Shown: positions 1 to 64,000 of the stretch, piece by piece
How the letters are laid out: each line of letters begins with the position of its first letter
Position numbering within the stretch: the stretch's first letter is position 1
Assembly (NCBI GenBank): GCA_964016885.1
Contig: OZ024740.1
Location: 214,458,001 to 214,522,000, forward strand
Length of the DNA stretch: 64,000 nucleotides
Direction: 5' to 3'
DNA from: Eledone cirrhosa
Taxonomy: Eukaryota
Notes under the pieces: generated by a model
What the model was told of the DNA's origin: nothing
Seen by the model: the letters and a program-made list of their open reading frames with translations, nothing else
Database searches by the model: none
Program-made: the position numbers and the translations under genes

Positions 1-34
1 GCAGATGGACAGACAGACATGCAGAGAGTTTGAT

Positions 35-97
<63 letters not shown>

Positions 98-111
98 ATA
101 TTGATTGATTG

Positions 112-164
<53 letters not shown>

Positions 165-290
165 TATAGATAGATAGATAGATAGATGTACAGATAAAGA
201 TACACAGGGGGAGGAAGCTTAGAAAAATAAACGAACTCAAACCATAATGGAGAAACAAAGAAGAGAAGCCGACAGTGAGGCACACACACA

Positions 291-434
<144 letters not shown>

Positions 435-1215
435 TAGACAGATATTAAAACAGAGAGAAAGAGAGAGGGAGAGTGACCAAGTAAAACAAAGGGGTAAAGA
501 AAGAAATAGAAAGAGAGAGAAATAATTAAAAGAAAGAAAGAAAAAATAAATAAAAAAGAGAGAGAGAAGGAGAGAGAAGAGGATAGAGAGAATGGGAGGG
601 AGAGAGAGAGAAAAAGCGAAGGAGAGAGAAGGAAAAGGAGAGGGAACAGGAGATCTTAATGGCTATTTATATTGAACAGTTCATTGTCAGGAAATGAAGA
701 CAGTCAGTTTGTTTCAACAATTTTCCCAATGCCCCTAGGACATTTCTGAAATGAAACCCTCTCTTCTAAACAGGATTATATTCAATGGTTCATTAAATGT
801 TAATAAATTAAAGTGTCAGTGATTTCTACATGGTGACTTCTTGTTCCGGTTAATTTCCGAAATTGTATGGTTCCTTGGAAAGTTAAGATTACCTAAGGCA
901 TGAGGTCAAATGATTCGATGTAGTAATGAACACTCACATCACCATGTCTTCCATTTCTAGGTCAAGGTCAAAAGGAGGACAGAGTTAAAGGTCAGTTCTG
1001 ACTTTGTTCACTTCTCCTTACACACCAACTATCGTGATATAATGGAAGGATCATAACTAAACTGAAATAGAGGTGAACACGGAAACATATTTATATTCCA
1101 GAAATGTTAATTTCTATTTCTATATAATCTTTTATATAATTGTCTTCTGGTCAATATTGTATTTCGCTCTATATCTTAAATGAACTTAAAGTATATATAT
1201 GTATGTCGTAAATGA

Positions 1216-1297
<82 letters not shown>

Positions 1298-1299
<2 letters not shown>

Positions 1300-1457
1300 A
1301 ACAAGTAAGACCCGACGGCTGAGCTCGAATTAGCCGTCGAAACGGCTTGAGCTCAGCCGTCGGGGTGTTCCTTGTTCCTATTACCCACTCTACTACCCTA
1401 AGTATTGAGTACTTTGGTGCGTTATGGTCCACCTGGTTCCTTACCACATTTCCTTCG

Positions 1458-1459
<2 letters not shown>
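1298..1459. mobile_element. Short fold-back PLE pseudo-LTR-like insert (family A) carrying the 3' half of a hammerhead
   Basis: Flanked by (TA)n on both sides. A short inverted arm is followed by a + arm containing GAAA-CGGCT-tgagctc-AGCCG-TC-GGGG (HHR stem III plus GUC site). The same sequence recurs at 27571-27760 and 33607-33793. Confidence 0.7.
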
Positions 1460-2412
<953 letters not shown>

Positions 2413-2483
2413 AAAAAGAGATGAAATCGAAAATGCAACTGAAGTCTTATTTTTTTTAAAAATATATATATTTTTATTTGGTT

Positions 2484-2521
2484 CTTTTACCGGTTTCGCA
2501 GTTCTTCTGCTTTTCAAAAGG
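2484..2521 (-). ncRNA. Minimal type I hammerhead ribozyme, U3-A8 core variant
   Basis: Reverse strand reads CCTT-TTGAAAA-GCAG aagaa CTGC-GAAA-CCGG-TA-AAAG. Confidence 0.65.
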
Positions 2522-3549
2522 TGAGTTGAGATGGAGGGTCTGTGGTTTTTCTCACATATGGTTGGTCTCTGAATGTTACTTGTTTTATATGGAAAAAGTG
2601 GCTCGAAATTCCAGGTTTTTCGAGATTTGATTGGTTTGTCAATAATTATAATAAATTTCGTGCCAGTTCACGTTACAATAGTTCTTCAAATAAGAGAGGG
2701 GGGGGGGTTGTCACAGGTTGTTTTTTTCATATATGAGTGTTTGAATTTCTTTTTACTTGAAAATAGGAGGCTCACGAAGGCTTTTTTTTGGTTGGTTATA
2801 AATGAAATTTGGCTGTCACGTGAACAAGTTTTTATTACATTTTTGCGCCCTTATTTGGAAAACTATTCTGTAGTCTTTATAGTGAATGTTATGACAATGG
2901 AGAGATAGTGGTCAAGAGAAAAGGGATTGGGAGAAATGTTCTGGTTCAGTGAATATGGCCAGCTCGCCGGGGTGTCAGAGTTCAGATTTTCTATTGAGAC
3001 TGAAGATATGTATGTTTATTTGTGTGCTTGTGTGTATGTGTGTGTGTGTATGTGTGTATTGGAAGATGATTCTATTAGTAGAGATGGGGGAGGGAGTTGT
3101 GTGTGTGTGTATATGGGTGTTATGTGTGTGTGTGCGAGTATGTTAAGATAGAGAGAATATATATTTTTTGTGTGTGTGTATATATATATGTGTGTAGGAA
3201 AGTGGTTCTATTAGTAGAAATGGGGAGTGAGTTGTAGATGTGGGGGTTGTTATGTGTGTGTATGGGTGTTATGTGTGTGGGAGTATGGTTAGCATGTTAA
3301 GATGAAGAGAATATATATATATATATATATATATATTGTGTGTGTGTGTATGTGTGTGTGTAGGAAAGTGATTCCTTTAGTAGGAATATTTTTGAATGAA
3401 CATATTTTCCTTACTTTTTCGTGTTTGCTGTTGTATTGCCAGTGCAAACGTATGTTAAGGTTTATTTAGTTCGGGTTTTTATTTTCTAAAGTAGAAGGTG
3501 TTATGTGTGTGTGTGTGTATGTCATATTGTGGTGTTGACATAATGTATA

Positions 3550-5279
3550 TTAAACCTTATTTAATGTTGGTCTATATTTTTGAATAAACATATTTTCCTT
3601 ATTTATTCGCATTTGTTCTGTTGTATTGTTAGCGCAAAGGTAAAATGGGAAGACTTGGAATTTGGGTGTCTTATTACTTGCGCAAATGTCTAGATGTGCA
3701 CTTAGTGGTATCTGTCTCGTGGTTGGATCTCGTAATTGTTGGCGATGAACTGTCATTCTGTTTCTGAGTGTGAGTTTAGTTTGTCCTATATAATCTTCAT
3801 TGCATCCTTTACATTTAATGGCATAAATTAGATTTTTTGATGAGCAAGTGAAGTGATTTTTTACAGTAAAATTTTGTCCTGATTTAAATGTATACGTGTT
3901 GCCTTCAATGAGGTGAGTGCAGGTTCCACAATTAGAGCGACCACATTTTTTGATACTTGGTTGTGGGTTTGTGGTAGGTAATTTGGCATTGGTGAGTAAT
4001 GTTTTCAGTGATTTTGGTTGTCTTTTGCTTTTGATTATTTTGTGTGTTTCAAGGGCTTTTTTTCATTCTTGGGTTTTGTTTTAGTAGTGGGATGTTATTG
4101 TGAATAGTGTTGTAAGCTTCCGCATTTCTTGGGTTGTGTGTTGAGATATATGATAGAATATTGGACGTACCTTGAATTTGTTTCTGTTTCCGTAATTCAT
4201 CAATGCCTATTGCTTTAGCCCTTTCTATTCCATTATTTATTAGTAATAGTGGGTACTCTCTCTCAAGTAGAATTTCCTTTAATTCTTGAAGTCTTTTATT
4301 TCGCGTTTCATAATTGGAGACAATTGTGAAAATTCTTCTTGCTAGGTTAAAAGGAATGTTCGTCTTCGTGTGCTTTGGATGGTTAGAGGTGAATAGCAGA
4401 TATTGTTTGGAATCTGTTGGTTTGTAGTGTATGTCAGTTTCGATATTTGTGTCTTTTTTTGTGATTAAGATGTCCAGAAATGGGAGTTGATCTTGGCTGT
4501 ATTCCATTGTGAATTGGATGTGGTTATTGATGCCGTTTATTAAGTTTTTGAAATCCTTCAGTTGGTCGAGTGTGTGGGACCAAAGAATGAGGCAATCATC
4601 CAAGTAGCGTTTCCAATTCTCTGATAAATATTTGTGGAAGTTCAATCCGTATTTTGATTTGGACTGTTCATATATCTGGACTTCTAAGTATGCCATGACT
4701 AAGTTGGCATAAGTTGGAGCGGCTTTTGTGCCCATCGCAGTCCCCGATATTTGCTTGTAAGTATTGCCATCGAAATCAAAACAGTTGTTCTGTAGGATGA
4801 ATTTTAATCCCTCGGTGATGAAGCTTTTTTCTATTCTGTCAGGTATCTCATTGGGATATTTCTCTAGCCAGAATCCTATTGCTTCTAGTCCGTATTGGTG
4901 TGGGATCGTTGTGTAGAGATTCACTACATCGAAAGACACAATAATAGTGTCGTTGTTGACATGTTTGGGGAGGTGGTTTAAGAGGTCCAGATCGTCTCTT
5001 ACAAGGCTTGGTATGTGTTTCAGTATTGGTTTCAGTAGTATGTCTATAAAGTTGCTCAATCTGTGTGTTTCACATTGTGGGCCCGCTACAATTGGTCTTA
5101 ATTTAAGGTCTGTGGGGTATTGTGTGTTCACGCAGGCTGAGGTGGTTTGTTTACAGGCATCGTTGATTATTTTACATTTGTGGATCTTCGGAAGTCCGTA
5201 AAGGTTGCTGGTTTTGTATTCAAAATTTGTTAAATAATCGCATTCCTTTTTAGTTAGGTCTTCCTGGTATCGATAAATC
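3550..5279 (-). pseudogene. PLE reverse transcriptase plus GIY-YIG endonuclease ORF (5'-truncated, one frameshift near 4060)
   Basis: Motifs LYGLPKIHK, RPIV, SFDVVNLYT, GTAMG..APTYANL, WKRYLDD, LPFLDI, linker KCGRSNCGTC and LIYAIKCKGCNEDYIGQT. Ends RPTLNKV-stop at 3550. The frameshift lies in a T homopolymer. Confidence 0.93.
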
Positions 5280-6137
5280 AGTGTTTAATTTGGTCATTAT
5301 TTTTGATTGCACACAATATATATATATATATATATATTCTCTTCATCTTAACATGCTAACCATACTCCCACACACATAACACCCATACACACACATAACA
5401 ACTCCCACACCTACAACTCCCTCCCCATTTCTACTAATAGAACCACTTTCCTACACACATATATATATACACACACACAAAAAATATATATTCCCTCCAT
5501 CTTAACATACTCGCACACACACACATAACACCCATATACACACACACACAACTCCCTCCCCCATCTCTACTAATAGAATCATCTTCCAATACACACATAC
5601 ACACACACACACACATACACACACACAAGCACACAAATAAACATACATATCTTCAGTCTCAATAGAAAATCTGAACTCTGACACCCCGGCGAGCTGGCCA
5701 TATTCACTGAACCAGAACATTTCTCCCAATCCCTTTTCTCTTGACCACTATCTCTCCATTGTCATAACATTCACTATAAAGACTACAGAATAGTTTTCCA
5801 AATAAGGGCGCAAAAATGTAATAAAAACTTGTTCACGTGACAGCCAAATTTCATTTATAACCAACCAAAAAAAAGCCTTCGTGAGCCTCCTTTTTTCAAG
5901 TAAAAAGAAATTCAAACACTCATATATGAAAAAAAACAACCTGTGACAACCCCCCCTCTCTTATTTAAAGAACTATTGTAACGCGAACTGGCGCGAAATT
6001 TATTATAATTATTGACAAACCAATCAAATTACTTCTCGAAAAACCTGGAATTTCGAGCCACTTTTTCCATATAAAACAAGTAACATTCAGAGACCAACCA
6101 GATGTGAGAAAAACCACAGACCCTCCATCTCAACTCA

Positions 6138-6175
6138 CCTTTTGAAAAGCAGAAGAACTGCGAAACCGGTAAAGG
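6138..6175 (+). ncRNA. Minimal type I hammerhead ribozyme, U3-A8 core variant
   Basis: CCTT-TTGAAAA-GCAG aagaa CTGC-GAAA-CCGG-TA-AAGG. Stems I and II are perfect, stem III is palindromic, site is GUA. Confidence 0.75.
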
Positions 6176-6314
6176 AACCAAATAAAAATATATATATTTT
6201 TAAAAAAAATAAGACTTCAGTTGCATTTTCGATTTCATCTCTTTTTCTTTATACTTTCACTCGTGTAGGACACCTCGGTTATCTTTCATTTTGTAAAAAA
6301 AACCTCACTTTCTA

Positions 6315-6369
<55 letters not shown>

Positions 6370-6405
<36 letters not shown>

Positions 6406-6750
6406 TGTAGACATATAATTAACGTATATAAATATACACACATAAATACATATATAAGGCTCGCACACACATACCTATATGTAAATACACATATGTTCGC
6501 TAAACGTACGTCAACCAAAGTACACATATACACACACGCTACATACGTGCGAACCCGCATACTGACACAGACGCAAAACTCACGTATACACATAACCATA
6601 TGCACATGTACCAGTATATATAATATAATATATACACCTATAACATATACAAGCAAATATACGTACGAGAAAGTATACGTACCCTCACAAAACATACAGG
6701 TAATATATACTTACCTATATATATTATAAGTATTTATGTGTATATATAAA
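6370..6750 (-). mobile_element. Right part of PLE family B 3' UTR, split by the nested Neptune element
   Basis: Matches 14220-14555 (e.g. cacaaaacatacaggtaatatatacttacctat) and is collinear with 1506-2275. Confidence 0.7.
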
Positions 6751-6813
6751 CATATCTCCCGTGCTATTTCCAACTTCATCTTTTCTCTCTCTCTCTCTCT
6801 CCCTCCCCCCTCT

Positions 6814-6884
<71 letters not shown>

Positions 6885-7034
6885 ATAGAGAGAGAGAGGG
6901 AGAGAGAGAGAGAGAAAAGACATATATATATAATATATATATATATTAAATGAACGTAAAGTATATATGTATATATCTTAAATGAATTTAAAGTATATAT
7001 ATATGTTTTAAATGAACCTACAGTATATAAAATT

Positions 7035-7657
7035 AAGTATGTGTGTGTGTCTGTGTGTCTGTGTATTACCTATAGAAGCCTACATCTTACGACCGATTTT
7101 CATGAAACTTTACAGGCTCATAGATTAGTCATCGGGGAGTGTTTTCTATATATCAGCGTATCGTTTTTTTTTTATTCCGGGGTCATTCTGCAGATAAAAA
7201 TTGATAGAGGAGGTCACCTTTTTTTATGTATCGAAAAATAAGATTTTTGGCTCTAGCTCCCACATTTTGCCACCGATTTCGTTCAAATTGTAAAGCAAAA
7301 TAGAATTTATCATTGAACATCCTGTAATGGCTTTATATTTTGCATTTGTTGTTCAAGTACGGCGTGACAGCCGCTTAAATATTCGAAAATACCACATTTT
7401 CGCTCAAATTTCCGCCTTTTCGGCTCTAGCTCCCACATTTTTCAACCGATTTCGTTCAAATTTGAAACTCCCTCCACCAGCATGCCCCTTCGTCGGTCAC
7501 CCGCGTTTCTCAGTGATAGAGGTCATCACCACCCTCCCCCGCATGGCCTGTATGTGACCATAGATGAGTCATCGAGGAGCAGTCGCTAAGATCAACACCT
7601 TTTCATCAAAGCAGATATTATTTTACCTACCCAGGCAACGCTGGGTACTGCTGTTAG
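7035..7657 (+). mobile_element. Non-autonomous Helitron-like element
   Basis: 3' hairpin TACCCAGG-caac-GCTGGGTA followed 6 nt later by TTAG|T (degenerate CTAG). 5' (GT)/(GTCT) microsatellite and repeated accgattt..aaa motifs typical of such elements. Confidence 0.6.
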
Positions 7658-8599
7658 TATATATATATATAATTAACTTAAATGAATTTAAAGTATATAT
7701 GAATTCACAAGACGTGTATACGTATAGCTGAATATTAACTCTTTCCTGCAACATTTTTCTTCAAAATAATGGTGCGCATTATATTCTGAAAAATATTGTA
7801 AGATGCCTTGGTAAGAGTTCCACTTCAATCAATTTCTTACTTCGATTTCCAGCAGATTATATTACCGTCGAAGTCATTTATCCCTCTTTTAATCAGAAAC
7901 GTGTCTTGAAAATCACCTTTCTGTCTCTATTATAAATATTTATTGAGATCGTAAACCAGTTGAATATAATTGAAAATGCTTTATTTCCATTACATCAAAA
8001 CCAAAAAAGGTCGAGACATCCCTACAGTTTCTGGTCTGGGAAAAATACGATAAAAAGATAATTTATGGATATCAATTATGTATGATAGATAGTAAAACTG
8101 GCTGAATTATTATATGCAGTAGAGAATTTAACTGGACAACATATACGTATACATTAGAAAAGGTCGACTATTCCAAGTTGATGGAGGATATTTGTCCTAC
8201 AGTCATCCCTTGCAGAAAAGGTCATATCAATCGTTCCTATGCCAGATCTAAATCCACTTTGCGATTCAGGGATGACTGTAAAAACCACCTAAGAAGCCAT
8301 GAACAGACGTTTGGAGTTGGTAACGGTTGATAGGGGTGCACGGGGAGACAGCAATCATCTGCAAAGAAGAAGCAATCTCCATGTATGTATGTATGTATGT
8401 ATGTATGTATGTATGTATGTATGTATGTATGTATGTATGTATCTCAGTTTAGATATCTACAGGCGAAACCCTGCTGATAACTATAGTAGCAGACATAGAA
8501 TATGTCCTATGCTGGTTGATGTTTGAAACCTTAGGTAGCAGGCATTTCTATTGAGATCTTAATCATATAATATATTTTGACTCTGTACATTAAATACAA

Positions 8600-8750
8600 C
8601 GTCTTTTTCCCATGATCTCTTCAGTCTCGTTTGGGGATCCAGCTGGATCAATTGAAGATGCTTGTTTCTGACAAGACCCGCTGGAAGGAGTGTTTGAGGA
8701 CTCTGCCTCAAGACCCCCCCCCGTAATAAGTGGGAGAAGATGAAGAAGTG
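8600..8750 (+). mobile_element. LINE (RTE-like) 3' end fragment
   Basis: Shares ggaagga.tgtttgaggactctgcc with the reverse strand of 16190-16230. Confidence 0.4.
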
Positions 8751-9907
8751 TATGAGTGTATGTTTGTATATATGTATGTATGTATGCACGTGTATGTATG
8801 TATGTATATATGTATGTATGTGTGTGTATGTATGTGTGTGTTTTTGCACACATGGAAATGCATGTTAATTTGCAAGTAGATTACCTTTTGGTAGTTTCTG
8901 TAATTTTACATATTCGCATCCACACATACGTATGCAGACGTATGCGTACAGGTGTATATAATGTATATATGTTAATTCATTTTCACATTTTCTCATGAAT
9001 ATGTATAAAGCACACGTTCACATTCCCATCGCATTTGATTATATAACACTATCGGACATAGCGCAGCAAAGAAACTGTCTTCTTACGGAGCGAAGAGTGA
9101 TGATGAACGCTGAGTGTTTCTTAAATTAAATTGTTTTATGGCTGTTGCTTTCAATGACACAGTCTGTCACAGGCAGACGACCACAGCAAATGAAATCACC
9201 ACACAAGAATTATTTAGATTTTCCTCACATTTTTTTTCCTGAAAAAGAAAAAAAACAAAAAGAACTGTTATATTTTTACGACCAACTTATATTAAAAACA
9301 ATCTGTCGTTAGGTACAAAACCCATTCACAGACGAGCAAACCGATAAAAAATAAATGACACAAAAACTATAAAAATCTATGATAGCAGGGAAGTTAACTT
9401 TTTCTTGAATTAAATGTTTGTATATTTATCCACATATTTATTATATTCGTTAGTTTTCTCTTCTGTTTATCAGCTTATCAGCTAGTTCGCACATAACTAA
9501 GCCTTTATTATCGTTCGAAATGCTTCAATTCAAAATGGCGGACAATGAAACATTATCACTTTAACTTGTTTCTCTTTCTGAGTTTCGTTTCTTTTTTATC
9601 GCTGAAACTCGACATTAGTGGCAGGGAAAGAAACAATAAGATTCGGTGTATTTTGTCACGACAGTTTTACTGAGTGTTAAACGAACGGACTTTAAATCTG
9701 ACAGAGTGGATGTCGATAGGAACAAAAAAAAAAAAGCGTAAAATGATTTGCAATTATAATGATTAACAAAAATAGACACATTACTGTGACTGAAACTAGT
9801 AAAAGAATAAAACAGCACACACACATGTATATATATACATATGATTATTTGTGACTGATATTCAGGAAATCTCAATGAAAGATAGCTAAAATTATCAAGA
9901 AAATAAT

Positions 9908-10130
9908 ATATACATATGAAGAATAACTTTTACAAAGTTAGCTATGGGTACATTCCTAGTAAAGTAACCTAAAATAAGCCTGCGTCACCGTTACATCTAC
10001 TAAAGGATTAATTAGCAGTAACACTAATAGAGCGTGATTCATAATGGAGGTGTAACAGGGTTATTTTAAGTTACATTACTAGGAATCTACCCGAAGCTAA
10101 CTTTGTAAAAGTTATCCTATAAGTATATAC
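9908..10130. repeat. Degenerate fold-back / MITE-like inverted repeat with arms of about 70-80 bp
   Basis: ataacttttacaaagttagct...cctagtaaagtaacctaaaataa versus ttattttaagttacattactagga...agctaactttgtaaaagttat. Confidence 0.7.
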
Positions 10131-10199
10131 ATACATGTTGTTGTTCGATTCCTGGAGCGGGTGATGTGATATGTCCTTGAGCAAGACACATTATTTCAC

Positions 10200-10383
10200 A
10201 GATTGGCAGTATCGGTAGAGAGTCGGACGCCATGCTTTCCAGCATAGTTACGTCCCTTTACGGTCTGAGTTCAAATCCCGCCGAGGTTAACTTTGCCTTT
10301 CATCCTTACGGGGTCGATAAAATAAAGTACCAGTAATGTACTGGTTAATTGATGGCCTTGCGCCAAAAGTAGAAACAATTATT
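10200..10383 (+). mobile_element. SINE (abundant family, probably tRNA-derived)
   Basis: A-box-like tggcagtatcgg, B-box-like gagttcaaatccc, conserved core gcctttcatccttacggggtcgataaaataaagtaccag and (att)n tail. More than 12 copies in the window. Confidence 0.85.
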
Positions 10384-10602
10384 TCACATTGCTCCTTCTG
10401 CTTAGATTTTCACAGCACAAAATGCTGTCTTTTACTCAATGAAACTGCAGTAGGGTTGCTATGAGTAAATAGGTGAATATCTCTTTATCTTATTTACGTT
10501 TTCCAAATAATATTTGTATTATGGTCTGAATAATTGATTCTTATAAATTCCTTCATCGATTAAAATGGGTATCTGTCGGATTCTCTCATATGTATGTCAA
10601 TA

Positions 10603-10649
<47 letters not shown>

Positions 10650-10669
10650 ATATATATATATATATATAA

Positions 10670-10760
<91 letters not shown>

Positions 10761-10786
10761 TATACATATATATATATCCATATATA

Positions 10787-11445
<659 letters not shown>

Positions 11446-11448
11446 TAT

Positions 11449-11521
11449 ATTAAAATAACAGATTAAAGTTTAAGCAAAGAATCGCTAGCTGCTTTCACCC
11501 TTAACGTGATCTTCTGAAACT
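11449..11521 (-). mobile_element. Short family B pseudo-LTR fragment containing the HHR-like motif (11468-11520)
   Basis: Reverse strand reads GTTT-CAGAAGA-TCACgttaaGGGT-GAAA-GCA...TGC-TT-AAAC. Confidence 0.7.
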
Positions 11522-11536
11522 ATGTGTAGGTGTTTC

Positions 11537-11576
<40 letters not shown>

Positions 11577-11809
11577 GAAACACCTACACACTCACACAGA
11601 GATACGTTCATATACATACACAAAAAACATATATGTATACATACATGTGCATGCTTACATACACATAGACATATAGAAGTACAGCTGGTTACTATATATA
11701 ATATGTAAATTATATATATATATATATATATAACATGATGATGATCATATTTATAATTGCGTATCAGAAGATACATACACACATACATGTATATATATAT
11801 ATATATACA

Positions 11810-11857
<48 letters not shown>

Positions 11858-11859
<2 letters not shown>

Positions 11860-12540
11860 AGTATGTATACGTACATAAACATATGTATACAGACGTACAG
11901 TAGTATGTATATACATACATACATGCACATATATATATATATGTACGTATGGGTTTACCGAACATTTATTATAATGTTCGGTTTGTTTGTAAACAAACAG
12001 CCCGAATTATTAAGCGTACAGTGTTGTGCAACTATTGTTGCCCTTTTGTTCAACACTGACTTATATTCAAGTATCAGCCGTACTAAGAGTGAGAAATGAA
12101 ATTTCACTTTTTCCATTTATCGTTTTCGGTACACCCGGCCGACTAACTCACTCGATATGCAAATTAGACAGCTCTGCCGTTAATATACATAAGGAAGGTA
12201 TATACTTTCAAAAGTTCAATCAACTGACAGGAAGGTATACGGTGCTGATGACAGCTAATAAGCTAGAAACTAGTTCATCGTTTTTTTATCAGTGTTGAAC
12301 AAAAGGGCAACGATGGTTGCCGAACACTGTACGGCTAATAATTCGGGCTGTTTGTTTACAAACAATCTGAGCATTATAATAAATGTTCGGTAAACCCATA
12401 CCTACATATATATATATGTGCATGTATGTATGTATATACATACTACTGTATGTCTGTATACATATATGTATGTACGTATACATACTTATATTTAAGTATC
12501 AGCCGTACTAAGAGTCAGAAATTAAATTTCATTTTTTCCA
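11858..12540. mobile_element. Older retrozyme-like insertion (monomer about 425 bp) with inverted 5' arm
   Basis: Diverged homolog of the 474-bp monomer. Inverted arm 11858-12060, sense arm 12061-12540. gtatcagccg recurs at 12071 and 12496. Confidence 0.8.
12240..12280 (+). ncRNA. Minimal type I hammerhead ribozyme
   Basis: CGGTG-CTGATGA-C AGCT aata AGCT A-GAAA-CTAG-TT-CATCG. Confidence 0.75.
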
Positions 12541-12558
12541 TATATATATATATATATA

Positions 12559-13291
<733 letters not shown>

Positions 13292-13654
13292 ATAATAATA
13301 AATTTCAAGACTAAAATCCAAAGAGGGCTCGATAAGGATAAATATATATCAAATATATAAGAACCGTAGAGCAAATATTTATTAAAATAACAGATTAAAG
13401 TTTAAGCAAAGAATCGTTTCTTTTACCCTTTGCGGGATCTTCTGAAACTAACAAAGTCAATCTGTGAACGCAGAAGTGGATATTTCAAAAAACGTTGCAA
13501 CCGGAGGAAGACAGGAAGACGATACTTTGGTTCGTGGAAACGTTCCCTGGCAAATATATATATATTAATAATAATAATAATAATAATAGTAATAATAATA
13601 AAATTGAAGACTAAAATCCAAAGAGGGCTCGATAAGGATATATAACAGATTAAA

Positions 13655-13703
13655 GTTTAAGCAAAGAATCGCTGCTTTCACCCTTAACGGGATCTTCTGA
13701 AAC
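13655..13703 (-). ncRNA. Hammerhead-like motif with CAGAAGA core
   Basis: Reverse strand reads GTTT-CAGAAGA-T CCC gttaa GGG T-GAAA-GCA gcgattctt TGC-TT-AAAC. Confidence 0.6.
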
Positions 13704-14630
13704 TAACAAAGTCAATCTGTAAACGCAGAACTGAATATTTCAAAAAACGTTGCAGCCGGAGGAAGACAGGAATACGATACTTTGGTTCGTGGAAACGTTC
13801 GCTGGCAAAGAACGGGAAAAAACGAATATAATACGTCATTAAAAGGAGCGGTGAAAAACAATTACGCGCAAAGACAAAACCACGTTTAGGTATAAAAGAG
13901 GTCGTAGACTAATGTTCTCTTAGGTGGTGCATAGAGACGTTCTCTGGCAATGAACGAAAAAACGAAGATAATAAGTCATATGTGGAGCGTGGATAACAAT
14001 AGCACGCAAAGACAAAACCACATAAATGGTATAGCAGAAGTCGTAGACTAAAATTCTAACTAGGAGACCAAATGAATCTCCGCTACAGAGTTAAGAACAA
14101 AGTAAATAAATACAATACAGAAGTAATAGAAATAAATAAATACATACACGCAAACAAATACGTACATACACAAGCATACGCAACACCTTACCATAGATAT
14201 ACAATCACGCACATATAAATATGTGTGTGTGTGTATGCTTGTGTACAAATAAATAAATAATTATATAAACGTATATAAGTAGATAAATACGTATATAACA
14301 AGCGCACACACATACCTACATATAAATATACAAATGTTCGGAGACGTTAGTCAACTAAAACAAGAAGTACACATATACACACACCCACCATACGTACGAA
14401 CCTGCATACACACGCAGACGCAAAACTCCCATATACACATAGCTAAACCCTAAATACCAGAATATATAAAAATTATACGCCAAAACAATCAAATATACGT
14501 ACGAGAAGGTATACAACCTTCACAAAACATACAGGTAATATATACTTACCTATGCAAATAAGTAAAGGAATAAACAACACATATACTTAGCTCCCACATC
14601 AGGACGTAAAATATCCACGTATAGATCGTA

Positions 14631-14888
14631 CTATCCGTTAGGGTATAACGTGGGGCTGTAATACAGGAAAGTTTTGTGCAATTTATGTTTACAAGCCGAA
14701 ATTGCCTCAGATTTTTTGTTTAAGATGTGGTCTGTGGCGTAGAGTATTTCCAGGGCCTCAGCGGCGCAGAGGTCACATGGTCTTTTATTTCCGTTATACG
14801 ATCTAGCCCTAGCTAGGATCTCCCAGTGTAACTTATATTGGGTGTGGTTGTCTTTTAGACTCCAGATATAAGCTGAAAGTGATGTCAT
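14631..14888 (-). pseudogene. C-terminal part of a PLE GIY-YIG endonuclease domain
   Basis: TSLSAYIWSLK..Y.L.W.IL....SY.....CDLC..E..I......LNKKSE..S.CKH, a pattern recognised from PLE endonuclease C-termini. Confidence 0.75.
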
Positions 14889-14914
14889 ATTCCTTCTTAG
14901 AGGGTAACGAAAAA

Positions 14915-15042
<128 letters not shown>

Positions 15043-15060
15043 GAAGGTTTACACACATTT

Positions 15061-15106
<46 letters not shown>

Positions 15107-16140
15107 CATCACATACTTATCTAGAATCTAGTCTAGTTTTCTTAAATTCTGCTGTAATGGATTAGATAATGTTTTTTTCTTGTGCACTCCTTCCTGGAAA
15201 CACGAACCTGAATTATGGCTTGAACTTAATTATAGACTAGAGTATTGAAAAATAATGTGAAATACAATGGCGGCTCTGTTGACACCGTCAGCAAAACGAA
15301 TCGAATATTATATACAACTTTTCTTTCCTGTATTTTATGATTGATGCGTTTTGCATTGCATAAACCTCGTGGACTGATTGTCATCTTATATGCACCTGCA
15401 AGATGGAGTATTTTACATAATTTTCATTAATTCTTAAAACCTTGAAGAATGGGATGGGGTGATGGTGGTGGTGGTGGTGGTGGTGGTGACACAACAAATG
15501 AAGTGTAAACATATGAAGAAGAATAAACATCTATATGATCTTTCACTCCCTCTCTCTCTCTCTATCTTTCACTCACTCACTCTCTCTCTCTCACCCACTC
15601 TCTCTCCTCGCACTCTCACTCACCAACTCTCTCATCCTCCCACTCTTTCTCAGTCACTCACTCTCCCTGCCTCCCTCTCTCATTCATTCACTGTCTCTCT
15701 CTCCGTTCCTCTCTCACTCACTCATTGTCTCTATCTCTCTATCTCTCTCCCTCACTATCTCCCCATTTCCCCCTATCTTTCTCTTTCCCTCTATTCCTCT
15801 TTTACACACTACAGACACATGCGCCCACATATACATACATATACACATGCACACATACACACCGACGCTCACTCACCTGCACGTACACAAAATGGTGGTC
15901 ACACATTACACACACACTACACACACACACACACATTACACACACACATTACACACACACACACACACACATTACACACACACATTACACACACATACAC
16001 AAACACACACACATATTTCCTTGATGTGCACACCACGGCATTTCAAAAGTTTTTTGTTAAGATTACATAATATGAGAATATAATCTAGTTGAAGGAGCCC
16101 CTACCTGTCAGAAATAGTAGCCCAAACTCACTCAAATAAC

Positions 16141-16142
<2 letters not shown>

Positions 16143-16171
<29 letters not shown>

Positions 16172-16570
16172 CTTCTTCTTCTTCTTCCTGAGGAGGTCGT
16201 GGGGGCAGAGTCCTCAAACATTCCTTCCAGTGGGTTCTGTCATTTTATCCAATCATCTTGCTCGGGGTCTACCACTGGGTTTCCTGCCGGCTACTTTTGC
16301 TCGTAAAATCTGTCCAGCAATTCTTTCCTGAGACATTCTAACATGTCCATAGTATCGGAGCTGGTACCTCTCAATTCGGAGAAGTAGCGACTCTACCTGG
16401 AGTGACTCTCTGATCTCCGATTTATGCACTCCATCGAGTAACGTTACTCCAAAATCCTTCAGAGGAATCTTTCATTCACGATCACATTCTTTCGGACATT
16501 ACCCAAGATTCATGACCATAGGTAAGGGTTGGCACAAAAGCCGAATTGGAGAAAGCGAATTTGGCTTTTA
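16143..16570 (-). mobile_element. Degenerate RTE-like LINE 3' fragment ending in (AAG)n
   Basis: Reverse frame contains QLRYYGHVRM, an RTE-type C-terminal motif. (CTT)n tract at 16142-16187. Confidence 0.55.
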
Positions 16571-16721
16571 CGCCTACCTCTCATCATCTTTCTCATCATC
16601 GCATTGAAAATGTGGTGGATACATTTAACCGAAAAAAAAATGGAATGATTATGACAGGAATTTCTTTGATGGTATGTCTGTTTACTTCTGACTGACCTAC
16701 GGCTAAATAAACACACACACG

Positions 16722-16817
<96 letters not shown>

Positions 16818-16984
16818 CATGGCATCGTAACTCTTGTGTGAGTTGTAGGGGCATTGCATTGACATACATCGCTTCTCGGCAATTTTTAAACCTGGTGAAT
16901 CACATCCCTAGATCTGAACACAGAAGATTTCTTCCAGAAAAGGATAGAAAGTGAGAGAGTGAGAGGAAATTAGAAAGAGAGAGG

Positions 16985-17338
16985 GGAAGAATCGACTCCA
17001 GAACTCGACTGGTACTTTTCTTTATCAACCTGGAATGAATGAACGGCAAAGTTGACCTCGACAGGATTTGAACTCAGGGAGTATTGAGCCAAAATGAATA
17101 TTGCAGAACATTCCATCCGATGTTCTAACGATTCACCGCCTTCTGTCAATTATTAGGCGTGGTTTATTTAGAATATTTTATCGACCCCGTAAGGATGAAA
17201 GGCAAAGTTAATCCCGCCGAGGTTAACTATGCCTTTCATCCTTACGGGGTCGATAAAATAAAGTACCAGTAATACACTGGGTAATTTGCTGGCCTTGTGC
17301 CTAACGTAGAAACAATTATTATTATTATTATTATTATT
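16985..17338. mobile_element. SINE cluster: one diverged - copy plus one internally inverted copy with (att)n tail
   Basis: Core motif on the - strand at about 17010-17075 and 17175-17210, and on the + strand at 17210-17320. Confidence 0.75.
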
Positions 17339-17435
17339 AACCACCACCACAACAACAACTCAGAACAACAACGAAAATAACACCGACAGTCTCAATGTAA
17401 ACAGTGATGGCGGTGGCAACAGCAACAACAAACAA

Positions 17436-18071
17436 ATGAACAACAGCAACACCAACAACAACAGCAAGAACGACAACACCAACAACAAGAGCAACGGAGG
17501 AGCCATCTTTGCAGCGGCAGCAGCGAAAACAAAGCGCTTCTTCAATGTTGATATTAGCGATAAGGAACAACAGTTGGCCCAGGCGTGGAGGTTAGTTAAA
17601 CGAGAGAAGTCCTGGGCAAACCTGACCATCCTGGACGGGGCAATAGCGGCCATGCAAAGGGGGACGGTGTACTTTCGATGCATTTCAGTGCAGACATGCA
17701 AAGTGGAACTCGCCAGCCAAGCAGAGGTCGAGGCTGCTTTAAAGTGCATCGGAAGTGACATCGAGTACAAAGCAAGGGCCAAGCAGTTCGTTACCATCTC
17801 GGTACTGTTCAAAACCGAGGCCCTTGCTATTAAGCACTCGGTGATCCCCTGCAGAACGGAACGCATTATCATGCACCCGTCCTACATGGGCAAAAGGACA
17901 GTAAAGGTCCGCATTCCCAGGATCCCACCAGGAATAAACATATGGTGGCTCCTGGGATGCGTAATCGTGGAGGGGACAGACACTACCCTCCTGGATATCA
18001 AAAGAACACAGAGAGAAGACTGGTCCGGAATGGATTTGGAGATTCTTCTCCAAATGAAACCAAGGACATGA
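17436..18071 (+). pseudogene. LINE ORF1 N-terminal part (frameshifted downstream)
   Basis: 211-aa open frame upstream of the APE domain, followed by T/P/K-rich low-complexity frames typical of Tx1 ORF1. Confidence 0.6.
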
Positions 18072-18839
18072 ACAACATGCCGGATTTTGCCCGCCTGCAG
18101 GACGGGACAACAATCCAATTAATGACTGAGGGTAGACTTCTGCCCTCAGCTCAAAAATGTAGGGGGTTGCAAACCTCCTTTGCTGCCAACGCCAGTGTCA
18201 GCACGGAAAGCTGCACCACCACCACCAAAACAACACCAACAATGACACGGGTAACCCCACCAACATCAAAAACAGTCGGACCACCACCAGCACCGAAACC
18301 AATCCAAGGGGAAAACTAGGAAAGCTCTCCCACTCCCCCTACCCCTCCAATTATACACATAGACAAAACAATAAATGCACACAGACACAGATACACTCAC
18401 AGCCACAGACCCTTTGTCTTCCAGCAGTGAAGATGAAGGAAAACCCAAAAGTGCCAAAAAACGAAAGAGAAAACTCACAAAAAAGCCCCAACAAAACACA
18501 AAAAGATGCACAACAAACAATACAGACACCACTAACGCAAACACTTCCCCAATAACATCAACACCAACATCTACATCATCACCACCCCCACAATCCCCGA
18601 AACGCAAACAACCTAAGCAAACACAAGAACAAATAAACACACAGACACCTGAAATTGCAGACACCACACCTACAACAAACACAGACATACCCGAAACAAC
18701 ACCACCAAAATCATCACCACCACAGTCACCAAAACGAAAACAAATAAAACCGCACCAACAAAACATTAAAAACTTAGTGTTTGTCAGAAGGGCCAATGAG
18801 AAATTGATAACCCTTTTAACATGAAGCGAAAGAGAGGGG

Positions 18840-21800
18840 GAGATTTTTTAATTGAGCACATTTTGTGTTCCAGATTTGTTTCTGGTGCGAATGTCGCTCG
18901 ATTCCTACAAAGGAATTCGAGAGAGCTTTCCTCAGGCCGTGGGAACCCCGAACGTGAAACCCAGATCGAGAATTTTAAAGGGGTTCACAAAAGCCGGCCG
19001 GGAATGAGAGGTGGCAGTGCTGTTTAGGAAAGGCCTGAAATCGAGGTATGGTCGATCTTCCGGGACCCGGACGGTAAGTTGGTGGTCCTGTACGTGAACA
19101 ATAGTGAAGGTGGTGCCTTTAGACTGGTGGCCGTCTACGCCCCTACCGGGGCCGGACGGTCGGACTTCTTTAGGCACCTGGAAGCCTTTCTGGTTACATC
19201 TCGCCCTTTACTGTTAGCGAGGAGGAGGGGCTGGAACGGAATATTAGACGCCCGCTGGGATTGTGTGGGAGTAGCTGATAGGAGCGGGGGGTGCAAAAGT
19301 CTCAAGTACCTAATCAGCCAGTTCCAACTGTCTGACAGGTACCGACTAGATTTCCCTAATGCGTCTGTGTGGACCAGGACCAACCGCATAGGGTCATCTA
19401 GATCGTATATAGACAGGATATTCATTAGGAAAATAGATAGAAATAATGTAGGGTGTCTACATTTTAAAACGGTCGCCTATTCAGATCACAAGTTTGTGAT
19501 CTGTATGGTCAACCTAGATAAGACGCGTAGGTTAGGACCTGGTTACTGGAAGCTGAACGTTTCCGGCACGTAAAGCTTACAGGGACCGAGTCAACAATTT
19601 AGTTAAGTAAAAGTTGACAGGAGGGATATTCAACAATAGATGGTGGGGCTCTCAAAAGAGAAATTAGAGCCATTTCGATAGGGCTTAGCAAAGAAGTAGC
19701 GTTAGAGAAAAATAGAAAGGAGGGGGAGCTGATAGCTAAGTTAGACGAGGCTATTTGTAGTGGCATTGCAACTAACGTGCTAGCGGTGAGAATGGTATTA
19801 GACCATTTCTTCAATGCAAAACACGAAGGTTGCTTTGTCAGAGTTAATGCACGTGCTCTGAGAAACGAGAGAGCCAAAGCTGATCGATGGGCCCGCGTGG
19901 CAGAGGTGCAACGTGGTAATAAAACCACAATTCGGTATTCGACGGACACGATCTGAGCGATTCCAAGCGGATATGTGAGGTCTTTCGCCAGCATTTTCTC
20001 GGTTGTTCGGGGAGAGAAGTGGGTTAGATACAGTAGCGGACTTCAGTCCCTACCTCAACGGCTTGCCGTGCCTCTCGACGGCCGATGCTGAACGCTGCGA
20101 AAGGCCGATTACTTCAGCCGAAATTCAGGATGCTCTTGTCGGCTGCACGGGCACAAGTCACCCGGTTTGGATGGTTTGCCCTACGAGCTTTACGTAAATA
20201 TGCCAGACTTCTTCTACTATCTCCTCGAAGCGCTCTACTGCAACTGGCAGCATAACGGGAGTATTTCCAGTTCTGTGAGCCGGGGCATAGTGACGCTGAT
20301 AAGGAAATACGAGAACAAGAGAGACACATTAGTCAACTTTAGGCCCATAACTCTGCTCAACACAGAGGTTAATATTTTGGCCAAGGTGTTAGCGAAGAGG
20401 TTGGCGCTTGTCGATGATTTGGTTGGAAGGTGCAATCCTGACCAGGTCTATACACAACAACCTCCACCTCATGCGATACATTATAGAGAGTGTAGGGTAT
20501 AAACCTGCCTTCGGTGGGGATCTGATCAACTTAGATCAATCTAAAGAATTCGATAGGGTCGAATATCGGTACCTGGAGGCTGTCCTCAAGGCAGCTGGCA
20601 CCGGCCCCATCTTCAGAAGCTGGATCGTTGCAATGCATAGCGGCACATGCTCGATGGTCAAAGTTAGTCTCGGAACCGTTTCAGGTCTCTTGATCGGTCA
20701 GTCAAGGGTACCTTCTCTCTTCCCTTCTGTGCGTATTGGCTATTGAGCCTTTACTGCAGAAGCTGGAGCTGTTGCAGGGCATCCCGCTCGCACCGGGACG
20801 CGCAAAGGTTGTGTCGGCTTATGCGGACGACATCAACATGATGGTGTCCGACACCTCGGAAATAGAAGTGGCCGGCACCTTATTGAAGGAATATGAAAGG
20901 TTGACAGGAGGGAAAGTTAACTCGGAAAAGTCGGTGGGCTTGCAGTTCGGCATCTGGAGAGGCAAGTCCATTTCGTCCAACGGTGTCATTGAGTGCTGGA
21001 CGGACGGACCGGTAAAGTTGCTCGGGGTTTGGTTCGGACCAGACCTCCTGGATAAGAATTGGGACGAGGTAACGAGCAGGGTAGCCAGTCTCACCCCAAA
21101 ATGGACTGCAACGAATCTATCACTGAAAGGTCGCGCGGAGGTGGCGAATGCGTACATCGCGTCAGTCATCTACTACCGCCTGATCGTCGTGCCTTGCCCC
21201 CGATCACGCCTCGCCAAGTTGGAACCGCTCCTCTTCAAATTCTTGTGTCCATCTGCTACCAACACTCTCTACACGGAGGACTGGGCATGCCACGGCTAAT
21301 GATACGCAGACATGCGTTGAGGCCGCAGCATCTCCAGATATTCTGCCTAAACGGTGAACAGGTGTGGTCGCCGTTTGTCAGACGGCCTTTCCGCAGCTCG
21401 TCTCTTTGACCGAGCTGCAGTCCTGGGTCAAGAAGAGACCAAGACTGGGTGACTGGCATCTGGAATGTTGATAGGCACTCACTACCCAGGTGAGCAATGC
21501 GGTCAGTGGAACTCCCACTCTCGAGTTCTATAGAGGATTAGTGGTGGGCAAGTGCGACGGCACACTCGGAGAGGCTCTGGGCGTCGACGAAGTCGAACTG
21601 ACCAGTCTGTACCGGAGGACCTTCGAGCCGTGGACGATGGACAATTTCCAAAAATCTCTAGCTTGGCAGTACTACCGGGGGGCACTGCCGGTTCGAGATA
21701 AACTCTACAGACACGGAGGTGCTGTCAGACGGACCTGCCCGAGATGCGTGCAGCGAGACGAAACCGTTCTGAACGTACTTGTCCAATGTTCGTGCATTAC

Positions 21801-22152
21801 TGACTTGTGGAGTTATGTGGAACAGCTGTTGTCGCGTGTAGAACGGATCCGGCTATCGGCCGAGTCCATAGTGAAGATCAACCCGCTGCTTTCCTTTGGC
21901 CAGGAAGGGCAGGCAAATTTCCTCTGTTTGGTGGCAGTTGCGAAAGAGGTTATATGGTGGACCAGGCTCAATGGACTGAAGACAGACACTCTTCTCTTCG
22001 GCCAATCCTTCATCAACTTCTTCAGGTTTTACATGGAAAGGAAGGTGAGGTTGGAGAGAGAAGTGCTTCCCCTCAGTACATTTGCTAAAAGGTGGGTGAA
22101 TGTGGCGAGAATAGCTCGTGTGAGTGGGCCTACTCTGACCATGCACCTGTAG
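18840..22152 (+). pseudogene. Tx1/L1-clade ORF2 (APE-RT-zinc finger) with multiple frameshifts
   Basis: Track ORFs starting at 19079, 20167, 20408, 20736, 21059 and 21490 are consecutive pieces homologous to 61295-63872. Confidence 0.9.
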
Positions 22153-22659
22153 GCTGGTGAATTTGAGGACGAGAGGAGTGCTCTCCCTGGGTGCCCTAGA
22201 AGCGTCATGTGGTTCAGGATTGGTGGGGTACCTCAGTCGCTCCTGGGTCGTCCACCTCCCCCCTCTATTGGGGAATATATTTTGTTATGTTTTTGCATAG
22301 TTTATTATATATTTACATTGTTAAATTGGTTTTGCTTTTGTGTACTTTTACTCGAGCTTATTGTAAAGCCCCACTGTCCGTGCCTTTGTATTTCCCCTAC
22401 ATGTCGGCCCTTGTGGCCAATAAATGAAATAATAATAATTATTATTATTGTTATTTCAGGATGTAAATGGATAAAGGTGTATGCCTTAACAATGGGAGCG
22501 AACTCGTTAGTCTATAATGCATTAGTTAATATCGGAAATCCGTCAACTTGGAGAGTGGAGGAATGTGATGAAATTACTGTCCTAATTTTTTCCGACATCC
22601 AATTCTGGATATGTGGAAGGTGCTTCCAATTGATGAGGTAGATTTTGTGTTCAGGTATT

Positions 22660-22715
<56 letters not shown>

Positions 22716-22718
<3 letters not shown>

Positions 22719-23070
22719 GGGATAACAAGTTATCGTTATAGGTAATCCACTTAGAGGTAGTCCATTAGAGTACTCCGTGTTGTGGACCATACCATGGTTA
22801 TGCAGCGAGTTCGCGGTCATTTCTATGTAGGTTATAGTTGGAGTAATAATAATTCAAGAAAGAAGAGTGACATGGTTGGCTGTACAATAAGGGCTTTATT
22901 CACAGTGCTGACAATTGTTTCGTTGATCTGGTAGGTCTAGAGCTCGCTAATCGCTTGATATTGCGTCAATCGATCTCCAATACTTTGTTTACAACCAGTC
23001 AATACATCAGAGCGCATGGATATATTTGCATGAAACGAGCGTAAGCAACTAAATGCCTTAAACACAATTT
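22716..23070 (-). mobile_element. PLE pseudo-LTR-like insert with a degenerate long-stem-II hammerhead (22905-23015)
   Basis: Reverse strand reads GCGCT-CTGATGT-aTTGACTGG..~65 nt..CCAGaTCAAc-GAAA-CAATTG-TC-AGCAC. The 3' end abuts (TA)n. A diverged homolog lies at ~54600-54850 (+). Confidence 0.55.
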
Positions 23071-23101
23071 GATTGTTATTTATGTTGTATATATATACAC
23101 A

Positions 23102-23184
<83 letters not shown>

Positions 23185-23253
23185 ATACATACATACATAC
23201 ATACATACATACATACATACATACATACATACATACATACATGCATACATACA

Positions 23254-23312
<59 letters not shown>

Positions 23313-25033
23313 GTATATATGAACACTGATATAAATATACATGTGTTCCAATTGCAAATGACAAAGTTAGCTTGGTAGAAAAATACTAATTTAAAACAAT
23401 ATGGTTTGCCTTACTCGATTTAACGTAATAAATCAATAAAAATAACAAACCTATGATACCCGGACAGACGTAAATCTGTTTTCACGAATTATTAAGTGAA
23501 ATCCAATTATATTACACAGCTCGGAAAGATTCTTTTCTTTGAGCTATTTAATTGTAAAAGACTATTTTGAGTTTCTCACTGAATCTATGATATATATATA
23601 TATATATATATATATGAACATACCATATTCCACTTTAGGTAAAACTGGTTATTTCCAAGAACCAAATGGAAATTGTCACTATTGTATTTAACGATAAGAA
23701 CAACTCCATAACCAGCTGGTTTAGTAAAGAAAATGTAAAGAATTCCACGTGGAAAAAATTTGGACCTTTTAACATTTTCTCTATGGATGGCGTTGAATAA
23801 GTCAGACTTCTGGGTGAGAGTCTTTCATATGACGTTCCAGTCTCCTCTTCACCGTTATTCGAACTGTTTAGGTTCAACATTTAAACACTCATATCGAGGA
23901 TTGGTGAATGTATGGTTACATAACTACCGGTGATTTTAGCGTGGCACCATCACGCTGTAGACGAACATAAATAAATAAACAAACAAATAGATAAAAACTT
24001 TTAAAAATAAACATAAGTTTCGTTGTAATGTTTGAATGTCTGACTCTGCTCTGGTGGGGCGGCCAGCACGTGGGACGCCATTTGCTCATAATATTGAGAG
24101 ATGGGGAGGGCGTGAGAGATGGAGGTGATGACTGTGGAGTTCGGCTCCTCTGTATTCGGACCTGGTGTGCATGTATGTGTATTTACTTCTATCGATATGA
24201 CAGTAACTAATATTGTATTTAGAATAACCAAATGATTTCCAGTTGCGAATTTTGTGAATAATGTGAATAAAATGAAACAATTATTATTAAGACATTGGTG
24301 TCTGACAATAGAATCAACAGAACGCTATATAAAATACCTTATATGATTCATTTTGACCTATCCAACGGTAAACAGGCATTTGATGGACAAATCTTTGATG
24401 GTGAACATGCTGCAGTAGGGAGGTAATTTAAAAAGGTTTTGTAAATATGAATACATAAACCAGTGGTTATAGTCTTATCAAGTGTGTGTATGCGTTGATG
24501 TTCTTTCTCTTTCACTCACTCTCTCCGTCTCCCTCGTTCTCCACATCTTTCATTATTATATGCAAATGGGAGCCCACGCGCTGGCCGCCCCACGGTCCCT
24601 TTATATTCTGAGTTCAAATCTCACCGAAGTCAACTGTCTTTCGTACTTCCGAAGTTGATAAAATATATAATGATCATATGAGTTGTTTGTTTGGACAGAT
24701 AACCCCCTGATGGAAATGCAGGGCGTCATAGGGACATATATCATGTCTTGGACATTATAAACCTGGTCGAGTTCATCTCATCTCCTGTTCTGAACACAGC
24801 CGATTACATCTAGAGAAGGAGAGAGAGAGGGTGATAAAGAGGAATTGAGAAAGAGATATAGAGAAAAATTCGACCCCAATATTGGACTGGTATTTCTTTC
24901 ATGCACCTTGAAAGGATGACTGGTATTTGAACTCAGAGAGGGCAGAAAGCCAGAACAATTACCGTATAACATTCTAACAACTCTGCCAATTCACTGTCTA
25001 TTGTGGCTGTATTGCGGTCAAAATAATCGACTG

Positions 25034-27348
25034 ATCTTACTTCCTTTACCAAACTATGGTCCTATGCCTGTGACACATCTTACTTCCTTCACCAAACTAT
25101 GGTCCTATGTCTGTGACACATCTTACTTCCTTCACCAAACTCTGGTCCTATGTCTGTGACACATCTTACTTCCTTCACCAAACTATGGTCCTCTGTCTGT
25201 GACACATCTTACTTCCTTCACCAGACTATGGTCCTATGTCTGTGACACATCTTACTTCCTTCACCAAACTATAGTCCTCTGTCTGTGACACATCTTACTT
25301 CCTTCACCAAACTATGGTCCTCTGTCTGTGACACATCTTACTTCCTTTACCAAACTATGGTCCTATGTCTGTGACACATCTTACTTCCTTAACCAAACTA
25401 TGGTCCTATGTCAGTGACACATCTTTCTTCCTTCACCAAACTATGGTCCTATGTCTGTGACACATCTTTCTTCCTTCACCAAACTATGGTCCTATGTCTG
25501 TGACACATCTTATTTCCTTCACCAAACTATGGTCCTATGTCTTTGACACATGTTACTTCCTTCATCAAACTATGGTCCTATGTCTGTGACACATCTTCCT
25601 TCACCAAACTCTGGTCCTATGTCTGTGACACATCTTACTTCCTTTACCAAACTCTGGTCCTGTGTCTGTGACACATCTTACATCATTCACTAAACTATGG
25701 TCCTATGTCTGTGACACATCTTACTTCCTTCACCAAACTATGGTCCTATGTCTGTGACACATCTTTCTTCCTTTACCAAACTATGGTCCTCTGTCTGTGA
25801 CACATCTTACTTCCTTTACCAAACTATGGTCCTATGTCTGTGACACATCTTACTTCCTTTACCAAACTATGGTCCTTTGTCTGTGACACATCTTTCTTCC
25901 TTTACCAAACTATGGTCCACTGTCTGTGACACATCTTACTTCCTTTACCAAACTCTGGTCCTATGTCTGTGACACATCTTACTTCCTTTACCAAACTATG
26001 GTCCTATGCCTGTGACACATCTTACTTCCTTCGCCAAACTATGGTCCTATGTCTGTGACACATCTTACTTCCTTCACCAAACTATGGTCCTATGTCTGTG
26101 ACACATCTTACTTCCTTCACCAAACTATGGTCCTCTGTCTGTGACACATCTTACTTCCTTTACCAAACTATGGTCCTATGTCTGTGACACATCTTTCTTC
26201 CTTTACCAAACTATGGTCCTCTGTCTGTGACACATCTTACTTCCTTTACCAAACTATGGTCCTATGTCTGTGACACATCTTACTTCCTTTACCAAACTAT
26301 GGTCATATGTCTGTGACACATCTTTGTTCCTTTACCAAACTATGGTCCTCTGTCCGTGACACATCTTACTTCCTTTACCAAACTCTGGTCCTATGTCTGT
26401 CACACATCTTACTTCCTTCACCAAACTATGGTCCTATGTCTGTGACACATCTTTCTTCCTTTACCAAACTATGGTCCTATGTCTGTGACACATCTTTCTT
26501 CCTTTACCAAACTATGGTCCTCTGACTGTGACACATCTTTCTTCCTTTACCAAACTATGGTCCTATGTCTGTGACACATCTTACTTCCTTTACCAAACTA
26601 TGGTCATATGTCTGTGACACATCTTTGTTCCTTTACCAAACTATGGTCCTCTGTCCGTGACACATCTTACTTCCTTTACCAAACTCTGGTCCTATGTCTG
26701 TCACACATCTTACTTCCTTCACCAAACTATGGTCCTATGTCTGTGACACATCTTTCTTCCTTTACCAAACTATGGTCCTATGTCTGTGACACATCTTTCT
26801 TCCTTTACCAAACTATGGTCCTATGTCTGTGACACATCTTTCTTCCTTTACCAAACTATGGTCCTATGTCTGTGACACATCTTTCTTCCTTTACCAAACT
26901 ATGGTCCTATGTCTGTGACACATCTTTCTTCCTTTACCAAACTATGGTCCTATGTCTGTGACACATCTTTCTTCCTTTACCAAACTATGGTCCTATGTCT
27001 GTGACACATCTTTCTTCCTTTACCAAACTATGGTCCTATGTCTGTGACACATCTTTCTTCCTTTACCAAACTATGGTCCTATGTCTGTGACACATCTTTC
27101 TTCCTTTACCAAACTATGGTCCTATGTCTGTGACACATCTTTCTTCCTTTACCAAACTATGGTCCTATGTCTGTGACACATCTTTCTTCCTTTACCAAAC
27201 TATGGTCCTATGTCTGTGACACATCTTTCTTCCTTTACCAAACTATGGTCCTATGTCTGTGACACATCTTTCTTCCTTTACCAAACTATGGTCCTCTGTC
27301 TGTGACACATCTTACTTCCTTTACCAAACTATCCTCCTATGTCTGTGA
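25034..27348. repeat. 43-bp minisatellite, about 54 units
   Basis: Unit tgtctgtgacacatctt(a/t)cttcctt(t/c)accaaactatggtccta, with no spacers. Confidence 0.97.
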
Positions 27349-27525
27349 AATATATTTAGTTTTGTCTTGATACACCGCTGTTTTACGATTCCCCCCCCCT
27401 CCTCCTCATTTCCCGGTCCCCCTTCTCCACCCCCTCCTCCTCTCCCGCTTCATCCGCTTCTTCCTCCATTTCCTCATCATAATTGTAGGTGTTATTTATA
27501 AATATAATAATGATAATATTGTTCT

Positions 27526-27570
<45 letters not shown>

Positions 27571-27571
<1 letters not shown>

Positions 27572-27758
27572 CGAAGGAAATGTGGTAAGGAACCAGGTGG
27601 ACCATAACGCACCAAAGTACTCAATACTTAGGGCAGTAGAGTGGGTAATAGGAACAAGTAAGACCCCGACGGCTGAGCTCAAGCCGTTTCGACGGCTAAT
27701 TCTGTACCGGATTAGCCGTCGAAACGGCTTGAGCTCAGCCGTCGGGGTCTTACTTGCT

Positions 27759-27760
<2 letters not shown>
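27571..27760. mobile_element. Family A fold-back insert
   Basis: Long - arm plus short + arm meeting in gacggctaat...attagccgtc. (TA)n on both sides. Confidence 0.75.
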
Positions 27761-27835
<75 letters not shown>

Positions 27836-27846
27836 ATTTATATGTA

Positions 27847-27882
<36 letters not shown>

Positions 27883-28385
27883 TATGTCGTGTGTGTATAT
27901 ATGTCGTATGTGTATATATGTCGTATGTGTGTATAAAGATGTTTTCTCTCTCTATTTTGATTTATTTCTGTTCCATTAAATGTTACAGATATCCCGTGAA
28001 GCTTTTGTTGAAATATTCTTCAATACATGGTCGACTGATGCATCACACCAATATATATATATATATATATATATGGTGGCTGCCAACTCGTTTTCGAGTA
28101 CGGCCAGTACCTTATATCCATGTAGGAGAACTCCTACCGATGCGCTGAACGAGTGTGACTTTTTAGTCCAGCCTGCAACATGAAAACTCTGGCACAAACA
28201 CTACACTTGTGACAATTATTGACACATAGTGCTGGGCCCATGGTACCATGTGACGACAAGTGCAGAGAGATCTCCAGATATAAAGCAATGCCTGTGCCGT
28301 GAAGCTTTTATAGTGAGTAAAGGCACTGCACAAAGCCAGTCCCACTCTCTTAACCAAGATGATATTTATCAAAAAGAAGAACAAG

Positions 28386-28429
<44 letters not shown>

Positions 28430-28726
28430 TATAAAGTATGTCCATAGAATCATTTGATAATATATATACACCATTTCCTCTCCCAATTAGCATAATCAAC
28501 CACACAAAAAAAAAAACAATTAAATCAGAATATAAGATTAAAAGGCACCTATGAACAAATAGTAGATAAATAAACGACAGCCATCTATTCGCGGTCAACC
28601 GCTATAGAATATTTACCCAACATTTCAATAGCACGTGGAAATCGATTAAATATACCGTCAACCATACACAATTAGGTAGAAAATTAAAGTAAGAAGAAAA
28701 AATTGATATACACATACCAGGATTAC

Positions 28727-28807
28727 GTTTCTACCCTTAGGGTTTCGTTCGCTTTCGGAAATATCCTATCAAGGATAATTTCTCGAGCTTCGAACTCATC
28801 AGGAATC
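28727..28807 (-). ncRNA. Type I hammerhead with extended stem II
   Basis: Reverse strand reads gaTTC-CTGATGA-GTTCG[..GAAAT TATCCT tgat AGGATA TTTC..]CGAAC-GAAA-CCC taa GGG-TA-GAAac. Confidence 0.75.
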
Positions 28808-29414
28808 AAACTCACTTGGACAAAGATTTTTCTTAAATGATCCCCGCCAGAAACGAATTCAAAATGGCTTAAATGGCTATATATATGAATATATGAATAA
28901 AAATAGACTGAGAAACAGGAAAAGTCTTTCATCAGTAGTCTGCTGATTCTCATTGGTATTTCATCGTATTAAAGACTAGATACCTAAAATCAGTGTGAGC
29001 GATAACTACATTAAGTTATCGAGACAGAGGGAAGTGAACAAACAACATGATAGTAACGCAACGTAAAGAGAGGAAAAGAGAGACAAGTCAATGAATCTTG
29101 TGGGCTTAAGTCCGACAAATCAAATGACGAGAAGAAAATAGACACGTCCGAGCCACGAAAAAAGTAAGAGAGGAAAGAATTTCGGCAGGTCAGACGGGAG
29201 GAAGTGAGAGAGAAGGAGTAGCAGAGAGTGAGTGAAAGTGTGAGGAAGGGGCCAACTGAGAGTGTGTGACCAGCAGCGGGTGGAGGTAAGGGGGAGATAG
29301 AAAGAGGATAGCAGTAAGGTGACAGAAAAAATACGAACCACAGCGAAGGGAAAATATTTGTGAATGAAAAATGGCGTGCTACGTTGTTGCGAATATGAAC
29401 ATATGATATATATA

Positions 29415-29479
<65 letters not shown>

Positions 29480-29629
29480 ATATATATTTATGTAAATATA
29501 TATATATATATATACATATATGTATATACACACACACACATATATATATGATGGCTGTACCCTCGTTATGGTGCATGGCAATTGCACGTAAAAAACATAA
29601 TTATAGCAACAGCGACGATAATTAAAATA

Positions 29630-29815
29630 ATAATTGTTTCTACTTTTGGCACAAGGCCAGCAATTATCCCAGTGTATGACTGGTACTTTATTTTATCGAC
29701 CCCCGTAAGGATGAAAGGCAGAGTTAACCTCGGCGGGATTTGAACTCAGAATGGCAAGGGCCGTAACTCTATGCGTCAAAGCATGGCGTCCGACCCTCTA
29801 CCGATACTGCCAAAT
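29630..29815 (-). mobile_element. SINE copy
   Basis: Reverse complement of the 10200-10383 family. Confidence 0.85.
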
Positions 29816-29926
29816 AATAAATTATATATATATATACAAATATACACCCACCCACACAGACATACCTATACACACACACACACATACATATTTATATATA
29901 CATATACACATACACATACATAACAA

Positions 29927-32900
29927 TTAAAGGTGCTGCGATCGAATGTGGCTTTTTAGCCCAGCCAATGATCTAAAATGTCTTGCACAGAGTTGGCAAC
30001 CAAAACGTTCACTGGGAATAGCCAGCTGTGGTTGGAGTTCATGTACTTTTGCATGTCGTTTGAGCTCTCCTGCTGATCTACACTCTCTTCCATATGCTTG
30101 GCAGGAGGCAAGATGAGTAGCATCTCCAACAGCAGGCTGGTAGTCAACAACTCGTCTCACTTTATGACTGCGAAGATGACTTTCGAGTCCAGTTTTGCTG
30201 AGGCAGAGTCTCGCACAGACGCTGCATGTCAGCACCATAGGAGGACCTTCGCTACCTGGAAATACAACAGCAATACCCTTCCTCACATCCCGCTTTACTT
30301 TCTCGTATGCGATTCGAGATGCCTCAAAGGCATCTTTCCCCTCGTATACAGTCTTTCTCCATTTATTACGATCAGCAGCTACGGTTTCCCATGTATCAGC
30401 AGAGGTGTTAGCGTCTTTCAAAGAGAATTTCAACGAATCCTTATACCTCTTTTGGGGTTTATGTGGCGGTCGTTTTCCTTTAACTAACTCTCCATAAAAG
30501 AGTTGTTTCGGTATTCTAAAATCCTTCATCCTGGCAAGGTGACCACTCCAACGGAGTCTTTGCTTAAGCACAAGAACCTCTATACTGTCACACACAGAGA
30601 GCTTTCCAAAATCTCGACATCACTGATGTGGTCCTTCCAGTGAACGCCATGGATCCGTCTGAGACACATCTGATGGAAACGCTCCAATTGCTTAAGGTGG
30701 TGTCGATATGTGACCCAGGTCTCGCAGGCATAAAGAAGAGAAGGGAGCACACATGCCTTGTACACCTTTACCTTTGTCTTCTTGCATATGTCTCGCCGAC
30801 CCCAGAGTCGCCTTTCTAGCTTTCCGAAAGCATCACTTGCTTTCCTAATCCTGGGTGGAATTTCATTATCAAGATTGCTGTATCTATTAACAGTGCTTCC
30901 CAGGTAGACAAACTGATCAACCAGTCCAAGTCCTTTACCATTCACATAGATATTTGGTTCACTGAACTGCTTACCAGGGGCAGGTTGATACATGGCGAAG
31001 GTTTCCTTGAGACTGACAGTCAATCCTAGGGCAGTGCAAGCGTCAGAAAATGCATTCAAAATGTGCTGCATATCACTCAGTGTGCGCTACAAGATCGCAA
31101 TCATCTGCATATAAGAGGTCTCTTATGATTGATGTAAATACTTTCGTTTTTGCAGCAAAGCGCCTGATGTTAAATATGCTGCCAGAGGTTCGATATTGGA
31201 TGTATACACCATGCTCGCAATTCCTGAATATAATATAGAAAACCATTGCAAAGTATATGGCAAACAGGGTCGGTGCTGGAATATCCCCCCATTTCACTCC
31301 GTTTTTTTTACTGAGATAGGCCCCAACATGTTACCTCTGACATTAACCGAAGCCTTTATGTCATCATGGAAAGACCTAACCAAAGCAAAGAACTTATCAG
31401 GGCAACCAAGTTTCTGGAGAACCTCCCACAATGCATTTCTGTTAACAGTATCGAAAGCTTTTGTCAGATCGACAAAAACCTGATACAGATCCAAACCTTT
31501 TTCCATGCACTTCTCCTGGAGCTATCTAGCTGAGAAGATCATATCAGTAGTGCCGCTTCCAGCACGAAAACCTGATTGACTTTCAGCAAGAACACAATCT
31601 GCAATGTGTATCAGCAGACGGTCCAGAAGCACCCTACAAAACATTTTTCCTATGACAGAAAGCAATGATATACCCCTGTAGTTATCACAATCATTCTTTT
31701 TACCCTTTCCCTTGTACAAGACTACCGTTACTGCATCTCTCCAGTCCTCAGGTACGGATTCACTAGCCCATAGCCTGCCAAACAAAGAGTGAAGATGTTG
31801 TAGAAGTCTCTCACCACCATATTGTAAGAGCTCTACATGTATGTCATCTATACCTGGAGACCTTCCACTGTTCAGCTTCGAGATAGCTACTGCAAGCGTC
31901 GGTGGTTCTGCGAGAGCTACTTTCACGGGTTTTTCAGGAATGAGATTGAGGAAATCTTCATTGACGACAGACGGCTGATTCAAAAGTTCATCAAAGTGCT
32001 TTCGCCACCTTTGCAGAATTCCTTGTGAGTCACGAAGAAGATCCTTACCATCCTTACTGCGAAGCGGTGTCACCAGAGAAGAAGTCGGTCCATAAACTTC
32101 ACGCAAGAGACTGTACAACGGCTTTGTGTTATTGGAATCTGATGCAGTTTGTATCTCATCAGCCTTCTCACTCCACCACTTATCCTTCATCTGAGAAAGC
32201 CTCCGCCTCACGCGTGATTTCACATTCTTGAGTTCCTTATGCAATATATTCTTCACCTGTGGTTTTGCTGCCAAGTAGCGTGACCGAGTACGCCTCTTAG
32301 CCAACAAATCATCTATATGTTCATCATTTTCATTAAACCAGTCTTGTTGCTTTCTCTGCACCAATCCCAGAACACGCCTGCCTACATCATAAACCGACTT
32401 TTTAAGGGTCGGCCAATCTTCACCAAAATATGCAACATGCATCTCTTCTCGCAATGTTCTCTTCACAATATTATCTCTAAGACGAGCAACATTCAGTCTC
32501 CTAGTGAGGGTAACACCAGGAGCCCGGATTTTACGTTTAGTGATTAATTTCACTTTTGCATGTACCAGGAGGTGGTCCGTCCAGCACTCAGCCTGCGTAG
32601 TCCAAAAGACGCCATTCCTTAGATTCAGGATGTATCCATGTGGTCTTAAATTTGTTCTTTTGTTGGAACATGGTGTTGGTAACACACAGATCCAGTTCCT
32701 CACACATCTGCAGCAGGAGCATACCATTGTTGTTACTCTTTCCCACCCCATGCCTTCCGATTACATTTCATGTGTTAAAATCCCTACCCACTCTAGCATT
32801 AAAGTCACCAAGCACGATGACCTTGTCTGCCTGAGGGATATTTCTTAAAACACCTTTCAAGGCATGGTAGAAAGACACTTTTTCTTCATCGACAGAATTC

Positions 32901-33345
32901 ATAGTTGGAGCATACACACTCACCTGAATCGCATTTCTTTCTTTATCCAGCGGAATTCTCATTGACATAAGATGCTCATTAATCCCCACTGGGAATTCTT
33001 CTAACTTATCCACAAGAGCAGTCTTAGCAGCAAATTCTACCCCAGCCTCTCTTCTAGTTCCTTCACCTCTTCCTTTCCAGAAGAATGTATATTCTCCACA
33101 AAATTCTGTAAGATGACCATCTCCATCTAACCTCGTCTCGGATAAAGCCACAATGTCAAGATCATAACGACGAAGGTCCTTTGCAATAAGAGCGGTCCTT
33201 CGTTCTGGACGTTCGGAGGAATCCCTGTCAAGCAGCGTTCGTACGTTCCAGCAGCCAATATTAAATGTCTTTTTTGGCTCTATTACAGTGACACAATGAC
33301 GAGCGGGCCCAAGCTGTGATACCCTGGGGCCCCTGCCCTTATTGC
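29927..33345 (-). pseudogene. RTE-clade LINE ORF (APE-RT plus C-terminal C2H2 fingers), frameshifted
   Basis: NIGCWNVRTL, DIVALSETR, VLGDFNARVG, NYRGISLLS, ESQSGFR, FVDLTKAFDTV, LLYADD, LLYACETW, RLRWSGH..RM..RIPKQLFYGEL. Confidence 0.93.
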
Positions 33346-33408
33346 CAATTATCTCTGTTATATTGCTTTGGAACATCATTGAATTGGAAAAGAATTTACA
33401 CACACACA

Positions 33409-33452
<44 letters not shown>

Positions 33453-33507
33453 CACATATATATATATATATATACATATATATACATGCATATATATACT
33501 ATATATA

Positions 33508-33587
<80 letters not shown>

Positions 33588-33606
33588 TATACATATATAT
33601 ATATAT

Positions 33607-33791
33607 AACGAAGGAAATGTGGTAAGGAACCAGGTGGACCATAACGCACCAAAGTACTCAATACTTGAGGTAGTAGAGTGGGTAATAGGAACCAGTAGGA
33701 CCCCGACAGCTGAGCTCAAGCCGTTTCGAATTAGCCGTTCAGAATTAGCCGTCGAAACGGCTTGAGCTCAGCTGTCGGGGTCTTACTGGTT

Positions 33792-33793
<2 letters not shown>
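33607..33793. mobile_element. Family A fold-back insert
   Basis: Same termini as 27571-27760 but a different central junction. (TA)n on both sides. Confidence 0.75.
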
Positions 33794-33863
<70 letters not shown>

Positions 33864-34469
33864 GATTCAAACAAAAAGAAGTAGAACAACAGAAAAACTA
33901 AACCATAGTGAGGTCATGTCATTTGGATGATAATGTCTGGTGTGTTATTCATTCGTCTACAACCTATACTAAACATCCTAAACCCCCTAAACACCCTGAA
34001 CTCCCTATACACCCTAATAGCTACTCACAAAGAAAATGGAGTCGCATTAATGGCTAGTGAACTGATTGCGTCTGTCTGTGTTATCCCAAATAAAATGGAA
34101 GCAATCAGTAGGGAGTGAACAAGAAAGGAGACGACACTCATTTAATTACGACTGCAACGATTTTTTTTCCGAGGCAATGAAGTCGTCTGCTCACACCTTT
34201 TTTTGTTATAGTCCATCTTTTTCGTTAGATTTTGTTGATATTTTTTCTTTCGTTTTTCTTCTATTATTTTTATCGTCTGTTTTGGTCGGATTATCAAAGT
34301 AAGCAATTCTACGTCGCTTACGTATATAATATATATATATATATATAAGAAGAATTAAAATACTAGAGTGTGTTGGAGTTAAACACACTCGTCGTATTAT
34401 AGAATGACAGTATAAGAATATAGCTCAATGTAATATAACAGAGCCGAAAAATTATAAAAAATAAACAAA

Positions 34470-35152
<683 letters not shown>

Positions 35153-36608
35153 TTGATGTATTGAAGTACTCAATACTTAGGGTAGTAGAGTGGGTAATAG
35201 GAACCAGTAAGACCCCAAAATATATCAATATGAAAGAATGTCCTGCGCGGCTAAGATCATATAAAATTAATTTTTGAAACGGTAGAGAAAGACAATCGAA
35301 GACGGGATGAAACATAGGGCAGCCTCTTTTCATCCTGAAGTCGACTGATGAGATGGGACTGTCCTGTGTTTCGTCCGTTTTTCCGTTTCATTCGCCCACA
35401 TTATCCAAGGTGCAGCGGAGAGTAATGAAAATTAGAACGAGGTGATTACAAATCAGATCTATTAACTACACTGCCATATATGCAATTGCCATGTATTGCC
35501 AATGGTTGAGAAGTTCTTTTCGTAATGATTACATCTAGGATTCGAAACCATTGCGTAATATCTTGAGTAAGTTTCTCATTCACCAAAGATTTGGGTCGAC
35601 CGGTACCTCGCGTGAAATTAGGATAGGAAGCCCGTTTGGTGGACTGCACTAGTCATTAAAAAATACCAGCCTTGTCATACACAGAGTCACGCTGAATCTC
35701 CATGAGAATTGCATTAAGGGTGCACGTGTCTGTGGAATGTTCAGCCACATATATGTTAATTTTATGAGCAGAGCAGGCTCCTCCATTGAGCGAACAACTG
35801 GAACACTCCTCGTCGACATGGATGTAGGACCACTCCATATAGTTTGTTAGACTACAGACAAAACAACAAAATCAAACTGCCATTAAAAACCTACAACAAT
35901 TATTAGTATATAATAGCGAAAAACAATTTATAATCGCCACGTATATATATAATATATATATAATATATATATAGTATAATATAATATAGAAAAAAAATTT
36001 ATACTCGCCACGTATATATATAATATATATAATATATATATAATATAATATAATATAGAAAAACAATTTATACTCGCCACGGATTTAGAAAAAAAATTGT
36101 TTTCTCTCTTTTAACAATGCGTTTATTTTTGTAATATATCATATATATGTTCCTTTGTGTGTTTGTTTGTGTGTGTGAGTGTATGTGTTTGCGTGTGTGT
36201 ATGCGCTTGTGTATGTGTGTATGAGTGTGATCTTGTGTATGTGCGTGTGAGTATATGTATGTGTGTATATGTGCGTGCTTGTGTATGTGTGTGAGTGTAT
36301 GCATGTATATGTGTGTGCTTGTGTGTGTATATGCTTGCGTGTGTGTATATGTATGTATATATGTGTGTGTTTGCGTGTGTATGTATGTGTATGTGTGTGT
36401 TGACTGATTGTTAATCACAAAGTAGTCTTGCGGGAAAATGGCGACTAAATTGTTTCATTACTCTGAGAATCATATAAAATTGTTTGTTTTCTCTGTTCCC
36501 CACATTTGTCATTATCTTTTGGTTTGTATACACGCACAGACACAGGTACACAGACACACACGCACACAGGCACACACACAAACATACATACATACTCACA
36601 CATACATT

Positions 36609-36639
<31 letters not shown>

Positions 36640-36749
36640 ATGTGTGTGTGTGTTTGTGTGTGTGTTTAAAAATAAAAAAATAAATAAAGCAAATGACACA
36701 GTACAATAAAGAAATATATTAGTTTAACGCTTGAAATAATCGCAAACGT

Positions 36750-36786
36750 TTCTTAACGTTTCGGACACAAGTCCTTCATCAGAAAA
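36750..36786 (-). ncRNA. Minimal type I hammerhead ribozyme
   Basis: Reverse strand reads TTTT-CTGATGA-a GGAC ttgt GTCC-GAAA-CGT-TA-AGAA, with palindromic AACGTT at stem III. Confidence 0.65.
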
Positions 36787-36881
36787 TAGAATGAGAAATA
36801 AAAGATGAAATAAAAATATAGACAAGCAGAAGAGGAAGAAATGGAAAAGAATGAGAAAAAACGCGTGCGTATTCAGTAAGC

Positions 36882-36918
<37 letters not shown>

Positions 36919-37154
36919 AAATATTATTATATCAATCATATTACACGACACATAAATGATATTTATATACATATATATAGTTACGTGAAAGGTCAACAGA
37001 AATAAAGCAAATGGCACAAAGTACAATGAAGAAATATATTAGTTTAACACTTGAAATAATAGAAAAAGAGAAACAATAACACATATATATGTAGTCAACT
37101 ATATATATATATATATATATAGTAATAATAATAAATTTGAAGACTAATCTGTTA

Positions 37155-37231
<77 letters not shown>

Positions 37232-38629
37232 CACATATATAAGCGTGGGCGCAAACATCATTAATTAGAATGAAAGAAGAGATAACACGGTATGAGAGAA
37301 TCTTGTTAAAGACTGAATATTAAGACTCCTTCTTGGCGCCTTCTTTAATGGACATAAGATTAACTCAGCATTGCAAACTAACGAGGCAATCATTCATTTT
37401 ACAATGCTCCCATTTATAACACCGGCAAAATATACCTATCTCACACCTGCCAACCTCTAAAAACCCAAAATATGGAGTACCCTAAAAAACAGTACCCCAA
37501 ATCAGGGAGAAATGAGGTAAAAAGGGGAGATCTTTAATAATTGTTTCTACTTTTGGCACAAGGCCAGCAATTACCCAGTGCATTACTGGTACTTTATTTT
37601 ATCGGGAGATCTTTAATAATGAAAGCTATACCCATTTTCACAAGAGAAGATATCTCACACCCATCCCAAAGTGGGTGGGGGCTGTGTATTGGAGAACTCA
37701 ACATCGAATTATATCGACTCAAATAACTGTTTCTCACTGAGACTGCGAGATATCTATAAATTGTTTGTCTATTACAAGAGATCGTGAGAAACAATGTATC
37801 TGAAGACGAGCCTATTCAAGAGCTCCCCCACCCCCACCCCCTCCACACACACACATACACACTAACACACACAAAAAATGTTTTCTCCTAAATTTAATGA
37901 GACGGAATAGTATATTAGAGCAGTAGATTTGTAGTTTTAATGATATCTCAGCAGACATCCTTAAATCATCATAGCACTAAATAAATATTTAGTTCAGTCA
38001 TGTGTGAAGTGAGCCAATATCACTGACAAAGAAAGTTTGTCTACAACACAACGTTGAAAGCAACAAAAACATACAAATGAAGAATTTCACCTCAGGCGCC
38101 AATTATATGTGTACATTATCCAACTGTTCGGTTCCGACCTAGTTCTTAAAGTAATATTTACAGTGAAAATGTGACAGTTTTCAGTTAGTTCAGAATTCTC
38201 TCGATTATACCTGGAAAAAAGAATGGTTTATTTCTTCAAGATTACAAAGCAACGTGTTTTTCTCATTGACGAAATCAGTCTAATTATTTGCAATAAACTT
38301 ATCTTTGAAATTTAGTAGCTACAACAATGAGGAGTTTTTATTTTCTTTATTTTCCATTTTTTTTATTATTTTCATTTCGTTTATTCATTTAGAAAGAAAC
38401 CCACTTTTCTGCTACAATAAACCCATTGAACAAATGTTAAGCTTTCAAGAAAGACTCGAACGCAGTTTCAATCTCTGACAAAGCTATATCACTATTTACT
38501 TCGTTAAAGATGCAAAAGAGATAATGATATTTTGTACTGCATAAACTTCACACCTTGTTTTCCATCTCCCAGGTAAATATAAAGACTTGTGCCAGGTAAA
38601 ACGGAATCAATATTCTTTTTCAGAGAAAA

Positions 38630-38982
38630 ATCATGGTGGAGAGGAAAGTGCTGTCTTTCAACCAGTTTGTTGAAAGGTCGTGAGAGAGGTGAGCATGGCC
38701 CGAATAAATGGATCTGCTCTGAGTATGCACCTGTATATTGGAGGGCGACAACTGGGAAAGGGCCCTTACATTAGCACTCAGGGTTATCCAGGCTTTTTGT
38801 AGGCTTTCTCCAGGAGTGACACTTTTGAGGGCTTTGCTATGTTTGATTTTTTAATATTTATTTTTTTTAGTCTTTTTTAGAAATAGTTTTTACATGAAAA
38901 ACCCACAATGTACTGTCCTGTGCCGTCCTTATAGTTTGCTTAATGTCAGCCCTGTGTGGCTAATCAAGAAACCATTGTTATT
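38630..38982 (+). mobile_element. Tx1-family 3' end fragment
   Basis: Encodes VERKVLSFNQFVER (compare VEREVLSSQHFVER). Ends agccctgtgtggctaatcaagaaacc-attgttatt, like the other two copies. Confidence 0.6.
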
Positions 38983-39410
38983 GGATTGGCAGTATCGGTA
39001 GAGCGTCGGACAACATGCTCTGTAGCATAGAGTTACGACCTTTTACGTTTTGAGTCCAAATCCCTCCGAGATTAACTTTGCCTTTCATCCTTACTGGGTC
39101 GATAAAATAAAGTACCAGTAATGCACTGGAGTTGATTTAACCGACTTTTTCTCCCAAAAGAAATTGTTAGCCTTGTGCCTAAATCAGAAATCACTACTAT
39201 TATTATTGGATTGACAATATCAGTGGAGCGTTTGCGGCATATAGTTACATCCCTTTACGTTCTGAGTTCAAATCCCACCGATGTTAGCTTTGCCTTTCAT
39301 CCTTACGAGGTCGATCAAATAAAGTCCCAGTAACGTATTGGGGGTCAATTTACTCAACTTTACCCTGCTCTTCAAATTGCTGGCCTTGTGCCAAATGTAG
39401 AAGCAATTAT
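38983..39410 (+). mobile_element. Two tandem SINE copies
   Basis: Family head and core at 38983-39200 and 39208-39410. Confidence 0.85.
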
Positions 39411-39610
39411 TTCTTCTTCTGTAGTTTCCTGTGAGTGTATTCTGCATCATCTCCTGTGCTTCTTTATCCTCCTGAGGTGTGTACAGTATTCTGTTCTTTT
39501 TGTTTGGGTGTTGGAGGGCAGTATAGACTCTTCAGATACTGCAACGGTCATGTTTTCTCATGGGATTTACCGTGTAGTTTCTTCTGCTAGTTTCGTATTT
39601 GTTCTATTGT

Positions 39611-39800
39611 GTATGTTGTGTGTAATGTGAGTTGTGTTATTTTATTGAGTATTAAACTCTTACAGTATATGTTGTGTGTAATGTGAGTTGTGTTATTTTA
39701 TTGAGTATTACATTCTTACAGCATATGTTATGTGTAATGTGAGTTGTGTTATTTTATTGAGTATTAAATTCTTACAATATATGTTGTGTGAGTTGTGTTG
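39611..39800. repeat. Tandem repeat of about 56 bp, 3 copies plus a partial one
   Basis: tatgttgtgtgtaatgtgagttgtgttattttattgagtatta...cttacag repeated. Confidence 0.85.
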
Positions 39801-40430
39801 TTGATTTTATTTGGTGATTATTGTATAGGGTGTATGTTATACTTGAACTGTGTTATGGAATCGATATCTTGTGTAGGATGTGGGCTCTTTCTAACAGACC
39901 TTGGCTGGAGGGAAAATGGAGTTAGCAATTCCGAAAGTTGCTGTGGTGATCTAGAGTGATTTATCATTTTATATCCGTTTTTTTTTCTATGCTTGCAGCA
40001 GTTGGAACAAGCACAGAGCTTATCTAGGTTTCATAGGCGTTACACTACTTAAGGATTCCTCTTGGTTGGAAAATGGTGCTTAACTGAACATTGCTATTTT
40101 TAAAGGGATCATCTTGACGAGTGTCAGAAATCCTGGTGTAATCTGAATTAATATTTTCAGATACTTCTTAGATTAAAAATAAAATCCCTTAAAATTTAAT
40201 CGACTCAATAAATTTCGAATATTACAATTTATAATTATTATTTTATTTGTTTGAATTCTTAAATTATTATAATTTATCAAATAAAAAATAATTAAGCAAC
40301 TGAAATTATTTCAAAATATTGCATTTAAATGGAAAATATTTTTTAGGTTAAATATTGATAAATAATGTTAAATAACATGTTTTAAATTTTCTAAATTGCA
40401 AAGTTTTAAACATTCTCCACTGTTATATAT

Positions 40431-40514
<84 letters not shown>

Positions 40515-40835
40515 GCAAGTATAAACATGCACACACACACGCATACAGACACACACATATATGTATATACAAAAAATACATATATACATAGACAGATGCA
40601 CATGCACACCCACATAAATATAGGAAATCTAAAAAAGTTGAAACTATTTCCCTCAGCAAAATATTCCATCACCTAAAACAATTCACTTTGATCTCTCAAA
40701 ACACAGAGCGGCAATAGATGGAACGTGATCAAATTGTAAATATTACCCCATCTTAAATAGTTAATGATTTCTCGGAGGTCGAAAAGCAGTTTACGTTATT
40801 ACACTTCAGGTAAAGTCAGTAATGTAAATGTATTG

Positions 40836-40935
<100 letters not shown>

Positions 40936-41374
40936 TATATTATATTTTGAGAATAAACTCTCAGTCGTTTACAATAATTAAGCTCCAGGAAGGGGCTCTT
41001 CCGAGCAGTTAAATACATTTAAAGTATATGATAAACACGAAATGTGTTTACATTGCAACAGACAAAGTTAGCTATTAATGAAATAAACTAATAAAAGTGA
41101 ATACAATTTGTCTGTCTCGATACAAGTCAATAAAGACAAGCTTATATTGGCAACGGCCATGATTCCTGGACATATTTAAATTTCAAAATTCAAACCTATA
41201 TATATATTTTAACTTTAATTATATCTCATATAAAATAATACAACTGGCTTTCCACAAAATACATATAGTTAGCACCCCAAACACTAAATTGGGATTATAC
41301 TAACGTATAACCTAATGTTTGTTGAGTGAGATGGTTACCAGTCGGAGTTTAGCTTAAAGCTTTCTCTGTTATTG

Positions 41375-41412
<38 letters not shown>

Positions 41413-41424
41413 GCATAAATATTA

Positions 41425-41602
41425 TGGTTTCTGATTTAGACACAAGGCCAACAATTCCATTAAATCGACCCAAGTACGTTAATGGTACTATATTTTATCG
41501 ACTCGTAAGGATGAAAACCGGGATTCGAACGCAAACGGCTACGACTCTATGCCGCGAAGAATGTTGTCCGACGCTCTATTGATTCTGCCAATCCACCACC
41601 CT
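41425..41602 (-). mobile_element. Diverged SINE copy
   Basis: acaaggcca...ttttatcgactcgtaaggatgaaa...tgccaatccacc. Confidence 0.7.
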
Positions 41603-41666
41603 TATATGCATAAATATAATAAAATTCATATATTTATATAAAAATGATATATACATATATAACAAT

Positions 41667-41727
<61 letters not shown>

Positions 41728-42034
41728 TGAAACAAAATGAAAACGAAATTTCATTTCTCACTCTTAGTATGGCACTTACTTAAATGTAAGTATGCATGTA
41801 TACGTACATACATATATGTATACAGACGTACAGTAGCATGCACATATATATATATATATATACATATATACATACATATGCATACAGGTACACATACATA
41901 TATGCACGTATCAGTTTAGCGGCGCTTATTATAAAGTCGCTTTGTTCGTTTGTAAACAAACTGAACAGCCTGAATTTATGCCATACGGTGTTAAGGCAAC
42001 CACGTCACCTTTTTGTTCAACACTGACACAGGAA

Positions 42035-42075
42035 CGATGTACTAGTTTCAAGCTTGTTAGCTATCATCAGCACCG
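42035..42075 (-). ncRNA. Hammerhead in the left arm of the array (also 42509-42549, 42983-43023, 43457-43497, 43931-43971)
   Basis: Reverse strand reads CGGTG-CTGATGA-T AGCT aaca AGCT T-GAAA-CTAG-TA-CATCG. Confidence 0.85.
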
Positions 42076-44160
42076 TTTACCCATCTGCCAGATAGTTGAA
42101 CGTTCGAAAGTATATACTTTCCTTATGAAAATTAACGGCTGAGCAGCCTAATTTGCATATTGAGTGAGTTAAATCGGTCAGGCATACCGAAAACGATAAA
42201 TTGAAACAAAATGAAAACGAAATTTCATTTCTCACTCTTAGTATGGCACTTACTTAAATGTAAGTATGCATGTATACGTACATACATATATGTATACAGA
42301 CGTACAGTAGCATGCACATATATATATATATATATACATATATACATACATATGCATACAGGTACACATACATATATGCACGTATCAGTTTAGCGGCGCT
42401 TATTATAAAGTCGCTTTGTTCGTTTGTAAACAAACTGAACAGCCTGAATTTATGCCATACGGTGTTAAGGCAACCACGTCACCTTTTTGTTCAACACTGA
42501 CACAGGAACGATGTACTAGTTTCAAGCTTGTTAGCTATCATCAGCACCGTTTACCCATCTGCCAGATAGTTGAACGTTCGAAAGTATATACTTTCCTTAT
42601 GAAAATTAACGGCTGAGCAGCCTAATTTGCATATTGAGTGAGTTAAATCGGTCAGGCATACCGAAAACGATAAATTGAAACAAAATGAAAACGAAATTTC
42701 ATTTCTCACTCTTAGTATGGCACTTACTTAAATGTAAGTATGCATGTATACGTACATACATATATGTATACAGACGTACAGTAGCATGCACATATATATA
42801 TATATATATACATATATACATACATATGCATACAGGTACACATACATATATGCACGTATCAGTTTAGCGGCGCTTATTATAAAGTCGCTTTGTTCGTTTG
42901 TAAACAAACTGAACAGCCTGAATTTATGCCATACGGTGTTAAGGCAACCACGTCACCTTTTTGTTCAACACTGACACAGGAACGATGTACTAGTTTCAAG
43001 CTTGTTAGCTATCATCAGCACCGTTTACCCATCTGCCAGATAGTTGAACGTTCGAAAGTATATACTTTCCTTATGAAAATTAACGGCTGAGCAGCCTAAT
43101 TTGCATATTGAGTGAGTTAAATCGGTCAGGCATACCGAAAACGATAAATTGAAACAAAATGAAAACGAAATTTCATTTCTCACTCTTAGTATGGCACTTA
43201 CTTAAATGTAAGTATGCATGTATACGTACATACATATATGTATACAGACGTACAGTAGCATGCACATATATATATATATATATACATATATACATACATA
43301 TGCATACAGGTACACATACATATATGCACGTATCAGTTTAGCGGCGCTTATTATAAAGTCGCTTTGTTCGTTTGTAAACAAACTGAACAGCCTGAATTTA
43401 TGCCATACGGTGTTAAGGCAACCACGTCACCTTTTTGTTCAACACTGACACAGGAACGATGTACTAGTTTCAAGCTTGTTAGCTATCATCAGCACCGTTT
43501 ACCCATCTGCCAGATAGTTGAACGTTCGAAAGTATATACTTTCCTTATGAAAATTAACGGCTGAGCAGCCTAATTTGCATATTGAGTGAGTTAAATCGGT
43601 CAGGCATACCGAAAACGATAAATTGAAACAAAATGAAAACGAAATTTCATTTCTCACTCTTAGTATGGCACTTACTTAAATGTAAGTATGCATGTATACG
43701 TACATACATATATGTATACAGACGTACAGTAGCATGCACATATATATATATATATATACATATATACATACATATGCATACAGGTACACATACATATATG
43801 CACGTATCAGTTTAGCGGCGCTTATTATAAAGTCGCTTTGTTCGTTTGTAAACAAACTGAACAGCCTGAATTTATGCCATACGGTGTTAAGGCAACCACG
43901 TCACCTTTTTGTTCAACACTGACACAGGAACGATGTACTAGTTTCAAGCTTGTTAGCTATCATCAGCACCGTTTACCCATCTGCCAGATAGTTGAACGTT
44001 CGAAAGTATATACTTTCGTTTTCATTTTGTTTCAATTTATCGTTTTCGGTATGCCTGACCGATTTAACTCACTCAATATGCAAATTAGGCTGCTCAGCCG
44101 TTAATTTTCATAAGGAAAGTATATACTTTCGAACGTTCAACTATCTGGCAGATGGGTAAA

Positions 44161-44201
44161 CGGTGCTGATGATAGCTAACAAGCTTGAAACTAGTACATC
44201 G
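44161..44201 (+). ncRNA. Hammerhead in the right arm of the array (also 44635-44675, 45109-45149, 45583-45623)
   Basis: CGGTG-CTGATGA-T AGCT aaca AGCT T-GAAA-CTAG-TA-CATCG. Confidence 0.85.
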
Positions 44202-45872
44202 TTCCTGTGTCAGTGTTGAACAAAAAGGTGACGTGGTTGCCTTAACACCGTATGGCATAAATTCAGGCTGTTCAGTTTGTTTACAAACGAACAAAGCGAC
44301 TTTATAATAAGCGCCGCTAAACTGATACGTGCATATATGTATGTGTACCTGTATGCATATGTATGTATATATGTATATATATATATATATATGTGCATGC
44401 TACTGTACGTCTGTATACATATATGTATGTACGTATACATGCATACTTACATTTAAGTAAGTGCCATACTAAGAGTGAGAAATGAAATTTCGTTTTCATT
44501 TTGTTTCAATTTATCGTTTTCGGTATGCCTGACCGATTTAACTCACTCAATATGCAAATTAGGCTGCTCAGCCGTTAATTTTCATAAGGAAAGTATATAC
44601 TTTCGAACGTTCAACTATCTGGCAGATGGGTAAACGGTGCTGATGATAGCTAACAAGCTTGAAACTAGTACATCGTTCCTGTGTCAGTGTTGAACAAAAA
44701 GGTGACGTGGTTGCCTTAACACCGTATGGCATAAATTCAGGCTGTTCAGTTTGTTTACAAACGAACAAAGCGACTTTATAATAAGCGCCGCTAAACTGAT
44801 ACGTGCATATATGTATGTGTACCTGTATGCATATGTATGTATATATGTATATATATATATATATATGTGCATGCTACTGTACGTCTGTATACATATATGT
44901 ATGTACGTATACATGCATACTTACATTTAAGTAAGTGCCATACTAAGAGTGAGAAATGAAATTTCGTTTTCATTTTGTTTCAATTTATCGTTTTCGGTAT
45001 GCCTGACCGATTTAACTCACTCAATATGCAAATTAGGCTGCTCAGCCGTTAATTTTCATAAGGAAAGTATATACTTTCGAACGTTCAACTATCTGGCAGA
45101 TGGGTAAACGGTGCTGATGATAGCTAACAAGCTTGAAACTAGTACATCGTTCCTGTGTCAGTGTTGAACAAAAAGGTGACGTGGTTGCCTTAACACCGTA
45201 TGGCATAAATTCAGGCTGTTCAGTTTGTTTACAAACGAACAAAGCGACTTTATAATAAGCGCCGCTAAACTGATACGTGCATATATGTATGTGTACCTGT
45301 ATGCATATGTATGTATATATGTATATATATATATATATATGTGCATGCTACTGTACGTCTGTATACATATATGTATGTACGTATACATGCATACTTACAT
45401 TTAAGTAAGTGCCATACTAAGAGTGAGAAATGAAATTTCGTTTTCATTTTGTTTCAATTTATCGTTTTCGGTATGCCTGACCGATTTAACTCACTCAATA
45501 TGCAAATTAGGCTGCTCAGCCGTTAATTTTCATAAGGAAAGTATATACTTTCGAACGTTCAACTATCTGGCAGATGGGTAAACGGTGCTGATGATAGCTA
45601 ACAAGCTTGAAACTAGTACATCGTTCCTGTGTCAGTGTTGAACAAAAAGGTGACGTGGTTGCCTTAACACCGTATGGCATAAATTCAGGCTGTTCAGTTT
45701 GTTTACAAACGAACAAAGCGACTTTATAATAAGCGCCGCTAAACTGATACGTGCATATATGTATGTGTACCTGTATGCATATGTATGTATATATGTATAT
45801 ATATATATATATATGTGCATGCTACTGTACGTCTGTATACATATATGTATGTACGTATACATGCATACTTAC

Positions 45873-46428
<556 letters not shown>

Positions 46429-46445
46429 GCCATTGTTATATATGA

Positions 46446-46584
46446 AAGGGTGAAAGCAGCGATTCTTTGCTTAAACTTTAATCTGTTATTTTAATAAATA
46501 TTTGCTCTACGGTTCTTATATATTTGATATATATTTATCCTTATCGAGCCCTCTTTGGATTTTAGTCTTGAAATTTATTATTAT

Positions 46585-46589
<5 letters not shown>
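46446..46589 (+). mobile_element. 5'-truncated family B pseudo-LTR starting inside HHR stem II
   Basis: Reverse complement of 13288-13430. Begins aagggtgaaagcagcg and ends ttattactATA. Confidence 0.8.
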
Positions 46590-46657
<68 letters not shown>

Positions 46658-47223
46658 GTATATCTACCAACATATTTATACAGATGTATACTTACGCTAG
46701 CAAATATATAGGTTTTGTCTTAGTAACTTTGTGGATCAATGCAAATTGATTAACCTCGATGTCACGTGATTGATTCTTTTGAATTTACCACCGACCAAGA
46801 AGGCAGTGATTTTTTCAATGTCTTGGAATTTAGTCCGCGCTTGCTCTTTTCCATCCACTGAATTATTTTTGTATAAGTTTCCTATGTCCGCGCATCGCCA
46901 GGAATCTTAGCCGAGAATGACTCCCTGGTGAAGAAAGGTTTCTCCATGATCTCCATTTGAAGACTATGTATATCCCCTTTCAGAAACTAATTAGTTGGAG
47001 TGAAATTTAAGTAAGTTAATTACTATAATTTTCTTATTTTACGTCTTTCATATATATATATATATATATATATAATATGAGTTAAATATCGCTCTGGGTA
47101 CTAAATACCCATAGAAATATATAGGGTATCTATAATAGATGGTACTAATTTGAGATAACAGAACTATAAAAATTTGGCAATATATTTGCAGATTGTGGGA
47201 CTTAGTCCTATAGAGTGGAAATA

Positions 47224-47303
47224 GCTATCTGATGAACTTTACTTTTCCGTTAGAAATTCTCTGAATTTCTACTCTTTTGTAAAGCGAAACCGCCGGTAAT
47301 AGC
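47224..47303 (+). ncRNA. Type I hammerhead with extended stem II
   Basis: GCTAT-CTGATGA-a CTTTAC[..TAGAAATTC tct GAATTTCTA..]GTAAAG c-GAAA-CCGCCGG-TA-ATAGC. Confidence 0.75.
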
Positions 47304-47373
47304 ATTATGAACAGGTAGATATTTAAATAATTTTTTTAAGGAATTGTTTAATGTTTGTTTGTTCTGCTCATCT

Positions 47374-47485
<112 letters not shown>

Positions 47486-47499
47486 TATATATATATATA

Positions 47500-48062
47500 A
47501 AATTAATCTGAGTTTTTCGAATATTAATAATAATATTCGATTCGTTTGCAATTATGCAAACAAGCCTCACTTTAAAAGACATGTCAGTAGAATGAGCCCC
47601 CTCATGTTAGCATGTACATTTTTTTTTTTGTATTTGACAAAGCCGGCCATTAATCGCTCGTATACAGGAAACTGACTGGCCAGTCTGCTGATATGCAAAT
47701 CTAGCTGATCAGTGGATCTGCTAATATGCAGATCTGACTGATCAGCCAGTCTGCTAATATACAAATCAGGACGATCAGTCACTGTATATTTTCGAAAATA
47801 GCATATATTTTCACTAGCTCTGACAGTTGGCAAGTGAACAGTGAGCTGTACTGATGAAGGGTAATACTCTGAAACATTAGTGTCTGCAGTTCTGTTTACA
47901 TGCCAACACAAGAGCAAGAATGAGGCGCTCGTCCTACTGACATGGCTTTTAAAATGAGGCTTGTTTATATAATTGCAAACGAATCGAATATTATTATTAA
48001 TATTCGAAAACTCAGATTACATTTATTGTATTCAGCCGAGTAGAGCGAACATTTTTTAAAAA
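47500..48062. mobile_element. Fold-back pseudo-LTR-like insert with inverted ends of about 100 bp and internal repeats of about 33 bp
   Basis: 47503-47603 is the inverse of 47920-48019. Contains an HHR and is flanked by TA tracts. Confidence 0.75.
47843..47892 (+). ncRNA. Canonical type I hammerhead ribozyme
   Basis: GAGCTGTA-CTGATGA-AGGG taata CTCT-GAAA-CA ttag TG-TC-TGCAGTTC. Stem I has 8 bp including G-U pairs; site is GUC. Confidence 0.85.
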
Positions 48063-48078
48063 TTATATATATATGTGT

Positions 48079-48157
<79 letters not shown>

Positions 48158-48161
<4 letters not shown>

Positions 48162-48880
48162 CCGACGACATAGTTTTGGTGACAAACACAGTGAAGGATA
48201 AAAGGATTTGATGCAGGAGGTGGAGACTGTGTCGATGAGTGTGGGGCTGGGAATGAATGAGATTGAGACGAAATATCTGGTGGAGAATATTAAGAAGCCA
48301 GAGAAGATTACTAATGTAGGCGGGAAGCCGCTAGAATTGGTTGAGGACTTCCTGTATTTGGGAGCAAAGATTGGTAATACGGAAGTATTGGTAATTCGAG
48401 AGGAAGAGCAAAGCCTGGGCGGCGAGCCACAGCTTGAGATCGGTGTGGAAGTCGGACCTTCGTAAAGACCTGATGATCCGTCTCTTCGTTGCTGTAGTGG
48501 AGTCTGTGTTGCTGTACGGGTCTGAGACTTGGACACTGACCAAGAAACTCACTCAGATCGTGGATGGGTGCTACACGAGAATGCTGAGGATGGCTCTGAA
48601 CATTAATCAGTATACACCGAGGATGAAGAACTCAGAGCTGTACGGGAGCCTCCCAAAAGTCAGCTCAAATGTGAGACAGAGGAGATTGAGGTTAGCTGGA
48701 CATGCTCGCCGACATCCAGAGTTGACACTGCACTCAGTGCTCCTGTAGGAACCCCTGCATGGACACACTGGAAGAGGAAGACCGAGGTTAACATGTGTTG
48801 ATGCCCTAAGGACATGGCAGCGATAATGAGGGACAGAGACCGCTGGATAGAACTTGTTCATGGATCTCGGGAATTGTAAT
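48158..48880 (+). pseudogene. 5'-truncated RTE-like LINE (RT C-terminal half)
   Basis: FADDIVL, VEDFLYLG, ESVLLYGSETWTLT, RRLRLAGH, GRGRPRL. Confidence 0.85.
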
Positions 48881-48980
48881 CGTCCTAGATATATATATAT
48901 AATAGATATACATATATATATATATATATATATATGTATACATGTATATATATATATGTATATCTATTATATATATATAT

Positions 48981-49030
<50 letters not shown>

Positions 49031-49051
49031 AGAGAGAGAGAGAGAGGGAGG

Positions 49052-49100
<49 letters not shown>

Positions 49101-49357
49101 AGTCGTTTTGAAATACTAAAACAGGTAGGTGAAGAAATTTTAACACCTAGAAAATACGAGATTTATTACAGTAAACTGTACATAAGGCTACATACAATTT
49201 TTAATAGTATGAATTTCTTACTACGAACGTTTATGTAAGTACATAGAGAAAATATAACATCGAAAATATGGCCAATATTATTAATTATATCATATATGAT
49301 ATGATTAATAAATATGTATATGGAATTAGTATTGGTGCTCTGAAATGACAATGTATG

Positions 49358-49705
49358 TATATATGAATGTACGTATAGTATATTTGATAATATACTGTAT
49401 GTATATTTAATTACATTTTGAAGACCATTCGCTATGAGTTTTAAAGTAGTGACTACGTCACTTATTTGGTCTCGACAAAAGCAAAGGGAAGCAATTGACG
49501 GCCGTTTCTCGCTAGTTAGCGGTTGTCAAGATTACATATACTTTCGCTTCTGCCGAGAGTTATTGAAGCTGGATTCTTATAGAATTCCAGTGATGTTCAA
49601 GTGACGTAGTCACTACTTTAAAACTCATAGCGATGGTCTTCAAAAGGTTTTAAAATAAACATACAGTATATTATCAAATATACTATACGTACATTCATAT
49701 ATATA
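49358..49705. mobile_element. Fold-back insert with inverted arms of about 105 bp and a U3-A8 hammerhead
   Basis: 49358-49463 is the inverse of 49599-49705. HHR at 49491-49535 (-). Confidence 0.75.
49491..49535 (-). ncRNA. Minimal hammerhead, U3-A8 core variant
   Basis: Reverse strand reads GTAATC-TTGACAA-c CGCT aact AGCG a-GAAA-CGGCCG-TC-AATTGC. Confidence 0.6.
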
Positions 49706-49875
49706 TATATATCTGTGTGTACATGTATATATAATGTATATACACACACAGACACACACACATACACCCCCCCATATATATATATATATAAGATAGGGTG
49801 TAGTAAAAATCAGCTAGACCATAACCCACCAGAGTACTCGATACTTGGGGTAGTAAAGTGGGTCCTGAATCTTTT

Positions 49876-49943
<68 letters not shown>

Positions 49944-50636
49944 GCAGTTATGTCGAGGTAGTGATATCTTCTTCATAACTGTTAATTACACTTGTTCTTT
50001 GGTGAACAATAATAATAAAAAAGAAATAAACAAGTGGTGTAGCCAATCTCTTGATGGTGGTGTGCCGCACATTCACACCAATGTTCTCCGCTGAAGTTAT
50101 CAACAAAAGCCTGGAGCGAACGCCAGCGCCCATAATCGAAATAACACGTGCCAAGTCTAGCTTTTCAATCAATATTAACTTCCTTCTAACACCCGAACCT
50201 TTGGTACTCTATGTATAGCTCTCTCACTGTCCATTAACCTGTCTCGATGTCTTTGTGTTGTATGTATGCCTTTTGTAGGAGCAGTCAACTCCGCCGCCCA
50301 CACTCGCTGCAACAGAAATTAATTCTTCAAGTCGAAATTAACCGAAAAAAAGGAGAGATAACAAGTTTAGCTCAACCTTTCCTAGATTTCTTACGTCAGT
50401 TTGATAGACAAACAGAAATTGCGTTCCTCCTTTACTCTATCATGTAATTATATCTTTAAGTCTCTCTGTATCTGTGAGTCTGTGTGTGTGTGTAAGTATA
50501 TGTATATATATATATATTTATATATATATATATATGTATATGTATATATAGATATATATATATATGTATGTATGTATATATGTATATATGTATGTATATA
50601 TGTATATATATATATATATGTATGTATATATGTATG

Positions 50637-50686
<50 letters not shown>

Positions 50687-50734
50687 TACATATATATGTA
50701 TGTATATATATGTATATATATATGTACATATATG

Positions 50735-50789
<55 letters not shown>

Positions 50790-50828
50790 ATATATGTATA
50801 TATATATATATATGTACATATATGTATG

Positions 50829-50881
<53 letters not shown>

Positions 50882-50979
50882 TTATACACATATATGTGTG
50901 TGTATGTATGTATATATAACACTAATTGTTTTTGTATCTCTGTGTTTGTCATTTTTTATTATATGTAATGTGTGTGTGC

Positions 50980-51047
<68 letters not shown>

Positions 51048-51780
51048 ACACACATATATATATATATATATAAACACGCACATATATATATACATACATG
51101 TGTGTACGTGTGTGAGTGGTGTGTGTTGTGGTGTGGGATAACATGGTGCGTGTCCATAAATTAAATTAACCTTTCATTTAACAACTATGGATTTTTGCCA
51201 GTGTGCCAGGACATCTATGTTTGTGTGAGTGTGTGTGTGTGTCTGTGTGAGTGTACGTGAGATTGTGTATGTGTGTGTGAGTGTGTGTGGGGTGAGAGAG
51301 TGAGTATTTGTGTGTATGTACGTGTATTTATGTGTGTGAGTGTATGTGGAGTGAGAGGGTGAGTATATGTGTGTATGTACGTGTATTTGTGTGTGTGAGT
51401 GTGTGAGTGAGGTGTTCACAGCGTAATTTTATATTTGAATAATATTACGTAACAAATCTAGCCGATCCTCTCATATTACAAAGTTGCCAAACTAAGGCCT
51501 TCTCCTCCTCTTTATTTCTCTTTTACTCTCTCCCTCCTTCATTCCTTCTCTTTCACTCTTTATCTATCTATCTATCTATATCTATCTATCTATCTATTAT
51601 CTATATCTATCTACCTATCTATCCCACTCTATCTATATCACTATGTCTAACCTTTTCACCTGCTAAACCTTTTCAAAATTTACACTATGATAATACTACA
51701 CCATCATATTACTCTCTTTCTCTTTCTCTCTCACTCTCCTTCTCCCCCTCTCCCCCTCTATCTCTCTGTCTCTCCCCCCC

Positions 51781-51833
<53 letters not shown>

Positions 51834-52279
51834 TAAAAAGAATTCCAACTGTGTCTGATTTACTTGTTTTATTTACAATCCTTTAAAATTATAATGATAT
51901 AATGAAATAGTATGGTAGAATATTAAATGTTAAATGTTAATTGAACAAGTACTTTCATGCTTTCGCAATCTTCAGGTTCATATTCAGTGGTGACAGTCAA
52001 GTTTGCAATTTTCAACTGTAATGAGATGGCTAAAGTATGTGCCTTATATACAATAAAAAGGAGCTACAGAATGCTAAGTTTTGCAAACTATATTTCGACC
52101 AATCGGTGTGTGGTTTCACTAGGTTACTAAAGCTGATTAGTTTAGGCGCACGATTGGTTGAGCATGTCTAACGACTTCTATTTGACCCTATCCAAAGCAT
52201 CAATCGTTTTGCTATTTATAAAAAATCTTCAGTAATCATCAACATCAACATCACTTTTATTATTATTATTATTGTTGTT

Positions 52280-52394
52280 GTTCAAATCCCGCCGAGGTTA
52301 ACTTTGCCTTTCATCCTTACGGGGTCGATAAAATAAAGTACCAGTAATACACTGGGTAATTGCTGGCCTTGTGCCTAACGTAGAAACAATTATT

Positions 52395-52442
<48 letters not shown>
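52280..52442 (+). mobile_element. 5'-truncated SINE with (att)/(gtt)n tail
   Basis: Family core and tail present. Confidence 0.85.
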
Positions 52443-52504
52443 AGTGGTGGTAGTCGACATGGTCGTAGGCGTAGTCATAGTAGGAGTAATACCACTAAGC
52501 ATTA

Positions 52505-53875
52505 TTATTGTTCATTTAGCTTGGGCTGGAATTTATCAATAACATTCTTTTCTTTAATTGTTCTCTTGATTTCACTTGGGCTGTGTAGTTTGTAGAATGT
52601 AAATATTATAAATATTTTCTGACCACATGTTTCTAGATGGTTACTCAGGGGTATCTGAGGGACATTTGGGTCTCTGAGTTGTTGTCGGTGCACCCGTGCA
52701 CGTTCCGATAGTGCATTTCCAGTTTGACCGACATATATTTCTTCACAATTCGGGCATTTAATGCAGTAAATTAGATTTCTGCTTTTGCAGTTCATATTTG
52801 CATTTGGGAATATTTTTCCATTTTTTTGTGTTCATATATTGACCAGTATGTATGAAGTGACATGTGCCACATCGACTATCGTTACATTTAGATACAGTGA
52901 ATGATTGGTCTTTGTTGTTAAGGTCAAACTTTGCCTTTGTTAGTAATTGCTTCAAATTTTTCGGCTGTCTTTTACTAAGAATCAATGATCGGTCTGTGAT
53001 TAAACCTTTTAATTCATTACTTTGAGCAATGATCGGTAGGTTTGCTTTGGCAGTGTTGAAGATATTCTGGTGACATGGCCTGTGTGTCATTATAAATGGT
53101 ATGACCAGTTCTTGGTTTGTTCTTTCATTGGGTTGTCCTAAGTTGTTGTATAGGTATTTTTATAGCCCGCTGTATGCCATTTTCTATAAGTAGAGATGGG
53201 TATTTTTGTTTGAGCAAAAATTCTCTCATTTCTGTTAGGCGTTTGTTCCTGGTATTCGTATCTTCTACAATGGTACACATTCTTCTGGCTAGGCAGTATG
53301 GGATGTAACGTTTTGTATGAGGTGGATGGCACGACTTAAAATTCAGATATTGATGGGTGTCTGTGTGTTTATAGTATATATCCGTGGTAATGGTGGTGTC
53401 GTTTTTGATTACCATTATATCTAGGAATGGTAATTTGGTACTACTCATCTCTTTTGTAAATTGGAGAGATGGGTGTAGGTTATTCAGGAGGATATTGAAC
53501 TGATCCAGAGTATCTAGAGATTCTGTCCAGATGATGAAACAGTCGTCAAAGTATCTCTTCCAAGACTTTTCAATTTACTTTCTAAAGTCAGTACTATATT
53601 TTCGCTCTATTTCTTGGTAGAGTTGTTGTTCTAAGTATCCCATTACAGAGTTCGCGTAAACGGGAGCAACATTCGTTCCCATCGCTGTGCCTCTAATTTG
53701 GATGTAATTTGTTCCATTGAAGAAGAATGTATTGTTTTCCAGAATAAGTCTGACTACGTCTAATATAAATGGCACTGTGAATCTGGTGAGAATCACTTCT
53801 CTATGTTTTTCCACCCAGTATTTAACCGCCTTTATTCCTAAATCATGTGTAATGTTGGTGTAAAGGCTTACCATC
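52505..53875 (-). pseudogene. Second Neptune-like PLE RT-GIY-YIG ORF, 5'-truncated and frameshifted
   Basis: SLYTNI, GTAMGTNVAPVYAN, WKRYFDD, LPFLDI, KCNDSRCGTC, LIYCIKCPNCEEIYVGQT, FQPKLN. Confidence 0.9.
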
Positions 53876-53916
53876 AACACCATAAAAACAGAGCTGGCAT
53901 ATCTAAGAACTGACTA

Positions 53917-53972
53917 ACTGCCTGATGAGGTCATAGCCATTCAATGGCTATCATCGAAATATATATAGCAGT
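53917..53972 (+). ncRNA. Type I hammerhead in the inverted pseudo-LTR (~53875-54018) of the second Neptune element
   Basis: ACTGC-CTGATGA-GGT c ATAGCCA ttcaa TGGCTAT c ATC-GAAA-TATATA-TA-GCAGT. Confidence 0.8.
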
Positions 53973-54013
53973 AAATAAAGGATTATGACTTCATGCAATT
54001 GACTTATGTTTCG

Positions 54014-54501
<488 letters not shown>

Positions 54502-54846
54502 GTAAGTAAGGTACATGCCACATGACATGATTGAGCTAGCATCGTATTTAAAATTGAGTGGCAATGCTTCTAATGTTCAGCAATTTTTAGACAACTCAAC
54601 CAGAGAAACAATTGTTAGGCTGTAATTAAATCCCCCTTTTTTGTACTGTTGACCATGTTATTCTTCAGATTTTGTCAATTTTATTACTCCAATATAAACT
54701 TACATAGGAATACAAGTTAAATCATAAACTCGCCATCTACGTAAACCTCTTGTTGAGTCAAACAAAGCTGTACACTAAAACTATCCATAATAAGAAGTAT
54801 TCACAACCTCTAACTGGATTACCTATAACGATATTTTGTTATCCCT

Positions 54847-54886
<40 letters not shown>

Positions 54887-55187
54887 CGATCATTATACCA
54901 AAAGCTTATTATTTTTTATAAGCAGACAGTATCATTGATTTAGTTACCCGAGGGTCCGGGTAACTATTTCAATCATATCTTATTTTGTTTGACCCGTTTA
55001 GCTTGTTCGCTTTTTTGGCTTAGGTGGTTAATGGCTTCTTAACCATCGTCTCAGTTTTGTATGACCTTTTAACTTATGTTTATAGCTCTGGTATCTTCAT
55101 ATCCATGGAGCGCTTGTCAACACAATTCGGAAGTTGCGTTTCGCTAACTTCTACCCGCCGAAATGAGATTCTCGCTAAATTTATATT

Positions 55188-55252
<65 letters not shown>

Positions 55253-55903
55253 TTAATACATTAACAGAGAAAGCCATTAGCGATACTCCGACCAATTTCC
55301 AACTTTCTCAACAAACATTAGGAAATACCTAAGTATATTCCCAATTATACGTTTGGGGTGCTAACTATATTGTATTGTGTGGATAATCGGCTGTATTATT
55401 TTATGAGACATAATTAAATAAATCTCATTCCCCATACGATCGTTTCATTATAAGATTTCTACAAAGTGGGAGAAAAATGTCCTAGTTATGTAGAAGCCTG
55501 CATAAGATCAATGGATTCCCATGCAAGTGGGCTCTTATAACTCTTCATTGTGATGCCCAAGTAATATCAATATTAATAACTAAATTAATATTAATATTTA
55601 GCGATAATCACCGTCAGTGCTAGATAGAGCCGCTTAGTTTGAAAGTCCAGCAGTTCTACAAAAAACATCTCACACTGTCCCCAAATGGGATATATATATA
55701 AACATATAAACACACACTAGTAAAGATAGAATACATTAACCAATACACAGTCACCCAATCACGAACACACATCAAACAAAACACTATACACACGCAAACG
55801 CATGCACAAAGAAGACAAAAAAATAAACAAATAAATAAATATATAAACAGACTAAATAAAGATGGCGTAGAAGATACAATTCAACGGGAGGAAACAATAG
55901 CAC

Positions 55904-55941
55904 CACTGACGATGTTGCAGATGTGCAACGAAAGAACTTTG
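55904..55941 (+). ncRNA. Degenerate minimal hammerhead
   Basis: CA-CTGACGA-t GTTGCA gatg TGCAAC-GAAA-GAAC-TT-TG. Stem I is only 2 bp. Confidence 0.5.
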
Positions 55942-56159
55942 ATAAACTATATATATGTGTTTGTGTCTATATTGTATCTGCATTTTTGACCGTTGGTCAG
56001 TCAATGGCAACATTGAGGACCGAATAAATTAAATTAACCGATATAAAAGACACAGAAGCGAAAAGCGAAAACCAACCAAACAGTGAGTGTGTTCTGTTAT
56101 TAATTCTGGCAATATTACACAAATACGACCCTCCCCAAGTATATATATATATATATATA

Positions 56160-56212
56160 TATAAATGAAAGGTATAGAAATTGTTTTAGCGAGAAGCTAA
56201 TAGTATTCCATA

Positions 56213-56268
<56 letters not shown>

Positions 56269-56314
56269 GAAAGGTATAGAAATTGTTTTAGCGAGAAGCT
56301 AATAGTATTCCATA

Positions 56315-56382
<68 letters not shown>

Positions 56383-56428
56383 GAAAGGTATAGAAATTGT
56401 TTTAGCGAGAAGCTAATAGTATTCCATA

Positions 56429-56476
<48 letters not shown>

Positions 56477-56521
56477 GAAAGGTATAGAAATTGTTTTAGC
56501 GAGAAGCTAATAGTATTCCAT

Positions 56522-56525
<4 letters not shown>
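56160..56525. repeat. Four near-identical modules of about 50 bp separated by variable (CA)/(TA) tracts
   Basis: aaatgaaaggtatagaaattgttttagcgagaagctaatagtattccata at about 56163, 56265, 56379 and 56473. Confidence 0.9.
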
Positions 56526-56577
<52 letters not shown>

Positions 56578-56861
56578 TATAAATATAAATACACACACAC
56601 ATATATACGTATATATCTCCTTCTCCCTCTTACACTCCTTTCTCTGTTGCTCTCTTTTATTCACTAGTCTTATATAATTTCATTCAATTCCTCTCACCAT
56701 GTTTATGAAACTGATTTAAACTGATTCGCCATTTTCTTTTCATCTGCCCTCTTTAATAAAACTGTTTCACAAGCCGCCATGTTTGTCTTTTCATTACTAT
56801 AGTCCTCAACAGTTATTTACCTCTTTCTACTCTTTAACACATTTTTCATTTGATTGCCTTA

Positions 56862-57352
56862 TAATTGTTTCTACTTTAGGCACAAGGCCAGCAATTACCC
56901 AGTGCATTACCGGTACAATATGTTATCGACCCCGTAAGGATGAAAGGCAAAGTTAACCTCGGGGGGCATTTGAGCTCAAACCTTAAAGGACCGTAACTCT
57001 ATGCGTCAAAGCATGGTGTCCGACCCTCTACCGATACTGCTTTTGTCACAAGGCCAGCAATTATCCTGTACATTACTGGTACTTTATTTTATCGACCCTG
57101 TAAGGATGAAAGGTAAAGTAAACCTCGGCGGGATTTGGACCCAGATCATAAAGGGACGTAACTCTTTGCGTCAAAGCATGGCATTCGACCCTCTACCGTT
57201 ACATTGCCAATCCACCGCCCTTCATTACCTAATAATTGTTTTTACTTTAGGCACAAGGCCAGCAATTAACCAGTGCATTACTGGTACTTTATTTTATCGA
57301 CCCCGTAAGGATGAAAGGCAAAGTCAACCTCGGCGGCATTTGAACTCAGAAT
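56862..57352 (-). mobile_element. Three tandem SINE copies
   Basis: Family core repeated at ~56862-57040, ~57045-57225 and ~57232-57352. Confidence 0.85.
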
Positions 57353-58029
57353 AATGCTTGCTCGTTGCCAATGTAATTTAATATATGTGTGTATATGTAT
57401 GTATGAGTGTATGTATGGTCACTCTTGAGTGCTACTGGTAACATGTAGCCCAGTACAACCTGTCGCATGGTCGGGTCGTTGGCGACTAAACCGGCAACCC
57501 CACCAAGTTTACTTGGGAGGAGAGTGATTTGGGACACCCTGCAGGACAAAAAACAATACCTGACAAAGGGCGGAAGAACTCATAAGAGTCAACGGCCATC
57601 CAAAAGTGTGTAAATATGTATATGCACATGTACATATGTATGTATATGTGTATCTACATGGGTGCATGTGTATGTATATGCGCGGGGACATAGAAATAAT
57701 CGGGCTGGATTCCCGATCGCGCGGTTAAACCACTGGGAGTGAAGGACCCCTAGCCTTTGTCAGGGCATTCTTCTAGGAGAAGGCAACTCAGGAAACTGGG
57801 ATAACTCCGATATTAAACCTGCGGCTCAGTAGTTACCGATGATGTTGATCTTTTCTTCTTTTCGGGTTAGAGCTACTGTCGCTCAGAGAGTGGGATTGGC
57901 TCAGTGAACAGTCTTTCCTCACTTTAAAAAATATCTTCACGCACAGGCATTGCACGATAGAATTAATTAATAATTATTAATAATGTTATATCGTGCAATG
58001 GCCATACTCGATAACGAGGGGGCAGCCAT

Positions 58030-59768
58030 CATGTATGTATGAGAGTATGTATGCGTGTATGTGTGTATGTGTGTATGTGTGTATGTGTGTATGCATATGT
58101 GTGTGTGTATATGTGTGTATGTGTGTATGTCTGTATGTGTGTGTATGTCCGTGTATGTGTGTATATGTGTTTATGTATATGTGTGTATGTGTGTGTATGT
58201 GTGTATGTGTGTATGTGTGTTTGTGTATGTGTTTATGCGTGTTTGTGTATGAGTGTATACGTGTATCTGTGTATGTCTGTATATGCGTGTGTGTATATGT
58301 GTGTTCGTGTGCGTATGTTTGTTTGCATATTTGTATATGCGTGTATGCGTGTATGTGCGTATGCCTATGCGTGTTTTTGTATGTGCGTATGTGTGCATGC
58401 GTGTTTGTGTATGTGCATGTGTGTGTATGCGTGTTTGTGTATTTGTAAGCGTGTGTACGTGCACGTGTATATATGTTTATGAATGTGTGTATGTATGTAT
58501 GTATGTCTGTCTATGCATGTGTATCTGTGTCTGTATGTGTATATGTGTGACTGTGTGTATGTATTTGTGTCTGTGTGCATATAGCTGTTTTATGTGGGTG
58601 TATATGTGACAGGGGTGTATATGTAGATGTATATGAATGTGTGTGTTTGTATGTATTTGTGTCCATGTGTATATATGTGTCTGTGTGCATATATCTGTTT
58701 TATGTGGGAGAATGTATACGTGGCCATGAGTCTATGTGTATGTGTGCGTATGTCTGAAGATGTGTGTACATGTAGGTGTCGTGTGTATGTATGAAGATGT
58801 GTGTATATGTGAGTGTTTGTGAGTATGTGTGAAGATGTGTGTATATGTAAGTATTTGTGTGTATGCATGAAGATGTGTGTATATGTAAGTATTTGTGTGT
58901 ATGTATGAAGATGTGTGTATATGTAAGTATTTGTGTATATGTGAAGATGTGTGTATATGTGTGTGTTTGTGCGTATGTGTGAATATGTGTGTGTATATAA
59001 GTATTTTTGTGTATGTGAAGATGTGTGTATATGTGAGTGTTTGTGTGTATGTATGAAGATGTGTGTATATGTAAGTATTTGTGTATATGTGAAGATGTGT
59101 GTATATGTGTGTGTTTGTGTGTATGTGTGAATATGTGTGTGTATATAAGTATTTTTGTGTATGTGAAGATGTGTGTATTTGTGAGTGTTTGTGTGTATGT
59201 ATGAAGATGTGTGTATATGTAAGTATTTGTGTGTATGTGTGATGATATGTGTGTATATATAAGTATTTTTGTGTATGTGAAGATGTGTGTATATGTGAGC
59301 GTTTGTGTGTATGTGTGAAGATATGTGTATATGTAAGTGTCTGTGTATGTGTGAAGATGTGTGTATATGTAAGTGTATGTGTATGTGTGTATATGTAAGT
59401 GTGTGTGTGTATGTATGAAGATGTGTGTATATGTAAGTATATGTGTGTATGTGTGATGATATACAATATTTTTGTGTATGTGAAGATGTGTGTATATGTG
59501 AGTGTTTGTGTGTATGTGTGAAGATGTGTGTATATGTAAGTATTTGTGTGTATGTGAAGATGTGTGTATATGTAAGTGTTTGTGTGTGTGTATGAAGATG
59601 TGTGTATATGTAAGTATTTGTGTGTATATGTGAAGATATGTGTGTATGTAAGTGTTTGTGTATATATGTGAAGATGTGTGTGTGTATGTAAGTATTTGTG
59701 TATATGTAAGTATTTGTGTGTTTGTATGAAGATGTGTGTATATGTAAGTATTTGTGTGTATGTGTGAT
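58030..59768. repeat. (TG/TA)-rich low-complexity tract grading into a minisatellite of about 34-38 bp
   Basis: Recurring gaagatgtgtgtatatgtaagtatttgtgtgtat from about 58755. Confidence 0.9.
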
Positions 59769-60100
59769 GTCGCAGTGGAGCAGATATCGTCTTCATCCTA
59801 TAGCTGTAATGGCTGCTTCAACTGAAATTCAATTTTGCAATTTCAGTTAATATAGCAGAATGACTTGAAGTTCCAAATTCATCGGTGAACTTTGCCATCA
59901 CGAGTGTTTCTTTGGTTTGTTTGGTAGAGAATTTGCCTTCCGTTTGGAATATATTAGAGTCAGCAATATATTCTTGCAAATCTTCCGTTAACCCTGACTT
60001 CAAACTCACACATTTCTTGCTGTTTTAGTGTTTCTCTCTGTCTGAGACCATTTTCTCTGAATATATTAAACCTTACTATCTGTGGCTTTTCAAACTACTA

Positions 60101-60462
60101 TCCGAGGGTCAGCTGAAAAGTTCATTGGGTGAAGAGTCCATAGGCTGACCAAGATACTCTCATAGAATGACCAAATGAGGTTTATTTTTTTAACATAGTC
60201 CCTGGAAAGATAAAATGTAGCTATTAAGAATAAGATTTGAAATTAATACGTGCAAGATTTCACTGCTCTAGCATCACTCCTTCCAAGGCTGACCAAGATA
60301 CTCTCATGGAATGACCAAATGAGGTTTAATTTTCAACATAGTCCCTGGAAAGAAACAATGTAGTTATTAATAAGAAGAGTTGAAATTAGTACATGCAAGA
60401 TTTCACAGCACTAGCATCACTCCTTCATAGTCAGTCTATGAACGTTTCAGCCGATTCTCGTA
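60101..60462. mobile_element. Mariner/Tc1-like MITE with an internal tandem duplication
   Basis: Imperfect TIRs cgagggtcagctgaaaagttcat / atgaacgtttcagccgattctcg-TA. Internal direct repeat of about 143 bp (aggctgaccaagatactctcat twice). Confidence 0.65.
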
Positions 60463-60469
60463 GTTCCAC

Positions 60470-61004
60470 GCAGAAAATAATGCTTCATTGGAAGATCCAG
60501 GGGTAGACTCTGAGAAGTGGTATGAACATAAGCCAGAGTCAGTGATAGAAAATGATCAGGTGAAGGTGCTATGGGATTTTAGGATACAGACGGACAAGAA
60601 AATAGAACACAATAGACCTGACCCGGTGGTTTTGGACAAGGAAAAAAAATCGTGCCTGATTGTAGATCTAGCCTGCCCATTTGACACAAGAGTGCAGGAA
60701 AAGGAGAGGGAGAAAATTAACCGATACCAGGATTTAAAGTGGGAGGTAAAAAGGATTTGGAACTGCCATGAAATCAAGGTCGTCCCGGTGGTCATAGGCA
60801 CACTAGGTACTATCTCAAAGAGTTTCCAAGGACGGTTAAAGAGGATTAGTTCAGCCTCGTTTTTTTTAACACTTCAAAAGGCATGCTTGCTGGGAACAGC
60901 AAGAACCCTCCGATACGTCCTGAATATCTGAGGCTGCAGGTAGTGGCTTGATATTCATTTCAACAAACATTCCAGTTAAATAACATCAATGACTGAGACT
61001 CAAA

Positions 61005-61006
<2 letters not shown>
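60470..61006 (+). mobile_element. R4/Dong-clade non-LTR element 3' fragment (restriction-like endonuclease) ending at (TAA)n
   Basis: WYEHKPESVIEN..VKVLWDF.IQTD....NRPD.VV.DK....LIVD.ACP.D.....EKI.RYQDL..E...W...VVPVVIG.LG..LQKACLLGTAR.LR. Confidence 0.88.
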
Positions 61007-61043
<37 letters not shown>

Positions 61044-61046
<3 letters not shown>

Positions 61047-64000
61047 TTTCTTTATTAACCACAAGGGTTTACATAAAGTAGACATTAAAGACAGTGCAGG
61101 ACAATACAGGACGGTACAAATGGGCATTTCTGCGTGTAAAAAACAAAAACAGAGGATGTAACAAAAAATAACAATGAAATATTCCCCAATAGGGGGGAGA
61201 CTTCGGAGGAACATTTGTGGAGAAAGCCCAGTAAAAGGCCACAATGACCCTGACCACCAAGGCAAGTGCCCTCTCCCAGTTTTCCACCTTTAATTTACAG
61301 ATATATACTCAGAGTAGGCCCATTCACTCGGGCCATTCTTGCTTCTCTCACCCATCTTTCAACAAAATGCTGGGAAGAGAGCACTTCCCTCTCTACTCTG
61401 ATTTTCCTTTTCAAATGAAATTTGAAAAAGTCAATCAGAGCATAACCGAAGAGGTAAGTGCTCGTCTTCAGCCCTTTCAAACGTGTCCACCATACTATCT
61501 CTTTCGCCATGGCCACCAGACAGATAAAAACTGCCTGCCCTTCCCGGCTAAAGGAGGAGGGCGGGGCAATCCTCACGATGGACTCAGATGATAGCCGGAT
61601 CCGTCCTAAACGCGACAGCAGGTGTTCGACATAAACCCACAAGTCAGCAATTTTCGGACACTGGACGAGTGCGTGCAGTACGGTTTCGTCGCCCTGCGCG
61701 CATCTCGGACATGCCCGGCTGACGGCACCTCCATGCCTGTAGAGTTTATCCCGAACTGGCAAGGCTCCTCGGTAGCACTGCCAGGCCAGAGATTTCTGGA
61801 AGTTGTCCATAGGCCCTGGCCCGAAAGTTCTTCCGAAGAGATTGGCTAGTTGATTTTCGTCGACGCCTAGAGTTTCCCCAAGTACGTCGTCGCTCTTCCC
61901 CTCCACTAATCCTCTATAGAACGCCGAGGTGGAGTTTCCACCGATCACATTGCCCGATTGGTCGAGCGCTGTGAGCGCCTGAAGACATTCCAGTCTCCAG
62001 GCGCTCCCTCTCAGTCTTCGCTTGACCCAGGACTGCAGCTCCGTCAAGGAAACGAGCTGGGGAAATACGTGTCTAGCAAACGGCGACCACACCTGATCAC
62101 CGTCGAGGAAGAGGTGGAGATGTCGTAGCCTGAGCGCGTGCCTGCGCATCATCAGCCACGGCATGCCCAGCCCTCCACGTAGCGGGTGTTGACAACAGAT
62201 GGACCGCCTGACCATCGGAGCGCGTCCCTTCCACAAAAAGCGAAAGCGCAAACGCTCCAGCGCAGTCAGGCGAGGCTTAGGACAAGGCACCACGGTCAGG
62301 CGGTAGCAGATGACAGACGCGATGTACGCGTTAGCCACCTCCGCTGTTGGACGGCATGGACCTGCCTCTCCAGGTGCCGAGCTGCAGGCCCACTGACTTT
62401 TCCTGGTTGATCATTGCTCCTGTCACCGCTTCGTATTCTCTTAGTGTAGTGCCGATCGCCTCGATGTGTTTGGCGTTCGACACCACTACGGTGACATCGT
62501 CCGCATATGCTGACACGGATCTTCCGCATCCTAGTTCGCGCGGGACGCCCCTCAACGTCTCCAGTTTGTGCAGTAATGGCTCGAAAGTCAATACGTACAA
62601 GAGGGACGAGAGGGGACATCCTTGGCGGACCGAGAGCATGATGTTGAACGGTTCCGACAGGTGACCGTTCACTCTCACCACAGAGCAGATGTCGCTGTGC
62701 ATGGCAGCGATCCAGCCTCTGAAGACGGGCCCAAAGCCAGCCGCCCTCAGGACTGCCGCTAGGTAACGATGGTCGACCCTATCGAAAGCTTTCGACTGAT
62801 CTAAATTGATCAAGGACCCACCCGTGCCTGGTTCCCTAGCTACCCTCTCTACGATGTATCGCATGAGGTGGAGGTTGTTGTGGATGGATCTGTCGGGAAT
62901 GGCGCACGTCTGCGCCTCTCTCACCAGACCACCAACGACAAGCGCAAACCTCTTTGCTAGCACCTTGGCCAAAATCTTTAACTCTGTGTTTAGCAGAGTT
63001 ATGGGCCTAAAATTATCTATGTTATCCCCCTTGTTCGGATCCTTTCTGAGCAGCGCCACAGCTATTCGGCTCACAGAGCTGGGAATTCTCCCGTTCTGTT
63101 GCCAGTTGCAGTAGACATCCGCCAAGAGGCCACCGAACAAGTCTGGCATCTGTACGTAAAGTTCATAGGGCAGACCATCCAAACCAGGCGATTTACCCCT
63201 TGTGCAGCTAGTCATTGCCTCCCGTACTTCAGCGGCTGTTATCGGCTTTTCGAAACACCCCGCCTCAGTGGCCGAGAGCCGCGGCAGACCGTCGAGGTAG
63301 ACACTAAAGTCCATCCTTCGATCCGGTCCGCCGCTGCCCCCGAACAACTGAGCGAAGTGTCGCTGAAAAGCTTCACACATTTGCCCGGGATCGAGTAACA
63401 TGCGCCCGTAGTGGTCCACCAAAGACCGGATCGTGGCTTTGTTGCCACGACGCGCCTCCGCCACTCGGGCCCATTGAACGGCTTTCGTCCCCTCGTGTCT
63501 GAGAGCACGCACCCTAGCTCTGACAACGCAGCCTTCCTGCTTTGCATTGAAGAATTGGTCAAGGGCCAATTTCGCCGCAAGTACGTCGGTAGCGATGCCT
63601 TTGCTAAGCGCCTCGTCTAATTTTCTATCTAATTCTCCCTCTGCTCTATTTTTCTCTATTGCTAAAGCCTTACTAAACCTAATGGAGTCTATTCTAATTG
63701 ATCTTTTCAGAGCAAACCACCACTTGTTGTTGACGATGGCCCCCGTCAACGCCCGCTTAACTAGTTCGCTAATCCGGTCTCTGTAGGCCTTGCGCGCTGG
63801 TAAGGACGCGTTTAGCTTCCAGTAGCCGGGTCCTCGTCTATGAAGCCTATCTAAGTCAAGCACACAGATCACGAATTTGTGGTCCGTGTAGCTGACTATC
63901 TTGAATTGTGGACAGCCTATGCTAGACCTATCTATTTCCCTACAAAATACTCTATCTAGATATGATCTGGATGACCCTATGCGATTTGTCCAAGTCCACA
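61044..64000 (-). mobile_element. Tx1/L1-clade LINE, second copy, running off the window end
   Basis: ORF2 pieces 62331-63872 and 61295-62338: SYLDRV, TDHK, PGYWKLN, KSPGLDGLPYE, DQSKAFDRV, RQGCPLS, AYADD, CPRC..ETVLHALVQC. The 3' UTR ends at (TAA)n. Confidence 0.93.

What the first reader, a model, noticed from the sequence alone, without database searches (positions are those of the whole stretch)
11449..11590. Insert 5' end is joined to an inverted copy of the flanking target DNA centred on (TA)n (snap-back signature, case 1)
Seen: the pLTR fragment 11449-11521 (- strand) is followed by tgtgtaggtgtttctatgta (11523-11542), then (TA)n, then tacatagaaacacctacaca (11571-11590), which is its exact reverse complement and continues as flank. 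Inference: the cut (TA)n end is self-complementary, so it folded back and primed synthesis on its own flank before being joined to the cDNA. The result is an inverted target-site duplication instead of a direct TSD.
Basis: partly seen in the sequence, partly recalled or inferred. Interest (0 to 1): 0.7.

Follow-up and report, generated by a model that had tools for sequence, protein, structure and literature searches.

The report
Fold-back scar at Penelope insertion
A short stub of a Penelope-type jumping gene is joined to a mirror-image copy of the DNA beside it, likely because the cut TA-repeat end folded back and copied itself before being joined; this is a rare repair scar of a kind already described for other retrotransposons.

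Summary
11523-11590 is a perfect 68-bp palindrome (18-nt arm, (TA)16, arm). It starts at the base where a 74-bp stub of a Hydra-like Penelope element ends, at the element's 5' side. The 20-mer has 3 hits in 3.0 Gb, two of them these arms, so it is not element consensus. Four more cases were found at this family's 5' junctions: 5 of 489 scored, in a sample enriched for them, against 0.02 expected. It is therefore a by-product at about 1% or less, not a substitute for a TSD. Most junctions are direct joins or inverted element copies. Five similar TA-centred fold-backs lie at other elements' ends or between TA runs. Best reading: the second, TA-ended break end self-anneals, is extended and is end-joined to the cDNA. 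The same product is published for L1 (0.3%), R2 and yeast breaks. My searches found no report for PLEs. No empty allele could be read. The scan noted the same class earlier on other DNA of this genome (e1-9579328).

The parts
11343..11450 (.). (TA)n run at the element's 3' side, likely the primer end for reverse transcription
   Evidence: (period 2, 54 copies); role inferred
11449..11522 (-). 5'-truncated stub of a Hydra-like Penelope element: 3'-terminal segment starting at the inner of two fixed element ends, with a hammerhead-like core
   Evidence: 69 of 70 bases match L125; this segment lies 925-951 nt downstream of the ORF-end match in 12 copies; 25,343 exact 16-mer hits in G000
11523..11540 (+). 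18-nt inverted copy of the right flank, joined to the stub with 0 nt microhomology
   Evidence: 3 hits of the 20-mer in G000
11541..11572 (.). (TA)16, centre of the palindrome and predicted fold-back point
   Evidence: the TA run alone folds at -6.2 kcal/mol and the whole palindrome at -29.0 kcal/mol with DNA parameters
11573..11590 (+). template arm, continuous with the right flank
13289..14909 (-). longer copies of the same family in the window, with the C-terminal part of the endonuclease at 14634-14909; fixes the orientation

Best explanation
The 18-nt mirror copy likely arose during integration of the Penelope-like element, when the second cut end, ending in self-complementary TA repeats, likely folded back, was extended along its own strand and was then end-joined to the truncated cDNA. 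Steps: (1) the element's endonuclease cuts both strands in the TA run (inferred; both-strand cutting of AT-rich DNA was shown in vitro for another PLE, PMC11167929); (2) the left end primes reverse transcription, which stops after about 74 nt (the stub is shown, the order is inferred); (3) the right end's 3' TA tail self-anneals and a DNA polymerase copies 18 nt of flank (the product is shown, the enzyme is unknown); (4) the unwound new end is joined bluntly to the cDNA by NHEJ or alternative end joining (0 nt microhomology is shown, the pathway is inferred). It is an occasional repair by-product with no function of its own.
For: The arm starts exactly at the element end and is site-unique. 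Four further cases lie at the family's 5' junctions: L091 (16 nt, 4 nt microhomology), L296 (20 nt, 1 mismatch, 2 nt), L097 (9 nt, 2 nt) and L321 (two rounds, 7 and 12 nt, 3 nt). Expected by chance: 0.02. No TA remnant lies between element and arm in any of the five. Arm lengths and microhomologies of 0-4 nt match yeast fold-back insertions (most 5-34 bp; 0-5 bp microhomology; PMC11724301). Leaving out this case, arms of 12 or more occur at 2 of 340 junctions followed by a TA run against 5 of 9,063 other TA runs (Fisher p = 0.024; p = 0.002 if the numerator is 3). An experimental L1 insertion shows the same product primed by a TA/AT pair (bioRxiv 10.1101/2024.12.14.628481).
Against: No empty allele was seen, so the starting structure is inferred. 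The event is rare: 5 of 489, in a sample I enriched by pattern and by eye. Five similar TA-centred fold-backs sit elsewhere: near the 3' ends of other PLE families (L156, L171, L298), at a SINE-like 5' end (L310) and between two TA runs (L152). A break in a TA run can therefore give this product without being a PLE 5' junction. The truncation point is only a modest hot spot: 8 of 100 junctions not selected for their end fall at positions 160-164.
Confidence: 0.65

Rival explanations
1. A later double-strand break in the TA run beside an already inserted stub was repaired by fold-back synthesis and end joining, removing the TA remnant or an inverted stub. The chemistry is the same but it is unrelated to integration.
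For: Fold-backs next to elements that lack 10-30 nt of their usual 3' tip (L156, L298, L171) and one bounded only by TA runs (L152). TA cruciform fragility is recalled, not tested.
Against: Fold-backs are about 10-fold more frequent at this family's 5' junctions than at other TA runs (enriched sample). None of the five junction cases keeps TA between element and arm. The junction lies at a common truncation point.
Confidence: 0.2
2. The cDNA 3' end (or the RT) switched template to the top strand of the right flank, copied back towards the break and re-joined through TA pairing. The final sequence is the same, but the cDNA is the primer.
For: This is the reading given for R2 snap-back on nearby rDNA (PMC11371274). 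Microhomology of 2-4 nt in the four other cases.
Against: 0 nt microhomology at this junction. TA-centred fold-backs also occur where no cDNA 3' end is involved (L152).
Confidence: 0.1
3. Assembly or read artefact, or a palindrome that pre-existed with the element landing at its edge.
For: No read-level confirmation was obtained for this junction.
Against: Five cases start exactly at element ends. L296 has diverged by 1 base between arms. Site-unique palindromes are very rare at other TA runs (5 of 9,063). The family inserts into TA runs, not beside arms.
Confidence: 0.05

Closest known systems
[quoted passage not shown] 2023, PMC10191854, passages read; bioRxiv 10.1101/2024.12.14.628481 Fig. 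4D-E, passages read)
   Same: An inverted copy of target DNA at the reciprocal end, joined to the 5' end of the insert; a rare class (3 + 1 cases, 0.3% + 0.1%); one experimental case primed by a 2-bp TA/AT pair.
   Different: Here the element is a PLE, the arm is shorter (18 nt against 52-220 bp in Nam et al.), the fold-back centre is a long TA run, and the event is germline-inherited, not somatic.
R2 'snap-back' 5' junctions in PRINT (PMC11371274, passages read)
   Same: Insert 5' end followed by sequence from the opposite strand of the cDNA or, less often, of nearby target DNA.
   Different: The authors read the cDNA 3' end as the primer; the target is rDNA and the system is engineered.
Local foldback inversions at DSBs in yeast (PMC11724301, abstract and section 15 read); SD-MMEJ snap-back (PMC2943611, PMC5728401, search listing only)
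   Same: Short templated inverted duplications (most 5-34 bp) made by fold-back, then joined with 0-5 bp microhomology.
   Different: No retroelement partner; priming there uses an inverted microhomology with a 41-nt loop, not a TA run.
EN+ Penelope-like elements, Hydra clade; inverted 5' pLTR structure (PMC8557442, passages and section 11 read; PMC3846280, passages read)
   Same: TA targeting, heavy 5' truncation, inverted copies at the 5' end (132 of 489 junctions here), two fixed 3' ends.
   Different: The known inverted copy is element sequence; here it is unique target DNA. The passages read do not describe this.

Membership tests
Retrotransposon 5'-junction foldback (L1/R2 type) | Inverted copy of target DNA adjacent to the insert's 5' end | tested here: met
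Retrotransposon 5'-junction foldback (L1/R2 type) | Copied segment is not part of the element | tested here: met
   3 hits of the 20-mer in G000 against 25,343 hits of the element 16-mer
Retrotransposon 5'-junction foldback (L1/R2 type) | Self-complementary priming site at the fold-back centre | tested here: met
   (TA)16 at the centre
Retrotransposon 5'-junction foldback (L1/R2 type) | Absent from the pre-insertion allele; arises with the insertion | tested here: inconclusive
   No paralogous empty site in G000; public contigs do not span the site
PLE, Hydra clade | Single ORF, RT followed by C-terminal GIY-YIG-type endonuclease | tested here: met
   L125 frame of 674 aa with YRDD at 350 and a GIY-YIG-like motif at 588, broken by a stop near its end. 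Motifs were read by pattern; Pfam gives no RT or GIY-YIG hit for it
PLE, Hydra clade | RWK-like motif, DKT, CxCX5C linker, CxxC and CxH around the conserved E/N | tested here: met
   RWR, DKT, CxCX5C, CxxC found in L125; CxH lies after the stop and in P0001; definition from PMC8557442 section 11
PLE, Hydra clade | Insertion into (TA)n | tested here: met
PLE, Hydra clade | Canonical hammerhead ribozyme | tested here: inconclusive
   A core-like motif with one changed base is present; no hammerhead row in Rfam output shown; fold z = 0.5, -0.6, 0.5
PLE, Hydra clade | Placement in the Hydra clade on an RT tree | not tested
   No reference Hydra proteins were fetched
PLE inverted pLTR (twin-primed) junction | Inverted segment is element sequence | tested here: not met
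   The arm is site-unique flank

The most novel reading that the evidence does not exclude
TA-targeting Penelope elements pass through a true double-strand break whose TA ends fold back on themselves. The extended ends are either joined to the cDNA (this case) or themselves prime reverse transcription just inside an element's 3' end (L298 with 7 nt homology, L156, L171). These elements would then be a steady, genome-wide source of small TA-centred palindromes of host DNA and a sequence record of the unsolved second-end step of PLE integration.
Probability: 0.25. Interest if true: 0.5.

Novelty: new member of a known kind. Interest (0 to 1): 0.27.

Why it matters
How PLEs resolve the second end of their target is still open (PMC11167929, PMC8557442). 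Fold-back scars of unique host DNA show that this end can be free, single-stranded and open to host repair, as proposed for L1. With more than 25,000 copies of this family, even a rate under 1% would give on the order of a hundred scorable events (extrapolated). The single locus is a neutral scar, and the class is already published for L1, R2 and plain breaks.

Tried and rejected
Arm as element consensus or as another family's end: rejected. Snap-back as the usual 5' junction: rejected; 0 of 30 loci at the same truncation point and 5 of 489 overall. Public contigs: (X1, X2, X4, X5) was uninformative because the palindrome was skipped as a repeat. One search (X1-X4) showed no contig across the junction, while the junction of another copy (L008) appeared in X2 and X3. 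This hints that sample S1 lacks this junction, but a hole in contigs proves nothing, and no empty allele was read. Rfam: only miRNA-like hairpin hits below gathering score at the palindrome, and 3 weak unrelated hits on the longer copy. Pfam: nothing for P0001 and one weak unrelated hit for the L125 frame. One search's anchor mostly returned a composite subfamily and added no case. Dropped before counting: L314 (arm is a family end, 3 loci), L133, L019, L157, L315 (low-complexity or tandem arms), element-to-element palindromes (L013, L068, L125, L142, L181 104-nt, L329, window 54305-54389), arms of 8-11 nt or with several mismatches away from the family's junctions (L071, L127, L147, L181 8-nt, L254/L043, L313), and two doubtful 4-nt cases (L286, L195). 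Literature searches that found no PLE target fold-back. Supplements were not read and may hold junction examples.

Full report
Observation. The window lies at G000:C1:214458001-214522000 in a 3.0-Gb, TA-rich animal genome. A perfect palindrome spans 11523-11590: an 18-nt complex arm, (TA)16 at 11541-11572, and the reverse-complement arm, which runs on into the flank. Of 178 TA runs in the window, this is the only one with a perfect complex arm of 12 or more; a second hairpin at 54305-54389 has element sequence on both sides.

The insert. 11449-11522 matches the 3' end of a long copy (L125) at 69 of 70 bases, plus a 4-nt insertion. Its last 16-mer occurs 24,072 times with the element's next base and 1,271 times with another base. 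In 12 of the 55 tblastn rows this segment lies 925-951 nt downstream of the ORF-end match on the coding strand. The L125 frame (674 aa to a stop) carries RWR, DKT, YRDD, a CxCX5C linker, a GIY-YIG-like motif and CxxC, with CxH after the stop. These are the motifs given for the TA-targeting Hydra clade (PMC8557442 section 11). Pfam does not recognise the protein and no tree was built. A hammerhead-like core is present but not confirmed.

Is it a signature? The first 30 of 1,271 hits ending at the same point gave no target fold-back; about half were point variants and the rest were direct TA joins or inverted element copies. I then listed element anchors followed within about 36 nt by a TA run (100 of 770, 77 of 77, 100 of 108, 100 of 1,158 and 100 of 1,566 rows listed). 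I fetched the first 30 loci of each, nearly all the rest, and those remaining rows whose junction sequence looked unexplained. In 1.92 Mb, 489 alignment ends of the family's last 330 nt were scored: 132 inverted element, 128 direct TA, 88 other microsatellite, 122 other, 14 continuing, 4 target fold-backs and 1 ambiguous. Some of the 489 are subfamily breakpoints, not independent junctions. The four are this case, L091 (16 nt), L296 (20 nt, 1 mismatch) and L097 (9 nt). A wider test found a fifth, L321, with two successive copies of the flank (7 and 12 nt). Among 341 junctions followed by a TA run, cross-pairing predicts 0.02 cases. Microhomology at the element-arm join is 0, 4, 2, 2 and 3 nt. 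Because the sample was enriched, about 1% is an upper estimate, and it is close to the 0.3-0.4% reported for L1.

Is it PLE-specific? Among 9,404 unique TA runs, 7 had a site-unique arm scoring 12 or more against 0.2 in shuffles. Three are the junction cases; the others are L152, L156, L298 and L310, and L171 was added by eye. L310 joins the copied arm to the 5' end of a SINE-like element (label from appearance, not from a library). L156, L171 and L298 join it to other PLE families just inside their usual 3' ends, and L152 lies between two TA runs. The fold-back is thus a general behaviour of TA-ended breaks in this genome. It is about 10-fold enriched at this family's 5' junctions (2 of 340 against 5 of 9,063, p = 0.024, this case left out).

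Mechanism. Most likely both strands are cut in the TA run. The left end primes a short cDNA, the right end self-anneals and is extended by 18 nt, and the two are end-joined (0.65). The product is shown; the order and the enzymes are inferred. A PLE protein cuts and extends both strands of AT-rich DNA in vitro (PMC11167929, parts 1-2 of 4 read). Rivals are a later break in the same TA run (0.2), cDNA template switching onto the flank (0.1; the zero microhomology argues against it here) and artefact or pre-existing palindrome (0.05). The empty allele could not be read. A TSD inside a TA run is not readable, so 'instead of a TSD' stays untested.

Known and new. The same product is published for L1 (PMC10191854; bioRxiv 10.1101/2024.12.14.628481, with a TA/AT-primed case), for R2 (PMC11371274) and for plain yeast breaks (PMC11724301). 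PLE papers describe inverted element copies and palindromes at their junctions, not inverted target DNA, in the passages read. Searches listed no paper whose title or abstract opening reports it for PLEs. Earlier scan notes describe the same class elsewhere in this genome. Verdict: real, rare, and a new instance of a known junction class; interest 0.27.

Noticed in passing
window 10771-10879 and 11210-11320: Two outward-facing stubs of another TA-targeting repeat, about 330 bp apart, are exact inverted copies over at least 91 nt. They may be an inverted duplication with a long loop or two copies from one RNA.
   Followed up: partly
window 11325-11342: The 5' end of the left neighbour stub carries a 5-bp hairpin and resembles a 9-nt piece of the right flank; it may be an older templated junction in the same TA run. 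Weak.
   Followed up: no
L298:5422-5480, L156:9100-9147, L171:5048-5190: The fold-back arm is joined to another PLE family 10-30 nt inside its usual 3' end (7 nt shared in L298). The folded-back end may have primed reverse transcription, or the tip was lost in a later break.
   Followed up: partly
L310:5030-5240, L147:8392-8421: TA-centred fold-backs (36 nt, 10 nt) joined to the 5' end of SINE-like elements.
   Followed up: partly
L265, L297, L279 junctions: Family 5' ends joined to short copies of DNA 227-669 bp away, direct (L265, L297) or inverted (L279): other templated insertions.
   Followed up: partly
window 41722-45877: 4.1-kb perfect palindrome built of 474-bp tandem units (100% identical), switching direction near 44017.
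   Followed up: no
window 2406-6253: PLE with RT (4049-5284) and GIY-YIG (3550-4062) flanked by long 96-99% inverted repeats.
   Followed up: no
L212-L241: A composite non-autonomous subfamily with a fixed breakpoint about 210 nt into the element end makes up most of the 100 listed rows of 1,158 hits.
   Followed up: no
window 13676-13699 and 13417-13444: The family's hammerhead-like core has a changed base at the second core position and is kept in thousands of copies; activity unknown.
   Followed up: partly
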